Shown here piece by piece: positions 1 through 64,000 of a stretch of 64,000 nucleotides of DNA. Source of the stretch: an uncultured Methanosarcinales archaeon (lineage in GTDB: Archaea > Nanobdellota > Nanobdellia > Woesearchaeales > JAGVZT01). The stretch covers positions 2,707-66,706 of the forward strand of contig CAYQPU010000003.1 of assembly GCA_964419615.1 (NCBI GenBank). The letters run 5' to 3'. The position numbers and the translations under genes were made by a program. How positions within the stretch are numbered: the first letter of the stretch is position 1; every line of letters begins with the position of its first letter. Under the pieces are notes generated by a model. It ran no database searches. It was given only the letters and a program-made list of their open reading frames with translations, and had not been told where the DNA came from.

Positions 1-134
1 ACAGAAAAATCATTGAAATTCTCATTAATTAAAGCAAAAAGAGTAGGATTACTATTTGAAGAGCTAATTAGTTAATCCAAAAGATTTAAATAACTTAAAA
101 ACCAATAAATTATGGATAACAGTGGAGATTTATA

Positions 135-635
135 ATGACTACAATTAAACAGATAGAATTTGTTGTAAAAAAATTAGCAGGTGAAGAAGTTATTGATCTT
201 GTTAGTTTTCTTAGAAAAAATAAATCTGTTTCTGAATTTAAAATTGCTGAAAATATTGGACAAGAAATTAATACTACTAGAAGTTTATTGTACAGATTAC
301 ATAAAGAAGATTTAGTTCAATCAACAAAAAAAAGAGACAAGGAAACAGGGTGGTATGTTTATTATTGGTCATTTAAAAGATCCAGAGTAAAAGAATTAAT
401 GAATTCCATAAAGGAAAATGAACTTGAAGAGTTAAAAGATAAATTAGACCAAGAACATGGAACAATACATTTTAAATGTAATAGTGGTTGTATAAGGATT
501 GATTTTGACACAGCAACTAATCTTTGTTTTAGATGTCCAGAATGTGGATCAATTATGAGTGACAAAATAAACAGAGAAAATTATATTGATGATTTGAAAT
601 CACAAATACATGTTTTAAAACAAGAAATAAGATAA
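135..635 (+). CDS. tfe: Transcription factor E alpha subunit (TFE/TFIIE-alpha homolog): N-terminal winged helix plus C-terminal Zn ribbon
   Basis: 166 aa; N-terminal wH-like region, then CNSGC...CPECG four-Cys ribbon; size and architecture typical of archaeal TFE. Confidence 0.7.
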   Translation: MTTIKQIEFVVKKLAGEEVIDLVSFLRKNKSVSEFKIAENIGQEINTTRSLLYRLHKEDLVQSTKKRDKETGWYVYYWSFKRSRVKELMNSIKENELEELKDKLDQEHGTIHFKCNSGCIRIDFDTATNLCFRCPECGSIMSDKINRENYIDDLKSQIHVLKQEIR

Positions 636-673
636 AAATTTAAACCACCACAAACAGAAGGTTATAATAACAA

Positions 674-1543
674 ATGAAATTAATGATAGGTATTTCTCCT
701 GATGAAAAGATTGCTAAGAAAGTAGCAAGACTTTCAAAAATTAAATACACTAAACTTGATGTTTCAAAATTCCCAGATAATGAATTCCATATAAGATTTA
801 AAGAAGTTGTAAAAAATAAAATAATCTTTATTTATTTATCACTTTACAATCCAAATGAAAAGATAATTGAAGTACTATTTACTGCTTTGTCAGCAAAGGA
901 ATTTAAAGCAAAAAAAGTTGTATTAATTTCACCTTACCTACCTTATTTAAGAGAAGATAAGGAATTTCATAAAGGAGAAGTTGTTAGTGCAAGAGTGTTT
1001 GCTAAATTAATTAGTATGTGTGTAGATGAACTGATTACTATTGATCCACATTTACATAGAATAAAAGATTTGTCTGAAGTTTTTTCCATTAAAACAACTA
1101 AATTATCTGCGGTTCAACCAATTGTAGATTATATTAAATCTAATTATAAAAATCCAATTATTACTGGACCAGATGAAGAATCAAATCAATGGGCTGAGAG
1201 TGCAGCAAAATTAGTTAATTGTCCAGTTTATGTTTTTAAGAAAAAAAGGTATAATGCGAAAAAAGTTAAAGTAACTTCAAATATAAAGGAAGATTTGAGT
1301 AAATATAATGTTATTATTGTTGATGATATTATTAGTACAGGCCATACAATAGAACAAACAATTAATAATTTAAAGAAAAAAGGTGCTAAAAATATTATAT
1401 GTATTTGTGTTCACGGAATTTTTACTGGAAATTCTTTAAAAAGACTTAATAAAACTGGTGCAAAGATTATTACAACTAATAGTATTCAAAATAAAAAATC
1501 AAAAATAGATCTATCAAAGATGATAGCAAATAAAATCAAATAG
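674..1543 (+). CDS. prs: Ribose-phosphate pyrophosphokinase (PRPP synthetase)
   Basis: 289 aa; PRPP-binding loop VIIVDDIISTGHT and DPHLH motif typical of Prs. Confidence 0.85.
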   Translation: MKLMIGISPDEKIAKKVARLSKIKYTKLDVSKFPDNEFHIRFKEVVKNKIIFIYLSLYNPNEKIIEVLFTALSAKEFKAKKVVLISPYLPYLREDKEFHKGEVVSARVFAKLISMCVDELITIDPHLHRIKDLSEVFSIKTTKLSAVQPIVDYIKSNYKNPIITGPDEESNQWAESAAKLVNCPVYVFKKKRYNAKKVKVTSNIKEDLSKYNVIIVDDIISTGHTIEQTINNLKKKGAKNIICICVHGIFTGNSLKRLNKTGAKIITTNSIQNKKSKIDLSKMIANKIK

Positions 1544-1545
1544 AG

Positions 1546-1812
1546 TTATTTCTTTTTTCTCTTTTTAGGCTTTTTTCTTTTAGTAGGTTTTCTAGTTCTT
1601 TTTGCAAGAGCTCTTTCAATTTTCCTTTCTTCAGCCTCAATTTTCATTTCTTCTTTGAGTATTCTCTTAGTTAATCTATGGATATTTGAATCTATTCTGG
1701 CAATCCTTCTTTCAACTAATACAAGGATTCTCAAACAATAAACAATACCTGCTAATGTTCCTAAAATTACAGCAAGAATAACTCCTTCCATACTCAGAGT
1801 AGTCATAACCAT
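1546..1812 (-). CDS. Small hypothetical protein, one TM helix plus Lys/Arg-rich C-terminal tail
   Basis: 88 aa; hydrophobic N-terminus then KRKKPKKRKKK tail; no recognisable family. Confidence 0.3.
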   Translation of the reverse strand: MVMTTLSMEGVILAVILGTLAGIVYCLRILVLVERRIARIDSNIHRLTKRILKEEMKIEAEERKIERALAKRTRKPTKRKKPKKRKKK

Positions 1813-1873
1813 TTCTCCACCTCTTTAGACTAATTATTCTAATATAGAAAAAGGTTATTTAAATAGTTTTTGA

Positions 1874-2710
1874 TTAATAATTATTTCCAATTCCAATATA
1901 ATAAACAAAATCATTTTCTATACTAAATTGTCTCTCTCTTAAAAAACAATTAATTAAATCTTCAGTCTTTTGTTCAGATATACCAGACATGTCTCCTAGT
2001 TCATACAATTTTGAGAGAGGAATACCTTTTTCTCCATTTGTTTGTACAGCTAATTTTATAACTCCTGCTTCCTTTTTTCCAGGAATTATATGATGATCTC
2101 TACATCTTGCTTGATAATCTAGTTCACCTACAACAATCAATTCTTCACTATAATGAGATGGATTTCCATCTTCGCTAAATCTTTGAGTATAATTAACATT
2201 TCTTCTAGTACAATCTGGATCTTCACAAATTGCTAATAATTCTGATACCTCATCACTTACTTCTATTAAATCAAAAATGGTTGCACGATAATCACTAAAC
2301 ATAAATGGTTCTCCTCTAAAACTTTTGTCTAACCCTTCCCAAAGAAAATAAGTATGATTATCAAGGGAAGAAATAAATTGTAAAATACCACTATCTAAAA
2401 ATTGAGTTTCAGATACAGCAATAACTACATTAGGTTTTCCAAATCTTCTTTCAGCTTCTTTTCTTGCTTCAAACAATAACCCTTTTAGTTGACCTGAATT
2501 CAAAACAGGGTAAACACCTTCATCAATAATTAAACCATCTCTTGATTGAATAGTTTTTGTTGGATCTCCATCAAATATATCTTTAAGAGCTTCAACTATC
2601 CTATCATCAATAGGAGATTTGACAATTCTCATAACATATTTTTTAGAATCTGCAAATTTTGTTAATCTTTTACACATTCTAATAAATTCATTAGTTTTAC
2701 CTCCACCCAT
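1874..2710 (-). CDS. tdk: Thymidine kinase-like protein (TK1 family) with C-terminal extension
   Basis: P-loop GGGKT at N-terminus (upstream in-frame codons read IGP-MGGGKT with no ATG/GTG/TTG); VIAVSETQFL Walker-B-like; FRGEPF and Cys-containing lasso-like region resemble TK1; extra ~80 aa at C-terminus. Confidence 0.5.
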   Translation of the reverse strand: MGGGKTNEFIRMCKRLTKFADSKKYVMRIVKSPIDDRIVEALKDIFDGDPTKTIQSRDGLIIDEGVYPVLNSGQLKGLLFEARKEAERRFGKPNVVIAVSETQFLDSGILQFISSLDNHTYFLWEGLDKSFRGEPFMFSDYRATIFDLIEVSDEVSELLAICEDPDCTRRNVNYTQRFSEDGNPSHYSEELIVVGELDYQARCRDHHIIPGKKEAGVIKLAVQTNGEKGIPLSKLYELGDMSGISEQKTEDLINCFLRERQFSIENDFVYYIGIGNNY

Positions 2711-2861
2711 TGGACCTATTAAACCTTCAACTGTACCAAAAAGATTATCTAATGTTTTTATTCAAACCACCTCAAAATAAATAAAATAAAATAAGGTTTA
2801 ATAAACATTTATATTTTAAATAAGTAGTAATAAAATTGAACAAAAAAAGAAGAATTTAAAA

Positions 2862-3659
2862 TTAAACAGCTTTCATGTCTTTCCAGTGTGAGTTAAACAT
2901 TTTCTCAAAAGCAGATGCAAAATATTCTGTTTTAACCCAAACTCCAACATCATAGCTTGGATGTACATTCCCATCATCCATTACCATAAATGATATGTCC
3001 TGACCATCAATTACCATGAATCTTGCATCAATGTTACTTTTTCTAACATCAGCATATTTTGATATTTCTTTAACTAAACTTTCATGTTTTTTATTGAAAT
3101 CAGCAGCAATCTTAATTTTAACACCTTTGTCCTTAGCTTTCTTTAATACCTTTCTAAATTCATTGTGTTTTCTAACAATCCCTTCAGCAGATGTAACCAT
3201 AACAATTGATTTTTCAGCACCTTTTATTAAGGATTCAAGATGAGCATATAATCTACTTCTTCCTTTAAATGCTCCAGATAACTCAGTTGGTTCCACAAGA
3301 TCTATTCCTGTTTTGTGTAACAAATTAAGTTCTGTTAACAACTCACTATCTTTAAAATGATTTAAAACATCTGTTTGCTTATCAGCATCTAATTTAATCT
3401 TTTTCTTAACTCTTTCAATAACCTCTTCAGGAGCTACTGCAATATATTTTATAGGTTTATCAATTTTTATAACTATAAATCCTTTTTTTTCCAAACTTTC
3501 CAAAACATCATAACTTCTTGATCTTGGTACATTTGCTATATCACTTAACTCGCCTGCTGTTGAAACACCTCTTGAAAGAAGAGCTGCCCATAATTTTGCT
3601 TCATAACTATTTAAACCAAAGTCCCTTAGTCTATTCAAAAAATCTGATTCCACAATCAT
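2862..3659 (-). CDS. TrmB-family transcriptional regulator (HTH plus C-terminal sensor domain)
   Basis: 265 aa; N-terminal LNSYEAKLWAALLSRGVSTAGELSDIANVPRSRSYDVLESLEKKGF is a classic TrmB wHTH. Confidence 0.7.
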   Translation of the reverse strand: MIVESDFLNRLRDFGLNSYEAKLWAALLSRGVSTAGELSDIANVPRSRSYDVLESLEKKGFIVIKIDKPIKYIAVAPEEVIERVKKKIKLDADKQTDVLNHFKDSELLTELNLLHKTGIDLVEPTELSGAFKGRSRLYAHLESLIKGAEKSIVMVTSAEGIVRKHNEFRKVLKKAKDKGVKIKIAADFNKKHESLVKEISKYADVRKSNIDARFMVIDGQDISFMVMDDGNVHPSYDVGVWVKTEYFASAFEKMFNSHWKDMKAV

Positions 3660-3699
3660 TTTATAACCTCATTTACGTTAATATAATCACACCAGTCTT

Positions 3700-4108
3700 T
3701 TTTTAAGAATAACTTAACAAAAGGGTAATATAATTGGTATATAAATCTTTCCTTATTTCATTATCCTCTAGTAATAAAAAAGGAGATACACCTTTATTTC
3801 TAGTGGAAATAATTTAATTGAAAAATTTGCTGTGGTTTTTTTCTTTATTTATATATGGAATTTGAAAATGCTGTTTGTTATTATTATTATTTTTCAATAT
3901 TGAAATATAATATAATAATATATAATATTAATTATATAATTAATAATAATAATAAACAAAAAATAAAGTTTAAATTTATTAAAAAAATAGGTTGATTTTT
4001 TTGTAATTATCTATTTCCAGTTGAAATCAAGGAGTGAGAACACAACTTAAACAAACTATATTTTTAATCATAAAAAGGCTTATATACCTATATTTCATTT
4101 GGAAGATT
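3700..4108. promoter_or_regulatory. Candidate replication origin (oriC) / cdc6 promoter region: ORB-like TTCTAGTGGAAAT and TTCCAGTTGAAAT elements flanking an extremely AT-rich palindromic stretch
   Basis: ORB-like cores at 3799-3813 and 4014-4029; 3880-3960 is near-pure A/T with inverted repeats (tttcaatattgaaa); immediately upstream of orc1/cdc6. Confidence 0.45.
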
Positions 4109-5317
4109 ATGGCTCAGAAAAACCTAGATAGGTTCTTTGAAAATTATCTTAAGAAAGAATCTTTGTTTATGAATAAAAAGGTTTTACAGAGTGCTTACAC
4201 CCCTAATAGTATTCCTCATCGAGATGAACAAATTCAAACTATGGCTGAAATCTTAGCTCCTTGTTTAAAACTTGAGAAACCAAGTAATATATTTATTTAT
4301 GGAAAGACTGGAACTGGTAAAACTGTTAGTGTTAAGTATACAACTAATAAATTAGTTGAAATAGCTAATAAGAAAAATATTGAGTTAAAATTTATTTATC
4401 TTAATTGTAAGCTTAAAAGAGTTGCTGATACAGAGTATAGACTAATTGCTCAACTTGCAAGAGATCTTGGAAAGGCAATTCCTCCAACTGGTCTTCCAAC
4501 AGATGAAGTTTATAAGATATTTTTTGAGGCGCTTGATAAAGAAGAGTGTTTAATTGTAATTGTTTTAGATGAAATAGATCAGTTAGTAAAAAAGGCAGGA
4601 GATGGTATTTTATATAATTTAACAAGAATTAATTCTGAACTTGAGAGATCTCAGATCTCTGTAGTTGGAATATCTAATGATTTAACCTTTACAGATACTT
4701 TGGATCCCAGAATTAAATCTTCATTAAGTGAAGAAGAATTAGTATTTCCTCCTTATAATGCCTTACAAATTCAAGATATTTTAAATCATAGAAAACAAAT
4801 TGCATTTAAACCAGATGTGATTGAATCTGGAGTTATTGAAAAATGTTCAGCATTTGCTGCAAGAGAACATGGGGATGCAAGAAGAGCCTTGGAATTAATG
4901 AGAGTTGCTGCTGAAATTGCTGAGAGAAAAAACCTAAATAAAGTTTCTTTGGAACATATTGATATTGCTGAAGAAAAGATTGAAAGAGATAGGGTACTAG
5001 ATTTAGTAAAAACTCAACCAAAGCAGTTTCAAGCTACATTATACAGTATTTTGATCAGTTGTTCTAAAAAAGATAAGTTAATGCTAACTGGTGAAGTTTA
5101 TGAATTTTACAAATCAATTTGTCTTAAAGTTGGAATGAGACCACTCACTCAAAGAAGAATTTCTGATATTATTGCAGAGTTGGATATGTTAGGAATTATT
5201 AATGCTAAGGTTATTTCTAAAGGGAGATATGGTAGAACTAGAGAAATTACTTTAGCTGTTCCATATTCTACTATCCCTAAAATCCAGAATATTTTACATC
5301 AGGATCTTGATTTGTGA
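4034..5317 (+). CDS. cdc6: Orc1/Cdc6 replication initiator (AAA+ plus C-terminal winged helix)
   Basis: Walker A GKTGTGKT, Walker B VLDEID; the 4034 start is GTG, real start more likely ATG at 4109 (MAQKNLDRFF). Confidence 0.9.
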   Translation: MRTQLKQTIFLIIKRLIYLYFIWKIMAQKNLDRFFENYLKKESLFMNKKVLQSAYTPNSIPHRDEQIQTMAEILAPCLKLEKPSNIFIYGKTGTGKTVSVKYTTNKLVEIANKKNIELKFIYLNCKLKRVADTEYRLIAQLARDLGKAIPPTGLPTDEVYKIFFEALDKEECLIVIVLDEIDQLVKKAGDGILYNLTRINSELERSQISVVGISNDLTFTDTLDPRIKSSLSEEELVFPPYNALQIQDILNHRKQIAFKPDVIESGVIEKCSAFAAREHGDARRALELMRVAAEIAERKNLNKVSLEHIDIAEEKIERDRVLDLVKTQPKQFQATLYSILISCSKKDKLMLTGEVYEFYKSICLKVGMRPLTQRRISDIIAELDMLGIINAKVISKGRYGRTREITLAVPYSTIPKIQNILHQDLDL

Positions 5318-5322
5318 TCTAA

Positions 5323-6927
5323 ATGGTAGAACAGACTAATATAAATAAAAATCTTGTAGACCAATTTTTAGAAAAGGGTTATTTAATTAGTCCAGATTTG
5401 TTTGAATCAAATACTTGTTTTGAAGATTGTGATTTAATCTTTAAAACATTGGAAAATCATCCTAATTTAATGGTATTTACCAAGTATCTAAATGAATTTT
5501 TAGTAAGTAAACAAATAGATAATTTTAATTGGGATGAAATGGAAAAATCAAGAGCCTTGTTTGAAAGAAGGAAAAAAAAAGAAGTTTATGAAAAATTCTT
5601 AGATTATCTTAATAATCAATCAAATGAATCCTTAGGGGATAGTGAAAATTTATATAATAATCTCCCAGAGAATATTTCTATATTAAATGAATATACTGAA
5701 AATACTAGTAAAAGATCTATTCAAGATTTTATTAATTTGTTTAATATAAGATATAATAATATTAGAAAATTTCTTGTTAATAGAAGAGAACTTCAAAGTG
5801 TAAATTCTATTGGAAGACTTAGAAATAAAACAGATAGACAAAGTGTTTCAATAATTGGTATGGTTACGGATAAAAGATTAACTAAAAATAAACATCTGAT
5901 GTTAAGATTAGAGGATCCCACAGGATCTATTAATGTTCTTATAAATAAAAATAGATCTGAATTAATGAATATGGGTAAAGATGTTGTATTAGATGAAATT
6001 ATTGGAGTTACAGGTACTAGTGCTGGAAATATTATTTTTGTAGATAATTTTGTTTATCCTGATTTACCATCTTATACAGAACTTAAAAAAGCTCCTTTAG
6101 AATCTTATTTATTGATTTTATCTGATCTTCATGTAGGTTCAGGAAATTTTATGGAAGAAGAATTTAATAGGTTCTTAGATTGGATAAATGGTAAGGTTGG
6201 TAATGATAAACAAAAATCTTTAGCAAGTAAAATTACTCATATAGTTATTCTTGGTGATTTGGTAGAAGGAGTTGGGATTTATCCTGGTCAAGAAGATGAA
6301 TTAGTTATTTTGGATATTGTTGATCAATATAAAAAATGTGCAGATCTTTTAAGTAAAATTCCAACTCATATTAAATTGATAATTATTCCTGGAAATCATG
6401 ATGTGGCAAGAATGGCTGAACCTCAACCTCCACTTTACAAAGACCTTGCAGCTCCTATTTGGAAACTACCAAATTCAATTATGTTAGGTAATCCTTCATT
6501 CATTAATATTATGTCAACAGATACTTTCCCTGGATTTGATCTTTTATTATATCATGGATATAGTTTTATTTATTATGCTGAAAATGTGGATTCTATTAGA
6601 CAAAATGGTGGAGTGGATAGAGCTGACTTAATCATGAAATTTTTACTGCAAAGAAGACATATTGCACCAACACATTCTTCAAATCTTTATATCCCACATG
6701 CAGACAAAGATCCTCTCTTAATTAGTAAATCTCCTGATTTCTTTTTAACAGGACATCTTCATAAATGTATTGCAGCTAATTACAAAAATACTACTATGAT
6801 ATCTGGAAGTTGTTGGGAATCCAACACTAGTTTTATGGATAAGTTGGGAGTACAAGCTGAACCTGCAAGAGTTCCAATTATTAATTTACAAACCAGAAAA
6901 GTAAAAATAATGAGGTTTGAAAAATGA
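5323..6927 (+). CDS. DNA polymerase II (PolD) small subunit DP1, calcineurin-like phosphoesterase/exonuclease
   Basis: 534 aa; LSDLHVGS, GNHD phosphoesterase motifs; overlaps DP2 start by ATGA. Confidence 0.85.
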   Translation: MVEQTNINKNLVDQFLEKGYLISPDLFESNTCFEDCDLIFKTLENHPNLMVFTKYLNEFLVSKQIDNFNWDEMEKSRALFERRKKKEVYEKFLDYLNNQSNESLGDSENLYNNLPENISILNEYTENTSKRSIQDFINLFNIRYNNIRKFLVNRRELQSVNSIGRLRNKTDRQSVSIIGMVTDKRLTKNKHLMLRLEDPTGSINVLINKNRSELMNMGKDVVLDEIIGVTGTSAGNIIFVDNFVYPDLPSYTELKKAPLESYLLILSDLHVGSGNFMEEEFNRFLDWINGKVGNDKQKSLASKITHIVILGDLVEGVGIYPGQEDELVILDIVDQYKKCADLLSKIPTHIKLIIIPGNHDVARMAEPQPPLYKDLAAPIWKLPNSIMLGNPSFINIMSTDTFPGFDLLLYHGYSFIYYAENVDSIRQNGGVDRADLIMKFLLQRRHIAPTHSSNLYIPHADKDPLLISKSPDFFLTGHLHKCIAANYKNTTMISGSCWESNTSFMDKLGVQAEPARVPIINLQTRKVKIMRFEK

Positions 6928-9900
6928 TTGCAGCAAGTGCTGAGATAAAATCTTACTTTAAGAAAATTGAAGGAGATCTTAATAAATCTTATAAATTTGC
7001 AGAATTAGCAAGAAAAAAAGGATATGATCCCGAAGATAAAGTAGATATTCCTCTTGCAAGAAATATGCAGGAAAGAGTAGAGGGTTTAATTTCAATTGTT
7101 GCACCACAGCTTGTCGATTCTGGAATGATTGATAGGATTCATGAACTTGAAAAAAACTACAGTATCTTGGATTGGAGAGTTGCTTTGATTATAGCTGTGG
7201 AAGTTGCTCAAGAAAAATTTTGTAAATTTAAAACAAAAAAAGAAGCATTAGAAGTTGGGATAAGAACTGGATTTGCATACCACACATTAGGTATAGTTGC
7301 AGCCCCCTTAGAAGGATTTATTGAATTAGAAATTAAAAAAAGACAAGATGGAAAAGAGTACTTATCTCCAAAATATGCAGGTCCAATAAGAGGTGCAGGA
7401 GGAACGGCTGCTGCATTTTCAGTTATTTTAACAGATTATGTAAGAAAACAAATGGGTTATCATCCTTATGACCCTACTGACAAGGAAATTGAGAGGTATG
7501 CAGTTGAGATTAGAGATTATCATGAAAGAGTAACCAATTTACAATATTATCCTTCTGAGGATGAAATTAAGTTTTTGATTAAAAATATCCCTGTTGAGGT
7601 TAATGGTGATCCTACTGAAAAAATTGAAGTTTCTCAACATAAGGATCTCCCCAGAGTTGATACTCCCCGAGTTAGAGGAGGTGTGTGTTTGGTTGTTGCA
7701 GAAGGTTTAACACAAAAAGCACCTAAACTTTGGAAACGACTTGCAAGCTGGGGAGAAGAATTTGGTTTAGAATGGGGATTTTTGTCAGAGTTTATTGATT
7801 TACAAAAAAAGATTAAGGCAGGAGTTAAGGTAAAAAAAGAAGTTGATCAAAAGGTTACACCTAATTATACTTATATTAAGGACTTGGTTGCAGGAAGACC
7901 AGTATTAACACATCCACTAAGAAAAGGAGGATTCAGACTCAGATATGGACATAGTAGAGTAAATGGAATGTCAAGTGCTTCAATTCATCCAGCAACACAA
8001 TTTGTATTAGATAAGTACATTGCATCAGGAACACAATTAAAAGTTGAAAGACCTGGTAAAGCTGCTGCTGTTACAACATGTGATACTATTGAAGGTCCTA
8101 TTGTAAAATTAAAAGATTCAAGTGTTGTTCAAATTAATTCAGTAAAAGAAGCTAAGCAGTATTTGGGAGCTGTTTCTGAAATTATTTATTTGGGGGATAT
8201 TTTGTTTAATTATGGAGATTTTAGTGAAAATAATCATGTGCTGATTCCTCCTGGTTATTGTGAAGAATGGTGGGTTAAGGAACTTGAAAAAGATGTTGTT
8301 AACATGTTTGGTTCACTTGATTATGAAAAATTAAGTGAATTATTAGATGTTCAAACTAATAAAATAAATAATCTGATTAATTCAAATGAATTTGATGTTA
8401 ATGTATGTTTTCAAATTAGTAATCAGACAAAAGTACCTTTACATCCAAAATTTACTTTTTTTTGGAACTCAATTAATCCAGATGAATTAAGTCAATTAGT
8501 ATCTTGGTTTGAAAAAATTAGAATTATTAAAGATGGAGATAAAATTAAAAGATTTGTACTTCCATTAACAGATGAAAAATTAATTATTGAAAAATTAGGG
8601 GTTCCCTATAAAGTTGTTACAAATGAATTTGTGATTTTAAGTGCAGAGTTGGGTATTACTTTTATGAATATTTTAAATCTTGAAAAATTAACTCTTTTGG
8701 AATGTAAAAACATAATTAAGACTAATAAAAATAAAGATACTTTAGAAATAATTAATATGATTTCTCCTGTAATTATTCGGGATAAAGGAGGCACATTTAT
8801 TGGTGCAAGGATGGGAAGACCTGAAAAAGCTAAGATGAGAACTTTAAGAGGATCTCCCCATGTTTTGTTTCCTGTTGGAGATGAAGGAGGTAGGTTAAGG
8901 TCAATTTTGGCAGCTAGAGATGTTGGACAAATAACTGCAGATTTTCCAATTTATTATTGTGATAGTTGTGATAAGGAATCAGTTTTTAGCGTATGTGATA
9001 TTTGTGATAAAAAAATAAATAAAAAGTTTTATTGTAAAGAATGTGGAGTTGTAGATAATGAAGAATGTCAACATGGTCCAACTTATACTTATTCAAAAAG
9101 AAGCATAGATATCAATAACCTTTTATCATCATCTTTAAAAAAAATTAAATTTAGGGCAACACCTGATCTTATTAAGGGAGTAAGGGGAACTTCAAACAAA
9201 GATCATATTCCTGAACATATAATTAAGGGGATATTAAGAGCAAAACATGATATCTTTGTTAACAAAGATGGAACAACAAGATATGATATGTCTGAACTGG
9301 CCATTTCCCATTTTAAACCAAAAGAGATAGGTACAAATGTTGAAACACTCATTAAATTAGGATATAAAAAAGATATAACTGGAAAACCTTTGGAAAATGA
9401 AGATCAATTACTTGAGATTAAGCCTCAAGATATAATTCTTCCTGGAAATAGAAATAATCCTGATGAAGCAGCTGATGTTGTTTTGTTTAGAACTGCAAAT
9501 TTTGTTGATGAATTATTAAGAAAGTTTTATGGTCAAAAATCTTTTTACAAACTAAAGCAACCTACTGATATTGTAGGACATTTAGTCATTGGATTAGCCC
9601 CACACATATCCGCAGGTATGGTGGGAAGAATTATAGGTTTTTCAAAGATTCAAGGCTGTTTTGCGCATCCCCTTTGGCATGCAGCTTTGAGAAGAGATTG
9701 TGATGGAGATGAATGTTGTGTTATATTATTAATGGATGCATTACTTAATTTTTCAAGACAATTTCTTCCAGATAAAAGGGGTGGAAGAACAATGGATGCT
9801 CCTTTGGTATTAAGTTCAAAATTAATACCTTCAGAAGTAGATGATATGGTTCATGGAATAGATGTTGTATGGAGTTATCCTTTGGAGTTTTATGAGGCTT

Positions 9901-10448
9901 GTATGAATTACAAATATCCAAGAGAAGTGGATATTGATCAAATAGGAGATAGATTAGATACTCCTGGTCAATATGAGTCAATGGGATTTACCCATGATAC
10001 AACTAATTTTAATCATGGAGTTTTATGTTCTGCCTATAAAATCCTTCCAACAATGCAGGAAAAACTGTCTGGACAGATGGAAATTGCTAAGAAAGTAAGA
10101 GCTGTTGATCAAAGGCATGTTGCAGATCTAGTTATAAATAAACATTTTATAAAAGATATAAAGGGTAATCTTAGAAAATTTTCAATGCAACAATTCAGAT
10201 GTGTTAAATGTAATACAAAATACAGAAGACCTCCTCTTGCTGGTAAATGTAGATGTGGTGGGAAAATAATATTTACTATTTCTGAAGGTTCTATTGTCAA
10301 ATATCTTGAGCCAAGTATAAGTTTGGCTGAAAAATATGAAGTTTCAGATTACCTTAAACAAACTCTAGATTTGACAAAAAGAAGGATTGAGGCTGTATTT
10401 GGTAAAGATAAAGAAAAACAAGAAGATTTGGGTAAATGGTTTGATTAA
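6924..10448 (+). CDS. DNA polymerase II (PolD) large catalytic subunit DP2
   Basis: 1174 aa; characteristic DP2 size, internal and C-terminal Cys clusters (CDSCDK...CDICDK; CVKCNTKYRRPPLAGKCRCGG); translationally coupled to DP1. Confidence 0.9.
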   Translation: MIAASAEIKSYFKKIEGDLNKSYKFAELARKKGYDPEDKVDIPLARNMQERVEGLISIVAPQLVDSGMIDRIHELEKNYSILDWRVALIIAVEVAQEKFCKFKTKKEALEVGIRTGFAYHTLGIVAAPLEGFIELEIKKRQDGKEYLSPKYAGPIRGAGGTAAAFSVILTDYVRKQMGYHPYDPTDKEIERYAVEIRDYHERVTNLQYYPSEDEIKFLIKNIPVEVNGDPTEKIEVSQHKDLPRVDTPRVRGGVCLVVAEGLTQKAPKLWKRLASWGEEFGLEWGFLSEFIDLQKKIKAGVKVKKEVDQKVTPNYTYIKDLVAGRPVLTHPLRKGGFRLRYGHSRVNGMSSASIHPATQFVLDKYIASGTQLKVERPGKAAAVTTCDTIEGPIVKLKDSSVVQINSVKEAKQYLGAVSEIIYLGDILFNYGDFSENNHVLIPPGYCEEWWVKELEKDVVNMFGSLDYEKLSELLDVQTNKINNLINSNEFDVNVCFQISNQTKVPLHPKFTFFWNSINPDELSQLVSWFEKIRIIKDGDKIKRFVLPLTDEKLIIEKLGVPYKVVTNEFVILSAELGITFMNILNLEKLTLLECKNIIKTNKNKDTLEIINMISPVIIRDKGGTFIGARMGRPEKAKMRTLRGSPHVLFPVGDEGGRLRSILAARDVGQITADFPIYYCDSCDKESVFSVCDICDKKINKKFYCKECGVVDNEECQHGPTYTYSKRSIDINNLLSSSLKKIKFRATPDLIKGVRGTSNKDHIPEHIIKGILRAKHDIFVNKDGTTRYDMSELAISHFKPKEIGTNVETLIKLGYKKDITGKPLENEDQLLEIKPQDIILPGNRNNPDEAADVVLFRTANFVDELLRKFYGQKSFYKLKQPTDIVGHLVIGLAPHISAGMVGRIIGFSKIQGCFAHPLWHAALRRDCDGDECCVILLMDALLNFSRQFLPDKRGGRTMDAPLVLSSKLIPSEVDDMVHGIDVVWSYPLEFYEACMNYKYPREVDIDQIGDRLDTPGQYESMGFTHDTTNFNHGVLCSAYKILPTMQEKLSGQMEIAKKVRAVDQRHVADLVINKHFIKDIKGNLRKFSMQQFRCVKCNTKYRRPPLAGKCRCGGKIIFTISEGSIVKYLEPSISLAEKYEVSDYLKQTLDLTKRRIEAVFGKDKEKQEDLGKWFD

Positions 10449-10466
10449 GCTATGACAAATTGAATT

Positions 10467-10760
10467 TCACATTCTTATCATGTAAGCATAGGGGATGTTT
10501 TGTATTCTCTGTATATTTTCTTTATGTACTACACCACATTCAATACATAAACTTACTGATTTTTTACCTACTGCATTAATTGAGTAAGCAGTTTTTGTTA
10601 ACTCTTTAATTTGTTTTGGATCTTCTTCTTGTCCATTATAAAAATCAGCTGATGTGTCAATTACTTTTTCATCTTGCTCAAATTTCTGTCCAATTAGTTC
10701 TTTATCACAAATTACTAAAATCAGTTTATTATCAGGAGAAATGTGTTTCTTTATTATCAT
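10467..10760 (-). CDS. Hypothetical small conserved protein
   Basis: 97 aa ORF, CIECG motif; no confident family assignment. Confidence 0.3.
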   Translation of the reverse strand: MIIKKHISPDNKLILVICDKELIGQKFEQDEKVIDTSADFYNGQEEDPKQIKELTKTAYSINAVGKKSVSLCIECGVVHKENIQRIQNIPYAYMIRM

Positions 10761-11164
10761 ATTTTGGTTTTAATGGGATGTCTAGCTCCGCATGCTGTAC
10801 ATTTGATAAAATCTATCCTACCTTCAGTAACAATTTTGGTATCTGGTTTATTACATTCCTTACATGTTACAAATTCCTTGACATATTTTGATATTTTCTG
10901 GTTAATCATAGATGCAGATACTTTTCTACCCAGAATTAAGCCTTTAGTTTTAATATCTCCAGGAGTTGCTAATTCTTTCAAAATAAACTTAAGAATATGT
11001 TGTGGTTCTCTTCTTAGTGTAGAAGCGATTAAATTAAAGTTTCTAATAATTGTTTTATTTCCTTGAATATGTCCCCTTACCTTTGGAACTTCAAATCTTT
11101 CCTGACTTTTAGTTGTATCTGGTAGTTCTTGTTTAGCCTTTTTTAGTAAATCTTTGTAATCCAT
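10757..11164 (-). CDS. Translation initiation factor 2 beta subunit (aIF2-beta)
   Basis: 135 aa; C-terminal C4 Zn ribbon CKECNKPDT...CTACGA and conserved central helix typical of e/aIF2-beta. Confidence 0.8.
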   Translation of the reverse strand: MDYKDLLKKAKQELPDTTKSQERFEVPKVRGHIQGNKTIIRNFNLIASTLRREPQHILKFILKELATPGDIKTKGLILGRKVSASMINQKISKYVKEFVTCKECNKPDTKIVTEGRIDFIKCTACGARHPIKTKI

Positions 11165-12118
11165 ATGATCAAGAAATATGGTTTTGTTTTTAAAGATTGT
11201 GGGCTAAGTAGTAAATTATATATATCTCTATTTGGATTTTTAATAGTAATGGTATTAGAGAGTCTGATTGATCCAATAAATGCAAGTAAAAGCAAATTAA
11301 ATCTAATTGCCTTAGGATTTTTATATGCATCTGTTGGCTTGTTTGTTGGTTTGCTTGCTTGGCCAGGTCAGGCAAGTTTAGTATTAGTTTTCTTAACAGT
11401 AATGGCTTCTATGCCTTTTGTATATAATTTACTAAAAATAGAAGAAGAAAAAGATACCAAAATCAAAGAAGAAGTAATATTATTAAAAGAGCATTCAAAG
11501 GCACTTGGTTCATTAATGCTTTTATTCTTAGGTTTTACAATTGGTTTTGCCTTTTGGTATAGTACTCTTCCTTCTGCTGTTGTTCAACCAAGTTTTAGTA
11601 CTCAAGTAAACACAATAGTTAATCTTAATTCAAATGTTGTAGGTTATACTTCTTCTGGATTAAATGATTTTACGAGAGTCTTATTGAACAATGTTAAAGT
11701 TCTTATGTTTTGTATACTCTTTGCTTTCTTATATGGTGTAGGTGCAATTTTTATTCTTGTATGGAATGCATCTGTGATAGGAGTTGCAATTGGAAATTTT
11801 ATTAGAAAAGAGATTAGTCTAATTGCTAGTAAGCTTCACTTAACTGTGGTTTCAAATTATTTTAGAATAGTAAGTGTTGGTTTTTTACAATATATTTTAC
11901 ACGCTATTCCTGAAATATTAGCATATTTTACAGGAGGAATGGCAGGTGCAATAATATCAATAGCAGTTATTAATCATGAATTTGGTACAGAAAAATTTGA
12001 AAAGGTGTTAATTGATTCAATAGATCTTATACTTATTGCAATTGGTTTATTAATAGTTGCAGCTTTTATTGAGGTTTATATAACTCCTCCATTTAGATAT
12101 TTTATTCTAGGACTTTAA
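11165..12118 (+). CDS. Polytopic membrane protein, SpoIIM/DUF95-like
   Basis: 317 aa, ~6-7 predicted TM helices; SpoIIM-like core (VGAIFILVWNASVIGVAIG). Confidence 0.35.
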   Translation: MIKKYGFVFKDCGLSSKLYISLFGFLIVMVLESLIDPINASKSKLNLIALGFLYASVGLFVGLLAWPGQASLVLVFLTVMASMPFVYNLLKIEEEKDTKIKEEVILLKEHSKALGSLMLLFLGFTIGFAFWYSTLPSAVVQPSFSTQVNTIVNLNSNVVGYTSSGLNDFTRVLLNNVKVLMFCILFAFLYGVGAIFILVWNASVIGVAIGNFIRKEISLIASKLHLTVVSNYFRIVSVGFLQYILHAIPEILAYFTGGMAGAIISIAVINHEFGTEKFEKVLIDSIDLILIAIGLLIVAAFIEVYITPPFRYFILGL

Positions 12119-12848
12119 GCCTACCACTTTTTATTTCAAATATCTCTCCTTCTTTTAAAAGATTTTTTATAATATCCTCTCCATCAGTTAAACCATATGA
12201 TTCTACAACTTCATCAAAATCTGCTCCCTCTCCCTTGTCAAGTTTTTTTATTAAATCAAATACTGATTGAGTTTTTTCTACAGGTTGATGATTATTAGGA
12301 GTTTCCTTTTTAGTTATTTTTTGAGAAGTTTTATTTGTATTTTGATTTAATTTCCCTTTTTCTTTATCTTGAAGGTTAACTGATTTTGTTTTTTTAAGTT
12401 CTTTTATTGATAATCTTTTTTTCCAAACGTCCACCCATCTTTTATCTTCTACTTTTTTAACAATTTCAGGAATAATATATTTATCATCATTAAATTCTCT
12501 TGGTTTACCAATAATGTTTACTATGTCTCCCATTTGAATATCCTTTAATTGCTTAATTTCTTCAAAAGCTCTAACTTGGATGTTTCCAGTACCATCATCA
12601 ACTAAAAAGCTTTTATTATCCAGACTAATATCTATTATAACTCCCATTAAATTAACTCTTGATATCTCATTATTATCTTTGGTTAGAATATAATTTGGTT
12701 GCCATCCATCTTGTCTAATATACTTGCCTTGAATAAGAGTGTTTATACTGACTATGCAGGCTACTTGCCTTTTCTGAACAGTACTAGATTTTTTGGATGT
12801 ATCCTCTTCTTGGTTCAAATAAATCACCAGATCGTTTGAGTTTTTCAA
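12102..12848 (-). CDS. RPA32/Stn1-like protein: OB-fold plus C-terminal winged helix, immediately downstream of MCM
   Basis: OB-fold-like core (VNLMGVIIDIS...DGTGNIQVRAFEE...GDIVNIIGKPREF) and C-terminal wH; ORF-track start overlaps MCM stop by 65 nt so true start is probably internal. Confidence 0.4.
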   Translation of the reverse strand: MKNSNDLVIYLNQEEDTSKKSSTVQKRQVACIVSINTLIQGKYIRQDGWQPNYILTKDNNEISRVNLMGVIIDISLDNKSFLVDDGTGNIQVRAFEEIKQLKDIQMGDIVNIIGKPREFNDDKYIIPEIVKKVEDKRWVDVWKKRLSIKELKKTKSVNLQDKEKGKLNQNTNKTSQKITKKETPNNHQPVEKTQSVFDLIKKLDKGEGADFDEVVESYGLTDGEDIIKNLLKEGEIFEIKSGRLKVLE

Positions 12849-14802
12849 TAACCTCTTCTACTTCACTATCTTCAACACCTTTTTCTGCAGCTTGTCTTAA
12901 AATATCTTCAATTGGAATTGTTTTAATTCCTTTGTTTTCAATTTCAGATATGATCTCTCTTATTAATACAATTTTGCTTCTTTGGGTTGCAGCAACCCCA
13001 GTTGCAATTCTATCAATATCTATCTTACCTGTTTCTTTATCAACTCCCACTTGAGTTAAACAGTAATGAAGTAAAGATATAGCTCTTTTAGCATCTGCTT
13101 TGGTTACTTTTCCAGCCAATCTAACTCTTGCACTAGCTTCAGATAATCTAACTAAAGCTTCAAGTTGTCTTGGACTAATAGGGATGGATTTGATTAAATC
13201 TTCTTCAGAAGAGCCTTTATTTCTTAAATCAACATAATATGTCTTAATCTCTTTTATGGCTGCATTTGTCAAAACAGGTTTAACTCCTTGTTTTGCATAT
13301 GCAATATATTTTTTTATTAAATCAGTTTCAATTTCAGGTTCAACTGTTTCTAAATTTTTGTGGATTTCTAAAATAAATGATGCCATCTTGTCATCTTTTT
13401 TTTCATCAGGCATATCTTTTATTGGAAATATTAAGTCAAATCTGTTAATAAGAGTTGGAGGTAATTCAATTTGCTTTGCTAACATCTCATAAGGATCAAA
13501 TCTACCAAATTTAGGGTTAGCTGCTGCTAGTACTGTGGTTTTTGCAAGTAATGTAGCTTGAATATTGGCTTTAGATACAGTCACAGTTTGTTGCTCTAAA
13601 GCTTCATGCATTGCGCTCCTATCTTCAGAACTCATTTTATCTAATTCATCAATACAACAGATTCCTTTGTTTGCTAGAACAAGAGCACCTGCCTCTAGAG
13701 CATACCCTTTCATAAATTCATCTTTAACAACACTTGCTGTTAAACCAACACCAGTTGCACCTTTACCAGAAACATACATACCTTTTGGAGCTATTACTTG
13801 TATTCTTTTTAAAAGCTGAGATTTACCAGCTCCTGGATCTCCAATAAGTAACACATGAATGTCTCCTCTTGTTACAACCCCATCATTTCTCTTTTTTTGA
13901 ACTCCAGCAAAAAGCTGTAAAATTAATGCTTCTTTTACTCTATCATGACCATAAATTGAAGGTGCTATTGACTGAAGGAATTTATCATATATTTTTGGAT
14001 CTTGAGAAAGTTCTTGTATCTTTTTTTCTTCTTTCTTTGAAATTTTGATTTCAGTAAAATCTTCTTCCAAGGCTTTTACATGGTTTGAATCTATTACCAG
14101 ATCATATCTTGTTGAGGTACCACCTGTTCTTAGAACAATTGGAACTTCTCGAATTATTCCTGTAACTAGAATTTTTGATCCAGGATTGGTTTTCTTTTCA
14201 GAGATAGGACTTACAAGATCTTGCTTAAGAAATATGCTTATTCTTTTTGGTTGCTCACTGCCTTCCAGATTTTCAGGTGCTTCTTCTAGTACTATTCTTT
14301 GGGCATCAACTAATTCTTTACTAATAACTCTGAATTTGCCTTTTCTTCCACAACCACATCTTGATGGTTCCTTAAACTTGGTATCTACCTGCAAAATGTT
14401 GATAATATTCCCACAAGAAGGACATTCAAATTGACTAGAAATCACTTGGGGCCGGACATCTGATTTTTGTCTTACTAATCCGTCAACTAAGACAAATATT
14501 CCTAAATGCTTTGCTCTCACGTCCCTAATTCTTACTCTCTGAGATTCAGGGATATTTGAAAATCTGACTTTGAATCTTTCTGTTTCTTTAATATCAAAAT
14601 TTTCTACAGATAACTCAGCTGCTTTAATTACTTCTTCTGGTTGTTCTAAAAGTTCTTCAGCTAAGCTAGGATCAAACTTTAAAAGTTCTTTAAAATCAAC
14701 AATTAAAAAACTCTTGTCAGACTGAACATTTTGGAGAATTTGGGTTTTATAATTAATGTCAAGAAACTCATCAAATCTCTTAATCTGTTCTGCAGCCTCC
14801 AT
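12784..14802 (-). CDS. mcm: MCM replicative helicase
   Basis: 672 aa; Zn finger CPSCGN...CGCG, Walker A GDPGAGKSQ, Walker B CCIDELDKM, arginine finger region. Confidence 0.9.
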   Translation of the reverse strand: MEAAEQIKRFDEFLDINYKTQILQNVQSDKSFLIVDFKELLKFDPSLAEELLEQPEEVIKAAELSVENFDIKETERFKVRFSNIPESQRVRIRDVRAKHLGIFVLVDGLVRQKSDVRPQVISSQFECPSCGNIINILQVDTKFKEPSRCGCGRKGKFRVISKELVDAQRIVLEEAPENLEGSEQPKRISIFLKQDLVSPISEKKTNPGSKILVTGIIREVPIVLRTGGTSTRYDLVIDSNHVKALEEDFTEIKISKKEEKKIQELSQDPKIYDKFLQSIAPSIYGHDRVKEALILQLFAGVQKKRNDGVVTRGDIHVLLIGDPGAGKSQLLKRIQVIAPKGMYVSGKGATGVGLTASVVKDEFMKGYALEAGALVLANKGICCIDELDKMSSEDRSAMHEALEQQTVTVSKANIQATLLAKTTVLAAANPKFGRFDPYEMLAKQIELPPTLINRFDLIFPIKDMPDEKKDDKMASFILEIHKNLETVEPEIETDLIKKYIAYAKQGVKPVLTNAAIKEIKTYYVDLRNKGSSEEDLIKSIPISPRQLEALVRLSEASARVRLAGKVTKADAKRAISLLHYCLTQVGVDKETGKIDIDRIATGVAATQRSKIVLIREIISEIENKGIKTIPIEDILRQAAEKGVEDSEVEEVIEKLKRSGDLFEPRRGYIQKI

Positions 14803-14806
14803 ACTG

Positions 14807-15382
14807 TTACATTACTTTTTTTAGGTTTAAGATTAATTTATCAAGTGCTGCATGTACTTCAGCTTCACTTTTTGTACCAGTACATACAACTTTTCCATTA
14901 GTAAATAACAGGAATGTTGCCTTAGCATCAATTAACTTGAAAACCAATCCTGGAAATTGTTCAGGTTCATATTCTGTATTCTTAAGCTTCATTGCTAAAG
15001 TGTTCAAATTCAGATCCATTCCAACTGAACCAGATGCAACAATGTTTTGAATCTTGATTTCAGGTTCAATGTCAATATTTACATTGATCTTTTTAAGATT
15101 AATAATTATCTTTTTTATTGATTCCTCTACTTTATCCATAGATTTTGCGCCAGTACACACAACTTTTCCGGAACTAAAGATTAATGCAGATGTTTTTGGT
15201 TCTCTGATTCTAATAACTAATCCTGGAAATTGTTCTGGATTATACTCTGTGTTTGGAAGAGTTGCGGCCATCTTTTCAAGAGGAATGTCTTGTTCTAAAG
15301 AGGTGCTAACTACAATATTTACAACTCTAATATCTCGATTTTTACCTTCTTTCCATGTATCTACTTTCTTTTTGTTAGTCAT
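14807..15382 (-). CDS. tbp: TATA-box binding protein
   Basis: 191 aa; two direct TBP repeats (NIVASG..EYNPEQFPGLV twice). Confidence 0.9.
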   Translation of the reverse strand: MTNKKKVDTWKEGKNRDIRVVNIVVSTSLEQDIPLEKMAATLPNTEYNPEQFPGLVIRIREPKTSALIFSSGKVVCTGAKSMDKVEESIKKIIINLKKINVNIDIEPEIKIQNIVASGSVGMDLNLNTLAMKLKNTEYEPEQFPGLVFKLIDAKATFLLFTNGKVVCTGTKSEAEVHAALDKLILNLKKVM

Positions 15383-15684
15383 TTTTTATACCCCCGTAAT
15401 TTGGCAAATGCCAACTTTTCATTTATAAATGAAAATTCATTTATAAATACTTTTATTTTTAAATGATATTTAAACAAAATATATGTTAAAAAAGGGATGC
15501 CCCCCTGGTTTCCAATAGAATTATGGGCTTTAGATACTGTTAAACCCTTGTTTTTTAATATATGATCATTTAATACATAGTTGACCCCTCAATTTCCAGT
15601 GGAGAGTTTAATATATTTTTTACTAAATTTTAATATATATTGTAAACCAAAATTATAAATATAAGTTAACAATAGTTAATTTTC
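15383..15684. promoter_or_regulatory. Divergent tbp/iscS intergenic region containing two ORB-like elements with C-strings and a perfect 13+13 palindrome; candidate origin or shared operator
   Basis: 15500-15521 gcccccctggTTTCCAATAGAA and 15583-15606 gaccccTCAATTTCCAGTGGAG (mini-ORB core plus C/G string, same orientation); 15422-15449 ATTTATAAATGAA-AA-TTCATTTATAAAT inverted repeat; flanks AT-rich. Confidence 0.45.
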
Positions 15685-16866
15685 ATGAAAGTTTATCTTG
15701 ATAATGGAGCTACAACTAAGGTTGCTCCTGAAGTATTAAAGGAGATGATCCCTTATTTTTCAGAAAAGTATGGTAATTCTTCTTCTTTGCATAAGTTTGG
15801 GAAAGAAGCAAAAAAAGCAATTGAGCAAGCCAGAGCTACAATAGCTAAACAGATTAATGCTGATCCCGCTGAAATTATTTTCACATCTGGAGGCACAGAA
15901 TCTGATAATCTTGCTATAAAAGGAATTGCCTATGCTAATAAGAACAAAGGTAATCATATTATAACCACTAAATTTGAGCATCCTGCAATTGAAAAGACTT
16001 GTGAAATTCTTTTAAAACAAGGATTTGAAGTTACTTTTTTAAACGTGTCTAAACAAGGTTTTGTCCGTGTTGAGGATGTTAAAGCTGCAATAACAGACAA
16101 AACCATATTAGTTAGTATTATGCATGCTAACAACGAGATTGGAACAATTCAACCTATTGAAGAAATCGGAAAAATTTGTAAAGATAAAGGAATTTATTTT
16201 CACACAGATGCAGTACAAAGTTTTACAAAAATCCCAATTGATGTTAAAAAAATGAATATAGACTTGGCATCATTTTCTTCTCATAAGATCCACGGTCCAA
16301 AAGGAGTTGGTGCTTTATATTTGAAAAGTGGAACTAAGATAGAACCTCAATCCATAGGAGGATCACATGAATTTGGAAAAAGAGCTGGAACTGAGAATAT
16401 TTCAGGAATTGTTGGATTTGCAAAAGCTTCGATTATTATTTCACAAGAAGATATTAATAATATGAAAAGATTAAGAAATAAATTAATAGATTCTCTTTTG
16501 GAAATACCACATGTTCAGTTAAATGGTTCTAAGGATAATAGGCTTTGTAATAATGCAAATTTAAGATTTAATTTAATTGAGGGTGAAGCCATGCTTATTC
16601 ACTTGGATATGCTAGGAATAGCTGTTTCGACTGGTTCAGCCTGTTCTGCTAAAGATCTTAAACCAAGTCATGTGTTATTAGCAATTGGTTTATCTCATGA
16701 TGTAGCACACGGATCTATTAGATTTACATTAAGTAAATTTACAACTGATGAAGAAATTGATTATACAATTTCAAAAGTAAAAGAAGTTGTAGACAAGCTT
16801 AGGAAGATGAGTCCTTTAAAACCAGGATATAATGCAGATGATTTTCCAAAACATGATCCCCATTAA
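15685..16866 (+). CDS. iscS: Cysteine desulfurase (IscS/NifS class V aminotransferase)
   Basis: 393 aa; PLP-lysine region SFSSHKIHGPKGVGALY, active Cys loop STGSACSA. Confidence 0.85.
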   Translation: MKVYLDNGATTKVAPEVLKEMIPYFSEKYGNSSSLHKFGKEAKKAIEQARATIAKQINADPAEIIFTSGGTESDNLAIKGIAYANKNKGNHIITTKFEHPAIEKTCEILLKQGFEVTFLNVSKQGFVRVEDVKAAITDKTILVSIMHANNEIGTIQPIEEIGKICKDKGIYFHTDAVQSFTKIPIDVKKMNIDLASFSSHKIHGPKGVGALYLKSGTKIEPQSIGGSHEFGKRAGTENISGIVGFAKASIIISQEDINNMKRLRNKLIDSLLEIPHVQLNGSKDNRLCNNANLRFNLIEGEAMLIHLDMLGIAVSTGSACSAKDLKPSHVLLAIGLSHDVAHGSIRFTLSKFTTDEEIDYTISKVKEVVDKLRKMSPLKPGYNADDFPKHDPH

Positions 16867-16932
16867 ATCTTATTAAATCAAATGTATATCTCTTTGAAAA
16901 AGCTTAAATATCATTAGATTACACCTTATTTA

Positions 16933-17367
16933 ATGGAAGAAAATAACAACACAAAAAAAGGAGTATCAGCAATTATCTATGATGATAAAGGCAGCAATCA
17001 CTATTTTTTAATTCTGAGAAGAGCAGATGGTAGAAAAAGGTTTGAGTTTGTTAAAGGAGACTGTGAACCTGGGGAAGATCCAATTGATGCAGTAAAAAGA
17101 ATAGTTAAAGAGTTTGCTGGACTTAGGAATTTTGAGGTTAAAGGGAATTTGGTTGGAGAAAGGAGTACGGGTTCTGATGATAAGAAATATACAACTTTTT
17201 TAGTGGAGGCCAATATGAACGTAGTTGTTGATATTAGTCAATCAGAAAATCATGATAGCTACCTTTGGACAGCTAAGGAAAATGTTACTGAAAAGCTCAT
17301 TTTAGATGATGAGATAGCTAGTTTTACACAAGCCTTGAAAATCTTGAATTCAGGTCAGCTTAAGTAA
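16933..17367 (+). CDS. NUDIX-like hydrolase (divergent)
   Basis: 144 aa; GDCEPGEDPIDAVKRIVKEFAG resembles Nudix box GX5EX7REUXEEXGU. Confidence 0.35.
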   Translation: MEENNNTKKGVSAIIYDDKGSNHYFLILRRADGRKRFEFVKGDCEPGEDPIDAVKRIVKEFAGLRNFEVKGNLVGERSTGSDDKKYTTFLVEANMNVVVDISQSENHDSYLWTAKENVTEKLILDDEIASFTQALKILNSGQLK

Positions 17368-17373
17368 TAGTTA

Positions 17374-17856
17374 CTACATTGCTAATAAATCCGGAACTTC
17401 TTCCACATAAAACCCAAAATGATTTACAAAACTTTCTACTAATTCAGGATTTTTAGACTCAATTAGTTTTAACAAGTCTGTTGTAACACAAAAAGTACAT
17501 ACTTTTACTTGTTCTCCACATAAAATACACTTTGTTGATGTCTCTTGAGCATGTTTATCCATTACTGTATCAACTAAAGGTGCAATTGAGGGAGCTCTTT
17601 CACATACCCACACTGTTAATTGTTCTTTTAGGCAATCTACACAGATTGGATTTGTGATTGAATCCTCACAACTGACACATAATGCTTCCCAATTTTGGTG
17701 TTTGTTTTCCATTTTCCCCTCATAGCTCACAAAACACCTGGGTACAGATTGATTAGAACAACAATCAAAGATTTCTGCAATCCCAGGCACCGACCCGAGC
17801 TCACATATCTTTGATATCTTTTGTGTATTTGATGGTATCCACACATAAAGATACAT
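17374..17856 (-). CDS. Cysteine-rich hypothetical protein (17 Cys in 160 aa)
   Basis: Multiple CxxC/CC pairs; locally elevated GC compared with surroundings. Confidence 0.3.
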   Translation of the reverse strand: MYLYVWIPSNTQKISKICELGSVPGIAEIFDCCSNQSVPRCFVSYEGKMENKHQNWEALCVSCEDSITNPICVDCLKEQLTVWVCERAPSIAPLVDTVMDKHAQETSTKCILCGEQVKVCTFCVTTDLLKLIESKNPELVESFVNHFGFYVEEVPDLLAM

Positions 17857-18006
17857 CTACCAGAAAGTTAAAAATAATATCTGTATGTGCAAACATAAGC
17901 TTAAAGATAATTATAAGGTATAAATACTTTTCGTAATTTTTTCCAAAAAATAATCTATATTTTTATTAAGGAAATATTTAAAAGCTATTTTGGGTTTGTT
18001 TATTAT

Positions 18007-18201
18007 ATGAAGGTATATATTGAATATAATGATGAAGAAAAAGAAGTTGATTTTCAGGGTACTGCAAAGGATCTTTTAAAGCAACTAAATATAAATCCAA
18101 TTACTGTAGTTCTTGTGAAAAACAATAAATTAGTTTCAGAGAAAACAACTTTTAATAATAAAGATAGCTTAAGAATACTTTCAGTTGTCTCTGGAGGTTA
18201 A
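18007..18201 (+). CDS. samp: Ubiquitin-like small archaeal modifier / ThiS-MoaD beta-grasp protein ending in Gly-Gly
   Basis: 64 aa; C-terminal ...LSVVSGG stop; size and diglycine terminus typical of SAMP/Urm1/ThiS sulfur carriers. Confidence 0.55.
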   Translation: MKVYIEYNDEEKEVDFQGTAKDLLKQLNINPITVVLVKNNKLVSEKTTFNNKDSLRILSVVSGG

Positions 18202-18873
18202 AGTAATTCCGTCAATAATCTTATTTCCTTTTTTGTAATCAATATTATCCTTAATTTTATTGTGTGTATTATTTACTACATTTTTTGATTCCAAGGTATT
18301 CATACCAAGCATCACAGCCACACTTTTAATATCATTTTCTGATCTCATCTCCCATTTATTATATGCAAAAGATGCTAGCAATAAGTCTACATTGTATTTT
18401 CTACAATATTTAACATTTTGATTAATCCTTCCTATTCTTTCTTTGGATTTATTGTTAAGAATATCTGAGAAAGAAAAACCAATCATTATTTTATTCTTAT
18501 TGGCAAGCTTGCATAAAACTTGATTAAGACCTGCTCTTTTATAATGGACTTTGTCAGATCTTTTATCAGACTCCAAATTATATATAATATCTGGTTTGTA
18601 TTTTTCAAAAGCTTCCCTGTTTTGGGTACTAGATTTCACAATTACTAAATCTGCTAGTTTTCTAGCTTTTGATGCTTGTTTTGGCTTTACCAACAGTCCC
18701 AAATAAATTTGCATGTCACTTTTTTTATTTAATTCCATGATTCTTTGCTGAATCTTGCTTATATTATTAGGTTGATAATCATAAACAAAGCAAATACCTT
18801 TGATTTCTAGAGCAGAGCATGTACTAAGAAAATCTTTTTCATTATTATTTGGAAATACAATATCTACGTACAT
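18181..18873 (-). CDS. rnp3: RNase P protein component 3 (Rpp30/Rnp3, TIM-barrel)
   Basis: 230 aa; MYVDI start, IMIGFSFSDIL and KYNVDLLLASFAYNKWEMRS blocks parallel Pyrococcus Rpp30. Confidence 0.6.
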   Translation of the reverse strand: MYVDIVFPNNNEKDFLSTCSALEIKGICFVYDYQPNNISKIQQRIMELNKKSDMQIYLGLLVKPKQASKARKLADLVIVKSSTQNREAFEKYKPDIIYNLESDKRSDKVHYKRAGLNQVLCKLANKNKIMIGFSFSDILNNKSKERIGRINQNVKYCRKYNVDLLLASFAYNKWEMRSENDIKSVAVMLGMNTLESKNVVNNTHNKIKDNIDYKKGNKIIDGITLTSRDN

Positions 18874-18887
18874 ATTTAATTCTAATC

Positions 18888-19778
18888 TTATTTTTTATTT
18901 AAAATTGTTGGTTTAATTTGATTAACTAATACACAACAGCTACATATCTCTCCTGTACTTGGTTCTCCACACTCCTTACAATGTGTTAGTTTTGTTTTGA
19001 CATTATGAATTGCTGATAAATCAAGTTTCAAGTAATTATTAATAAGATTAATTTTAGCTCCCTGATTTATTAATTCATAATTATTCAAAATATCTCTAAC
19101 CTTACTCCTAATAGAGCTTGATGCATATGGACATTCAATATGCCTAATATTAAATTCTTTAATAAAACTGTAGATTTTAACTTCTTTTTCAGAAATAAAA
19201 TAAAGTGGTTTTACTCTTGGAACAAATTTTTCATCTTGTATTACTCCAGATACAGGACCTAATCTAACAAGTGAGTTCATATTTGTTTTTAGCAGATTCA
19301 TTAAGACATTTTGAGCTTCATCATCAAGGTTATGTCCAGTAACAAGTTTATCATATTCTCTTGCATATTTATTAATCATGTATCTTCTGAATGTACCACA
19401 AACAGTACATAATCTTTTTTTATCCACTTGGTCTAAATCAAAACCAAATTCTTCTTTGAATGAAATTACCTTAAGTTTAATTTTATGTTTTTGGCAGAAT
19501 TCTTTTAAGTCTTCTAATGTATATTTTCTGTATCCTTTGATACCTTCATCAATAGCTAGTGCTTCAACATTTTCAAACACTTTGCTAACTAAATAAAGCG
19601 CAACTGTTGAGTCTTTACCTCCACTACATGCAACAGCAATTTTGTCTGAAGATTTTATTAGATTATATTTATTGATGGTCTCATAGAACCTTTTTTCAAA
19701 AAACTCAATAAAGTGATCTGTACAATAAGCCTTGTCTGTTTCATAAATTGAATCCTTTTTACAACAACTGCATTTCAT
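18888..19778 (-). CDS. ncsA: tRNA 2-thiolation ATPase NcsA/Ncs6 (PP-loop, TtcA family) with N- and C-terminal Zn fingers
   Basis: PP-loop SGGKDS; CCKK...C..H N-terminal and CKECGEPSTGEICSCC C-terminal Cys clusters. Confidence 0.75.
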   Translation of the reverse strand: MKCSCCKKDSIYETDKAYCTDHFIEFFEKRFYETINKYNLIKSSDKIAVACSGGKDSTVALYLVSKVFENVEALAIDEGIKGYRKYTLEDLKEFCQKHKIKLKVISFKEEFGFDLDQVDKKRLCTVCGTFRRYMINKYAREYDKLVTGHNLDDEAQNVLMNLLKTNMNSLVRLGPVSGVIQDEKFVPRVKPLYFISEKEVKIYSFIKEFNIRHIECPYASSSIRSKVRDILNNYELINQGAKINLINNYLKLDLSAIHNVKTKLTHCKECGEPSTGEICSCCVLVNQIKPTILNKK

Positions 19779-19810
19779 GTTTTACCTTTTGTTTCACTAA
19801 ATAGATTTTA

Positions 19811-20737
19811 TTATGTGGGATTTATAAAAACCAAATCTTTTTTAATTATTCTAGTTAATGGTTTGTTATTATTATATATTACTGCTCCTTTTGGAGTTAT
19901 TTTAATTATGTTACCTTCAACAAGTTTTTGTAATACAACATTTCCCTGTTTAGTATTTATAAATTGAGAGTTAGGAGTATCTGCATGGTAATAAACTGTT
20001 TTGTATTTTAATAGAGTTTCATTTTCATAATGACCATTAAATGAAAAGGAAACACTATCTCCTACTGTTCTATGTGGAGATTTATCTTTATACAAAATTA
20101 ATAAAGGCATTTTTAAGATTTTATTATATTGTGAATGTAATTCTGGAAATCTTTTTTCAACAAATAAGAGTACTCTTTGTGCATAATCAATAGATTCTTG
20201 ACAATTATAATTACACACATAGTGCCTTATTATTGATAAGTTTGAACCACCTCTATTGTAAAAATTATTTATTCTGTAATCAATTTCATTTACTTTATCA
20301 ATTTGAAAAAAATCAGTATATGACTTGTTTATCCAAGATGCCCTTGTACAGCAAATTGGATAGGATAAGCCTTCTCCAACCTCATCACAGTATTCTTTTG
20401 GAGATTTATAATATTTGTCAAATTGTTTTAGATTTTCTCCTCTTTGTCCAATAAATACATTGTACTTATAGTCTACATTGTGTTTTTTTATCCAATGATA
20501 ACCTTTTGTTGTTAATGAACAGAATTTTTTTGTAGGATCTAATGTATGTAACATATCTAATAGTTTTTTTGCCAGATAAGGATCTGAAGTTTCCAATGCT
20601 GCAATATTTTTCACACCAGATATTAATCCAATAAATTCTGAAAGATACCCTGATAATAAAGGTCTTGAATTATACCTAAGTTGAAAAAACAAATCTTTTA
20701 TATTACCATGAATGCTTACTTGTTTGTTTGAATGCAT
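19811..20737 (-). CDS. Hypothetical protein (Cys-containing, 308 aa)
   Basis: No recognisable motifs. Confidence 0.3.
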   Translation of the reverse strand: MHSNKQVSIHGNIKDLFFQLRYNSRPLLSGYLSEFIGLISGVKNIAALETSDPYLAKKLLDMLHTLDPTKKFCSLTTKGYHWIKKHNVDYKYNVFIGQRGENLKQFDKYYKSPKEYCDEVGEGLSYPICCTRASWINKSYTDFFQIDKVNEIDYRINNFYNRGGSNLSIIRHYVCNYNCQESIDYAQRVLLFVEKRFPELHSQYNKILKMPLLILYKDKSPHRTVGDSVSFSFNGHYENETLLKYKTVYYHADTPNSQFINTKQGNVVLQKLVEGNIIKITPKGAVIYNNNKPLTRIIKKDLVFINPT

Positions 20738-20827
20738 CTTAAGCTTTAGTTGTTATAATTAACTATATAATCATTTCTTTGATCCTATTAAAAAGATTTA
20801 TAAAACATCCTTAATTAACTTTAGATC

Positions 20828-22237
20828 ATGCAAAAGGACCTAGCTGATTTCGCAGTTTCATATGCTCAAAGATTAGGAGCAAGTTATGCTGAAGCTAGAT
20901 TGGAAAGCTCAAAAAGTAACTCTTTTTTGTTAAAAAATGGTAATCTTGAATCCTCAGGTTTTTCAGATATTAATGGACTTGGGATACGTTTAATATGTAA
21001 AAAAGGATTAGGATTTGTATCAACCAATAATTTAGAAAAATCCAAGATTAAAGGTCTTATTAATACTGCAATAAACTCAGCAAAATCTTCATCTCATAGA
21101 GAGGAAGTTACTTTGGCTGAAGATACATCAAATAAAAAGAAGTATGAAGTTAAACAAAAGATCAAATTAGCTGATGTTGATCCTTCTGAAAAAATTCAAC
21201 TTTTGTTGGATGCAGAAAAAGCGATTAAAGAAACAGGAATCAAAACACCAGGAAGGTACTTTACATTAAATGATCACACAACAACTGAATATCTTGTTAA
21301 TTCAGAAGGAACTCAATTACTTGCAAGTGTTCCAAAGGTTGCATTTATGTATTTTTTAACAATAACCAAAGGAGACCAATCTGTTCAAAGATATTGGCAA
21401 TATGGTAATTCTGGAGGTTTTGAATTTGTAAAGGGTTGGAATATTAGTGAATTAGTTGCAAGTGAGGTTAAAGCTTGTTATGATAATCTTAAGAATGGGA
21501 AAAAACTCAAAAAAGAGAAATTAGATGTAATTGCAGCTCCTCAAGTTGTGGGAATTATGGTTCATGAAAGTGTTGGTCATCCATATGAGGCAGATAGAAT
21601 CTTGGGAAGAGAGGGAGCTCAGGCAGGAGAGTCGTTTGTGACACCTGATATGATTGGACAAAAAATTGGAAGTGATGTTGTAACAGTTGTTGATGACCCT
21701 ACTGTTGAGAACAGTTATGGTTATTATTTATATGATAACGAAGGTGTTAAAGCAAAAAGAAAATACTTAATGAAAAATGGATTAATAAATGAATTTTTAC
21801 ATAATCGACAGACAGCTGTTCCAATGGGAGTTAAAAGTAATGGTTCCTCCAGATCAGTAGATTATGATAAAGAAAGTATTGTTAGAATGTCTAATACTTT
21901 TATGCTTCCATCAAAACAAACAGAGGAAGAATTAATTGAAGATATTAAAAGAGGAGTTTACATTAAGAATTTCATGGAATGGAACATTGATGATAAAAGA
22001 GTTAACCAAAAATATGTAGGGGCTGAAGCATACTTGATTGAAAATGGTCAATTGGGAGCTCCTGTAAAAAGCCCAGTAATGGAAGTTTCAACTTTTGATT
22101 TGTACAAAGCTGTTGATGCAGTAGCAAATAATATGGAATATCACGCAGGTAATTGTGGTAAAGGTGAACCAATGCAGGCAATCCCTGTATGGTTTGGGGG
22201 ACCTTCAATTAGATTAAGGGGATTGTGGATAAAATGA
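20828..22237 (+). CDS. tldD: TldD metalloprotease
   Basis: 469 aa; HESVGH zinc-binding motif; overlaps tldE start. Confidence 0.85.
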   Translation: MQKDLADFAVSYAQRLGASYAEARLESSKSNSFLLKNGNLESSGFSDINGLGIRLICKKGLGFVSTNNLEKSKIKGLINTAINSAKSSSHREEVTLAEDTSNKKKYEVKQKIKLADVDPSEKIQLLLDAEKAIKETGIKTPGRYFTLNDHTTTEYLVNSEGTQLLASVPKVAFMYFLTITKGDQSVQRYWQYGNSGGFEFVKGWNISELVASEVKACYDNLKNGKKLKKEKLDVIAAPQVVGIMVHESVGHPYEADRILGREGAQAGESFVTPDMIGQKIGSDVVTVVDDPTVENSYGYYLYDNEGVKAKRKYLMKNGLINEFLHNRQTAVPMGVKSNGSSRSVDYDKESIVRMSNTFMLPSKQTEEELIEDIKRGVYIKNFMEWNIDDKRVNQKYVGAEAYLIENGQLGAPVKSPVMEVSTFDLYKAVDAVANNMEYHAGNCGKGEPMQAIPVWFGGPSIRLRGLWIK

Positions 22238-23562
22238 GAGATGTTGCAAAGCAGGTTATGAATACCCTTTTAAAAAAAGGAGCTGATGATGTAGCAATTC
22301 TTGCTTCATCAAGTAGAGCCTCTCAAATTAAGTATTCTAATAGTCATATTAATGCCACTAAAAATTGGGAATTAGAATTTCTAAATATTTTTTTGGCAAA
22401 AGATAGAAGACTTGTTTCAACAACCCTTAGAGATCTATCTAAACAGTCAGCTGAAAAAGCAGCTGATAAACTAATAAAATTTGCAAAGTCTGCACCTGAG
22501 AACAAGTCGTATAGGGGAATTGCGCAAGGTCCTTTTGAGTATCCAAATATTAAAGATACTTATGATTCTACTATAGATGAACTTGGTGCAGGATGTATTA
22601 CAAAGGTTGAAGAGGCATTAGAACTTGCTGATGAACTTGGAGCTAAAAGAGCTGCAGGTGTTTTTGAATCATATTCAGATAAATCCTATGTTCTTACTTC
22701 AAACAATGTAGAAGCAGAGCAAAAAGGAACTGGAGTTTATTTTTCAATAAGAGGTTTTGCATCAAAACATGCTTCTGGACATATGGTTGCAGTTGCAAGA
22801 AAACTAGATTTACTTGAGATGGAACAGGCAGTTAGAAAGGCAGTGCAAATTGCAAAAGACTCACAGAATCCAAAAACCGTAGATACTGGAAAATATGATA
22901 TCTTATTTGATCACTTGCCCTTTTCAAATTTAATTGATTATTTTGGAAATGCAACATCCATTTTTTCAGTAGAAGCAGGATTATCCTGTCTTGCAAATAA
23001 GGTTGGAGAACAAGTAGCTTGTCCAGAATTTAATTTAAGTGACGATGGCACATTTACTAATGGTTTTAGTTCAACAAAATTTGATGAAGAAGGAGCTCCA
23101 ACAAGAAATACACCTATTGTTGAGAATGGAGTCTTAAAAACCTATCTACATAATACCTCATCTGCAATTAGACACAATACAAAAACTACAGCTAATGCAG
23201 GGATTGTATCACCTGATCCACATAATCTTGTTTTACAAGCAGGAAATTATTCTAAGGATGAGTTAATTAGTTCAATTGACAAAGGTATCTATATTACTAA
23301 TATTTGGTATACCAGGTTTCAAAACTATCATACTGGTGATTTTTCAACAATTCCAAGAGATGGTGCATTTTTAATTGAAAATGGAAAAATTGTTCATCCT
23401 GTTAAAGATATTAGACTGAGTGATAATCTGTTAAATATAATGAAGTCTGTGTCTAAGCTAGGAAAAGAAAGAAAACAAGTGTATGGTTGGGAAGTTGAAA
23501 CTCCAACTATAACTCCAATGGCTGTAGTAAGTGATGTTAGTATTACTAAGTCTGAAAGGTAA
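22225..23562 (+). CDS. pmbA: TldE/PmbA partner protein
   Basis: 445 aa; TldD/PmbA fold family, adjacent and overlapping with tldD. Confidence 0.8.
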   Translation: MDKMRDVAKQVMNTLLKKGADDVAILASSSRASQIKYSNSHINATKNWELEFLNIFLAKDRRLVSTTLRDLSKQSAEKAADKLIKFAKSAPENKSYRGIAQGPFEYPNIKDTYDSTIDELGAGCITKVEEALELADELGAKRAAGVFESYSDKSYVLTSNNVEAEQKGTGVYFSIRGFASKHASGHMVAVARKLDLLEMEQAVRKAVQIAKDSQNPKTVDTGKYDILFDHLPFSNLIDYFGNATSIFSVEAGLSCLANKVGEQVACPEFNLSDDGTFTNGFSSTKFDEEGAPTRNTPIVENGVLKTYLHNTSSAIRHNTKTTANAGIVSPDPHNLVLQAGNYSKDELISSIDKGIYITNIWYTRFQNYHTGDFSTIPRDGAFLIENGKIVHPVKDIRLSDNLLNIMKSVSKLGKERKQVYGWEVETPTITPMAVVSDVSITKSER

Positions 23563-24703
23563 AATCATGGAAGATAAAACAAAAAAATTAGAAGATGCAT
23601 TTTACAGTTTTTCAACTAATTTTCCTTCTATTGAAGAAGAAAATAAGATGTTAAAGCAAACTGTAGCAAGACAAAGGGATGAACTGAACAAATTTAGAAA
23701 TCCTCCTTTATTAGTTGCGGAAGTAAAAGAGATTAATAAAGATAAGGCTATGGTCAGGCTTCCAAATGGTAATATGTTTTATGTAAATATGAGTGAATCT
23801 TGTAAAGGATTAAAACCAGGAGATTTTGCACTTGCAGAGCAAAAAAATCTTACTTTGATAAAAAAAGTTCCTCTGACTCAAAAGTTTAATGTGGAAAAAT
23901 TTGTTATTATGGAAAAACCAATAATAGGCTGGGAAGATATTGGAGGTTTAGATGAGGCGATTGAGGAAATTAAAGAAGTTATTGAATTACCTTTGAAAAA
24001 ACCAGAATTATTTGAAAAAATAGGAATTACTCCTCCAAAAGCAATTTTGCTTTATGGCCCGCCAGGTACTGGTAAAACTTTGCTTGCTAAGGCTGTGGCA
24101 AAATCAACAGACTCTACGTTTATTGAAATAGTTGGTTCAGAGTTAGTACAAAAGTTTATTGGAGAAGGAGCAAAACTTGTTAAAGAAATTTTCGAGTTGG
24201 CAAGAAACAAATCTCCTTCAATCATATTTATTGATGAGCTTGATGCAATTGCTGCAACAAGAATTGAAATTGGAACTTCTGGTGAACGGGAAGTACAAAG
24301 AACTTTTATGCAGCTCTTAGCAGAAATTGACGGTTTCAAACCACTTGGAGATGTTAAAGTGATTGGATGCACAAACAGAAGAGATGTGTTAGATCCAGCT
24401 GTTTTACGGCCAGGCAGACTTGATAGGCAGATTCAGGTTTCAATTCCAGATAAAAAAGCTCAAAAAGAAATTTTCAAAATTCACACAAAAAGAATGAAAA
24501 TTGAGAAATTTGATATTAAAAAATTATTACCTAAAATGGAAGACTTTTCTGGAGCTGAAATCAGAGCAATGTGCACAGAAGCAGGTTATTTTGCTATAAG
24601 ATCAAATAGAAAGAAAGTCAAATTACAAGACTTCTTGGATGCAGTAGATAAAGTTAAGCAAAGGGAAGATCTTGATGAAAGTTACTTGAAAATGTTTGGG
24701 TAA
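23531..24703 (+). CDS. pan: Proteasome-activating nucleotidase (PAN, AAA+)
   Basis: N-terminal coiled coil, OB domain, GPPGTGKT Walker A, DELD Walker B, C-terminal hydrophobic-Tyr-X-like tail; true start probably MEDKTKK at 23567. Confidence 0.9.
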   Translation: MMLVLLSLKGKIMEDKTKKLEDAFYSFSTNFPSIEEENKMLKQTVARQRDELNKFRNPPLLVAEVKEINKDKAMVRLPNGNMFYVNMSESCKGLKPGDFALAEQKNLTLIKKVPLTQKFNVEKFVIMEKPIIGWEDIGGLDEAIEEIKEVIELPLKKPELFEKIGITPPKAILLYGPPGTGKTLLAKAVAKSTDSTFIEIVGSELVQKFIGEGAKLVKEIFELARNKSPSIIFIDELDAIAATRIEIGTSGEREVQRTFMQLLAEIDGFKPLGDVKVIGCTNRRDVLDPAVLRPGRLDRQIQVSIPDKKAQKEIFKIHTKRMKIEKFDIKKLLPKMEDFSGAEIRAMCTEAGYFAIRSNRKKVKLQDFLDAVDKVKQREDLDESYLKMFG

Positions 24704-24865
24704 ACAAAGGTTTACTTGAGAATAGATATTTCTATGCTTTCAGCTATGCTGAAAGTTAGGAACAGAGCAAAGTGGAGTGAGATTATCTTTGTTATCTATT
24801 TTAAAGTAGTAAAATATCTAAAGATTTATATATTTTTATGGTTTCTTAGAGATTAATTTAAAGGT

Positions 24866-26128
24866 TTGATAAAAATGTCTTTAGTATCAAGAGTTGACAA
24901 ATTAGTAAAAGCACCAGGGAATTGGTTTAGAGGTTGGTATAAAACTAATGTTCTCAATTCAAAAAAAGGCAAGAATCGGGCTGAGGTTGCTTATTGGTCT
25001 TTAGCTGAAACTGTCACAGTGCTTGACCAATTTGCTGAAGATGTTGCTGAAGGTCATGGTGCTGATTTTGGGACATTTGTTAATGGAGGAACTGTAACAC
25101 TGGGAGCACTTCTTTTTATTGAAAAATTAGCTGATGCAGTTGAAGGTGATGTTAAAGCTGATAAGGGAGTTTCAAGTGTCAAATATAAATTTGCATATGG
25201 AGTATCTGAATCTGTTAGTTTAGCTCAATATGCCTATTCAAGATTTAGTTATATTTCAACAGGCATTATGTTTGTTACTCCATTAATTGCTCCATTTCTT
25301 GGAGAAGGAGCTTATCCAGTAGTTTATGCAACATTTGAAATAATGGAATTTTTTTACAATAGAAATTTTGGAATCTCTTTTATTCATGGATATGTTGCGG
25401 ATTTTATGGCAAAAAAGGAACCAAATGCAAGATCTGGAACTGCAAGAAAGAAAACAGCAAAAAAGACTTCAAGTAGAAAATCAAGTTCTAGAAAAAGTAC
25501 ATCAAGGAAGAGTACTGCTCGAAAAAGTAGTTCAAGAACTTCTACTGAGAAAAAGCCAGGAAGAGGTATAAAAGGAATACTTCCTAAATTGGGTAGAAAA
25601 GCCAAAGAAGAAGAATCTTCTTCCCAAACAGGAACATATAGTCGCGTTAGTAGAAATGCTGCTGCGTCATCAGGTAAATATTCTGATACACAATTAAATA
25701 GGCTTGTTAATACTGCATACAATAATGGAATCAATTTTTATGAATCAGGAGACATAGATAGAGGTACTGCAATATCAAGTAGATATTTAACAAGACAGAT
25801 TACAAATAATGCTCGTGCACTACAAGTAGCTAAAGGTTTACTTGAACAAAAGATAGAAGATTCATTGGGAAGTCAAGATCCAACTTATCATCCTGTTGGA
25901 TCTGATCGAAATCGTCAAAGCCAAACAGAGGCAGGCTATAGTAAACTAGTAGATGAAGCGCACAGAACATTTATCCGTCAATATCGTAATGATAAAAAAG
26001 AATTAAAAAATCAGATGATGACATATATTGCACAGGATATAGATGATAATACAGTTTTATTAGAGATTGAAAAACTTGTTAATCAAAAAATAATTGGTCC
26101 AAGCGGAGGAAGAAAACGTAGAAGGTAA
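24866..26128 (+). CDS. Hypothetical protein with central Ser/Arg/Lys-rich low-complexity repeat
   Basis: 420 aa; (S/T)(S/R)RKS repeats; locally higher GC. Confidence 0.35.
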   Translation: MIKMSLVSRVDKLVKAPGNWFRGWYKTNVLNSKKGKNRAEVAYWSLAETVTVLDQFAEDVAEGHGADFGTFVNGGTVTLGALLFIEKLADAVEGDVKADKGVSSVKYKFAYGVSESVSLAQYAYSRFSYISTGIMFVTPLIAPFLGEGAYPVVYATFEIMEFFYNRNFGISFIHGYVADFMAKKEPNARSGTARKKTAKKTSSRKSSSRKSTSRKSTARKSSSRTSTEKKPGRGIKGILPKLGRKAKEEESSSQTGTYSRVSRNAAASSGKYSDTQLNRLVNTAYNNGINFYESGDIDRGTAISSRYLTRQITNNARALQVAKGLLEQKIEDSLGSQDPTYHPVGSDRNRQSQTEAGYSKLVDEAHRTFIRQYRNDKKELKNQMMTYIAQDIDDNTVLLEIEKLVNQKIIGPSGGRKRRR

Positions 26129-26164
26129 TGAAAATTTAATCATCCCTTTACTGATTTTAAATTG

Positions 26165-26245
26165 AAATGGTGCGTGCTCGGCAGTTACTACCGTAGTTCA
26201 CAGCCGAGGCTCACAGGGTGTTCACTTCCTCATCGCACGCATAAA
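26165..26245. ncRNA. GC-rich structured element (possible small RNA or convergent terminator structure)
   Basis: ~80 nt with much higher GC than surroundings; 7-bp terminal helix TGCGTGC/GCACGCA enclosing two hairpins (CTCGGC/GCCGAG; GAGG/CCTC); not a cloverleaf. Confidence 0.2.
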
Positions 26246-26298
26246 GAATTAATCTAAGTTATTATATAAATGATTTGTATTTCTAGGCAATGTTTATC

Positions 26299-27315
26299 TT
26301 ATTCAATCTTAAAGTCAATACATATTCTAATTACACCTGGAGAATAAACTCCACACTTAACAGAATCTAGAACTTTGAATTGAATTTTTTTCTTATCACA
26401 AACAGTTTTGATTTTTTCAATGGATTTTTCTGGAAATTTTTCTTCTTTTGAAAAATCATAGAAATGGATTATTGTTCCATTATCAGCTGCATTAAGTGCA
26501 ATATCTAAGAAATCTTCACTAGTTTTAGGAAGTGGCATTAGAATCCTATCAAATTTACCAAGTTTAGGAACAATTTCTTTTACATCTCCTTGTTGTAATT
26601 CAACATTATCAAGTTTGTTTAGAATAACATTTTCCTGTGCATATTCATGTGCTATTGGATTAAGTTCAATTCCAACAACTTTTTTAGCTTCTGTGTTTTT
26701 AGAAATAACTAAAACAAAAGGACCACAACCAGAAAACATTACAAGCACGTTTTCATTAGTCTTAACTAGTCCAGCTATTCGTTTTCGTTCAGTTGCTGAT
26801 CTTGGAGAATAGTATACTTTCTCAACATTTAGTTTGATTCTGACACTATTCTCCTTATGTATTGTTTCTTTAGTATTTTCTCCAGCAATTAATTCTAACT
26901 TTTGTGTTCTAAATTCTCCTTTATGAATTCCAGATTTTTTAAAGACAGTTTTGATAATGGGGTTTACTTTTAAAAGGCATTCACCTATCACATTCTGTTT
27001 TTGGCTTAATTCATCTGGGATATCAATTATTACTATATTCCCAATCATATCATAGCTAGAAATAAACTTATCCAATTCATCATCTGACAAGTGTTTTTTT
27101 AGCATTTCTATTAGATTTTGTTTTGGCTCAACTTTTTCTAATTCTTTTTCAACAATTTCAAAATCTGGAAATACTGATTTTACTTTTGCATTAACAGCTA
27201 TGTACACATGTTCATTATCAGCTGTAGTTTTATAACCAGGAACAATCAGATCTTTTTCAGCTAACAGTTTTCTGACATTTTCTGCATCTTGTTTTTTGAT
27301 CTTTATTGTTATCAT
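26299..27315 (-). CDS. Class I SAM-dependent tRNA methyltransferase, Trm5/Taw2 (TYW2) family
   Basis: 338 aa; LVMFSGCGPF SAM-binding motif, D-x-F-x-G-x-G-like arrangement and MPLP near C-terminus. Confidence 0.6.
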   Translation of the reverse strand: MITIKIKKQDAENVRKLLAEKDLIVPGYKTTADNEHVYIAVNAKVKSVFPDFEIVEKELEKVEPKQNLIEMLKKHLSDDELDKFISSYDMIGNIVIIDIPDELSQKQNVIGECLLKVNPIIKTVFKKSGIHKGEFRTQKLELIAGENTKETIHKENSVRIKLNVEKVYYSPRSATERKRIAGLVKTNENVLVMFSGCGPFVLVISKNTEAKKVVGIELNPIAHEYAQENVILNKLDNVELQQGDVKEIVPKLGKFDRILMPLPKTSEDFLDIALNAADNGTIIHFYDFSKEEKFPEKSIEKIKTVCDKKKIQFKVLDSVKCGVYSPGVIRICIDFKIE

Positions 27316-28331
27316 ATAAAATCACCAAGCCCTGTTTGTTGTTTTGTTTTAGATATTTTATCTAATCTATCTTTTATTCTATTAATCCTTTCCTCTGAAA
27401 AATCATGTTCTGATAGCATGCTTTTAAGGTTATCTAACTTTGGTTGATTCCAAACAAGCTCATATTCGTCAGTTGTTGGCATGTTAATAAAAATGTTGTA
27501 TATCTCTTTCCAGCTAACATCAAAGCTCCAGTCTAACTCTGAAAAAATCTCTTCAGGATTTTTTTCTTTTACTAGTTTAAAAGCTTTTTTAGGTCCAATT
27601 CCTTTAACTCCTCCAATATTATAGTCTGTACCTACTAAAATTGCAAGAATAATAAGCTGCTCTTTGCTAATTCCCCAATTTTGCAGGTTTTTTTCAGTTT
27701 CAATAATTATGGGTCCTTGGATCTTGTATACTAATTTTCCTTTTTGTTTTGTTTTCCCGGAGATAGATAGGTTTTTTAATATTCTTTTAGCACCATAAAG
27801 CAGACTATCATAATCCTCGCTGACAACAGCAAATGCCTCTCCTTGATTTACAATATATGCTGCTTGGGCTTCACCTTCTGATGGAGCCTGAATAACAGGA
27901 CATCCAAGTGCATTAACAAGATCTTTTGCTTCATTTATCATCTCAGTAGTTAATCTTGATGTTCTTGAAGCGTACTTTTTCATGTCTTCAATATTCCCCT
28001 TTGCTTTGGCTTGATTATATTGAATTTTTGCCACTTGTTTTAATTCTTTTCTTCGCTTTCTTTCCTGCTGCTTTAATTTTGGAGGAACACCATCAAAGAC
28101 AAAAGCAGGTTTTAAACCCATCTCTAGGAATTTTATTGTTCGACCAAGTAAACCAGTTAAATGACTAGTCACATTACCTTTGGAATCTTTAAGCAAACTT
28201 CCATCTCTTTGCCTGATATTACTTAAGAATTGATAGAGCATGTTAAAAGTATCAATTACAACGATCTTGTTTTTTAATTCATCAAATGTAATCTCTTTAA
28301 ATTCAATAAGATCTTTAAGATTAGTCCCCAT
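27312..28331 (-). CDS. fen: Flap endonuclease FEN-1
   Basis: 339 aa; XPG-N and XPG-I regions, acidic catalytic residues (VIDTFNMLYQFL, SEGEAQAAY). Confidence 0.9.
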   Translation of the reverse strand: MGTNLKDLIEFKEITFDELKNKIVVIDTFNMLYQFLSNIRQRDGSLLKDSKGNVTSHLTGLLGRTIKFLEMGLKPAFVFDGVPPKLKQQERKRRKELKQVAKIQYNQAKAKGNIEDMKKYASRTSRLTTEMINEAKDLVNALGCPVIQAPSEGEAQAAYIVNQGEAFAVVSEDYDSLLYGAKRILKNLSISGKTKQKGKLVYKIQGPIIIETEKNLQNWGISKEQLIILAILVGTDYNIGGVKGIGPKKAFKLVKEKNPEEIFSELDWSFDVSWKEIYNIFINMPTTDEYELVWNQPKLDNLKSMLSEHDFSEERINRIKDRLDKISKTKQQTGLGDFI

Positions 28332-29364
28332 TGTTCATAAAAATTATTTTGATTGCATTAAAATCTTTGTTTAATTGTTCTTGTACTTTTTTTGTTAATT
28401 TTCCTTTTGTTAGGTAAATTACAGGTAGTTTTTTGTTTTGACCTTGAATTAACGCTGCTGCAAGATCTGTGTCATTACTTGTTTTCTTGCTCTTTGCCTT
28501 ACAATAGTATTTTAGGTCTCCAAGCTTAGATGGAACATTAATGATTAAATCAATTTCTGAACCTTTTCTAATTATTTCTGATTTTATTATTTCAATATTT
28601 TTCTTTGAAAGAAACTTGCTTATTTGTCCAAAGAAACTATCTTTAATTGTATCATCTTCTGGTTTTAATTCTTTTTTTGGTTTTTCTACTTCTTGTTCTA
28701 TTGTTTCTTTTGCTTCTTTTTTTATTGGCACTATTTTTTCAGGTTTTATTTCTTCTTTTTGAGGTTCTGGTTTAGGTTTTGTCTGAACAGGTTGAAACAA
28801 CTCTTCAGGTCTTTGTTCTTTTTCAATTGGTTCTTTTTTAGCAATAGGTTTTTTGATTTGCTGTTCAGGTGTTTTAAACATAGACTGCAAGTGTTGTTGA
28901 GCAACATCATTTGAGATTGTATACCATTTCCAAAAAATCTCTTTATTTTCTCCTACTCTTACATTCAGAGGTTTAGCAAAATCTTTTATTCTTCTTAAAG
29001 AAACTCTTTCAATAGGTTGTAGAGCAACATCTCGAACAACTTTTTTTTCTTTAAGCATCTGCAAAGTTTGTCTATCCTTTGGATTGAGCTTATCTTTGAA
29101 TTTTTCCAGTTGGCTTTCCTGGCCTTTTATGTAATATAGGGGCGAGCCACCATACTTTAAATTAGAAACTTTTAATTCTCCCCTTGAGACCATCTCAGAA
29201 ATAATAGCTGATGCCATCAATATACTTGTATCAATTTGTTTTGAAACATGAACTGGAAGAGAAGGCCCCCTCATCCGTATAAAACTTAGAATTTTCTGTT
29301 TTTTATCCATGATTTTATAGAAGTAAATAATGTTTAAAAACCTTTGCTCTAAGGTCTCATCCAC
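28321..29364 (-). CDS. Hypothetical protein: N-terminal winged-helix-like domain, Lys/Glu/Pro-rich linker, C-terminal PD-(D/E)xK nuclease-like domain
   Basis: C-terminal GSEIDLIINVP...YYCKAKSKK resembles E-x-D...K nuclease core. Confidence 0.3.
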   Translation of the reverse strand: MDETLEQRFLNIIYFYKIMDKKQKILSFIRMRGPSLPVHVSKQIDTSILMASAIISEMVSRGELKVSNLKYGGSPLYYIKGQESQLEKFKDKLNPKDRQTLQMLKEKKVVRDVALQPIERVSLRRIKDFAKPLNVRVGENKEIFWKWYTISNDVAQQHLQSMFKTPEQQIKKPIAKKEPIEKEQRPEELFQPVQTKPKPEPQKEEIKPEKIVPIKKEAKETIEQEVEKPKKELKPEDDTIKDSFFGQISKFLSKKNIEIIKSEIIRKGSEIDLIINVPSKLGDLKYYCKAKSKKTSNDTDLAAALIQGQNKKLPVIYLTKGKLTKKVQEQLNKDFNAIKIIFMNNGD

Positions 29365-30008
29365 CTAATCTCATAATAAGTGACATCTCCTTCATCATCA
29401 ACAACACCTATTAAAAGACGCTTTTTTGTTGAGTGAGCAACTCTGTTTTTTGCAGCAAATTCATACCAAGTAAGAACATTTCCTTCATGAACTGGATAAA
29501 TAATCCACCTAGCATGATCCTCTCCTGGTTTAATTCCACGGTCATAAACTCTAAAATCTGCTCCAAATTTCAATGCAGTTTTTACAACATAACCTCTGTT
29601 CCTCATGTTCTTATAAACACAGTACCTAATCCAGAAATTTGGCTCAACTTTTCTTGCCCTTAGAATATAAGTTCTTGATGTTAGCTTTTTTTTCCTATAA
29701 TCTGTAATGACTAATTTGCCTTTTTCCATTAAAAAAAGGCCTTCACATAAAGAAAGTTGGACTTTTCCACCTTCAATTATCTTTCCAAAACAACTTTGAT
29801 TAAAAAATTCTCTTGCAGCATCACTATCTTCGGTTAGTACACGTTCTCTTGCAAAGATAGCTTTAACTATTTCTTTTTTCTTTTTAACTTGTTCAGCAGC
29901 AGATTTTTCTACATTTTTATCTGTTTTTTTAGTTGTAGCTTTTTTGGTTTTTTTAGCTACTTTCTTCTTTGTTATTTTCTTTTCAACTGCTTTCTTTTTA
30001 CGTGGCAT
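29349..30008 (-). CDS. endA: tRNA-splicing endonuclease (EndA catalytic subunit) with Lys-rich N-terminal extension
   Basis: 219 aa; C-terminal catalytic block ALKFGADFRVYDRGIKPGEDHARWIIYPV matches EndA GxDFxxY...H...K. Confidence 0.75.
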   Translation of the reverse strand: MPRKKKAVEKKITKKKVAKKTKKATTKKTDKNVEKSAAEQVKKKKEIVKAIFARERVLTEDSDAAREFFNQSCFGKIIEGGKVQLSLCEGLFLMEKGKLVITDYRKKKLTSRTYILRARKVEPNFWIRYCVYKNMRNRGYVVKTALKFGADFRVYDRGIKPGEDHARWIIYPVHEGNVLTWYEFAAKNRVAHSTKKRLLIGVVDDEGDVTYYEIRWMRP

Positions 30009-30073
30009 GTTATTTAAAAACTACTCTGAAATGCTTTATATACTTTGCTCTTTTAGTGCAAATAAGTAGGATT

Positions 30074-30215
30074 AGCTCCCATAGGCCGGTTCATGAGCCA
30101 GTTTGTTAGCTTGTTTAGAATAGTAATCTTAGATTATTATCATGATTACAAACTGTTCCTTATTGTTTCTTACGATTTTCACAGTCTCATTCACTTAATT
30201 GGCCTTTATGGAGCT
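30074..30215 (+). ncRNA. Novel structured RNA-like element, copy A (paralog of 58068-58212)
   Basis: Closing helix agctcccataggcc/ggcctttatggagct; P2 atgag/ctcat; P3 cagtttg/caaactg with 43-nt loop; conserved tcttacgat block; all three helices covary with copy B. Confidence 0.4.
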
Positions 30216-30278
30216 AATTTCCAATTATTACGTTTTGTTTTAGAAACATTTAAAAGAATATTTTGATTAATCATATAT

Positions 30279-30550
30279 GGTAAGCTAGATTGGGGGGTTA
30301 GCCGTCTCTTGTTACCATAAATCGGCTTTATGATGGAATCGAAGCTTGAGAAGAGGTAACTTTTCAAGTTGTTGGTCTTGGTTTGGACAGTGAAGTTCTG
30401 TCCTGTTGGACTTATGTTTGTAAGAATCATGTCAGGTCAGGAATGAAGCAGCATTAATTATATTCACAGGTGCTAATAGGGTAGCAGAACCAAGAAAGAA
30501 CTAAGGTAGCTGGCTTCTTGTTTGGCTATCGATTTTTGAGCGTGCTTACC
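30279..30550 (+). ncRNA. ffs: Signal recognition particle RNA (7S/SRP RNA)
   Basis: GUCAGGUCAGGAAUGAAGCAGC matches conserved SRP helix-8 motif (E. coli GUCAGGUCCGGAAGGAAGCAGC); terminal helix GGUAAGC/GCUUACC; helix-5 pairing GUCUUGGUU/AACCAAG; ~272 nt; GC above local background. Confidence 0.7.
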
Positions 30551-30557
30551 TCTTTAT

Positions 30558-40591: not shown

Positions 40592-41106
40592 TTTCCAATA
40601 GTTTTTTCCTCAGTAAGTGTTGCTGGAATTGTTGAATTAGCAACAAAACTTATTGCATCCTCTTCATCTCTTTTAACAATGTAAGAGGGTAATGTTACTT
40701 TTTTTTCTCCAACCATAATATGACCGTGAACAATAAATTGTCTAGCTTGATTTACTGATTTTGCTAAATTTTTTCTAAAAACAAAAGTTTGAAGCCTTCT
40801 TTCAATAATATCTTTTGTAGTAAGACTAAGTACATCATCTAAGTCAGCTTCTTTTGGAAGTAAGCCAATTGAAAAGAGTCGAGTTAACATTTGCTCTTTT
40901 TCTTTAAGACCTTGTGAAGTAGTACTTGCAATAAGATTCTTTGCTTGTCTTGAAAAGCTCCTGATTTTAGAGGCCATTTTCCAAATCTCTTTTTTATTTT
41001 TAAGACCATACGATCTCATAAGTGCTTTTTCTTCTTCAATTCTAGCCTTTTGCCAAGGATGAATTGGAGTACTATACTTTTTTCTATGTTTTTTCGGATC
41101 TCCCAT
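40588..41106 (-). CDS. rps4: 30S ribosomal protein S4
   Basis: 172 aa; S4 domain; cluster context. Confidence 0.9.
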
Positions 41107-41159
41107 TTTGTTAAACTCTCTGAGTTTTATGACTGAAAAAATGTAATTCTTTAATTTTT

Positions 41160-41645
41160 TTAGACTCTACCAGACCTTGCACCTTTCTTACGCTTCACAC
41201 CAATAACTCTTCCTTTATTTTTTCTAAAATTTGATCGCGTTCTTTGTCCTCGTGAAGGTAATCCCCATGCATGCCTGAACCCACGGTAGGCCCTTATCTT
41301 TTGTAATCTTTTAACATTATTATCCTTATTTAGTACTAAGTCTGTACCAACAAGATGGATGTCTTCACCAGTTTCCATATTTTTTCTTTGGTTTAATATC
41401 CATGTAGGAATATCATATTTTAAAGGATTAGTAATAACATCATTAATTTTCTTGATTTCTGATTCATTTAAATGTCCAGTTTTTTTGGTTTCATCAATTT
41501 TAGTCTTTGTGCAAATAATCTTTGCTAAAGAGTAATTTATACCTTTGACCTTTCTTAGGGCAATAGCAACTGTTCTATTTCCATCTAAATCAGCGTTAGC
41601 AATTCTTACAATGTGTCTAAAATCTTCTTTGTTCATTTTACCCAT
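41160..41645 (-). CDS. rps13: 30S ribosomal protein S13
   Basis: 161 aa; RIANADLDGN and basic C-terminus. Confidence 0.9.
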   Translation of the reverse strand: MGKMNKEDFRHIVRIANADLDGNRTVAIALRKVKGINYSLAKIICTKTKIDETKKTGHLNESEIKKINDVITNPLKYDIPTWILNQRKNMETGEDIHLVGTDLVLNKDNNVKRLQKIRAYRGFRHAWGLPSRGQRTRSNFRKNKGRVIGVKRKKGARSGRV

Positions 41646-41765
41646 AATATATCATAGCCAGAATGTGTGAAACCCTAAACACGCTCACAATGAACTCGGG
41701 CTAATATATATCTATATATGGGAACAAGTGTTTGTATATAAAGGTTGCTGTTAAAAACAAAAAGA

Positions 41766-42212
41766 TCAATGCTTTTTCTTTAGCAAAGACAGTACATAAG
41801 GCAGCGCACACATTAATACATATATTACACCCGCAACAACAAATCCCATGTTGTTTCCAGTTACTGTACTGTTAATAGTCTGGTAAAAAGATAATAGTAA
41901 AGCCATATTAATTATGGAAATTATGGGGATAAATAAAACCGCGAATATGTGATGTTTTGGTTCCAAATGATCAATATCTCTAATTAAAAAGTTTAGGATT
42001 AGACCAAAAACAAGACCAATTGAACCTACAATAACATATAACTGAATGTTCTGTATTATTTGTATAATTGGCAGCAAAATTAAAAAAATCAAAAAGTTGA
42101 GAACAACAATTACTAACAAAGCTAACCAGTAAACAACCTTGGCAGAATTCTTTGCATATTTCGTATACTTATTCTTGTCATATTTTGTGTTAATCTTGAA
42201 TGTTTTTTTCAT
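41766..42212 (-). CDS. Hypothetical membrane protein (4 TM)
   Basis: 148 aa hydrophobic. Confidence 0.3.
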   Translation of the reverse strand: MKKTFKINTKYDKNKYTKYAKNSAKVVYWLALLVIVVLNFLIFLILLPIIQIIQNIQLYVIVGSIGLVFGLILNFLIRDIDHLEPKHHIFAVLFIPIISIINMALLLSFYQTINSTVTGNNMGFVVAGVIYVLMCALPYVLSLLKKKH

Positions 42213-42719
42213 TTAAACCCTCTCAAAATCAATTTCAGCTTTTGATCTATTTAGCAGTTCTTTTATAGACTGTTCTTCTCCTTCAACCATTTTACATACA
42301 AGCTTGTAAAACACTTTTGATGTTTTAAAATAAGATGTTACAACATCAATAGTTATCTCAACAGGACCTTCCTTTAAAAATGCTGTCATAGTAACATGCC
42401 TTCTAAACTCTCTGCTTCGTTCAAAATTTGCTCTACTAAGATCTCTTAAATGATGATAAAAGTTAATAAACTCAATAATCTCTTTTTCTTTTTCATACTT
42501 TTCTCTCAATATCTTAGTCCTTAAACCTGGGCTTTTTGGGATATCTTCTTCATCTTTGTCTTCAGCTAATAAGACCAAAAAGCAAAAATCAAAGCAATTT
42601 ATTAATCTATTAAGTACATTTTTTAGTACATCAACAGTTCGAGTGTATTTAAGACTAACATGAATAAGGTGATCTACTCTTCTAAGTTCTCCGTTTGCAT
42701 CATCTAAATATTCGTTCAT
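42213..42719 (-). CDS. Hypothetical protein, paralog-like of 42700-43194
   Basis: 168 aa; shares N-terminal R(V/I)DH(L/M) and overall charge pattern with upstream neighbour. Confidence 0.3.
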   Translation of the reverse strand: MNEYLDDANGELRRVDHLIHVSLKYTRTVDVLKNVLNRLINCFDFCFLVLLAEDKDEEDIPKSPGLRTKILREKYEKEKEIIEFINFYHHLRDLSRANFERSREFRRHVTMTAFLKEGPVEITIDVVTSYFKTSKVFYKLVCKMVEGEEQSIKELLNRSKAEIDFERV

Positions 42720-43194
42720 TCTTACTCACTATATCCTCCATTTTTGCAATAAAAAGTTTTGTTTTTTTAATGTATTCTCTAATTTGCTCTACTGTAATTG
42801 TTTTTATCTTGTAACTTTCAGAGGCAATCACAAACTTATCCTTTCGGGTAAATTCCACAGGACTTTTTTTGTGCATAATAATGATATCTTTGATCTCTTT
42901 AATCATAGTCACGTATTCCATTTCAATTTTGTATTTTGGTACAACCTTTGCTCTGAACATATTAAATTTTGATTCAAATGTATCATGGAAAGGTGGAATT
43001 CTCTTAAAAAGTCTTTCATAGTGAAGTACAGAAGCAACAGAGTTAGTTAAAGATAAAAAGAGATTTTCAAGAACTGCTAACAATAATTTACTATCTTTAA
43101 CTAGTGGGTAAGTCATGGTTAGCATATGATCTGCAATTTTTAAACGCTTTTGGGCATTATGTTTAGCAGTCTGGAACTTCTCCATATAGAACAT
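42700..43194 (-). CDS. Hypothetical protein
   Basis: 164 aa; no clear family. Confidence 0.3.
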   Translation of the reverse strand: MFYMEKFQTAKHNAQKRLKIADHMLTMTYPLVKDSKLLLAVLENLFLSLTNSVASVLHYERLFKRIPPFHDTFESKFNMFRAKVVPKYKIEMEYVTMIKEIKDIIIMHKKSPVEFTRKDKFVIASESYKIKTITVEQIREYIKKTKLFIAKMEDIVSKNERIFR

Positions 43195-43259
43195 TATTTG
43201 AAAATAACTTTTTAAACTTTCCTATTAAGTTGGTCTAATATGTTAATTACTGAGTTGTT

Positions 43260-44198
43260 TTAAGGAATTTGCATAAAACTATGATCTAGTTTAACCTGTT
43301 GTTTTATAGGTCTTAGTTCACTGCAACCATAGATCTTTGCATAGTTTTTCCAGATGCCTGAGCAAATTTCGTTTTTTGAGCACATCTTGCATTGTGCACC
43401 TTTCTTTTTGTTTTTTGTTATTCTTTGTTTATAACTAGTTTTACCTCTAAGAATTATGTCTATATGATTATTTGGATTAGTCATTTTTTCAATTTCAGGA
43501 ACATATTTTTCATATCCTATTAGATAGCATAAAGGCAGGCCACAGTCACTTATTAAAAAGTCAATATTTTCCATGATACAGTATTTTATCATTTGCATCA
43601 AGTAGGGTTCAACTTCAGACATTTTTGGAATGATCCAAGTGTTATTGAGTGCACTAGCTGCAGGCATTACAAAACTGGTCTGTATTTTTGGAGGATTGCT
43701 GAATTCTTTTTTTAGCCATTTACAGAAATCAACTGCTTCTTTGTGATTAGTAGAACAAAGCACGTGACTTATAAAAACAGGAAATTTTAAGTCTTGTAAA
43801 TTATGTATAGCTTTGATGGTTTTTTTGAAAGTACCTGGTGCCTGGGTAAGAAAATCTGATACTTTTTCTTTGTGAGAGTGTAAAGAGACCAGTGCTTCAT
43901 TAAGACCAGCATTAATTAAATTTTTACAGTACTCTTTGTCTGCAAGTTTCACACCATTTGTTAGTAAAGTTACCTGAATTTTTTTATTAGAGATAAACTC
44001 AATTAAACCTAGCAAATCTTCTCTTATAGTTGGTTCTCCTCCGCTAAGCAAAATGTTCTCTACATTCTGATTAGATAAATTTTTTAGTTTATCTTTTACT
44101 TGCAAAGTCGTCAGTGCTGGTTCAGTGCTATCTCTATTACAAAAAAAACATTTTTGGTTACACTTTGTCTCAAAATTCAAACAAATTTGCTGGTTCAT
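43260..44198 (-). CDS. Radical SAM enzyme with C-terminal Cys-rich (SPASM-like) region
   Basis: CNQKCFFCN CxxxCxxC cluster near N-terminus; SGGEPT SAM motif; C-terminal CKMCSKNEICSG. Confidence 0.65.
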   Translation of the reverse strand: MNQQICLNFETKCNQKCFFCNRDSTEPALTTLQVKDKLKNLSNQNVENILLSGGEPTIREDLLGLIEFISNKKIQVTLLTNGVKLADKEYCKNLINAGLNEALVSLHSHKEKVSDFLTQAPGTFKKTIKAIHNLQDLKFPVFISHVLCSTNHKEAVDFCKWLKKEFSNPPKIQTSFVMPAASALNNTWIIPKMSEVEPYLMQMIKYCIMENIDFLISDCGLPLCYLIGYEKYVPEIEKMTNPNNHIDIILRGKTSYKQRITKNKKKGAQCKMCSKNEICSGIWKNYAKIYGCSELRPIKQQVKLDHSFMQIP

Positions 44199-44281
44199 AT
44201 TTTGTTAAATCTTTTTTCCACAATAATAAATATAATTAATCTAAATTTTTTTGAATTGTTTTTTATCAGTAAAAACCAAAG

Positions 44282-44614
44282 TCATTCCGAAAGCTCGAGT
44301 ATTGCTTTTGCAAGATCTCCTTGGTTTTTTTCAAGGCTCTCTAGCGCTTTCTCTCTGTCAACACCTGATTTTTCCATCACTGTTATCACATCTTCTTCAT
44401 CAATTTGGATGCTTGTTTCTTGTTCCGAAATATCTCCTGTTATTTGGAAAGTTTCTTGACCCATCATGTTAACTTTAACAACTTGAGGATTAGAAATAAT
44501 AATCTCTTTTTCTTCAGAACTAATTACAACTCTTTTTGCTGGGACATCTACCTGTTTGATTCCCATCTGTTTCATCATCTTTTTCATCTGTCTGGGATTC
44601 ATGCCAGGCATCAT
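44282..44614 (-). CDS. nac: Nascent polypeptide-associated complex alpha subunit (NAC domain plus UBA)
   Basis: MMPGMNPRQMKKMMKQMGI and C-terminal UBA-like helix; start ATG overlaps sec61-beta stop (ATGA). Confidence 0.8.
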   Translation of the reverse strand: MMPGMNPRQMKKMMKQMGIKQVDVPAKRVVISSEEKEIIISNPQVVKVNMMGQETFQITGDISEQETSIQIDEEDVITVMEKSGVDREKALESLEKNQGDLAKAILELSE

Positions 44615-44781
44615 CCTAACCAACTCTTACCATATACTTGCAGAATAATGATTAGAATAATTACAATAACACTTGCAATTATAACTAAACCTGGAGAAAT
44701 TTCTATTTTGCTTTTGTATTCATCAAAGTATCTGGTCAATCCTCCCATTGAGGAGGGCATTGTAATTTTGTTTTTTGCCAT
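44611..44781 (-). CDS. secG: Preprotein translocase Sec61-beta subunit (archaeal SecG/Sbh1 homolog), absent from ORF track (56 aa)
   Basis: Minus-strand translation MAKNKITMPSSMGGLTRYFDEYKSKIEISPGLVIIASVIVIILIIILQVYGKSWLG; GGLxRYFDE motif plus single C-terminal TM is diagnostic. Confidence 0.6.
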   Translation of the reverse strand: MAKNKITMPSSMGGLTRYFDEYKSKIEISPGLVIIASVIVIILIIILQVYGKSWLG

Positions 44782-44800
44782 TTTTCTTCACCATTAAAAA

Positions 44801-45221
44801 GGTAGAGTGGCTATAAGCCACCTTTTGTAAAACCTCCTATTGAAAGGAATGGTTTTCCTCAACATTCAACTAAGCGCGTATGCTTGCACTGGCCAGGGCT
44901 CACCGTTTCACCAATTCCCTAAAGAACGTCTGCAGAGTCCAGATCTGTCACCAAATTTGTTTACTGCTTCATTCTCCTTTAAGGCTGTATCGTTTCTGAG
45001 TGGTTGCCTTCCATTACAGAACTCCCGTATGGGAGTGGCCTTAATAGTGGGTGGACTTTCCTCACAAACTTTTAAGAAAAGTTTGATCAAAACAAATGCG
45101 ACACAAGGTCGCATATCGCGGCTATCTTGCTTAAGAGCAAGCCGCGTCAAGGGGCTGTAAGCCCTTTATGTTTTGTTCGACCTTTTCTTAAAAGGTCGCG
45201 GAAGTTGAGCACCACTCTACC
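44801..45221 (-). ncRNA. rnpB: RNase P RNA
   Basis: Minus strand: P1 GGUAGAGUGG/CCACUCUACC; CR-I-like GAGGAAAGUCCACCC; CR-IV-like GGUGAAACGGUGAGCC; CR-V-like ACAAAAGGUGGCUUAUAGCC; 421 nt GC-rich island; overlapped only by spurious ORFs. Confidence 0.7.
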
Positions 45222-45311
45222 AATATATAGGGAGATATTTGGTTTTTAAAAAGGTTTTGGTAATATTTCGTTCTAAAAAGGTTTTTATACCTATAAAACT
45301 TAGCCAAAATA

Positions 45312-45968
45312 ATGAAATTCTCATCTGGAACCAAATTACTGGATAATTTACTGAATGGTGGCTATCAGCCCCAAATGATTAATACTATATTTGGAGTTGC
45401 AGCTTCTGGTAAAACAACAGCATGTTTATTAGCTTGCATAGCTTGTGCAAATAGAGGGAAAAAAGTAATATATATTGATACTGAAAATGCATTCCCAGTT
45501 GATAGGTTAAAACAATTAACTCCTGATTATAATAAAGTTCTAGAGAAAATTTTTCTTATTAAAGCCAAATCATTTGAACAACAATCAAAAGTATTTACTA
45601 GGTTAAAGGACATTGCTTTTAATACAAATATTGGACTAATAATTGTGGACACAATTGGTTCTCAATATAGATCTGACACACAAGACTTAAAATTAAAAAA
45701 TAAAGTTTTGGGAGATCAATTAGATACATTAAGAGAAATCTACAAAACAAGTGATTGTATAGTAATATTAACAAATCAAGTTTACTCAAATCTTAAGGAA
45801 AATGAAGTAAAACCTATTGGTGGAAGAACCTTAGTTAATCGAAGCAGGTGTATGATTCAACTTGATAAAGTAGAAGAACATAGATATGCTTACTTAATAA
45901 AACATCCAAATGAAAATAAAAATGAAATACAATTCACAATAACAAATAAAGGATTTGAGATACTATGA
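45312..45968 (+). CDS. radB: RadB recombinase paralog
   Basis: 218 aa; Walker A GVAASGKT, short RecA core without N-terminal HhH domain. Confidence 0.8.
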   Translation: MKFSSGTKLLDNLLNGGYQPQMINTIFGVAASGKTTACLLACIACANRGKKVIYIDTENAFPVDRLKQLTPDYNKVLEKIFLIKAKSFEQQSKVFTRLKDIAFNTNIGLIIVDTIGSQYRSDTQDLKLKNKVLGDQLDTLREIYKTSDCIVILTNQVYSNLKENEVKPIGGRTLVNRSRCMIQLDKVEEHRYAYLIKHPNENKNEIQFTITNKGFEIL

Positions 45969-45981
45969 ATATTGATTAAAT

Positions 45982-46584
45982 CTATTCCTCTGTAAAATCT
46001 GCAATAGGAGTATCAATATCTTTTCCTTTTTCAACAATGCCTTTGCTTTTGAGATATTCATTTGTTAATATCCAGAAAATTAAACCCAAGCTTTTCTTAC
46101 CTTTGTTATTACATGGAATCACAAGGTCAATATTATTTGTTTGATTGTTTGTGTCACATAGAGCAATAATCGGAATCCCTGCTGTAATCCCATCATTGAC
46201 AGCATTCCTATCAGGCCATGCATCTGTAATTAATATAACCTTAGCTTCAGCATATTTGTCAAGATTAGGATTTGTCAGAACACCTGGTGGATATCTACCT
46301 GGAATAACATTCATTCCAGTTAATTCTCCAAGTTTTTTAACAGCTTTCCAACCATTCTCACGTCTGCATAAAACCATTATGTCCTTTGGTTCATAATTAG
46401 CTAAAAACTTAGATGCAATTCTTAATCTTTCATCAATCTTTTGCAGATTCAGCACAGATAATCCATCTGATCTGGTCTTATATATGAATCTATTCATATA
46501 TTTTGTTTTAAACTTGGTACCTATGTGTATTCCTGCCTTAAGATATTGATCTTGCGGAACTAATAATTTTTCTGATTCATCCAT
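45982..46584 (-). CDS. rps2: 30S ribosomal protein S2
   Basis: 200 aa; conserved S2 core (LKAGIHIGTK). Confidence 0.9.
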   Translation of the reverse strand: MDESEKLLVPQDQYLKAGIHIGTKFKTKYMNRFIYKTRSDGLSVLNLQKIDERLRIASKFLANYEPKDIMVLCRRENGWKAVKKLGELTGMNVIPGRYPPGVLTNPNLDKYAEAKVILITDAWPDRNAVNDGITAGIPIIALCDTNNQTNNIDLVIPCNNKGKKSLGLIFWILTNEYLKSKGIVEKGKDIDTPIADFTEE

Positions 46585-46696
46585 TTTATCGTAACCTCAT
46601 TAAATTAGCAGCAGAATAGGCTGCCTTATTATCGCCCAGCAGCTCTGTACAAAATACATGTACATGGGCAATGATTATTCGGAAGTCTAATTTGAT

Positions 46697-47233
46697 TTAT
46701 AAAGGTTTGCTTTGAAAAGTTTTAACAGTTTCATAAACCGGTCCATTTGGTGTGAGTGTGCTTTTGATAAGCTCAAAACCAAAAACTTGAAACTCACAAG
46801 TATTGAAAATTATAACTTTATAATGCTTGAATTGATCCCAATCTTTAATATATCTAACTCTTGCTAAGGTAACATGGGGATGAAAAGGATTACTTTTTTG
46901 AAAACCCAGTTTATTACAATTTGATTCAATTGTATTTTGTAATTCTAATAATTGTTTTGACTGAGCACCTATCCAAATTACTCTTGGCTTTCCTTTTATT
47001 GGAAAACTTCCCAGATTATCTAATGTGACAGAAAACCTCCTAAATTTAATACTACTTAAGGATCTAACAAGTTCATTAAGTTGACTATCTTTAACATCTC
47101 CAAGAAATTTTAATGTAATGTGAAACTCCTTTGTTAACTTTAAGTTTGCTCCAGATAACTGCTCTTGAACAGCTTTGAACTCATCTTGAAAAGGAGTTTG
47201 CACTGCAATAAATAATCTCATATATTCAAACAA
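46697..47233 (-). CDS. ligT: RNA 2',3'-cyclic phosphodiesterase / 2'-5' RNA ligase (LigT/ThpR, 2H family)
   Basis: 178 aa; two H-x-T-x motifs (HITLKF, HPHVTLAR). Confidence 0.75.
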   Translation of the reverse strand: MFEYMRLFIAVQTPFQDEFKAVQEQLSGANLKLTKEFHITLKFLGDVKDSQLNELVRSLSSIKFRRFSVTLDNLGSFPIKGKPRVIWIGAQSKQLLELQNTIESNCNKLGFQKSNPFHPHVTLARVRYIKDWDQFKHYKVIIFNTCEFQVFGFELIKSTLTPNGPVYETVKTFQSKPL

Positions 47234-47252
47234 TAAACTATTTTATTTAAAT

Positions 47253-47594
47253 TTACTGTTCTAGTTCTTCACCAAAGTCTTCTGAATCTTCAGGTTCAGG
47301 TTCTTGGGCAACTTCTTCCTCTTGAGTTTCTTGCTCAACAAGCGTTTCTTCGGCAGGTTCTTCTGATGCAACAGATTCTTGTGCAGCTCCGATTGACTCA
47401 GCAAAGCCAACTCTTCGAAGGACTCTTGTTATTCTAACTCTAATCTCATCTCCTTCTTTTGTACCAGGTACAAACAAAACAAATCCATCTACTCTGGCAA
47501 TTCCATCGCCTTTTTCGCCTACACTTTCTATTTTTACATCTATTTCTTGCCCCTCTTTTACTGGAGCCATTCTTCCGAAATCATTTCCATACAT
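47253..47594 (-). CDS. TRAM domain protein with acidic C-terminal tail
   Basis: 113 aa; KIESVGEKGDGIARVDGFVLFVPGTKEGDEIRVRITRV is a TRAM OB-fold; Glu-rich tail. Confidence 0.7.
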   Translation of the reverse strand: MYGNDFGRMAPVKEGQEIDVKIESVGEKGDGIARVDGFVLFVPGTKEGDEIRVRITRVLRRVGFAESIGAAQESVASEEPAEETLVEQETQEEEVAQEPEPEDSEDFGEELEQ

Positions 47595-47691
47595 ATATTT
47601 TCACCTTCTATCTTTAAATTAGAAATAGTATTTACTACTCTAACTTATTACTAATAAAATATATTGATATTTATAAATTTAATGAAAAAAA

Positions 47692-48633
47692 TTAAATATC
47701 CACTAAACCTCCCTTTTCAATGAAGAATGAACACTCACCTTCTGGAAGATTTGGACTGTCAACAAGCTTTGCAACTCTGCTTCCTTTTTTACCTTTTCTT
47801 AAGTAAATTCTGAAAGTAGATGCATGTGCAACAATATGTCCGCCAATGGCTTTAGTTGGATCTCCAAAAAACATATCTGGTCTAGATAATACTTGATTAG
47901 TTACATACACACAAACATTATAATTTCCAGCAATATTTAGAAGTGTCCTCATATGCTTGTTTAGCTTTTGTTGTCTTTCAGCTAATGCTCCTCTTCCAAT
48001 GAATTCTGCTCTAAAGTGACCTGTGAGCGAATCAACCATCACTAATTTGATGTTTTCACCGTTTCTGATTAACTCTTCTGCTTTTTCTGCAAGCAGCATC
48101 TGGTGATCAGAATTAAATGCTCTAGCAACTCTTATGTTCTTTAAAATTTTGTCCGGTTCAAGACCTGCACTTTCAGCTATTTCTACAATCCTTTCTGGTC
48201 TAAATGTATTTTCAGTATCTATGAAAATTACTAATGCATCTGGATCACTTTTCTGAACATTTACAGCCATGATATGACTCAATTGTGTTTTTCCAGAACC
48301 AAATTCACCAAAACATTCAGTTATTGCACCTGTTTCAAAACCACCACCAACCAAAACATCAAATGATTCTGATCCTGTAGTAATTTTTTGAACATTTTCC
48401 CTTTTCTTTAATAATTGATCTCCAGATTCAAATCCCATATCCATTGAGTTTCTGGCGGCATGAATAACTTTTCTTGCCACACTCTCACTCATACCTGTTG
48501 ATTCCATCAACTCACCTGGGCTTGCAACTGCAATGCTCATAAGAGTTGAAAAGCCAGTGCTCTCAAGCTTTTCTGCTGTTGCAGCTCCTACTCCTGGCAA
48601 GTCTTGTACTGAACTTATTTCTTTTTTTGACAT
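47692..48633 (-). CDS. radA: RadA recombinase
   Basis: 313 aa; N-terminal HhH, Walker [10 protein letters not shown], Walker B. Confidence 0.9.
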
Positions 48634-48714
48634 ATGATCACCTTTTGTTAGTTTTTGTTTTCTGATTTATTAGTGTTATCAAAGTGTTACCGAAAAAATA
48701 AAAAAAATAAAAAA

Positions 48715-48990
48715 CTAAGCTTTGTATTCATGGTCACTTCCATCTCTAAGAACTATATGCTCATAGGCTTTGTTTAATACTAAAACTGCCTTTGGTAAGT
48801 CACTAGTTCTCAAAGAATTAGTTGATTGCCACTTTCCATCTTTATCCTGGTAACGTCTCTGCAAAGAAACTGTATTATATTCTGCAGTTTCTCCAGTTTT
48901 TTTAGTTGTTGTGTTCTTCCATACAGTGGCATTTATTACCCCTGTTGAAAACCTTTTTTCAGGTGTATTTTTTTCTTCCATATTTACCAA
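48715..48990 (-). CDS. Hypothetical small protein
   Basis: 91 aa; no family. Confidence 0.3.
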   Translation of the reverse strand: MVNMEEKNTPEKRFSTGVINATVWKNTTTKKTGETAEYNTVSLQRRYQDKDGKWQSTNSLRTSDLPKAVLVLNKAYEHIVLRDGSDHEYKA

Positions 48991-49124
48991 CCTCCTTGCT
49001 ATTCGCTTTTTATTTCAACCCCCTTATATTATGGTCCCAGATAATTTTCTGAGACCCAGGGGCAGATTGGTTAGGCACATTGCCTATGGATAGTAATCTC
49101 TAATAGATTTATATACCTTACGCG

Positions 49125-49205
49125 TGAATGTCCAGTGGGTTTTTTGTTCTGTCCAGTGCACTTTGTAATCAAGAGCAGTGGACTTTTGGTCATGTCCAGT
49201 TAGTT
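49125..49205. repeat. Cluster of four GTCCAGTG(G) ORB-core-like repeats at ~20-nt spacing (three direct, one inverted)
   Basis: gaatGTCCAGTGGgtttttt, ctGTCCAGTGcac, gCAGTGGACtttt (inverted), catGTCCAGTTag; between rpa stop and promoter of 48990 gene. Confidence 0.4.
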
Positions 49206-50273
49206 TTTTCCATCTGAACTTTTTTCCAAAACAGATCCTTCTACAGCTTTACTCTCTGTTTTAGGATCTTTGACTGATTCTTCTTTTTTTGACTGATTAT
49301 TAAGATTCCTCAGTTCTGCTTCTGGATCTGGATTTGTATCAACATATCTTGAAATAATCTCCAATCTGTCGAACATTTGGTTTCTAACAACCCTTCCGTT
49401 TAATTTGATAATATTTCCAAGAACATCCATCTTTGCACTTTCAAATTCTTCAGGATTATCCTTATACTTTAACATCTTGTCTTCATCAGCACCAAGTAAG
49501 GTTCTTGCTTGATCTCTGAAAAAAACTGCTCTTATGTTTTCAGTACCATCATCCAAAAACGCATTTAGAACATAACCTAATTTGGGTGTGATCTTTCCAT
49601 GACCATCACAAGCAAAAGAACCGTCTTTTAACTGGACTTTTTTATTACATTCAGGACAAGTTTCATAGTATCTTGGTTCAAAAATCTGAACAATTGTTGC
49701 TAGCAATTCAACATCATTCATATTCTCTTTCAGTTCATTTATTTTCTTTCTATCTGTGGTCTGCTTAACACCTTCAATTGTCAATCCTGTTGGATTTACC
49801 GCCAGATTCCCTTTTGTTCCAAGGTGAAGCTCTTTTTGATTATTACGTTCTTTTACATAACTTCCCATGACTTTGATAGTATGACCTTGTTTAATATTTT
49901 CAACTTTGTCTGCATGTTCTCCCCAAAGAACTAATCGTGTGCTTCCGGTTTCATCAGCAATAACCAGATTAGCTACTTTTCCTGATCTTCCTTCAACTTC
50001 AAATTCTCTAGCAGGATAAACTTGCATTACTTTCCCAGCTGTTTCCACATCTCTCATACCAGTAACAATATTCTTGATTTGTAGCTTTCCTGAAACTTGC
50101 TCTAGTAGTTTAATACCAAGTTGATTAGCTACAATGTGTGCAGCTCCTTCCTTACTAATTAATCCAGAAAGCTGTTTTAATTTTGTGTCTATCTTATTTT
50201 CAATTTCTGCTTTGCTTAATTCTGATTTTTCTACTATTTTTTCAATAATTTCTTCATAACCAAGTTTTATCAT
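49200..50273 (-). CDS. rpa: Replication protein A (ssDNA-binding, OB folds plus Zn ribbon)
   Basis: 357 aa; N-terminal MIKLGYEEIIEKIVEKSELSKAEIENKI typical of archaeal RPA; CPECNKK...C..DGHG zinc motif. Confidence 0.8.
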   Translation of the reverse strand: MIKLGYEEIIEKIVEKSELSKAEIENKIDTKLKQLSGLISKEGAAHIVANQLGIKLLEQVSGKLQIKNIVTGMRDVETAGKVMQVYPAREFEVEGRSGKVANLVIADETGSTRLVLWGEHADKVENIKQGHTIKVMGSYVKERNNQKELHLGTKGNLAVNPTGLTIEGVKQTTDRKKINELKENMNDVELLATIVQIFEPRYYETCPECNKKVQLKDGSFACDGHGKITPKLGYVLNAFLDDGTENIRAVFFRDQARTLLGADEDKMLKYKDNPEEFESAKMDVLGNIIKLNGRVVRNQMFDRLEIISRYVDTNPDPEAELRNLNNQSKKEESVKDPKTESKAVEGSVLEKSSDGKN

Positions 50274-50350
50274 AAAATCCCCTCAATTAGCAGAAACAAA
50301 TATCGGTTTATATATTTTTAGATTTTGTTTCCAAAAGTTTTTGGCATAAA

Positions 50351-51820
50351 TCAGTTTAAAATGTGAAGAGCAAACCTATACTTTATCGGTTTAACAGAAA
50401 CAGTTTCTTCTTGTGAATCATAATATTGAATCTCTTGCTTGCTTTCTACTTCATATGCGTAGTAATTATTCTCATATTCGATTAAGTTCCAGTCATCGGG
50501 TAAATTAGATATAATACATGAATACATATTAGGTGGGCCACCAGGAGTTCCAACCCAGAATTTACACAGATTTACTTCCTGTAAAAATAATTCTTTGTCT
50601 TCCCATATTTTACCATACTCCTCAAAGTCGTATTCCAGCTCAACTTTAAAACTTGGATATATTGAATAAACACCTTTTGCATTATCTGGAATATCTCCCG
50701 TTGTCTTGGGACCACTTTGTCCAACAAGTTTGGAATTGTCACAAACATTTAGTGAGCAGTAGGTAGGATCACTATAGAAACTAAAAAACATGCTTGCTGG
50801 AGTAAAGCAAGATCTGCCTACTGGCAGGCCAGTATAGCTATCTACCCAACCAATTGAACTAGCAAACACTTGCTCACCAGAATCGTCAGGTATAAACTCT
50901 GTAAAACATCTGTCCATCCAAAAAGGATCTGGATTATTAACTTCTCCTTTTCCAATATATACTGCAGTATGACCCTCTTCTTCTCCTTTTTCTCCGGGAT
51001 AGGTTACTGAAACAAAACTTCCAGGTTCTAATCTATTTTTTTCTATCTCTTTTGTTAAGTCATACACATTTCCATGCTCACAAAATCTTTTTGCAGGTCC
51101 GCTGATTTTAGGCTGAGGTGTATTTATTTGTGTTAGTGCAAAGTTATTAAAATCAACAGAATTAAGACCTTTTTCACAATAAACCATATCTGGATCCCCT
51201 CTCTCAACGTAAGGACAATTTCTTTCTACAGCTCTGATTGCAGCTTTGGTTACTTCTTCACAGATATTTTCATCAGGAGTTTCAATTGAGGTTGTGTACT
51301 CGATTTCATTACCCGCAACGAAAAGATATTCTTTATCATCTTCATCCACTTCTTCTTTGAGGATAATTATGTTTGTCATGTTTTTTGGTTTTGCAATAAA
51401 CCATTTTTCATCAAATTCTAGATTATACTCTAATTCTAACTCTTCTTGAAAACTTAAGATATATGGAATTAGATTATTGTTAAAAACAAATTCAAATTCA
51501 GCAACAGGATCTGGTTTGCACTCTTTTCCAAGAAGATTCCATAGATTATAATCTTTAAATTTTCCACATTCGGATTCAGCTGCAATCCCTCCCATCTCTG
51601 CAAGATCTTGGACTGTTTGCTCAGCTGCATATTTACCTGCAAGTTCTGTGTACAAAATGAAACCTTCTCCTTTACTATAAGCTTCAAACAATTCTAATTG
51701 TTCATCTCCTATCTCTTTTTCAATAAGATCCTTTGAAATTAGAATCTGGTAGCTCCACACAAGTGCAGCAATAGCTATAATAATAATCAAGGCTGGAAAT
51801 GCTGATCCTTTTTTATTCAT
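50351..51820 (-). CDS. Large secreted/pilin-like protein with class III (type IV pilin-like) signal peptide
   Basis: MNKKG-SAFPALIIIIAIAALV leader; 489 aa, Cys-containing extracellular domain. Confidence 0.4.
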   Translation of the reverse strand: MNKKGSAFPALIIIIAIAALVWSYQILISKDLIEKEIGDEQLELFEAYSKGEGFILYTELAGKYAAEQTVQDLAEMGGIAAESECGKFKDYNLWNLLGKECKPDPVAEFEFVFNNNLIPYILSFQEELELEYNLEFDEKWFIAKPKNMTNIIILKEEVDEDDKEYLFVAGNEIEYTTSIETPDENICEEVTKAAIRAVERNCPYVERGDPDMVYCEKGLNSVDFNNFALTQINTPQPKISGPAKRFCEHGNVYDLTKEIEKNRLEPGSFVSVTYPGEKGEEEGHTAVYIGKGEVNNPDPFWMDRCFTEFIPDDSGEQVFASSIGWVDSYTGLPVGRSCFTPASMFFSFYSDPTYCSLNVCDNSKLVGQSGPKTTGDIPDNAKGVYSIYPSFKVELEYDFEEYGKIWEDKELFLQEVNLCKFWVGTPGGPPNMYSCIISNLPDDWNLIEYENNYYAYEVESKQEIQYYDSQEETVSVKPIKYRFALHILN

Positions 51821-52351
51821 CTAAGCATCCCCCTCTTTTTGTAGAAGAATCACATCAACTTTGTCAGGTGAATCTGAGTAAAACAAAGGAATACTGATCT
51901 TCCCAAAATTTGCATTCATTAAATCTTCAGAACTTATTGGACTACTAGAACATGATTCTGATCTTATTATTTTAAGTATGCTTTTCTTATTGATAATTGT
52001 TAATTGAGAACATTTGTTAGCTCCAAGTTCATCATAATATCCAAAAGTATCTTTGGTTACTATTTCTAGTTCATCATAATTATCATTTTCTACTGAATCT
52101 GCAATAAGCTTGGCAATCAAAACTATTTCACCTTCAATCTCCACTTCTGTTCGAAGGAAGTTTAACAAATTTTGATTCTGTTTTATTGAACTATCAAAAT
52201 CACTAACTAGCTCATATTCTCTAGAATATTGATTACCACAACCTCTAAAATGCATTGAAAAAATTATAAAAAATAAAAGGAAAATGATTACATAAATACC
52301 TAAAGCTATGAAATCAGCAAGATAGTCAGTGTAAAATCCTCTTTTGTTCAT
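51821..52351 (-). CDS. Pilin-like protein with class III-type signal
   Basis: MNKRG-FYTDYLADFIALGIYVIIFLLFFII. Confidence 0.35.
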   Translation of the reverse strand: MNKRGFYTDYLADFIALGIYVIIFLLFFIIFSMHFRGCGNQYSREYELVSDFDSSIKQNQNLLNFLRTEVEIEGEIVLIAKLIADSVENDNYDELEIVTKDTFGYYDELGANKCSQLTIINKKSILKIIRSESCSSSPISSEDLMNANFGKISIPLFYSDSPDKVDVILLQKEGDA

Positions 52352-52352
52352 T

Positions 52353-52865
52353 TTAACTGCTTGGCATTAATAATTTAATATGAATTATTCCAGGTTCCAT
52401 TACATCATCGTTTTTTATTAATATGTATCTTAATTCTTCAAATTTAATTACTGAACCAGAACCACTGAATCCTAGTCTTGGTTCTAGTAGTTCATAACCT
52501 TCTTTGTTGTAAAAAATCTGATGTTCAGAACTGTCCTCTTTTTTTATTAAAGTGATCTGGGCTGCTGCAAAATCATTGGTCTCTCCAAAATAAGCGCAGT
52601 CATCCGCAACTTTGCTTGTGAACTTAAATGGATCAATAACCCCTGGTAATGGTCTGTCCAGTTCCAAGTCATAATATGAAAAACAATTATTTGAAAACAA
52701 AAAATTATTGATTAGTATACTAGATTGTGCTTCTTGGATGTTAATGTTTACCATTAGCATGCTTCGTACAAGAAACACAATGCTAAGAGCAACAAACAGT
52801 GTAAAAATATATCTAAATATCCTCCATACTTGGTTAAATGTTAAAGTACCAGATTCATCATCCAT
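52353..52865 (-). CDS. Membrane-anchored hypothetical protein in pilin-like cluster
   Basis: N-terminal TM after acidic start; co-oriented, tightly packed. Confidence 0.3.
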   Translation of the reverse strand: MDDESGTLTFNQVWRIFRYIFTLFVALSIVFLVRSMLMVNINIQEAQSSILINNFLFSNNCFSYYDLELDRPLPGVIDPFKFTSKVADDCAYFGETNDFAAAQITLIKKEDSSEHQIFYNKEGYELLEPRLGFSGSGSVIKFEELRYILIKNDDVMEPGIIHIKLLMPSS

Positions 52866-53265
52866 TTATTTCTAGTGCCTCTTCTTTTGCAAAAAACAAT
52901 TGATCATTATTCTCGGGACCATATTCTATGTCATTGTCAATTTCTATAGCATACCAGTATCTATTTGGAACAGTAGCCTCTTCACCAAGATCCCATACTC
53001 TTACTGTATTCTCACTGATTCCAATAGTAAAATTGGTTATGTTTTCTGGGTATTCATAATTAAGCAGATGCGGACTTGCAATAACTGTTTCAATCATAAG
53101 CGAGATATCTCTAGTAAGGTAATTTTTCTCAAATATTGTGTTATCTTTAACACTCCTCACAAATCCAAAAATCGCCATAAAAAAGAAAAATGCAACAGCA
53201 ACATCAAGGATTAGCATAAAGGTCTCATTAGTCATACCTTTTTTATTCAACCTCTTTTTTCTCAT
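52858..53265 (-). CDS. Pilin-like protein with class III-type signal
   Basis: MRKKRLNKKG-MTNETFMLILDVAVAFFFFMAIFGFV. Confidence 0.35.
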   Translation of the reverse strand: MRKKRLNKKGMTNETFMLILDVAVAFFFFMAIFGFVRSVKDNTIFEKNYLTRDISLMIETVIASPHLLNYEYPENITNFTIGISENTVRVWDLGEEATVPNRYWYAIEIDNDIEYGPENNDQLFFAKEEALEING

Positions 53266-53325
53266 TAGAAAGAATCTAGAAACAGTTATTTATAATATTT
53301 TTGAAAAAGCACTTAATTTAACTAG

Positions 53326-54003
53326 TTATTCTTCAATAGAACGAGACTCTGCGTCTTTTTCTTTTCCAAGGTAGACAAAAATTTTACCACTTGTATCTTT
53401 TGTTCTTTGAATATAGATGTTCTGAGTTTCCCAGTTTTGTTCATCAATTCCTTTTCCACCGTTTATTTGTAGGCAATGTGCATTTTTTCCAGTAGCAGGA
53501 TCAATTTTACTCATTTCCTCTCCTTCATATGGATTTAAAACACCTGGTTTTCCCCCAATAAAATAATCTACTCCTTTATATGGTACACACAACTTTTCTT
53601 CACACATCTTCTCATCTTCATTTTCACATAAACATAAGCAAGCCTTTTTTCTGCAAACACCCGGTGGTTCAATAAATTCATCACCTTTGATGCAATCATT
53701 TACTTCTTTATCTTTATTAAATCCAATAAGCATATATTTTGTTCCAATTGTGTAAACAATAGTTCTCTCTGAATGATCTGACTCTAATAAAATTTCAATG
53801 TCTTGGCTAAGTCTACTAAAACTATCTGGTGATGCAAGTGCATAAACCTCTTGGACTATTCCTGGGTTTATTCTGGGAAGTAATGTATCCACACTACGTT
53901 GATAAATCACAACTAGACCCAAAATAACAATGATAACCATAACTAAACCAATAAGTGCTCGAATAATACTGTTCCCTTTTTTATTCAGTTTTTCCAACAA
54001 CAA
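53326..54003 (-). CDS. Pilin-like secreted protein with CLCLC cysteine motif
   Basis: MLLEKLNKKG-NSIIRALIGLVMVIIVILGLVV leader; CRKKACLCLCENEDEKMCEEKLC. Confidence 0.4.
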   Translation of the reverse strand: MLLEKLNKKGNSIIRALIGLVMVIIVILGLVVIYQRSVDTLLPRINPGIVQEVYALASPDSFSRLSQDIEILLESDHSERTIVYTIGTKYMLIGFNKDKEVNDCIKGDEFIEPPGVCRKKACLCLCENEDEKMCEEKLCVPYKGVDYFIGGKPGVLNPYEGEEMSKIDPATGKNAHCLQINGGKGIDEQNWETQNIYIQRTKDTSGKIFVYLGKEKDAESRSIEE

Positions 54004-54245
54004 AATTCATCAGCTCCACAACCACCAAATGCAGGTACACAGTTTAGATTATCCCTTGAATCCCCAAGAGCATAGCATTGACCAGTTCCATCTCCCATTG
54101 CTGGACAATCAGTTAGTCCATGAATATCATCACTTGTTTTTCCAAACCAATTAGTAAATACTCCAATTATAACAAACAAAACCACAATGCATATTGCGGC
54201 AATTATTATTGTGTTTAATGACAGTTCCATTCCTTTTTTTTTCAT
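53985..54245 (-). CDS. Small pilin-like protein (Cys-rich C-terminus)
   Basis: Likely start MKKKG-MELSLNTIIIAAICIVVLFVIIG; C-terminal CYALGDSRDNLNCVPAFGGCGADEFCC. Confidence 0.4.
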   Translation of the reverse strand: MKKKGMELSLNTIIIAAICIVVLFVIIGVFTNWFGKTSDDIHGLTDCPAMGDGTGQCYALGDSRDNLNCVPAFGGCGADEFCCWKN

Positions 54246-54255
54246 AGTATCTCCT

Positions 54256-55242
54256 TTATTCAATATTAATAAAAATAACGTTTCCATCAGCTGTCTCTGG
54301 TGAGCCTTTCATTTTAATGCTAGCAGGTTGTTGGGCTACCCTTAGGCCTTTGGGAATTTCATTCCAATTTTTTCCAACAGCACATCTACCCATCAGAACA
54401 GTGCCAATTGGTTTACTATCTGCTGGATTACCTGTGTGAATCTCATAATCTAAAGATTCACCTCTCTGTAGTCTATTTTTTTCGGTTGTGAAAATATCAT
54501 GACTATAGATTAATTTAACATCAAATTCTTGGCAAAGACTTACCTTTTGACAATCCTTCTTACCAATTCCACCACAAAGACATAAGCAGTTTTTGCCAGC
54601 ACACTCAGGTGGCATTAACACTTTTGAAGATCCAAAACCACACAGTAATCTTTTTGTATCCTCTCCGTTAAATGCAACGATCATGTGATCTTTGTGTAGC
54701 CAGAAATGTGGGAATATTTTTTCTTTATCTCCAGCTATAAGAAGATTATAACCAATGTAATTATCAATAAGTCCAGTAAAATCAGTAAATGTAGTAAAAT
54801 CCATTCCTTGTATAAAAGTAACAAGCTTTTTATCATAATCAATCTCACCCATCCCATCTTCAGTGACTTTCAACGTGATTGTATGATCTCTATACGTAGG
54901 GAGTTCATATTCTAGCCTGTGAATACCTTGATTTTCTTTTTTACCTGAAAGATCAATAGGTTCTTTTATTCCAGAAGTATCATTATAATATAAGTCAAAA
55001 TCTAGTTTCTCATCATTTACCAGGACCCACTCAATAATTACATCTCTTCCAAAGCCTCGCTCAACTGTGAATTTTTGAATTGGACTATTTGTATCATCTG
55101 TAGGTAATCCAATGAGTTTCCTGAATATTGTGGGAATGTCATCTACTTCTCCTCGAATTGGGTATATAATCACTGCAATAATAATCAACATAACAACAAC
55201 TCCTATTGCAGCTTCAATTATGTTTCTAAGCGATAATCCCAT
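54256..55242 (-). CDS. Pilin-like secreted protein with CLCLC motif
   Basis: MG-LSLRNIIEAAIGVVVMLIIIAVI (N-terminus homologous to 53985 gene: LSLxxIIxAAI); CAGKNCLCLCGGIGKKDCQKVSLC. Confidence 0.4.
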   Translation of the reverse strand: MGLSLRNIIEAAIGVVVMLIIIAVIIYPIRGEVDDIPTIFRKLIGLPTDDTNSPIQKFTVERGFGRDVIIEWVLVNDEKLDFDLYYNDTSGIKEPIDLSGKKENQGIHRLEYELPTYRDHTITLKVTEDGMGEIDYDKKLVTFIQGMDFTTFTDFTGLIDNYIGYNLLIAGDKEKIFPHFWLHKDHMIVAFNGEDTKRLLCGFGSSKVLMPPECAGKNCLCLCGGIGKKDCQKVSLCQEFDVKLIYSHDIFTTEKNRLQRGESLDYEIHTGNPADSKPIGTVLMGRCAVGKNWNEIPKGLRVAQQPASIKMKGSPETADGNVIFINIE

Positions 55243-55425
55243 TTTATCTGAACCTCAAAAAGCTTGTTAGATCTTTCCATAAATCTTTTATTGAATCTCT
55301 CATAAAGTAGATTATTCCAATTAATACTAATAATAACAATAAGATTAATGCAATATTAATCAACTTAGACCATACTAACTGTCCTTTTTTCCTCATTTTG
55401 TATATTTTTGATTAATTAGTTTAAA

Positions 55426-56322
55426 TTATTTTTGCATAACTTGTAGTGGTGTAGATTTTGCTTCCAATCTTGTACATCCTAATGAATTTAGATTATCATA
55501 ATCTCCAAGATAGACATATGCATTGTATTCAGCACTTTTATCAGCGCCTATCATATAACCAGATCCAGCGCCCGCCCCTAATCCTAATATGACAAATGTT
55601 GCACCACAAACTGGAGCAGTAAGGCCACAAGTAACTAATCCTACAACAGTTCCAGCTGCAATACCTGCCCCTCCCATTTTTAGAGTCTCAACTTTTTTTG
55701 TTTGGTAGACCCATTTCCAGGCACCAGGATATGCATCTTTGTCCATAAAGAAAATAACAGCTAAAGGATCTGATGTGGTAAAGCGGTCATATGATTCAAA
55801 TTCAGAATTAAGGTAGTGGTCAGTCTCAAAGCTTTCTATATCAGTTCCATAAAAATACTCCCAATATGTATCTTCTCTTGTTGGAATTTTGGTTTCTCTC
55901 AAAAATAACATGAACTGGTTGATCTTAACATCCTCTTCAAAGGTTAACCTAGAACAAACTGCACAATAAGCACCATCCTTTGTTTCAAATAACTCCTTTT
56001 CACCTTCAAGATACATATCCCAACAATCGTACATCTTGTTGGCAATTATTCTCTTAACAACTTCTGGATCATCTTCATCATAATTGATGTATTCTGTTGA
56101 GCATTCTATTTGAGCAGCATTACCATATGGATCAAACAAACCCTCAATTTCTTCTTTTAGCTTGTTTGAACTCATCTGAATGCTTGATTTACATATTTCC
56201 TTGTTGGCAATTTCATTACCTGAAACAATAGTGTCCTTAAAGAAAAACATAATCACAACAGTTACAATTAGTGCAAATATTATCCAGCCAAGAGTACTCA
56301 TTGACATGGCTCTTTTTGACAT
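55426..56322 (-). CDS. Pilin-like secreted protein
   Basis: MSKRA-MSMSTLGWIIFALIVTVVIMFFF leader; C-terminal Gly-rich TM. Confidence 0.35.
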   Translation of the reverse strand: MSKRAMSMSTLGWIIFALIVTVVIMFFFKDTIVSGNEIANKEICKSSIQMSSNKLKEEIEGLFDPYGNAAQIECSTEYINYDEDDPEVVKRIIANKMYDCWDMYLEGEKELFETKDGAYCAVCSRLTFEEDVKINQFMLFLRETKIPTREDTYWEYFYGTDIESFETDHYLNSEFESYDRFTTSDPLAVIFFMDKDAYPGAWKWVYQTKKVETLKMGGAGIAAGTVVGLVTCGLTAPVCGATFVILGLGAGAGSGYMIGADKSAEYNAYVYLGDYDNLNSLGCTRLEAKSTPLQVMQK

Positions 56323-57189
56323 TTATGCCACCACCAAATATGTTCCAATAAACATAATGACTGCAATTCCCAGTCTAAACATCAAATTCTGTTCATTAAA
56401 AAACTTCCCACCAAGCAGAACTACAAACAAGGTTGATAAAGTTAATATTGGCGTTACAAGTGAAACAAAAGTCATTGAAACAGCTTTGATTGCTAAAAAC
56501 CAGGATACTACAGATAAGAATGAAATAAAAAATACAAGAAATTTTTCATCTTTAATGCATTTGATAACCTCTTTAAATCCGTGTTTGTAAGTATGATATA
56601 CGTTTAGATTAATAGTTACAAAAAACCAAATCAATGAACCATATGTGAATATATTCATTTCTCCTGTGAAAAATTTGTCAAAAACAGATCCAATACTGAA
56701 AATAAAAATTGCTATAATATAATAAAGACTATACTTATCCTTAAGCAGGTTTTTTAGAGGCTGAATAATGTTTGAAAAATGGTGATCTGCCTGAAGTACA
56801 TATGCTGAAATAAAAATAACTCCAATTCCAATCATTTGAGTTAAAGTTAGGGATTCTCCTAGAAATATAACTGCAATTAAAGCAACAAAAGCAGGCTTGA
56901 TATTTGACAAAGGTGCTATTAATGAAATCTCTCCGTGTCTAAAAGCTTTTGATGCAAGGAGTATACCAATTGCTGATATAAATGAGTTAAAATATATCAA
57001 GTACAATAATTTGAAATCAAAATTAAAATCTAAAAAAGGAATAATAAATATGCAGAACACTGAATTTAGTAATAGTCTTGTTGATTCAAAATTTAGTGCG
57101 TGTTCATGACATAAGGCCTTTTTTCTTAGTATAGTAAATAAAGTAGCAAAGATTACAGACATCAATGCATAAGCATACCATGGTATCAT
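56323..57189 (-). CDS. EamA/DMT-family transporter (10 TM)
   Basis: 288 aa; two internally repeated 5-TM halves typical of EamA. Confidence 0.5.
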   Translation of the reverse strand: MIPWYAYALMSVIFATLFTILRKKALCHEHALNFESTRLLLNSVFCIFIIPFLDFNFDFKLLYLIYFNSFISAIGILLASKAFRHGEISLIAPLSNIKPAFVALIAVIFLGESLTLTQMIGIGVIFISAYVLQADHHFSNIIQPLKNLLKDKYSLYYIIAIFIFSIGSVFDKFFTGEMNIFTYGSLIWFFVTINLNVYHTYKHGFKEVIKCIKDEKFLVFFISFLSVVSWFLAIKAVSMTFVSLVTPILTLSTLFVVLLGGKFFNEQNLMFRLGIAVIMFIGTYLVVA

Positions 57190-57190
57190 T

Positions 57191-57871
57191 TTAATTCATC
57201 ACAATTGTACATTTTTCAGATAAGTCATAATAAGGAACTATTTCAATCTCTTGATCATCATAAGTGCCGTGCATAAAAGTTGATTTCCAAATAACTGCTA
57301 ATGGTGCTGATGTGTCATAAACATCATCTAGCTTTGTGAACTCTTCCATTTCATCTGAGTCTGGATTTCTTGAGTACAGATGTTGAAAATAAGTTTTATC
57401 TTTTGTTGTTGGTTTATTCCTAACCATCCAAAGATCCAAACCTTGGATTGGACTAATATCTTCAAAATCAATGATGTTGCAAATTAAACAGTAGCTTCCA
57501 ACACCTGTAGTTACTAAAGGAGTACTTGGATAAGGTTGGTTTTCTCCTGCTCCAACAGTATACCAACATTGCACCACCTTGTTAGCCATTTTTCTTTTAA
57601 CAAGATTTTCATAATTATCAGCATCACTCCCTGTAAAATCTTCTTTACTAATTGTATCTCTAGCTGCAAGACAATCAAAATCCGGAATCTTTTCTTTTCC
57701 TATAAGTTTATCTTTTGTTGAGGTTGCAATACTAAACGAACATGCCTGATTCATGATGAAATCATCAGCATCGCTGGCCATTTGCTTATTTAGTGATACA
57801 AGTACAAATCCTCCAATCAAGGCTAATATAATAGAAGCCAAAACAGCCAAAGACATTGATCCTTTTTTCAT
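57191..57871 (-). CDS. Pilin-like secreted protein
   Basis: Likely start MKKG-SMSLAVLASIILALIGGFVLVSL (ORF-track start further upstream). Confidence 0.35.
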   Translation of the reverse strand: MKKGSMSLAVLASIILALIGGFVLVSLNKQMASDADDFIMNQACSFSIATSTKDKLIGKEKIPDFDCLAARDTISKEDFTGSDADNYENLVKRKMANKVVQCWYTVGAGENQPYPSTPLVTTGVGSYCLICNIIDFEDISPIQGLDLWMVRNKPTTKDKTYFQHLYSRNPDSDEMEEFTKLDDVYDTSAPLAVIWKSTFMHGTYDDQEIEIVPYYDLSEKCTIVMN

Positions 57872-58067
57872 TTTGGTATTATGGATGAATAATCTTATCC
57901 AAACCTCCTTTAAAAAATAAAAACAGTAATAACATACCCAAAAGAGATAATATAACAATGATAAGTGTCATGATTGATTGTTTATGACCTTCTCCTCTTT
58001 TATTCATAATATTAAACCATTTTTAAGGATATATAAGTTTTTCTAATAATACTAATACAGAATGGCT

Positions 58068-58212
58068 AGCTGTACCTGGCCTGTTCGTGAGCCAGTTTAT
58101 TTGATGTTTAATGATTTTGAATTCAAACCTAGATTCAATCTGATAAACTGTTCTTTTTTGTCTCTTACGATGAGTCAAGTCTCACTCACTCAAATCTGGC
58201 CAAGGTGCAGCT
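58068..58212 (+). ncRNA. Novel structured RNA-like element, copy B (paralog of 30074-30215)
   Basis: Closing helix agctgtacctggcc/ggccaaggtgcagct; P2 gtgag/ctcac; P3 cagtttat/ataaactg; conserved tcttacgat; compensatory changes relative to copy A in all three helices. Confidence 0.4.
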
Positions 58213-58277
58213 ATCTTATCTTATTGATATTTACTAAAACCATAACCTTTTTAAGCAAAACATTACTCCTAGTTGAT

Positions 58278-58454
58278 ATGGCAAATAATGATTTAACATG
58301 TGCATCATGTGGCATTAGAGTTACTAATGATCAGGCAACTGTTAGTTTTCCCTGCCCAAATTGTGCAAAAACAACTATTACAAGATGTAAGCATTGCAGA
58401 GAAAAGGCTAGCAGATACAAATGTACTGAATGTGGATTTGAGGGACCTAATTAA
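58278..58454 (+). CDS. Zn-ribbon protein (COG2888-like, commonly paired with EF1-beta)
   Basis: 58 aa; CASCG...CPNC...CKHC...CTECG four CxxC pairs; ORF-track N-terminal extension overlaps RNA element B and is spurious. Confidence 0.6.
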   Translation: MANNDLTCASCGIRVTNDQATVSFPCPNCAKTTITRCKHCREKASRYKCTECGFEGPN

Positions 58455-58455
58455 A

Positions 58456-58731
58456 ATGGCAGATGTGATCATAACTCTTAAGGTAATGCCAGAATCTCTT
58501 GAAACTGATTTGGATGAACTCCAAACTCAAATAAAGCAGAAGATTGAAGCTTTTGAAGGGGAAGTTGGAAAAGTGGAGATTCAACCAGTTGCATTTGGTT
58601 TGAAATCATTGAACATTTTCTTTGTTCGAGATGAATCAAAAGGTTCAGTAGACAATCTTGAAGCAGAAGTTGAAGCTATGGAGAATGTAGCATCAGTTGA
58701 AGTGACAGATGTTAGAAGAGCTATTGGTTAA
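58456..58731 (+). CDS. ef1b: Elongation factor 1-beta (aEF-1B)
   Basis: 91 aa; MADVIITLKVMPESLETD... matches aEF1-beta; starts 1 nt after Zn-ribbon stop. Confidence 0.8.
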   Translation: MADVIITLKVMPESLETDLDELQTQIKQKIEAFEGEVGKVEIQPVAFGLKSLNIFFVRDESKGSVDNLEAEVEAMENVASVEVTDVRRAIG

Positions 58732-58790
58732 TTCTTATAATCATATTTTTATCAGTTTATTTTATATATAGAGTTTGATTATCTATTCTT

Positions 58791-59957
58791 ATGAAAGTAC
58801 AAGCAGAAATTTTCAATGATCTCTATTTAGGATTCAGAAGAACTCCTAATTGGGAGAATGATCCAAGTCAATTATTTAATGATATTACTAGTCTCGTAGT
58901 TTTTGGGTTGTCAGAATGCATTTGGAGATGCTGTCATTGTGCAATTGATTATGATTTTTTTGAAAATGGAGAAGGTGCAACAGTTATGGATGAGGATGTA
59001 GCCTTATCTTTGGTTGAAATGGTACCAAAACTTCAACAAACCACAGCAGCTGGAACTGAATTTCCATTGCTAGATGAAAGCATTCGAACAAATGCAATTA
59101 GTAATAAACTAATTCCAAAAAAAATTAATAAAAAATTACATGGAATTGATTATGCAGAACAGTTGCTTGGTGATATGGTAGATCATGTGTGGAGAGACTG
59201 GGGGATTATTGGACAAATGCTTCCAAAAATCCGAGCTACAAAACATGAACGGTTTGTTCGAGTCCCGACAAATGGCTGGGTATTTCCATGGCTTTGGCAT
59301 GAAGGAATAGACATTTTTGATAGTTATTCAGATGATGATTTAAGACAATCTTTGTTATATCAGACTTTGGAGAAATATATTGGAGTTACTTTTGTAGTAT
59401 CCATAGGTCCATTTAATCATGTTGAATATATCAAAAGAAATGTTGGAAATAAAGAGCAGTTGACAATGGAGCGAAGAATAACAGAGTTTAATGAAGTCGC
59501 TGCTTTAATTAAAGAAGATTATCAAGATATTCAAGGTAAACCTGAGGGTGCAGTAACACTTGGATTAGGTTATATTTTTACCCATGCTCAACCAAGTGGT
59601 GTTAAGATTGATGATATTGATTGGGATCAAGTTGATAAAGAAATGGGTGAATTTTGGGGAATTGAAAATCCTCCTTCTAATCTATTAGATAGAAATGAGG
59701 TTGTGCAGTTCATAAGGTCATGGGGGTACGATTATGAACTTGAAAAGCAGGAAGTGTATTTTGAGGGAGAAGCAAAACAGTTTCCTTGGGCTTATAAAGG
59801 ACACAGAACCACAAAATTGGGACCTCATGAGTCTTATCTAGTTGAGTTATATGCAGTACCTGTTGCTGATGGAAAAACAGTTTGGTTTTTTGACAATACT
59901 GTTGACATGTATGGACCGTGTAAAGAGAATGCACATTTTGCATTAAGATTTAATTAA
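58791..59957 (+). CDS. Hypothetical protein
   Basis: 388 aa; CIWRCCHCAID Cys cluster; no family. Confidence 0.3.
   Translation: MKVQAEIFNDLYLGFRRTPNWENDPSQLFNDITSLVVFGLSECIWRCCHCAIDYDFFENGEGATVMDEDVALSLVEMVPKLQQTTAAGTEFPLLDESIRTNAISNKLIPKKINKKLHGIDYAEQLLGDMVDHVWRDWGIIGQMLPKIRATKHERFVRVPTNGWVFPWLWHEGIDIFDSYSDDDLRQSLLYQTLEKYIGVTFVVSIGPFNHVEYIKRNVGNKEQLTMERRITEFNEVAALIKEDYQDIQGKPEGAVTLGLGYIFTHAQPSGVKIDDIDWDQVDKEMGEFWGIENPPSNLLDRNEVVQFIRSWGYDYELEKQEVYFEGEAKQFPWAYKGHRTTKLGPHESYLVELYAVPVADGKTVWFFDNTVDMYGPCKENAHFALRFN

Positions 59958-64000: not shown

What the first reader, a model, noticed from the sequence alone, without database searches (positions are those of the whole stretch)
15383..15684. 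ORB-like elements with C-strings and a perfect palindrome between divergently transcribed tbp and iscS: possible replication origin or shared operator
Two co-oriented ~22-nt repeats (cccccctggTTTCCAATAGAA; gaccccTCAATTTCCAGTGGAG) match the archaeal origin recognition box core TTCCAGTGGAAAC with an adjacent G/C-string. They are separated by AT-rich DNA. A perfect 13+13 inverted repeat (ATTTATAAATGAA..TTCATTTATAAAT) overlaps a TATA-like sequence. These are better ORB matches than the ones directly upstream of cdc6, so the chromosome may have more than one origin, or Orc1 may regulate these promoters.
Basis: partly seen in the sequence, partly recalled or inferred. Interest (0 to 1): 0.6.

Follow-up and report, generated by a model that had tools for sequence, protein, structure and literature searches.

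The report
Initiator-binding boxes upstream of tbp–mcm operon
Two DNA boxes of the type that marks archaeal replication origins sit at a fixed distance upstream of the promoter of the operon encoding the TATA-binding protein and the replicative helicase, an arrangement conserved in about 60 related species, so they most likely let the replication initiator control that operon rather than mark a second origin.

Summary
Two co-oriented ORB-type boxes (15496-15521 and 15580-15605, minus strand, 84 bp apart) and a perfect TATA-centred palindrome lie between tbp and a cysteine-desulfurase gene in a Woesearchaeota-like (DPANN) genome.

A weight matrix built only from relatives scores the boxes 26.5 and 28.1 bits; none of 100 Markov simulations reached 24.

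In 160 related loci, 60 of 91 evaluable tbp genes have such boxes within 500 nt upstream. All 72 boxes are on the tbp strand and none is opposed. Spacing to the core TATA block is quantised at 43 or 29 nt. Spacing between tandem boxes is about 84 bp although the spacer sequence varies.

The same motif flanks, in opposite polarity, the most AT-rich DNA of the window (3840-3989) just upstream of orc1/cdc6. That site is the canonical origin.

The tbp site has no opposing box and no long unwinding element. In five lineages the box sits directly before mcm instead.

Best reading: Orc1/Cdc6 binding sites used as a promoter-linked control element of the tbp-mcm operon, an archaeal analogue of DnaA boxes in promoters. 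A second origin is unlikely. Binding and the regulatory effect are untested. I found no description of ORBs in DPANN.

The parts
15580..15605 (-). Distal ORB (TCTCCACTGGAAATTGAGGGGTCAAC): core TCCACTGGAAA plus G-string
   Evidence: 28.1 bits with the matrix built from relatives. 26.2 bits with the cdc6-derived matrix. Zero mismatches to TCCA[C/G]TGGAAA.
15522..15579 (.). 58-bp spacer between the boxes. Its length is conserved and its sequence is not, which places the two boxes 84 bp (about 8 helical turns) apart.
   Evidence: Spacing is 75-88 bp with a mode of 84 in 12 two-box loci, and the spacer sequences are unrelated.
15496..15521 (-). Proximal ORB (ATTCTATTGGAAACCAGGGGGGCATC), with the GG(G/A)GG(C/T)AT(A/C) tail typical of tbp-proximal boxes
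   Evidence: 26.5 bits. The logo of 60 proximal boxes is. The core is slightly degenerate (TTCT for TTCC; 17.5 bits with the cdc6-derived matrix).
15466..15495 (-). 30-nt spacer of fixed length with a semi-conserved TATA-like pattern (tcyTTT..AAAaT.tAT)
   Evidence: 22 loci share exactly this spacing. Mean information is 0.83 bit per column, against 1.31 for the ORB.
15439..15465 (-). Near-invariant promoter block CATTTAAAAATAAAAGTATTTATAAAT: an upstream TATA-like box, a purine-rich BRE-like stretch and a TATA box
   Evidence: 1.72 bits per column over 22 loci. It lies 43 nt (22 loci plus the window) or 29 nt (12 loci) after the proximal ORB.
15416..15435 (.). Second TATA box copy inside a perfect 20-bp palindrome TTTTCATTTATAAATGAAAA.
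   Evidence: I9, I20, D4. A second or third TTTATAAA box is conserved in relatives, but the palindrome is not.
15383..15415 (-). Predicted tbp leader: palindrome TTGGCAAATGCCAA (15401-15414) and a Shine-Dalgarno-like GGGGG (15391-15395) before the ATG at 15382
   Evidence: Sequence. GGGGGTG precedes the ATG in most relatives.
12102..15382 (-). Presumed regulated operon: tbp (14807-15382), mcm (12784-14802, 4-nt gap), OB-fold gene (12102-12848, overlapping)
   Evidence: ORFs. Pfam TBP 7e-62 and MCM 1e-94. tbp-mcm adjacency holds in nearly all loci.
15650..15684 (+). Promoter-like TATA (TTATAAATATAA, 15653-15664) about 21 nt before the iscS-like ATG. This divergent neighbour is not a conserved partner.
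   Evidence: Sequence. The upstream neighbour is variable.
3783..4104 (.). Canonical origin candidate next to orc1/cdc6: ORB 3783-3809 (-), unwinding element 3840-3989 (92% AT), ORB 4014-4039 (+), mini-ORB 4079-4104 (-) over the cdc6 promoter
   Evidence: The same inverted arrangement occurs in 15 of 47 evaluable relatives.
4109..5317 (+). orc1/cdc6, the presumed protein that binds the boxes
   Evidence: Pfam Cdc6_C 1e-26 and Cdc6_lid 8e-24. 2QBY_A 9e-114 and 2V1U_A 2e-98.

Best explanation
The two elements are genuine origin-recognition-box (ORB) type binding sites for the genome's Orc1/Cdc6 initiator. They are not the core of an origin. They form a conserved, promoter-linked module of the tbp-mcm operon.

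Layout, read in the tbp direction:
- an optional distal ORB;
- about 58 bp of unconstrained sequence;
- a proximal ORB whose G-string faces the gene;
- a spacer of fixed length;
- a near-invariant array of TATA-like boxes;
- a variable leader and ribosome-binding site;
- tbp, mcm and an OB-fold gene.

Proposed mechanism. Orc1/Cdc6 monomers bind the boxes directionally. When two boxes are present they lie on the same face of the helix (84 bp). From roughly 50-110 bp upstream of the start site they bend or underwind the DNA and modulate TBP/TFB recruitment at the core promoter. Supply of the helicase, and of TBP, would thereby be tied to the level or nucleotide state of the initiator. This is analogous to DnaA boxes in bacterial promoters.

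The position upstream of BRE/TATA favours activation or architectural tuning over simple occlusion. The same logic applies at cdc6 itself, where the gene-proximal origin box also points at the promoter.

What is shown: the sequence motif, its conservation, its orientation, its spacing, and the presence of a canonical origin elsewhere. What is inferred: Orc1 binding, and the existence and direction of any transcriptional effect.
For: 1. Motif identity. The core TTCCA-N3-GAAA(Y)-N-AA-GGGG has the same logo at tbp-proximal, tbp-distal and both polarities of cdc6-upstream sites. A matrix derived only from cdc6-upstream regions of relatives picks exactly the cdc6 and tbp intergenic regions in 64 kb. 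The motif matches P. furiosus ORB1 over TTCCAGTGGAAATGAA (oligonucleotide sequences in PMC1904270).

2. Cognate protein. An Orc1-1-type initiator is encoded 10 kb away. Orc1/Cdc6 is reported as single-copy in Nanobdellota (bioRxiv 10.64898/2026.05.13.725050).

3. Conservation. 60 of 91 evaluable relatives have a box of at least 20 bits within 500 nt upstream of tbp. There are 72 hits against a background of 78 in 2.38 Mb, roughly 48-fold enrichment.

4. Polarity. 72 of 72 boxes lie on the tbp strand.

5. Phasing. The proximal box ends 43 nt (22 loci plus the window) or 29 nt (12 loci) before AAGTATTTATAAA. Spacer length is fixed while its sequence drifts. The inter-box distance has a mode of 84 bp with unrelated spacer sequences.

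6. The box follows the genes, not the neighbourhood. The upstream neighbour varies. In L059, L063, L065, L072 and L132 the box sits 20-22 nt before a TATA-like box directly upstream of mcm. In L064, where mcm and tbp are divergent, both genes have boxes.

7. Precedent for non-origin initiator sites. A Cdc6-bound ORB cluster lies inside dp1 in Thermococcales (PMC1904270). Non-origin ChIP-seq sites and altered transcript profiles are reported for Sulfolobus orc1 mutants (PMC3607249).
Against: No binding or expression data exist, so everything beyond sequence is inference.

About a third of the relatives (31 of 91) lack the box, so it is dispensable.

A spacing of 34-48 bp between the box and the TATA, and up to three or four TATA-like boxes, leaves the real start site unknown.

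The proximal box in this window has a mutated invariant position (TTCT).

Fixed spacing could in principle also serve a non-transcriptional purpose, such as positioning Orc1 relative to an easily melted TATA array.

The first matrix was trained on the tbp sites. This is mitigated by the cdc6-derived matrix.
Confidence: 0.55

Rival explanations
1. A second (or the true) replication origin. Orc1/Cdc6 bound to the two boxes would load MCM onto adjacent AT-rich DNA, either the TATA array at 15413-15492 or the 80 bp at 15606-15684.
For: The boxes are genuine ORB-type sites with strong G-strings. Two 80-bp stretches of 90% AT flank them. The site is next to the mcm gene. Tandem co-oriented boxes also occur on one side of cdc6-adjacent origins (L102, L108 and L116), so this looks like half an origin. 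In L064 the boxes before the divergent mcm and tbp genes do oppose each other.
Against: Origins are described as a DUE flanked by ORBs of opposite polarity, with MCM loaded between them (PMC6742236). Here 0 of 72 boxes are opposed. No plus-strand hit of at least 10 bits occurs near 15600-15800 other than the palindromic reading of the proximal box. The AT-rich stretches are short and are ordinary promoters. The window's outstanding DUE (92% AT over 150 bp, 97.5% over 80 bp) lies between inverted boxes at cdc6, 11 kb away. A skew switch at 15.5 kb gives no improvement in fit (residual 697.4 against 697.7), whereas a switch at 3.9 kb is marginally best (low power). Two origins 11 kb apart in a genome of about 1 Mb would be functionally redundant.
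Confidence: 0.12
2. A non-transcriptional initiator-handling site belonging to an extended origin domain. It could be a titration or ATP-hydrolysis site (datA-like), or an anchor that loops with the cdc6-adjacent origin and encloses the 11-kb replication-gene island.
For: The boxes mark the far end of a strongly syntenic island, cdc6-DP1-DP2-...-MCM-TBP. In Thermococcales the cdc6 gene lies between two ORB clusters, both bound in vivo, and the second has no known function (PMC1904270). The 84-bp phasing suggests cooperative Orc1-Orc1 contact.
Against: This reading does not explain the rigid 43/29-nt phasing with the TATA block. It does not explain why the box relocates to just upstream of mcm's own TATA in five lineages. 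It does not explain the constant polarity toward the gene. Only one or two boxes give little titration capacity.
Confidence: 0.15
3. The boxes are bound by another DNA-binding protein whose site merely resembles ORBs, for example a winged-helix regulator such as the TrmB-family protein at 2862-3659. Alternatively they are conserved for a reason unrelated to protein binding, such as a small RNA or small ORF.
For: Binding has not been tested. Orc1/Cdc6 makes few base-specific contacts (PMC6742236), so motif similarity is not proof.
Against: The logos of the tbp sites and of the sites flanking the DUE at cdc6 are the same over about 21 positions. There is no Rfam family, no tRNA and no ORF longer than 32 aa. 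The dyad TCC...GGA is not maintained when it varies (TCCACCCGA, TCCATGCGA), so there is no RNA-helix covariation. The spacer between the boxes is unconserved.
Confidence: 0.1

Closest known systems
Origin recognition boxes (ORBs) of archaeal oriC (Sulfolobus oriC1, Aeropyrum oriC1, Pyrococcus oriC)
   Same: The core is the same (TTCCA-N3-GAAA with the conserved 'TTCC' and 'GAA' motifs) plus a G-string. The boxes are polar and monomer-sized. The cognate Orc1-1-type initiator is encoded nearby. The same motif is used at the cdc6-adjacent origin of this genome.
   Different: Here the boxes are all co-oriented and do not flank an unwinding element. They are phased with a core promoter and lie 11 kb from the initiator gene. 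The G-string is 3-4 nt from the core, whereas Pyrococcus ORB1 has 9 nt. The short spacing resembles what I recall for Aeropyrum and Sulfolobus; that comparison is from memory and was not checked here.
Second ORB cluster inside the dp1 gene of Thermococcales (Matsunaga et al. 2007, PMC1904270)
   Same: It is a conserved extra ORB cluster within the replication-gene island, outside the origin proper, and is bound by Cdc6/Orc1 in vivo in Pyrococcus. Its function is unknown.
   Different: That cluster is intragenic, lies within 5 kb of oriC and contains mini-ORBs. The cluster here is intergenic, sits at the far end of the island, consists of one or two full boxes and is positioned relative to a promoter.
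DnaA boxes in bacterial promoters (dnaA, nrd and others) and the datA locus
   Same: The initiator's origin motif is reused outside the origin, upstream of replication-related genes. This would couple initiator status to gene expression or to initiator titration.
   Different: The protein family and domain of life are unrelated. No functional data exist here. This is an analogy of logic, not homology.
Sulfolobus Orc1-2, the DNA-damage-response regulator (PMC9738581), and non-origin Orc1 ChIP-seq sites (PMC3607249)
   Same: They show that archaeal Orc1/Cdc6 proteins can act at promoters and at non-origin sites.
   Different: Orc1-2 is a dedicated non-initiator paralogue. In the present lineage the single initiator and its canonical ORB would be used.

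Membership tests
ORB-type Orc1/Cdc6 binding site | Core with conserved TTCC...GAA(A) motifs, about 13 bp and partly dyad-symmetric | tested here: met
   TCCACTGGAAA has zero mismatches and TTCTATTGGAAAC has two mismatches. The logo of 60+12 tbp sites has T-C-C-A and G-A-A-A at 95-100%. 'TTCC' and 'GAA' are named as the core motifs in PMC1904270.
ORB-type Orc1/Cdc6 binding site | G-string on one side of the core, which gives the box its polarity | tested here: met
   GGGGGG and GGGG lie 2-3 nt after the core. TGGAAANNNNGGGG has three exact matches in the window, two of them here.
ORB-type Orc1/Cdc6 binding site | The same motif occurs at the initiator-adjacent origin of the same organism | tested here: met
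   Window sites 3783(-), 4014(+) and 4079(-). Relatives have 27 gene-strand and 25 opposite-strand boxes upstream of cdc6.
ORB-type Orc1/Cdc6 binding site | A cognate Orc1/Cdc6 with a winged-helix domain is encoded | tested here: met
   Pfam Cdc6_C and Cdc6_lid. 2QBY_A 9e-114 and 2V1U_A 2e-98.
ORB-type Orc1/Cdc6 binding site | Demonstrated binding by the initiator (footprint, EMSA or ChIP) | not testable with these tools
   No experimental data exist for this lineage. The literature search found no paper on ORBs in DPANN.
Archaeal replication origin (oriC) | AT-rich unwinding element flanked by ORBs of opposite polarity | tested here: not met
   At tbp, 72 boxes are co-oriented and 0 are opposed, and there is no plus-strand box near 15600-15800. 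The feature is met at 3783-4039 next to cdc6. The definition is taken from PMC6742236.
Archaeal replication origin (oriC) | Adjacent to the initiator gene (usual, but not obligatory) | tested here: not met
   The cdc6 start at 4109 is 11.3 kb from the boxes. The distance is conserved through synteny.
Archaeal replication origin (oriC) | Switch of strand compositional skew at the site | tested here: inconclusive
   The raw skew follows gene orientation. In the GC3 regression a switch at 15.5 kb gives b=0.004 and no gain in fit, and a switch at 3.9 kb fits marginally best. There are only 61 genes, so power is low.
Archaeal replication origin (oriC) | Initiation activity (marker frequency, 2D gels, ARS assay) | not testable with these tools
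   This needs cultures, or read-depth and skew analysis on complete genomes.
Initiator-controlled promoter element (works like DnaA boxes in promoters or an archaeal upstream regulatory site) | Fixed orientation relative to the regulated gene | tested here: met
   72 of 72 boxes are on the tbp strand with the G-string toward the gene. The same polarity holds for boxes directly upstream of mcm and for the cdc6-proximal origin box.
Initiator-controlled promoter element (works like DnaA boxes in promoters or an archaeal upstream regulatory site) | Fixed distance to core promoter elements despite sequence drift | tested here: met
   The distance is 43 nt in 22 loci plus the window and 29 nt in 12 loci. 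The spacer carries 0.83 bit per column, against 1.31 for the ORB and 1.72 for the TATA block.
Initiator-controlled promoter element (works like DnaA boxes in promoters or an archaeal upstream regulatory site) | Stays with the gene when the neighbourhood is rearranged | tested here: met
   The upstream neighbours vary. The box lies before mcm in five loci. Boxes lie before both genes in the inverted locus L064.
Initiator-controlled promoter element (works like DnaA boxes in promoters or an archaeal upstream regulatory site) | Measurable effect of the protein or the box on transcription | not testable with these tools
   No transcript or reporter data are available.

The most novel reading that the evidence does not exclude
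In Woesearchaeales the single Orc1/Cdc6 initiator doubles as a transcription factor. Through canonical ORBs phased with the promoter, it would control an operon encoding both the general transcription factor TBP and the MCM helicase, and through the origin-proximal box its own gene. This would be an archaeal 'initiator regulon' coupling replication licensing to helicase supply and to global transcription capacity. A more radical variant is that the boxes capture newly made MCM in cis, or act as a polar half-origin for one-sided MCM loading.
Probability: 0.45. Interest if true: 0.72.

Novelty: new variant of a known kind. Interest (0 to 1): 0.6.

Why it matters
Archaeal Orc1/Cdc6 is studied almost entirely as an origin binder. 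Evidence for non-origin roles is sparse: an unexplained ORB cluster in Thermococcales dp1, unpublished ChIP and transcript data in Sulfolobus, and a specialised paralogue, Orc1-2.

Here a canonical ORB is found phased with a promoter, polar, and conserved over about 60 species-level genomes, upstream of the helicase that the initiator itself loads and of TBP. This gives a concrete, sequence-defined and directly testable case for initiator-dependent gene control in archaea. It is the counterpart of the bacterial DnaA regulon and of the transcriptional roles of eukaryotic ORC.

It also has a practical consequence. ORB matches alone should not be used to call additional origins in DPANN genomes. 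Origin calling should require opposed boxes around an unwinding element, as found next to cdc6.

Tried and rejected
- Known RNA. Rfam at gathering threshold over the window finds only SRP RNA and RNase P RNA elsewhere. A permissive scan of 15300-15760 gives only chance-level hits with E above 0.7. No tRNA is found.
- Small ORFs. None in the spacer exceeds 32 aa, and the two that begin M(P/T)P(W/Q)FP are only translations of the repeated box.
- RNA hairpin or covariation in the boxes. Rejected, because the TCC/GGA dyad is not maintained when it varies.
- Structured tbp leader. In 70 nt upstream of the ATG across 80 loci the mean z-score is -0.77, which is not convincing.
- Raw GC skew as an origin test. 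It simply follows gene orientation. A regression that removes gene strand has low power.
- An opposing box that would complete an origin. The TATTGTAAACCA half-site at 15638-15649 (I18) scores below 8-10 bits with both matrices and is not conserved.
- iscS as a co-regulated partner ('shared operator'). Rejected, because the neighbour is variable.
- The palindrome as a conserved operator. Rejected, because relatives keep tandem TATA boxes but not the symmetry.
- Literature on ORBs in DPANN or Woesearchaeota. None found.
- The simple consensus TTCCAGTGGAAAC with up to 3 mismatches is too permissive to be informative (19 matches against 21 expected).

Full report
**Setting**

The window has 31.7% G+C. 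It carries archaeal SRP RNA and RNase P RNA. Its closest relatives are metagenome-assembled genomes labelled Woesearchaeota or Nanoarchaeota, with TBP 75-89% identical.

The finding covers exactly the 302-bp spacer between tbp (14807-15382, minus strand; Pfam TBP 7e-62) and a class-V aminotransferase / cysteine desulfurase gene (15685-16866, plus strand). tbp is followed after 4 nt by mcm (12784-14802). mcm overlaps an OB-fold gene (12102-12848). These three genes therefore look like one operon.

Further along lie genes for aIF2-beta, a SpoIIM-like membrane protein, PolD DP2 and DP1, and orc1/cdc6 (4109-5317).

**Observation**

On the minus strand the boxes read:
- TCTCCACTGGAAATTGAGGGGTCAAC (15580-15605)
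- ATTCTATTGGAAACCAGGGGGGCATC (15496-15521)

They are 84 bp apart and co-oriented.

The 13+13 inverted repeat (15421-15433 / 15436-15448) is also two direct copies of TTCATTTATAAAT. It contains a perfect 20-bp palindrome. This is possible because the TATA box TTTATAAA is its own reverse complement.

The bare 13-mer consensus is uninformative: 19 matches with up to 3 mismatches against 21 expected. Core plus G-string is rare.

A 26-nt matrix trained only on related genomes scores the two boxes 28.1 and 26.5 bits. The only other site in the window above 20 bits is upstream of cdc6 (24.5 bits). None of 100 Markov simulations reached 24 bits.

**The canonical origin is elsewhere**

The cdc6 upstream region has this layout:
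- A box at 3783-3809 on the minus strand.
- The most AT-rich DNA of the whole window, 3840-3989 (92% AT over 150 bp; 97.5% over 80 bp).
- A box at 4014-4039 on the plus strand.
- A mini-box at 4079-4104 on the minus strand, lying over the cdc6 TATA and start.

The cores face the AT-rich element and the G-strings face outward.

I retrieved 80 metagenomic loci with the DP2 protein so that both ends of the island could be seen together. They show the same inverted pair 70-160 bp and 300-600 bp upstream of cdc6. There are 27 gene-strand and 25 opposite-strand boxes, and both polarities occur in 15 of 47 evaluable loci.

This is the textbook arrangement, in which opposed boxes orient Orc1/Cdc6 so that MCM is loaded between them (PMC6742236).

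**What the tbp boxes look like across relatives**

- Synteny. The block tbp-mcm-OB-SpoIIM-aIF2beta-DP2-DP1-cdc6 is syntenic in nearly all of the 160 loci. The gene upstream of tbp varies; iscS is there in only a few.
- Frequency. 60 of 91 evaluable loci carry at least one box of 20 bits or more within 500 nt upstream of tbp.
- Polarity. All 72 boxes are on the tbp strand and none is opposed.
- Background. There are 78 hits in 2.38 Mb, and many of those are coding-sequence look-alikes in tbp and DP2.
- Tandem spacing. Twelve loci have two boxes, spaced 75-88 bp with a mode of 84. The 58-bp spacer is unrelated in sequence between loci.
- Phasing with the promoter. The proximal box ends exactly 43 nt (22 loci plus the window) or 29 nt (12 loci) before a conserved AAGTATTTATAAA. 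In a gapless stack of the 22 sequences, the box carries 1.31 bits per column, the 30-nt spacer 0.83, and the block yATTTAAAAAyAAAAGTATTTATAAA 1.72.
- Downstream. One or two further TTTATAAA boxes follow, then a leader of variable length, then GGGGGTG and the ATG.

Its perfect symmetry is specific to this genome.

**The box follows mcm as well**

In L059, L063, L065, L072 and L132 there is a box of the same polarity between tbp and mcm, 20-22 nt before a TATA-like box and 80-90 nt before the mcm start.

In L064 an inversion has made mcm and tbp divergent. There one box precedes mcm and two precede tbp.

**Who binds**

Logos of tbp-proximal, tbp-distal and both classes of cdc6 boxes agree over the core and G-string: TTCCA-N3-GAAA-Y-N-A-A-G-G-G/A-G. 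The proximal tbp box has its own tail, GG(C/T)ATA.

A matrix built from cdc6-upstream regions alone, using only the regex TCCA...GAAA, gives these scores of 17 bits or more, all in the two intergenic regions: 26.8, 23.3 and 20.1 at cdc6, and 26.2 and 17.5 at tbp.

The encoded initiator is closest to S. solfataricus Orc1-1 (2QBY_A, 9e-114) and A. pernix ORC1 (2V1U_A, 2e-98). Both were crystallised on ORB DNA (that these are the DNA complexes is from my own knowledge). Orc1/Cdc6 is listed among the single-copy core genes of Nanobdellota.

Pyrococcus ORB1 (oligonucleotide in PMC1904270) reads GTTCCAGTGGAAATGAAACTCTGGGGGG on the equivalent strand. It shares 16 contiguous bases with the consensus found here.

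**Interpretation**

The data fit a promoter-linked Orc1/Cdc6 site far better than an origin. The supporting points are constant polarity toward the gene, quantised spacing to the core promoter, helical phasing of tandem boxes, retention with tbp or mcm through rearrangements, and the absence of an opposed box and of a long unwinding element.

The skew analysis is weak but points the same way. After gene strand is removed, a switch at 15.5 kb adds nothing, while a switch at 3.9 kb fits marginally best.

Non-origin binding by archaeal initiators has precedent:
- A second ORB cluster inside dp1 in Thermococcales, bound in vivo and of unknown role.
- Multiple non-origin ChIP-seq sites and altered transcript profiles in Sulfolobus orc1 mutants.

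I therefore propose that Orc1/Cdc6 bound about 50-110 bp upstream of the start site tunes transcription of tbp-mcm, as DnaA does at DnaA-box promoters. The sign of the effect is not known. A position upstream of BRE/TATA is more typical of activators (general knowledge of archaeal regulators; inference).

The remaining alternatives are listed with their tests: a polar half-origin, a titration or looping site of an extended origin domain, and another protein binding a look-alike motif.

**Limits**

No binding, transcript or replication data exist for this lineage. A third of the relatives lack the box. The start site among three or four TATA-like boxes is unknown. The proximal box in this window is slightly degenerate (TTCT). 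The first matrix was trained on the tbp sites, which the cdc6-derived matrix offsets.

**Novelty**

Full-text searches found no paper that mentions origin recognition boxes together with DPANN. The only recent Woesearchaeota paper that touches origins merely rotates genomes to cdc6.

The kind of element (ORB, Orc1 site) is known. Its conserved use as a phased, polar module of the tbp-mcm promoter appears to be undescribed.

Noticed in passing
window 3783-4104: Canonical origin candidate directly upstream of orc1/cdc6. Inverted ORBs (3783-3809 minus, 4014-4039 plus) flank the most AT-rich stretch of the window (3840-3989, 92% AT). A third mini-ORB (4079-4104 minus) overlaps the cdc6 TATA and start, which suggests autoregulation.
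   Followed up: yes
window 4109-15382; loci L001-L160: An 11-kb 'replication island', cdc6-DP1-DP2-aIF2beta-SpoIIM-like-OB-fold-MCM-TBP, is syntenic across about 160 related genomes. tbp and mcm are packed as one operon (4-nt gap). This tbp-mcm linkage is not mentioned in the archaeal gene-context survey I read (PMC2643942 has no occurrence of 'TBP').
   Followed up: partly
window 15416-15465 (minus strand): The tbp promoter carries an array of three to four TATA-like boxes at roughly 16-18 nt intervals. The near-invariant block yATTTAAAAAyAAAAGTATTTATAAA is more conserved than the ORB itself. This may be a TBP-gene-specific autoregulatory architecture.
   Followed up: partly
window 15261-15286 (minus strand); about +51 in tbp of many loci: An ORB-like 26-mer (ATTCCTCTTGAAAAGATGGCCGCAAC, 19.5 bits) lies inside the tbp coding region, in the same orientation as the upstream boxes, and recurs in many relatives. 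It encodes the conserved IPLEKMAAT, so coding constraint probably explains it, but I cannot separate the two explanations.
   Followed up: no
L113 ~2495, L117 ~2517, L127 ~2791, L147 ~2931, L148 ~2764, L153 ~2007: In one clade a single strong ORB lies about 4.5 kb upstream of cdc6. It is followed by short tandem iterons (for example AATCATCAAC x3, CTTTTCCAGGA x3) and a 90-140 aa winged-helix-like ORF, which looks like a separate iteron-type replicon or origin module. No homologue is present in the window.
   Followed up: partly
window 15401-15414: The palindrome TTGGCAAATGCCAA lies in the predicted tbp leader just upstream of the Shine-Dalgarno-like GGGGG (15391-15395). Several relatives have unrelated hairpin-forming sequences at the same place, but the overall folding signal is weak (mean z -0.77).
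   Followed up: partly
window 15526-15548; L027, L041 inter-ORB spacers: A GC-ended palindrome (GGGCTTTAG...TTAAACCC here; GGGCTTAAGCCC and GGGCTATAAGCCC in two relatives) sits about 20 nt upstream of the proximal ORB. It is absent from the other two-box loci.
   Followed up: no
window 1-64000: ARAGORN finds no tRNA gene in 64 kb. From about 26 kb to 58 kb nearly all genes are on the minus strand, which would be head-on to a fork leaving the cdc6-side origin rightward. After gene strand is removed, the plus strand carries a uniform G excess at third codon positions (b about 0.07).
   Followed up: partly

Follow-up and report, generated by a model that had tools for sequence, protein, structure and literature searches.

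Two similar segments of about 145 nt, here called A and B, lie in separate intergenic regions of the window (the whole 64-kb stretch of DNA analysed here, which derives from a Woesearchaeota (DPANN) genome), and a preliminary description of the locus had interpreted them as paralogous structured RNAs held together by three covarying helices, P1, P2 and P3. Are these elements genes for an RNA, or are they copies of a repeat whose paired ends are maintained for another reason? To address this question we considered the structure of A and B, their distribution among related genomes, and the contents of the corresponding sites where an element is absent. The closest other species, SuakinDeep_MAG79_5 (GCA_018263355.1; EndA 89% and EF-1-beta 84% identical), serves throughout as the sister genome.

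Two related elements in divergent promoter spacers

Both elements were recovered within 2 nt of their originally proposed positions (30072-30217 and 58066-58214, both on the + strand), and a full-length alignment supported their homology, with a hairpin architecture common to the two. Their identity, initially given as ~75%, was found to be 65-72%, corresponding to 72% over 123 nt by blastn and to 65% over all aligned columns. The elements, their parts and the adjacent promoter motifs are as follows.

30034-30043, - strand: TATA box TTTATATA of EndA, ~27-31 nt upstream of the start codon at 30008
30072-30217, + strand: element A, full repeat copy of 146 nt, between the EndA promoter and the SRP RNA promoter
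30073-30087, + strand: 5' arm of P1 in A, terminal inverted repeat TAGCTCCCATAGGCC, partner of 30201-30216
30089-30098, + strand: 5' strand of P2 in A, GTTCATGAGC, which only A and B have; in the sister-genome copies either missing or without a pairing partner
30099-30155, + strand: P3 hairpin of A, CAGTTTGT ... ACAAACTG, with an AT-rich, variable loop and a stem that is near-invariant in 5/5 copies
30156-30177, + strand: conserved unpaired block of A, TTCCTTATTGTTTCTTACGAT, belonging to the family signature
30184-30194, + strand: 3' strand of P2 in A, inside AGTCTCATTCAC
30201-30216, + strand: 3' arm of P1 in A, GGCCTTTATGGAGCTA
30247-30256, + strand: TATA box ATTTAAAAG of the SRP RNA gene, conserved in sister-genome contig L008
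58029-58038, - strand: TATA box ATATATAAG of a 42-aa ORF, ~26 nt upstream of its start at 58007
58066-58214, + strand: element B, full repeat copy of 149 nt, an insertion relative to the sister species
58067-58081, + strand: 5' arm of P1 in B, TAGCTGTACCTGGCC
58093-58150, + strand: P3 hairpin of B, CAGTTTAT ... ATAAACTG, with a variable loop
58169-58182, + strand: internal segment of B, GATGAGTCAAGTCT, 12 of whose 14 bases equal the sister-genome outer terminal repeat GATGAAGTCAAGTTT
58198-58213, + strand: 3' arm of P1 in B, GGCCAAGGTGCAGCTA

Element A is flanked on its left by the gene for the tRNA-splicing endonuclease EndA (29349-30008, minus strand; PF02778 and PF01974), the homologues of which are labelled Woesearchaeota or Nanoarchaeota by their sources, and on its right by the SRP RNA gene (30278-30551; Rfam). 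Element B lies between the 42-aa minus-strand ORF starting at 58007 and an aS21-type zinc-ribbon gene, which is followed by EF-1-beta (58278 onward). The distances previously noted on the right-hand side were confirmed, with A ending 61 nt before the SRP RNA start at 30278 and B ending 64 nt before the ATG at 58278. A position ~65 nt upstream of a + strand gene had, however, been treated as meaningful in itself, and the minus-strand start codons proved to be equally far away (59-64 nt to the left starts, 61-64 nt to the right starts). Each element is thus the midpoint of a divergent-promoter spacer, and since an insertion midway between divergent core promoters falls at this distance from both genes, the spacing is uninformative with respect to orientation or function. 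The TATA boxes on the 5' side of the elements lie 26-31 nt from the minus-strand start codons, fitting leaderless archaeal mRNAs. The EndA box is retained in the sister genome, which lacks element A, and the box at 58029-58038 is identical at the sister species' empty B site, from which it follows that these boxes predate the insertion.

Element A is identical in six contigs of the same species, with contigs drawn from several metagenomes, and B is carried by every sampled contig of the window's species, i.e. it is fixed, such that nothing indicates that the element moved recently in the genome of the window. A coding role was rejected, as the ORFs overlapping A and B occupy different frames, that of B being interrupted by a stop, and no conserved ORF is present. 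Public gene calls (L027, L028 and L029) stretch the 58-aa aS21-type zinc-ribbon gene to 130 aa (58062-58454), with an ATG inside B; this 130-aa "aS21" ORF is an annotation artefact, a mis-call resulting from the insertion of B.

Folding, covariation and comparison with known RNA classes

RNAalifold recovered P1, P2 and P3 from the alignment of A and B, accounting for 29 of 33 predicted pairs, the remaining four forming a small local hairpin. In five pairs both partners differ between A and B yet still pair; three of these belong to P1, one to P2 (from A-U to G-C) and one to P3 (from G-C to A-U). No pair was broken. Further, A and B fold better than shuffled sequences (z = -5.0 and -6.0), none of 200 shuffles being as good. 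Compensation in all three helices, as had been proposed, therefore stands for the comparison of A with B but does not extend evenly to the five copies now available, which include three from the sister genome described below. Across these, 8 of 13 P1 pairs are changed on both sides, as opposed to 1 of 8 in P3, a nearly invariant helix whose constancy says little either way, while P2 is backed by a single pair and is absent in 3/5 copies, its 5' strand missing from those of the sister genome. Taking all helices together, 91% of cells are paired in the five copies versus 32-42% when partners are slid, the slid control being the fairer comparison for an alignment of five sequences only that was fitted to the model and so favours the structure. 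No strand bias was apparent across the five copies (5 G.U versus 5 A.C cells); a + strand that folds better than the minus strand, by 6-7 kcal/mol, was seen for A and B alone.

The single-stranded blocks said to be conserved between A and B are exact and not due to chance: TCTTACGAT-N6-AGTCTCAYTCACT occurs in the window only at A and B, with 0 occurrences expected, and exact matches to GTTCRTGAGCCAGTTT in the window are likewise confined to A and B. Not all of this sequence is unpaired, however, since AAACTG forms part of the 3' strand of P3, and CTCA part of that of P2. The middle of the terminal repeat is less well conserved than the internal blocks.

Consistent with the earlier statement that the elements match no known RNA family, Rfam yielded nothing for A or B at the gathering threshold, either for the window or in local searches, and ARAGORN predicted no tRNA. 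HEARO and other Rfam models also gave no match to A or B, and the best sub-threshold match was to Y_RNA (RF00019), for copy A only (16 bits versus a threshold of 38; E = 1.2). Several specific classes were considered and rejected. A tRNA, including intron-containing or permuted forms, was dismissed on the basis of a hand-threaded cloverleaf with no T-arm or D-arm (B has a 7-bp acceptor-like end) and of the negative ARAGORN and Rfam results. A bulge-helix-bulge substrate for the adjacent EndA was discounted because P1 is a near-continuous helix without 3-nt bulges 4 bp apart. For C/D, H/ACA, 5S and Y RNAs, no boxes were seen and the 16-bit Y_RNA match was the only one obtained.

A repeat family in the sister genome

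The covariance-model search suggested in the preliminary description, using a model built from A and B, led to three further copies, all in the sister genome. These are listed below together with a window site that corresponds to one of them.

L008 20026-20168 (= L015): copy 1, covariance model from A and B
L013 239-381: copy 2, covariance model from A and B
L021 15736-15882: copy 3, covariance model from A and B
Window 17956-17964, no strand assigned: empty target site TATATTTTT, present as a single copy upstream of a ThiS-like gene

Against the models, A scored 165.5 bits (model R1) and 145 bits (model R2), and B 172.5 bits (R1). The five copies thus comprise two in the 64-kb window, two in 40 kb of sister contig, and the L013 copy, which was found through a signature scan; a third copy in the window was not found with the more sensitive model R2 and filters off. 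All five match a family signature, AAACTGTT-N10-TNTNACNAT-N7-GTCT-NN-YTCA. Copy lengths are 146, 149, ~190 and ~224 nt, and the copies are non-coding.

The sister-genome copies differ from A and B in that the core is embedded in a longer unit, with 180-215 nt between repeat cores. Each of the three is bounded by an outer inverted repeat, AGTCAAGT...ACTTGACT, of at least 14 bp (AGTCAAGTTTGATG / CATCAAACTTGACT), and the family displays two types of end, a GATGAAGTCAAGTTTGATG-type and a TAGCTCC/TAGCTG-type. P1 still covaries in the sister-genome copies, where it lies inside the outer repeat. Also identified were direct repeats of 8-9 bp flanking each of these copies (CTTTTAGTA/CTTTTAGTA, TATATGTGG/TATATGAGG and TTTGTTTC/TTTGTTTC, matching at 9/9, 8/9 and 8/8 positions). 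For A and B, the only candidate duplication is a TA at either end, inseparable from an extension of the inverted repeat, so that the duplication there would be either TA or absent. The preliminary description had set a match to a miniature inverted-repeat element (MITE) or terminal-inverted-repeat (TIR) family against its RNA interpretation; the MITE signature is indeed present, as TIRs and 8-9-bp target-site duplications in the sister genome, but no named TIR family was matched.

Copies L013 and L008 are unlinked and 97-98% identical, with all other pairs being 56-66% identical in a star-like pattern in which B is not nearer to A than the sister-genome copies are. Four of the five lie in divergent-promoter spacers, the L013 copy being located downstream of a convergent MutS gene. 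Four public contigs were found to end in or at repeats (L007 stops inside A, L022 and L023 stop within the outer repeat, and L009 stops in the L008 spacer insert described below), as multi-copy repeats break assemblies. A motif of the AGTCAA type is found repeatedly: the outer repeats contain it, the L013 and L008 copies carry it in an additional hairpin, and B has it internally (GATGAGTCAAGTCT). From its sequence, it could represent a repeated transposase-binding site.

Searches for the family in larger collections produced no confirmed copy beyond the sister genome when the five-copy signature was applied to the JGI metagenome collection and IMG/VR, where two metagenome matches were attributed to chance, one of them lying inside an ABC-ATPase gene. 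An earlier, stricter signature had been applied to species-representative genomes (596 Gb), the metagenome collection and IMG/VR, with zero matches in the metagenome collection. A Bathyarchaeia signature match in genome_contigs was not confirmed by the covariance model. The signature was unmatched in viral, phage and plasmid collections, and copies were not found in ~85 kb of more distant Woesearchaeota.

Filled and empty sites in related genomes

Three comparisons of filled with empty sites were obtained, the five copies occupying five different loci in two species. For B, the interval between identical anchors (left ATATATAAGTTTTTCTAATA, right AAAACCATAA) is 187 nt in the window versus 43 nt in L021, L022 and L023 of the sister lineage, lengths for this site and for the one upstream of the ThiS-like gene being bases counted between exact anchors, and the extra segment runs from P1 arm to P1 arm. 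The reciprocal case is provided by the site upstream of the ThiS-like gene, which measures 291 nt in L008 versus 63 nt in the window; in L008 a 224-nt family member lies between the duplicated 9-mers TATATGTGG and TATATGAGG. The A site is empty in L017, a more distant relative (EndA 78%), in which SRP RNA and EndA are divergent and separated by a 107-nt spacer.

In the sister genome (L008), the same EndA and SRP RNA promoters are conserved and flank a different insert of ~330 nt, which shares with A one 16-nt match (E = 0.003) and a weaker match to its 3' end. This insert, at L008 9600-9960 (minus strand), opens with AAGTCAACT, carries an inverted copy, AGTTGACTT, ~190 nt on, and closes with AACTTGAC. 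Its core-like pieces are permuted, a 3'-arm-like TTATGGGGCTAAC lying upstream of a 5'-arm-like GCCCCATGTAACCTGACCAGTTTGTTAACTTG, and the insert may be made up of one or two further members of the same TIR superfamily.

Origin and maintenance of the elements

Given the insertion polymorphism between species, the TIRs and 8-9-bp duplications of the sister-genome copies, and the multi-copy behaviour of the family, A and B are probably old, diverged copies of a new MITE-like family, that is, of small, non-coding, non-autonomous DNA elements, and we consider it likely that the family is restricted to one Woesearchaeota clade. All copies fall within the size range of MITEs (50-800 bp) and lack coding capacity, and their TIRs are in keeping with the 10-15 bp or more typical of such elements, the P1 ends of A and B being imperfect repeats of 14-15 bp and the insertion boundaries of B coinciding with P1. 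Copies are also unlinked, and present or absent between related genomes. A cognate IS or transposase was not detected in the 64-kb window and annotated loci, where neither the scanned ORFs of the window nor the annotations of the fetched loci included a transposase or autonomous partner with matching ends.

Under such a MITE-like origin, the 14-15-bp terminal helix P1 would be the element's terminal inverted repeat, and the conserved internal blocks, including the AGTC-type motifs, would probably be sites for a transposase supplied in trans. Copies would persist only where they are harmless, which in a genome this compact means the midpoint of divergent core promoters, ~60 nt from each start. 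Active master copies would have to keep their arms complementary, both for recognition by the same enzyme and for hairpin formation, and because of this requirement the arms would co-vary as sublineages diverge, yielding the covariation seen in P1. The hairpin would be kept for transposition and a function as RNA would not be needed. The preliminary description had argued from covariation to a functional transcribed RNA as opposed to a decaying repeat; we agree that the elements are not simply decaying, but the further step to a functional transcribed RNA gene is unsupported. More generally, compensatory change in a terminal helix should be read with caution, as it can stem from a mobile inverted repeat and not from an RNA gene.

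Were A and B instead two paralogous genes, each with its own promoter, that encode a novel structured small RNA acting in trans, their strong folding z-scores, the five compensatory pairs between them, the P1 covariation in five copies and the conserved unpaired blocks would all be accounted for, as would the better folding of the + strand of A and B; moreover, ~33 nt before each 5' end lies the centre of a TATA box that could drive transcription in both directions. We nevertheless judge this interpretation improbable. Orthologues are absent at the syntenic loci, the B site being empty in the sister species and the A site either empty (L017) or occupied by another insert (L008), and the sister-genome copies occupy different loci, where they show TIRs and target duplications. 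These copies lack P2, no strand bias extends to the family as a whole, a T-run does not consistently follow the 3' end, and Rfam is unmatched. The upstream TATA boxes, for their part, suit the leaderless minus-strand genes and were in place before the insertion. Recruitment by the host of A and B as regulatory palindromes at the DNA level, whether as insulators, protein-binding sites or cruciforms between divergent promoters, would agree with the location of 4/5 copies in such spacers, with the 59-64 nt separating A and B from the starts on both sides, and with the fixation of B in the species. The same genes of the sister species work without the element, however, the L013 copy lies downstream of the convergent MutS gene, and purifying selection against insertion elsewhere in a compact genome explains the placement equally well, which together make this proposal a very remote one.

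Several properties of the family do not fit a textbook MITE, namely the conservation of the internal blocks, the occurrence of the core both with and without an outer TIR shell, and the covarying internal P1. Internal-block conservation is a pattern that would be expected of a functional RNA or a protein-binding module, and the covariation of P1 where it is internal, in the sister genome, implies that the hairpin is selected for something beyond end recognition. These properties would be accommodated by a mobile element with a functional RNA or single-strand module as its conserved core, an arrangement that we think unlikely. Such a module might, with similarly low probability, be an orphaned guide or regulatory RNA encoded by a transposon, comparable to omega RNA or IS110 bridge RNA, or a hairpin of a single-stranded transposition intermediate. 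In its favour, the same core is bare in the window and enclosed by a different outer TIR shell in the sister genome, where P1 covaries despite its internal position, the unpaired core blocks are the best-conserved parts, and the L008 EndA-SRP spacer holds the permuted core-like pieces TTATGGGGCTAAC and GCCCCATGTAACCTGACCAGTTTGTTAACTTG. Genes for TnpB, IscB, an IS110 recombinase or a reverse transcriptase are, on the other hand, absent near every copy; HEARO and other Rfam models are unmatched, strand bias is absent, and the 8-9-bp target duplications point to an ordinary DDE-type double-strand mechanism. We therefore regard it as doubtful that the ~145-nt core is a mobile structured RNA or obligatory hairpin acting in its own mobilisation or in regulation of neighbouring promoters. 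If it were, the permuted core fragments of L008 would hint at a circular intermediate; the family would bear on transposon-borne RNAs in archaea only if the core is an expressed RNA.

Comparison with known repeat families

MITEs have been reported in 20% of archaeal genomes, and one Woesearchaea genome is among the densest in MITEs, with 105 per Mb (PMC11602168). The present family resembles prokaryotic MITEs in being 146-224 bp long, non-coding, intergenic, multi-copy, lineage-specific and polymorphic for presence or absence, with TIRs of 14-20 bp and, in the sister-genome copies, 8-9-bp duplications. Sulfolobus elements SM1-SM4 are an example of such prokaryotic MITEs. Unlike MITEs, the family has no identified cognate IS or transposase, and A and B have no demonstrable duplication; in contrast to many MITE families, conservation is higher in its internal core than in the terminal repeat. 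The core also occurs with and without the outer TIR shell. Assignment to the IS200/IS605-derived palindrome-associated elements (PATEs), which have subterminal hairpins and neither terminal inverted repeats nor target duplication, was rejected given the TIRs and 8-9-bp duplications of the sister-genome copies.

Among bacterial structured palindromic repeats, ERIC/IRU, Correia/NEMIS, RUP and BOX elements are similar in being intergenic repeats of ~100-150 nt whose long imperfect hairpin is maintained by compensatory changes, and in these families such changes led to interpretations at the level of RNA. Correia elements duplicate TA. These repeats are usually present in tens to hundreds of copies and, in contrast to the family described here, are bacterial and unrelated to it in sequence. 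Y RNA (RF00019) has a comparable size (~100-150 nt) and layout, with a terminal helix of 5' and 3' ends around an internal loop and a hairpin, but the present element is mobile and its similarity is confined to copy A, at 16 bits versus 38. The omega RNAs of TnpB and IscB and the bridge RNA of IS110 likewise represent ~150-nt structured non-coding modules of mobile elements; they are encoded beside their nuclease or recombinase gene, whereas the family here has no adjacent gene of this kind and is unmatched in Rfam. IS200/IS605 and IS110 elements are not known to produce 8-9-bp duplications.

If A and B do belong to a MITE family, this would account both for contig breaks in Woesearchaeota assemblies and for the recurrent 130-aa "aS21" mis-call. 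The insertion would also provide a concrete, datable marker for comparing close DPANN genomes.

Other features of the window and its relatives

Additional observations were made on the window and on related loci. Origin-recognition-box-like inverted repeats (TTTCCAGTTGAAAT / ATTTCTAGTGGAAAT; 3788-4068) lie just upstream of an Orc1/Cdc6 gene (4109-5317; Cdc6_C, Cdc6_lid and AAA domains), which is followed by the genes for the small and large subunits of PolD; this region is probably a replication origin. A non-coding block conserved in the two species (window 17700-17900, minus strand; L008 20200-20440), ...GTGAGCTCGGGTCGGTGCCTGGGATTGCAGAAATCTTTGATTG...CCCAGGTGTTTTGTGAGCTATGAGGGG, includes a GCCTGGG/CCCAGG helix and extends over the 5' end of a 160-aa cysteine-rich ORF (17374-17856), the AUG-proximal part of which is doubtful. 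The block had no match in Rfam and may be a structured RNA or leader. No tRNA genes were detected in the 64-kb window by ARAGORN or Rfam (to E = 0.5), where a few would be expected by chance, or by ARAGORN in ~80 kb of related loci (L001, L008, L010 and L012), and the tRNAs of this lineage may carry introns or cluster elsewhere.

Downstream of EF-1-beta, a 388-aa ORF (58791-59957) matches only its own fragment among 5.8 billion proteins, and a 382-aa ORF in which no Pfam domain is recognised occupies the corresponding position in the sister genome. Between SRP RNA and IleRS, the window holds a cluster of secreted or toxin-like ORFs (30558-31352 and 31573-34375; SpvB and TEN_YD-shell in matching contigs) that includes a 300-nt direct repeat (32498-32797 / 33992-34291; 82% identical). 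The sister genome is without this cluster, and its IleRS directly adjoins SRP RNA. Finally, the sister genome's MutS-like gene convergent with the L013 copy (L013 476-4249, minus strand) encodes 1257 aa, and its ATPase domain appears, from the translation, to contain an intein or homing-endonuclease insert.

Follow-up and report, generated by a model that had tools for sequence, protein, structure and literature searches.

A conserved operon of eleven genes for unannotated surface proteins with pilin-type N-termini is present in a Woesearchaeota-type small-genome archaeon, and murein hydrolases are fused to counterparts of these proteins in related islands. The reading that we favour, with slightly better than even confidence, is that the island's exported proteins are subunits of a surface apparatus resembling type IV filaments (TFF), which this DPANN archaeon probably aims at bacteria. 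The island occupies positions 50351–58007 of the window (the whole 64-kb stretch of DNA analysed) as 12 tightly packed co-oriented genes, the eleven plus one for an EamA transporter, all on the minus strand, and their spacing is operon-like, with neighbours overlapping by up to 19 nt or separated by at most 60 nt. A preliminary description of the same DNA had recognized a co-oriented island with pilin-type starts, and all eight N-termini that it quoted are found in the sequence, but its count of nine genes overlooked g01, g05 and g10, which are backed by the gene calls on identical JGI contigs and by orthologues. Its island end at 57958 has also been corrected: the final large gene, g02, starts at the ATG at 57871 (MKKGSMSL) and not at the TTG at 57958, so the island extends to 58007. 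Except for EamA, no island gene matches Pfam, NCBIfam or PHROG models, and no island protein matches curated pilin family models. Cysteine content is 2.4% in the island versus 1.3% in the rest of the window, and the extracellular cysteines of the island proteins are invariant and even in number.

Nine island proteins open with [K/R][K/R][G/A], after which comes a hydrophobic helix of transmembrane (TM) length, much as first described. A scan for [KR][GA] before a hydrophobic segment picked out 8 of the 12 island ORFs, or 9 if g08 is taken to begin at its TTG codon, against 1 of 71 ORFs outside, a spurious KA within a TM segment; this clustering exceeds chance by far (Fisher p about 1e-7). The motif is lacking in all seven of the remaining window proteins that have a hydrophobic segment at the N-terminus; immediately upstream of the window, two lipoproteins have lipobox cysteines, and other secreted proteins of the same genome carry Sec or lipobox signals. 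Because the motif is kept in orthologues at 36–58% identity and in a relative with 63% GC, an AT-bias artefact is ruled out as its source. Within the g04 family, [KR][GA] directly precedes the helix in 109 of 133 diverged full-length members (82%), where shuffling expects 53, and the next residue is Q, L, M, E, V, A, I, D or F in 96 of those 109.

The earlier interpretation of these N-termini as class III (prepilin-type) signals is thereby partly supported: the conserved motif, the +1 residue set and the helix of g04 speak for it, whereas the lack of pilin-model matches and of linked machinery, together with a poor fit to the FlaFind hexamer, speaks against it. In its strict form, this hexamer fits just one of the 11 island proteins and 16 of the 146 family members, since the G/A is often parted from the hydrophobic core by 2–8 polar residues. 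The basic residue is missing in this genome from g06 ('MG') and g10 ('ESG'), and the g04 orthologue of one relative (L005) has no G/A after its KR. The poor fit to the hexamer, the polar spacer and the two exceptions in this genome would suit ordinary signal-anchor membrane proteins of a lineage-specific envelope complex, in which the basic residues would follow the positive-inside rule and no prepilin-type cleavage would occur, as would the TM length of the hydrophobic segments and a motif scan of the window that found no peptidase. We regard this as rather unlikely, since G/A follows the basic run more often than in shuffled sequences, the +1 residues agree with those of class III substrates, the genome's other N-terminal TM proteins lack the motif, and the modelled helix of g04 outruns the membrane. 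Class III cleavage and filament assembly of the island proteins are what we infer instead.

The g04 protein (55426–56322; 298 aa, MSKRA-MSMSTLGWII) belongs to a family of 2,255 representative clusters at E<=1e-3. Its AF2 model (pLDDT 80, pTM 0.79) sets a long N-terminal helix of 50 residues (3–52) on an alpha/beta globular domain, with the helix extending about 25 residues past the membrane span and into that domain; in this model the protein is pilin-shaped. Foldseek searches of the model against PDB and BFVD gave no match, and no known pilin matched the structure of its globular domain. A Gly-zipper hydrophobic hairpin (about residues 204–252) lies at its C-terminus and is absent from its paralogue g02 (57191–57871; 226 aa, MKKG-SMSLAVLASII; BLASTP E 1e-19), which has orthologues at 43% and 33% identity, four invariant cysteines out of six, and no Pfam or NCBIfam match.

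Three genes encode small or very small products. The first gene of the island, g01 (57879–58007; 42 aa, MNKRG-EGHKQSIMTLIIVIL), comes from the ORF list, is also a 42-aa gene call on the identical JGI contigs, and has 38–45 aa counterparts at the same position in L004, L005, L008, L013, L019, L026 and L032. Likewise from the ORF list, g05 (55244–55396; 50 aa, MRKKG-QLVWSKLINIAL, ending in LRFR) has orthologues at 59% and 47% identity that also end in LRF, as well as counterparts in L008, L013, L014 and L019, and is a candidate Flp/Epd-like filament subunit. The candidate major subunit is g07 (53985–54245; 86 aa, MKKKG-MELSLNTIIIAAI), whose start is most likely at 54245, judging from orthologue starts. 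Its N-terminus is the most conserved one, its six cysteines (with CC at the end) are invariant among 10 homologues, one of which matches Defensin_beta weakly (3e-4), and relatives carry 1–5 tandem copies.

The LSLxxIIxAAI block reported as shared by two members is real and conserved, with 47% identity over 36 aa between the N-termini of g06 and g07. In g06 (54256–55242; 328 aa), the leader has shrunk to 'MG' before LSLRNIIEAAI, with an in-frame TGA four codons upstream of the ATG, while its orthologues start with MNKKA, MKKG or MKKGQ. The CLCLC cluster, too, holds up in two members, g06 and g08 (53326–54003; 225 aa, TTG start, NKKG-NSIIRALIGL), as an 8-Cys module in which all eight residues are invariant and identically spaced (BLASTP E 1e-4 between the two proteins); CLCLC was seen in 14 distinct island ORFs across loci, and g08 has orthologues in L004, L005, L008 and L011. 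Downstream lie g09 (52858–53265; 135 aa, NKKG-MTNETFMLIL), for which orthologues were found; g10 (52353–52865; 170 aa), which has BLAST matches and an N-terminal TM helix behind a degenerate basic motif (MDDESG-TLTF) that reads KKA or KKG in distant orthologues; and g11 (51821–52351; 176 aa, MNKRG-FYTDYLADFIALG), with orthologues in L004, L008 and L019 and no protein-family match.

The largest product, g12 (50351–51820; 489 aa, MNKKG-SAFPALIIII), consists of an N-module (1–177), a Cys-rich insert (about 178–368) and a C-module (369–489), and all 12 of its cysteines are invariant. The insert of ~190 residues is lineage-specific and occupies the slot that holds a hydrolase domain in related islands, and g12 is predicted to be the cargo-carrying subunit. 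A motif in the insert, PGSFVSVTYPG..GHTAVYIGKG, and a pairwise alignment (E 0.22) suggest that it may be NlpC/P60-like; family searches detected no hydrolase domain in the window's own island proteins.

The island keeps its synteny in other Woesearchaeota/Nanoarchaeota genomes: the order tiny gene, g02, g04, tiny gene, g06, g07 (in varying copy number), g08 onward recurs in L004, L005, L008, L010, L011, L013, L019, L024, L026 and L032. It sits between EF-1beta/Trm1 and RPA/RadA in genomes with just 36–54% protein identity. This constancy of position effectively refutes an integrated virus or mobile element, a reading that a one-strand run of small unannotated genes might invite and to which we assign next to no probability; the island also has the same GC content as its flanks, and no integrase, capsid gene, flanking repeat or PHROG match was found there.

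As the preliminary description stated, no assembly ATPase or platform gene is in the window: Pfam searches of the large ORFs and a motif scan found no TFF ATPase, platform protein or A24 prepilin peptidase in the 64 kb, nor did any turn up in the 10 kb upstream or at a distance of up to 10 kb from a related island (about 10 contexts). This separation would suit a bindosome-like complex, that is, a class III-cleaved, short membrane-anchored assembly displaying enzymes and binding domains in the manner of the Sulfolobus sugar-binding proteins; in archaea, class III signals are a widespread feature of non-pilin cargo, whose genes are usually found apart from the TFF machinery (bioRxiv 10.64898/2026.04.22.720090). 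Many members of the island families are also large, multi-domain and enzyme-bearing, and as in the bindosome their class III N-termini would mount non-pilin surface domains. We nevertheless consider this alternative doubtful, if worth keeping in view: the small helix-only proteins and tandem copies (g07, g05, g01) resemble bulk filament subunits, and a bindosome would itself require a TFF ATPase and platform protein. Compared with the known bindosome, the island type differs in its cargo, which is made up of murein hydrolases and Cys-rich modules and not of solute-binding proteins, and in having a fixed multi-gene core, which the scattered bindosome genes lack.

Likenesses to known filaments are found in archaeal type IV filament pilin loci, such as those of the Methanococcus Epd pili and the 'dark-matter' pilin islands of DPANN archaea, whose pilins are unrecognisably divergent (Makarova et al. 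2019, PMC6393860). These share with the island a short basic leader ending in G/A before a hydrophobic helix, a row of many divergent pilin-like genes that includes very small helix-only subunits, and a divergence too great for family models. The island differs in lacking an adjoining ATPase or platform gene, in the polar spacer after the presumed cleavage site, in its small disulfide-knot heads, in the murein-hydrolase fusions of its relatives, and in that all eleven of its families are undescribed.

What is new here is the presence of murein hydrolase domains (M23, NlpC/P60, SLT, 3D, Amidase_3 and endolysin-like) on orthologues in related islands, and the fused proteins themselves begin with KKG or KKA. 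Orthologues of g12 carry Peptidase_M23 (1.5e-28) and an endolysin-like domain (PHROG 181, 5e-10) in L008, NlpC/P60 in the same slot as the g12 insert in L010 (2e-10), M23 in L011 (7e-17) and SLT in L024 (6.5e-19). A g04-family member, P0024, is fused to Amidase_3 (2.5e-29), an L010 relative of g08 with the same 8-Cys module has TPR and SLT domains, and g09 orthologues bear a 3D domain in L010 (617 aa; 2.9e-13) and SLT in L011 (399 aa; 22.6 bits against a cut-off of 21.3); one of the three SLT cases falls under the gathering cut-off. The attachment pili or surface structure proposed earlier remain plausible as a general idea and are too narrow as a description: the fusion of murein hydrolases to these proteins in relatives points toward a device contacting or breaching bacteria.

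Dedicated SLT or M23 enzymes are common in bacterial trans-envelope machines, and by analogy, as with specialised lytic transglycosylases, the hydrolases might make local openings for the apparatus in a murein- or pseudomurein-like wall of the archaeon's own, a role that a conserved, housekeeping-like island position would fit. We hold this to be very improbable, given that neither the 64-kb window nor the 10 kb upstream of it was found to contain murein synthesis genes, that Amidase_3, SLT and NlpC/P60 target true murein, whose synthesis is not known in archaea, and that the enzyme type is swapped freely among lineages or absent. Murein hydrolases feature prominently in Nanoarchaeota and Woesearchaeota, and in murein-less archaea they have been read as acting against bacteria (PMC12352652, PMC9723730). 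The enzymes described there, Woldo/Danwoldo (PMC12352652) and the Woesearchaeota GH23 murein transglycosylases (PMC9723730), belong to the same families (M23, SLT/GH23, amidases, NlpC/P60), but they are free proteins, Sec/Tat-secreted or signal-less, whereas in the island's relatives pilin-like proteins of a conserved island carry them as C-terminal or inserted domains; we saw neither pilins nor class III signals mentioned in these two papers.

In the TFF apparatus that we favour, the eleven proteins would enter the membrane via their N-terminal hydrophobic helix, a class III (PibD/EppA-type) peptidase encoded elsewhere would cut the short basic leader after [K/R][G/A], and the helices would pack into a filament, pseudopilus or surface complex with the help of an ATPase and platform protein likewise encoded elsewhere. 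The bulk subunits may be the small proteins that can be amplified in tandem (g07, or else the tiny g05 and g01), and the minor or tip subunits the larger disulfide-rich g02, g04, g06 and g08–g12, with g12 as a putative carrier whose variable slot, like slots on relatives of g04, g08 and g09, holds murein hydrolases in related islands. In an archaeon without murein of its own, such an apparatus would probably serve to attach to bacteria and open their cell wall locally.

An operon of size-graded pilin-like proteins with one large terminal subunit (here g12) bearing a functional head is also seen in bacterial minor-pilin/tip complexes and pseudopilins (FimU-PilVWXE with PilY1; T2SS GspG-K). These have no sequence or detected fold relationship to the island proteins, whose class III chemistry is archaeal and lacks the Phe/Glu5 signature, and the island-type head is a wall-degrading enzyme and not an adhesin. 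The type IV pili of Saccharibacteria (PMC9894109, PMC11623550) offer a further parallel, an ultrasmall episymbiont using pilin filaments for host contact; unlike the island, they are bacterial, with canonical PilA/B/C/D genes and no hydrolase-bearing pilins.

The EamA transporter noted earlier is indeed present, as g03 (56323–57189; 288 aa, EamA/DMT; Pfam EamA E 1e-22, in two stretches), but does not belong to the system. It was found only in the window and in the island of the closest relative, MAG795 (L004), while no gene separates g02 from g04 in L005, L008, L011, L013, L019, L024, L026 and L032; g03 is a lineage-specific insertion or passenger outside the core of the island.

The segment is archaeal chromosome with a GC content of ~31%, rich in information-processing genes (Cdc6, both PolD subunits, MCM, RadA, RPA, Cdc48, Trm1, EF-1beta and LeuRS), and its nearest named relative is the Candidatus Woesearchaeota MAG GCA_018263355.1. 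The island itself, of which identical copies are held by metagenome contigs in JGI and ENA, consists of twelve co-oriented genes (g01 to g12, in transcription order) on the minus strand at 50351-58007, with neighbouring genes overlapping by as much as 19 nt or standing up to 60 nt apart. The preliminary description had recognized the co-oriented island but counted nine genes, missing g10 and two tiny genes of 42 and 50 aa, g01 and g05. It had also ended the island at a TTG codon at 57958; the true start of g02 is an ATG at 57871, and g01 carries the island to 58007.

The observation that almost every product begins with [K/R][K/R][G/A] followed by a hydrophobic helix of transmembrane length is borne out by nine of the eleven non-EamA proteins. 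A mechanical scan found the motif in 8-9 of the 12 island ORFs versus 1 of 71 outside, the latter spurious (p ~1e-7). The exceptions are g10, which begins MDDESG, and g06, which begins MG-LSL. The two-residue leader of g06 (55240-55246, minus strand) is preceded by an in-frame TGA four codons upstream of the ATG, and the g06 orthologues carry the leaders MNKKA or MKKG; g06 minus its methionine would resemble an already processed pilin. The motif is kept in island orthologues, including those of a relative with 63% GC, which rules out an origin in AT bias. The organism exports its other proteins with Sec-type signals or lipobox cysteines, and the motif clusters in the island, so it is neither a genome-wide habit nor an effect of base composition; that the island products are plain signal-anchor proteins, with a helix serving only to hold them in the membrane, is accordingly a less likely explanation. 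Lipobox, Sec and class-III-like N-termini are used on separate protein sets in this organism. Among the lipobox-bearing products are two adjacent paralogous lipoproteins of 317 and 295 aa, encoded at 6383-8225 of the 10-kb segment upstream of the window start (L033).

The family of g04 is large: a full HMMER scan put 2,255 representative clusters in it at E<=1e-3, or 811 at the stricter threshold of E<=1e-10. In 109 of 133 full-length representatives the helix follows directly on [KR][GA], where shuffling the N-terminal residues within each protein predicts 53. Archaeal class III substrates permit Q, L, M, E, V, A, I, D or F at position +1, and 96 of the 109 motif bearers have one of these residues there. 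The FlaFind hexamer is stricter, requiring [KRDE][GA][ALIFQMVED][ILMVTAS]x3; in the island it fits g04 alone, and in the g04 family 16 of 146 representatives, because a spacer of 2-8 polar residues usually follows the G/A. An AF2 model of g04, built from an 80-sequence alignment (pLDDT 80, pTM 0.79), has a continuous helix at residues 3-52 (pLDDT 93-97) leading into an alpha/beta domain, a predicted shape that is the lollipop of type IV pilins. Neither PDB nor BFVD yielded a significant Foldseek match to the globular domain. Pfam, NCBIfam and PHROG searches with all island proteins returned no family except EamA, and the curated pilin and archaellin models of Pfam and NCBIfam matched neither the window proteins nor more canonical-looking relatives; the sole trace, a Flp1_like hit with an E of 0.067, falls well short of the cut-off. 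Word-index searches yielded one to three relatives per island protein. The earlier class III (pilin-like) reading is thus partly supported: the motif, its conservation among orthologues and the shape of g04 speak for it, whereas FlaFind, the curated models and the search for linked machinery do not.

A further feature of g04 (55426-56322, minus strand) is a glycine-zipper hydrophobic hairpin at residues ~204-252, disordered in the AF2 model. Its profile gave weak, non-significant matches in the PDB (E ~0.1) to the membrane-inserting hydrophobic heads of alpha-pore-forming toxins (tripartite SmhB, MakA and Nhe/Hbl), which were treated as compositional.

As previously noted, there is no assembly ATPase or platform gene in the 64-kb window, nor does it encode an A24 peptidase; a type IV filament (TFF) ATPase (FlaI/PilB), a platform protein (FlaJ/TadC) and an A24 peptidase were likewise absent from the 10 kb upstream. 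The proposed search of the flanking genome for PilB/FlaI, PilC/FlaJ and PibD returned none in those 10 kb. The same three components are missing within 10 kb of every related island checked (L004, L005, L008, L010, L011, L013, L019, L024, L026 and L032), and when the window and every locus were scanned with regular expressions for the A24 GxGD motif and the T2SS-E signature, the only matches were false ones inside Cdc48. The main rival to a filament belongs here: the same subunits could form an anchored complex resembling a bindosome. Class III signals have been described on substrate-binding cargo across archaea, with no mention of hydrolases (2026 preprint, bioRxiv 10.64898/2026.04.22.720090), and DPANN pilins can be unrecognizable ‘dark matter’ beside FlaI/TadC (Makarova et al., PMC6393860). 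On the filament reading, which we consider better supported, a class III peptidase would cut the leaders and other machinery would assemble the helices, with the genes for both lying elsewhere, outside the island.

The recurring CLCLC cluster is confirmed, g06 and g08 sharing an eight-cysteine module with identical spacing in which every cysteine is invariant among orthologues; CLCLC recurs in 14 distinct island ORFs of other genomes. Even numbers of invariant cysteines also mark g07 (six) and g12 (twelve); 7 of 8 are invariant in g04 and 4 of 6 in g02. N-glycosylation sequons are nearly absent from the island proteins. The small g07 (53985-54245, minus strand; 86 aa), present in relatives in one to five tandem copies, has a six-cysteine head with a C..C..C..C..CC pattern like that of beta-defensins, invariant in 10 homologues and found at loci L010, L012, L019, L024 and L026. 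A Defensin_beta match (E 3e-4), a Conotoxin match (1e-3) and a match to a bacteriocin model (5e-3) each come from a single homologue, and g07 of the window matches an AtDEF-like model at E 0.034; these defensin- and conotoxin-type matches are likely driven by the cysteine pattern. The g07 profile found only generic transmembrane helices among PDB sequences. Within the proposed apparatus, g07, g05 and g01 would make up the bulk, and the large disulfide-stabilized subunits would be minor or tip components.

Related loci, searched with a 14-sequence alignment, show that the island is syntenic. On the contig of locus L004 (MAG795) the complete set of twelve genes recurs in unchanged order and at the same site, between EF-1beta/Trm1 and RPA/RadA. 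Distant genomes keep a core order of a tiny gene, g02, g04, a tiny gene, g06, g07 (1-5 copies), g08 and onward, often with the RPA neighbour; larger islands, with ~20 motif-bearing genes in a row, occur on two metagenome contigs (223 and 309 kb). A mobile element might also account for a compact cluster of unfamiliar genes, but this less likely origin is ruled out by the synteny and by a GC content equal to that of the flanks: the island is vertically inherited core genome. The exception in the gene set is g03 (56323-57189, minus strand), a polytopic membrane protein whose two stretches matching PF00892 (E 1e-22) are the two repeats of an EamA/DMT transporter, and whose L004 orthologue is 60% identical. 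It splits the paralogous pair g02-g04 only in the window genome and MAG795, the pair being directly adjacent in eight other lineages, and it is missing from the distant islands, and is therefore a lineage-specific insertion that looks like a recent entry into the operon.

Giant cysteine-rich proteins stand directly upstream of the larger islands at L010 62-4330, L019 1082-6391 and L024 874-4146 (1422 aa with 112 cysteines, 1769 aa with 87 and 1090 aa with 41, respectively). All three have a lysine-rich tail and a C-terminal transmembrane helix, and nothing comparable is encoded in the window. Directly downstream of the island at L026 (7633-8719) lies a minimal nucleotidyltransferase/HEPN pair of the MNT-HEPN family, which is typical of DPANN and was noted by Makarova et al.

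Orthologue mapping combined with domain scans revealed that island-family proteins of other genomes bear murein hydrolase domains, with the Pfam domains above their gathering scores in homologues of g12, g09 and g04. The large last gene, g12 (489 aa), has a conserved N-module and C-module, between or beside which different enzymes are found in its relatives. At L010, NlpC/P60 lies between the modules (41 bits, 2e-10); at L011, Peptidase_M23 precedes the C-module (61.8 bits, 7e-17); at L008 the gene is split, the first part combining the N-module with M23 (99.3 bits, 1.5e-28) and the second an endolysin-like domain (PHROG 181, 5e-10) with the C-module. The modules are contiguous at L024, where an SLT lytic transglycosylase (68.1 bits, 6.5e-19) comes after them, behind a Pro/Thr linker; at L019 they lack an added domain. 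Relatives of g09 carry a 3D domain at L010 (50.2 bits, 2.9e-13) and SLT at L011 (22.6 bits against a cut-off of 21.3); a g08-like protein at L010 combines TPR with a borderline SLT (21.2 bits, just below the cut-off), and the g04-family member P0024, encoded within a typical island, bears Amidase_3 (103 bits, 2.5e-29). Most fusion proteins themselves begin KKG or KKA. The substrate of Amidase_3, SLT, M23 and NlpC/P60 is true murein, which is not known from archaea, and a bacterial wall is therefore the likely target; remodelling of the cell's own wall by these hydrolases is less likely. Two other proteins have no Pfam match on record: a 280-aa motif-bearing island protein at L026 (3376-4218), whose end, RGTHGCIGAD, resembles the catalytic motif of an L,D-transpeptidase (YkuD), and a 742-aa protein at the island end of L019 (18047-20275) with a HEMGH zincin motif, which may be a different type of effector.

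In the window, the slot held by NlpC/P60 at L010 is filled in g12 by a 190-residue, eight-cysteine insert containing PGSFVSVTYPG..GHTAVYIGKG, which resembles the NlpC/P60 histidine motif. The putative nucleophile region, VFASSIGW, aligned by BLASTP with GFDSSGFVWW of the L010 domain at a non-significant E of 0.22. No catalytic domain was matched in g12 by Pfam, NCBIfam or PHROG, its profile found nothing among PDB sequences, and its AF2 model, based on a two-sequence alignment, is unusable (pLDDT 32). Hydrolase activity in the window genome is therefore offered as a hypothesis.

The analysis shows a conserved motif, synteny, a pilin-like modelled shape for g04 and hydrolase fusions in relatives. 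The best-supported model for them is a type-IV-filament-like apparatus, in which cleavage, polymerization, subunit roles and target are inferred; g12 and its relatives would present a variable enzymatic head. Murein hydrolases of Nanoarchaeota and Woesearchaeota were previously listed as isolated genes, and some two thirds of these enzymes had no recognized signal peptide. Peptidoglycan hydrolases are prominent in Nanoarchaeota, with only Sec and Tat signal peptides reported (Strock et al., PMC12352652), and GH23 enzymes were described in Woesearchaeota without a pilus context (Vigneron et al., PMC9723730). The spacer behind the presumed cleavage site suggests why signal-peptide predictors may miss the island proteins. 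A targeted literature search found no paper joining Woesearchaeota, pilins and these hydrolases, so the link between a pilin-like carrier and a murein hydrolase appears new within the literature searched. The island gives the isolated hydrolase genes a context, a conserved, vertically inherited set of at least 11 pilin-like carriers, and a testable model in which the carriers are exported by the class III route and then displayed on the surface at a filament. It also names eleven uncharacterized protein families without a Pfam entry, one with >2,000 sequence clusters, and touches on how DPANN archaea physically engage their partners and whether some target bacteria rather than archaea.

A bolder and rather doubtful extension is that Woesearchaeales/Nanoarchaeota share a conserved organelle, a pilus or pseudopilus with interchangeable murein-hydrolase heads (M23, NlpC/P60, SLT, 3D or amidase) that drills through bacterial walls, the glycine-zipper hairpin of g04 perhaps entering the target membrane and class III export delivering the hydrolases. 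If true, such a device would physically underlie the parasitism or predation of DPANN archaea on bacteria, and class III export would be a previously unrecognized delivery route of archaeal peptidoglycan hydrolases.

Two further genes of the window merit mention. A 388-aa ORF without a Pfam match (58791-59957, plus strand) lies between EF-1beta and Trm1, is kept in MAG795 (382 aa) and is missing at that position in L005 and L008. At 30558-31352 (minus strand), a 264-aa protein combines a Sec-type signal with an SpvB/Tc-toxin-type domain (PF03534, E 1.2e-12), an unusual find for an archaeal genome of small size; the protein could be a further factor in host interaction.
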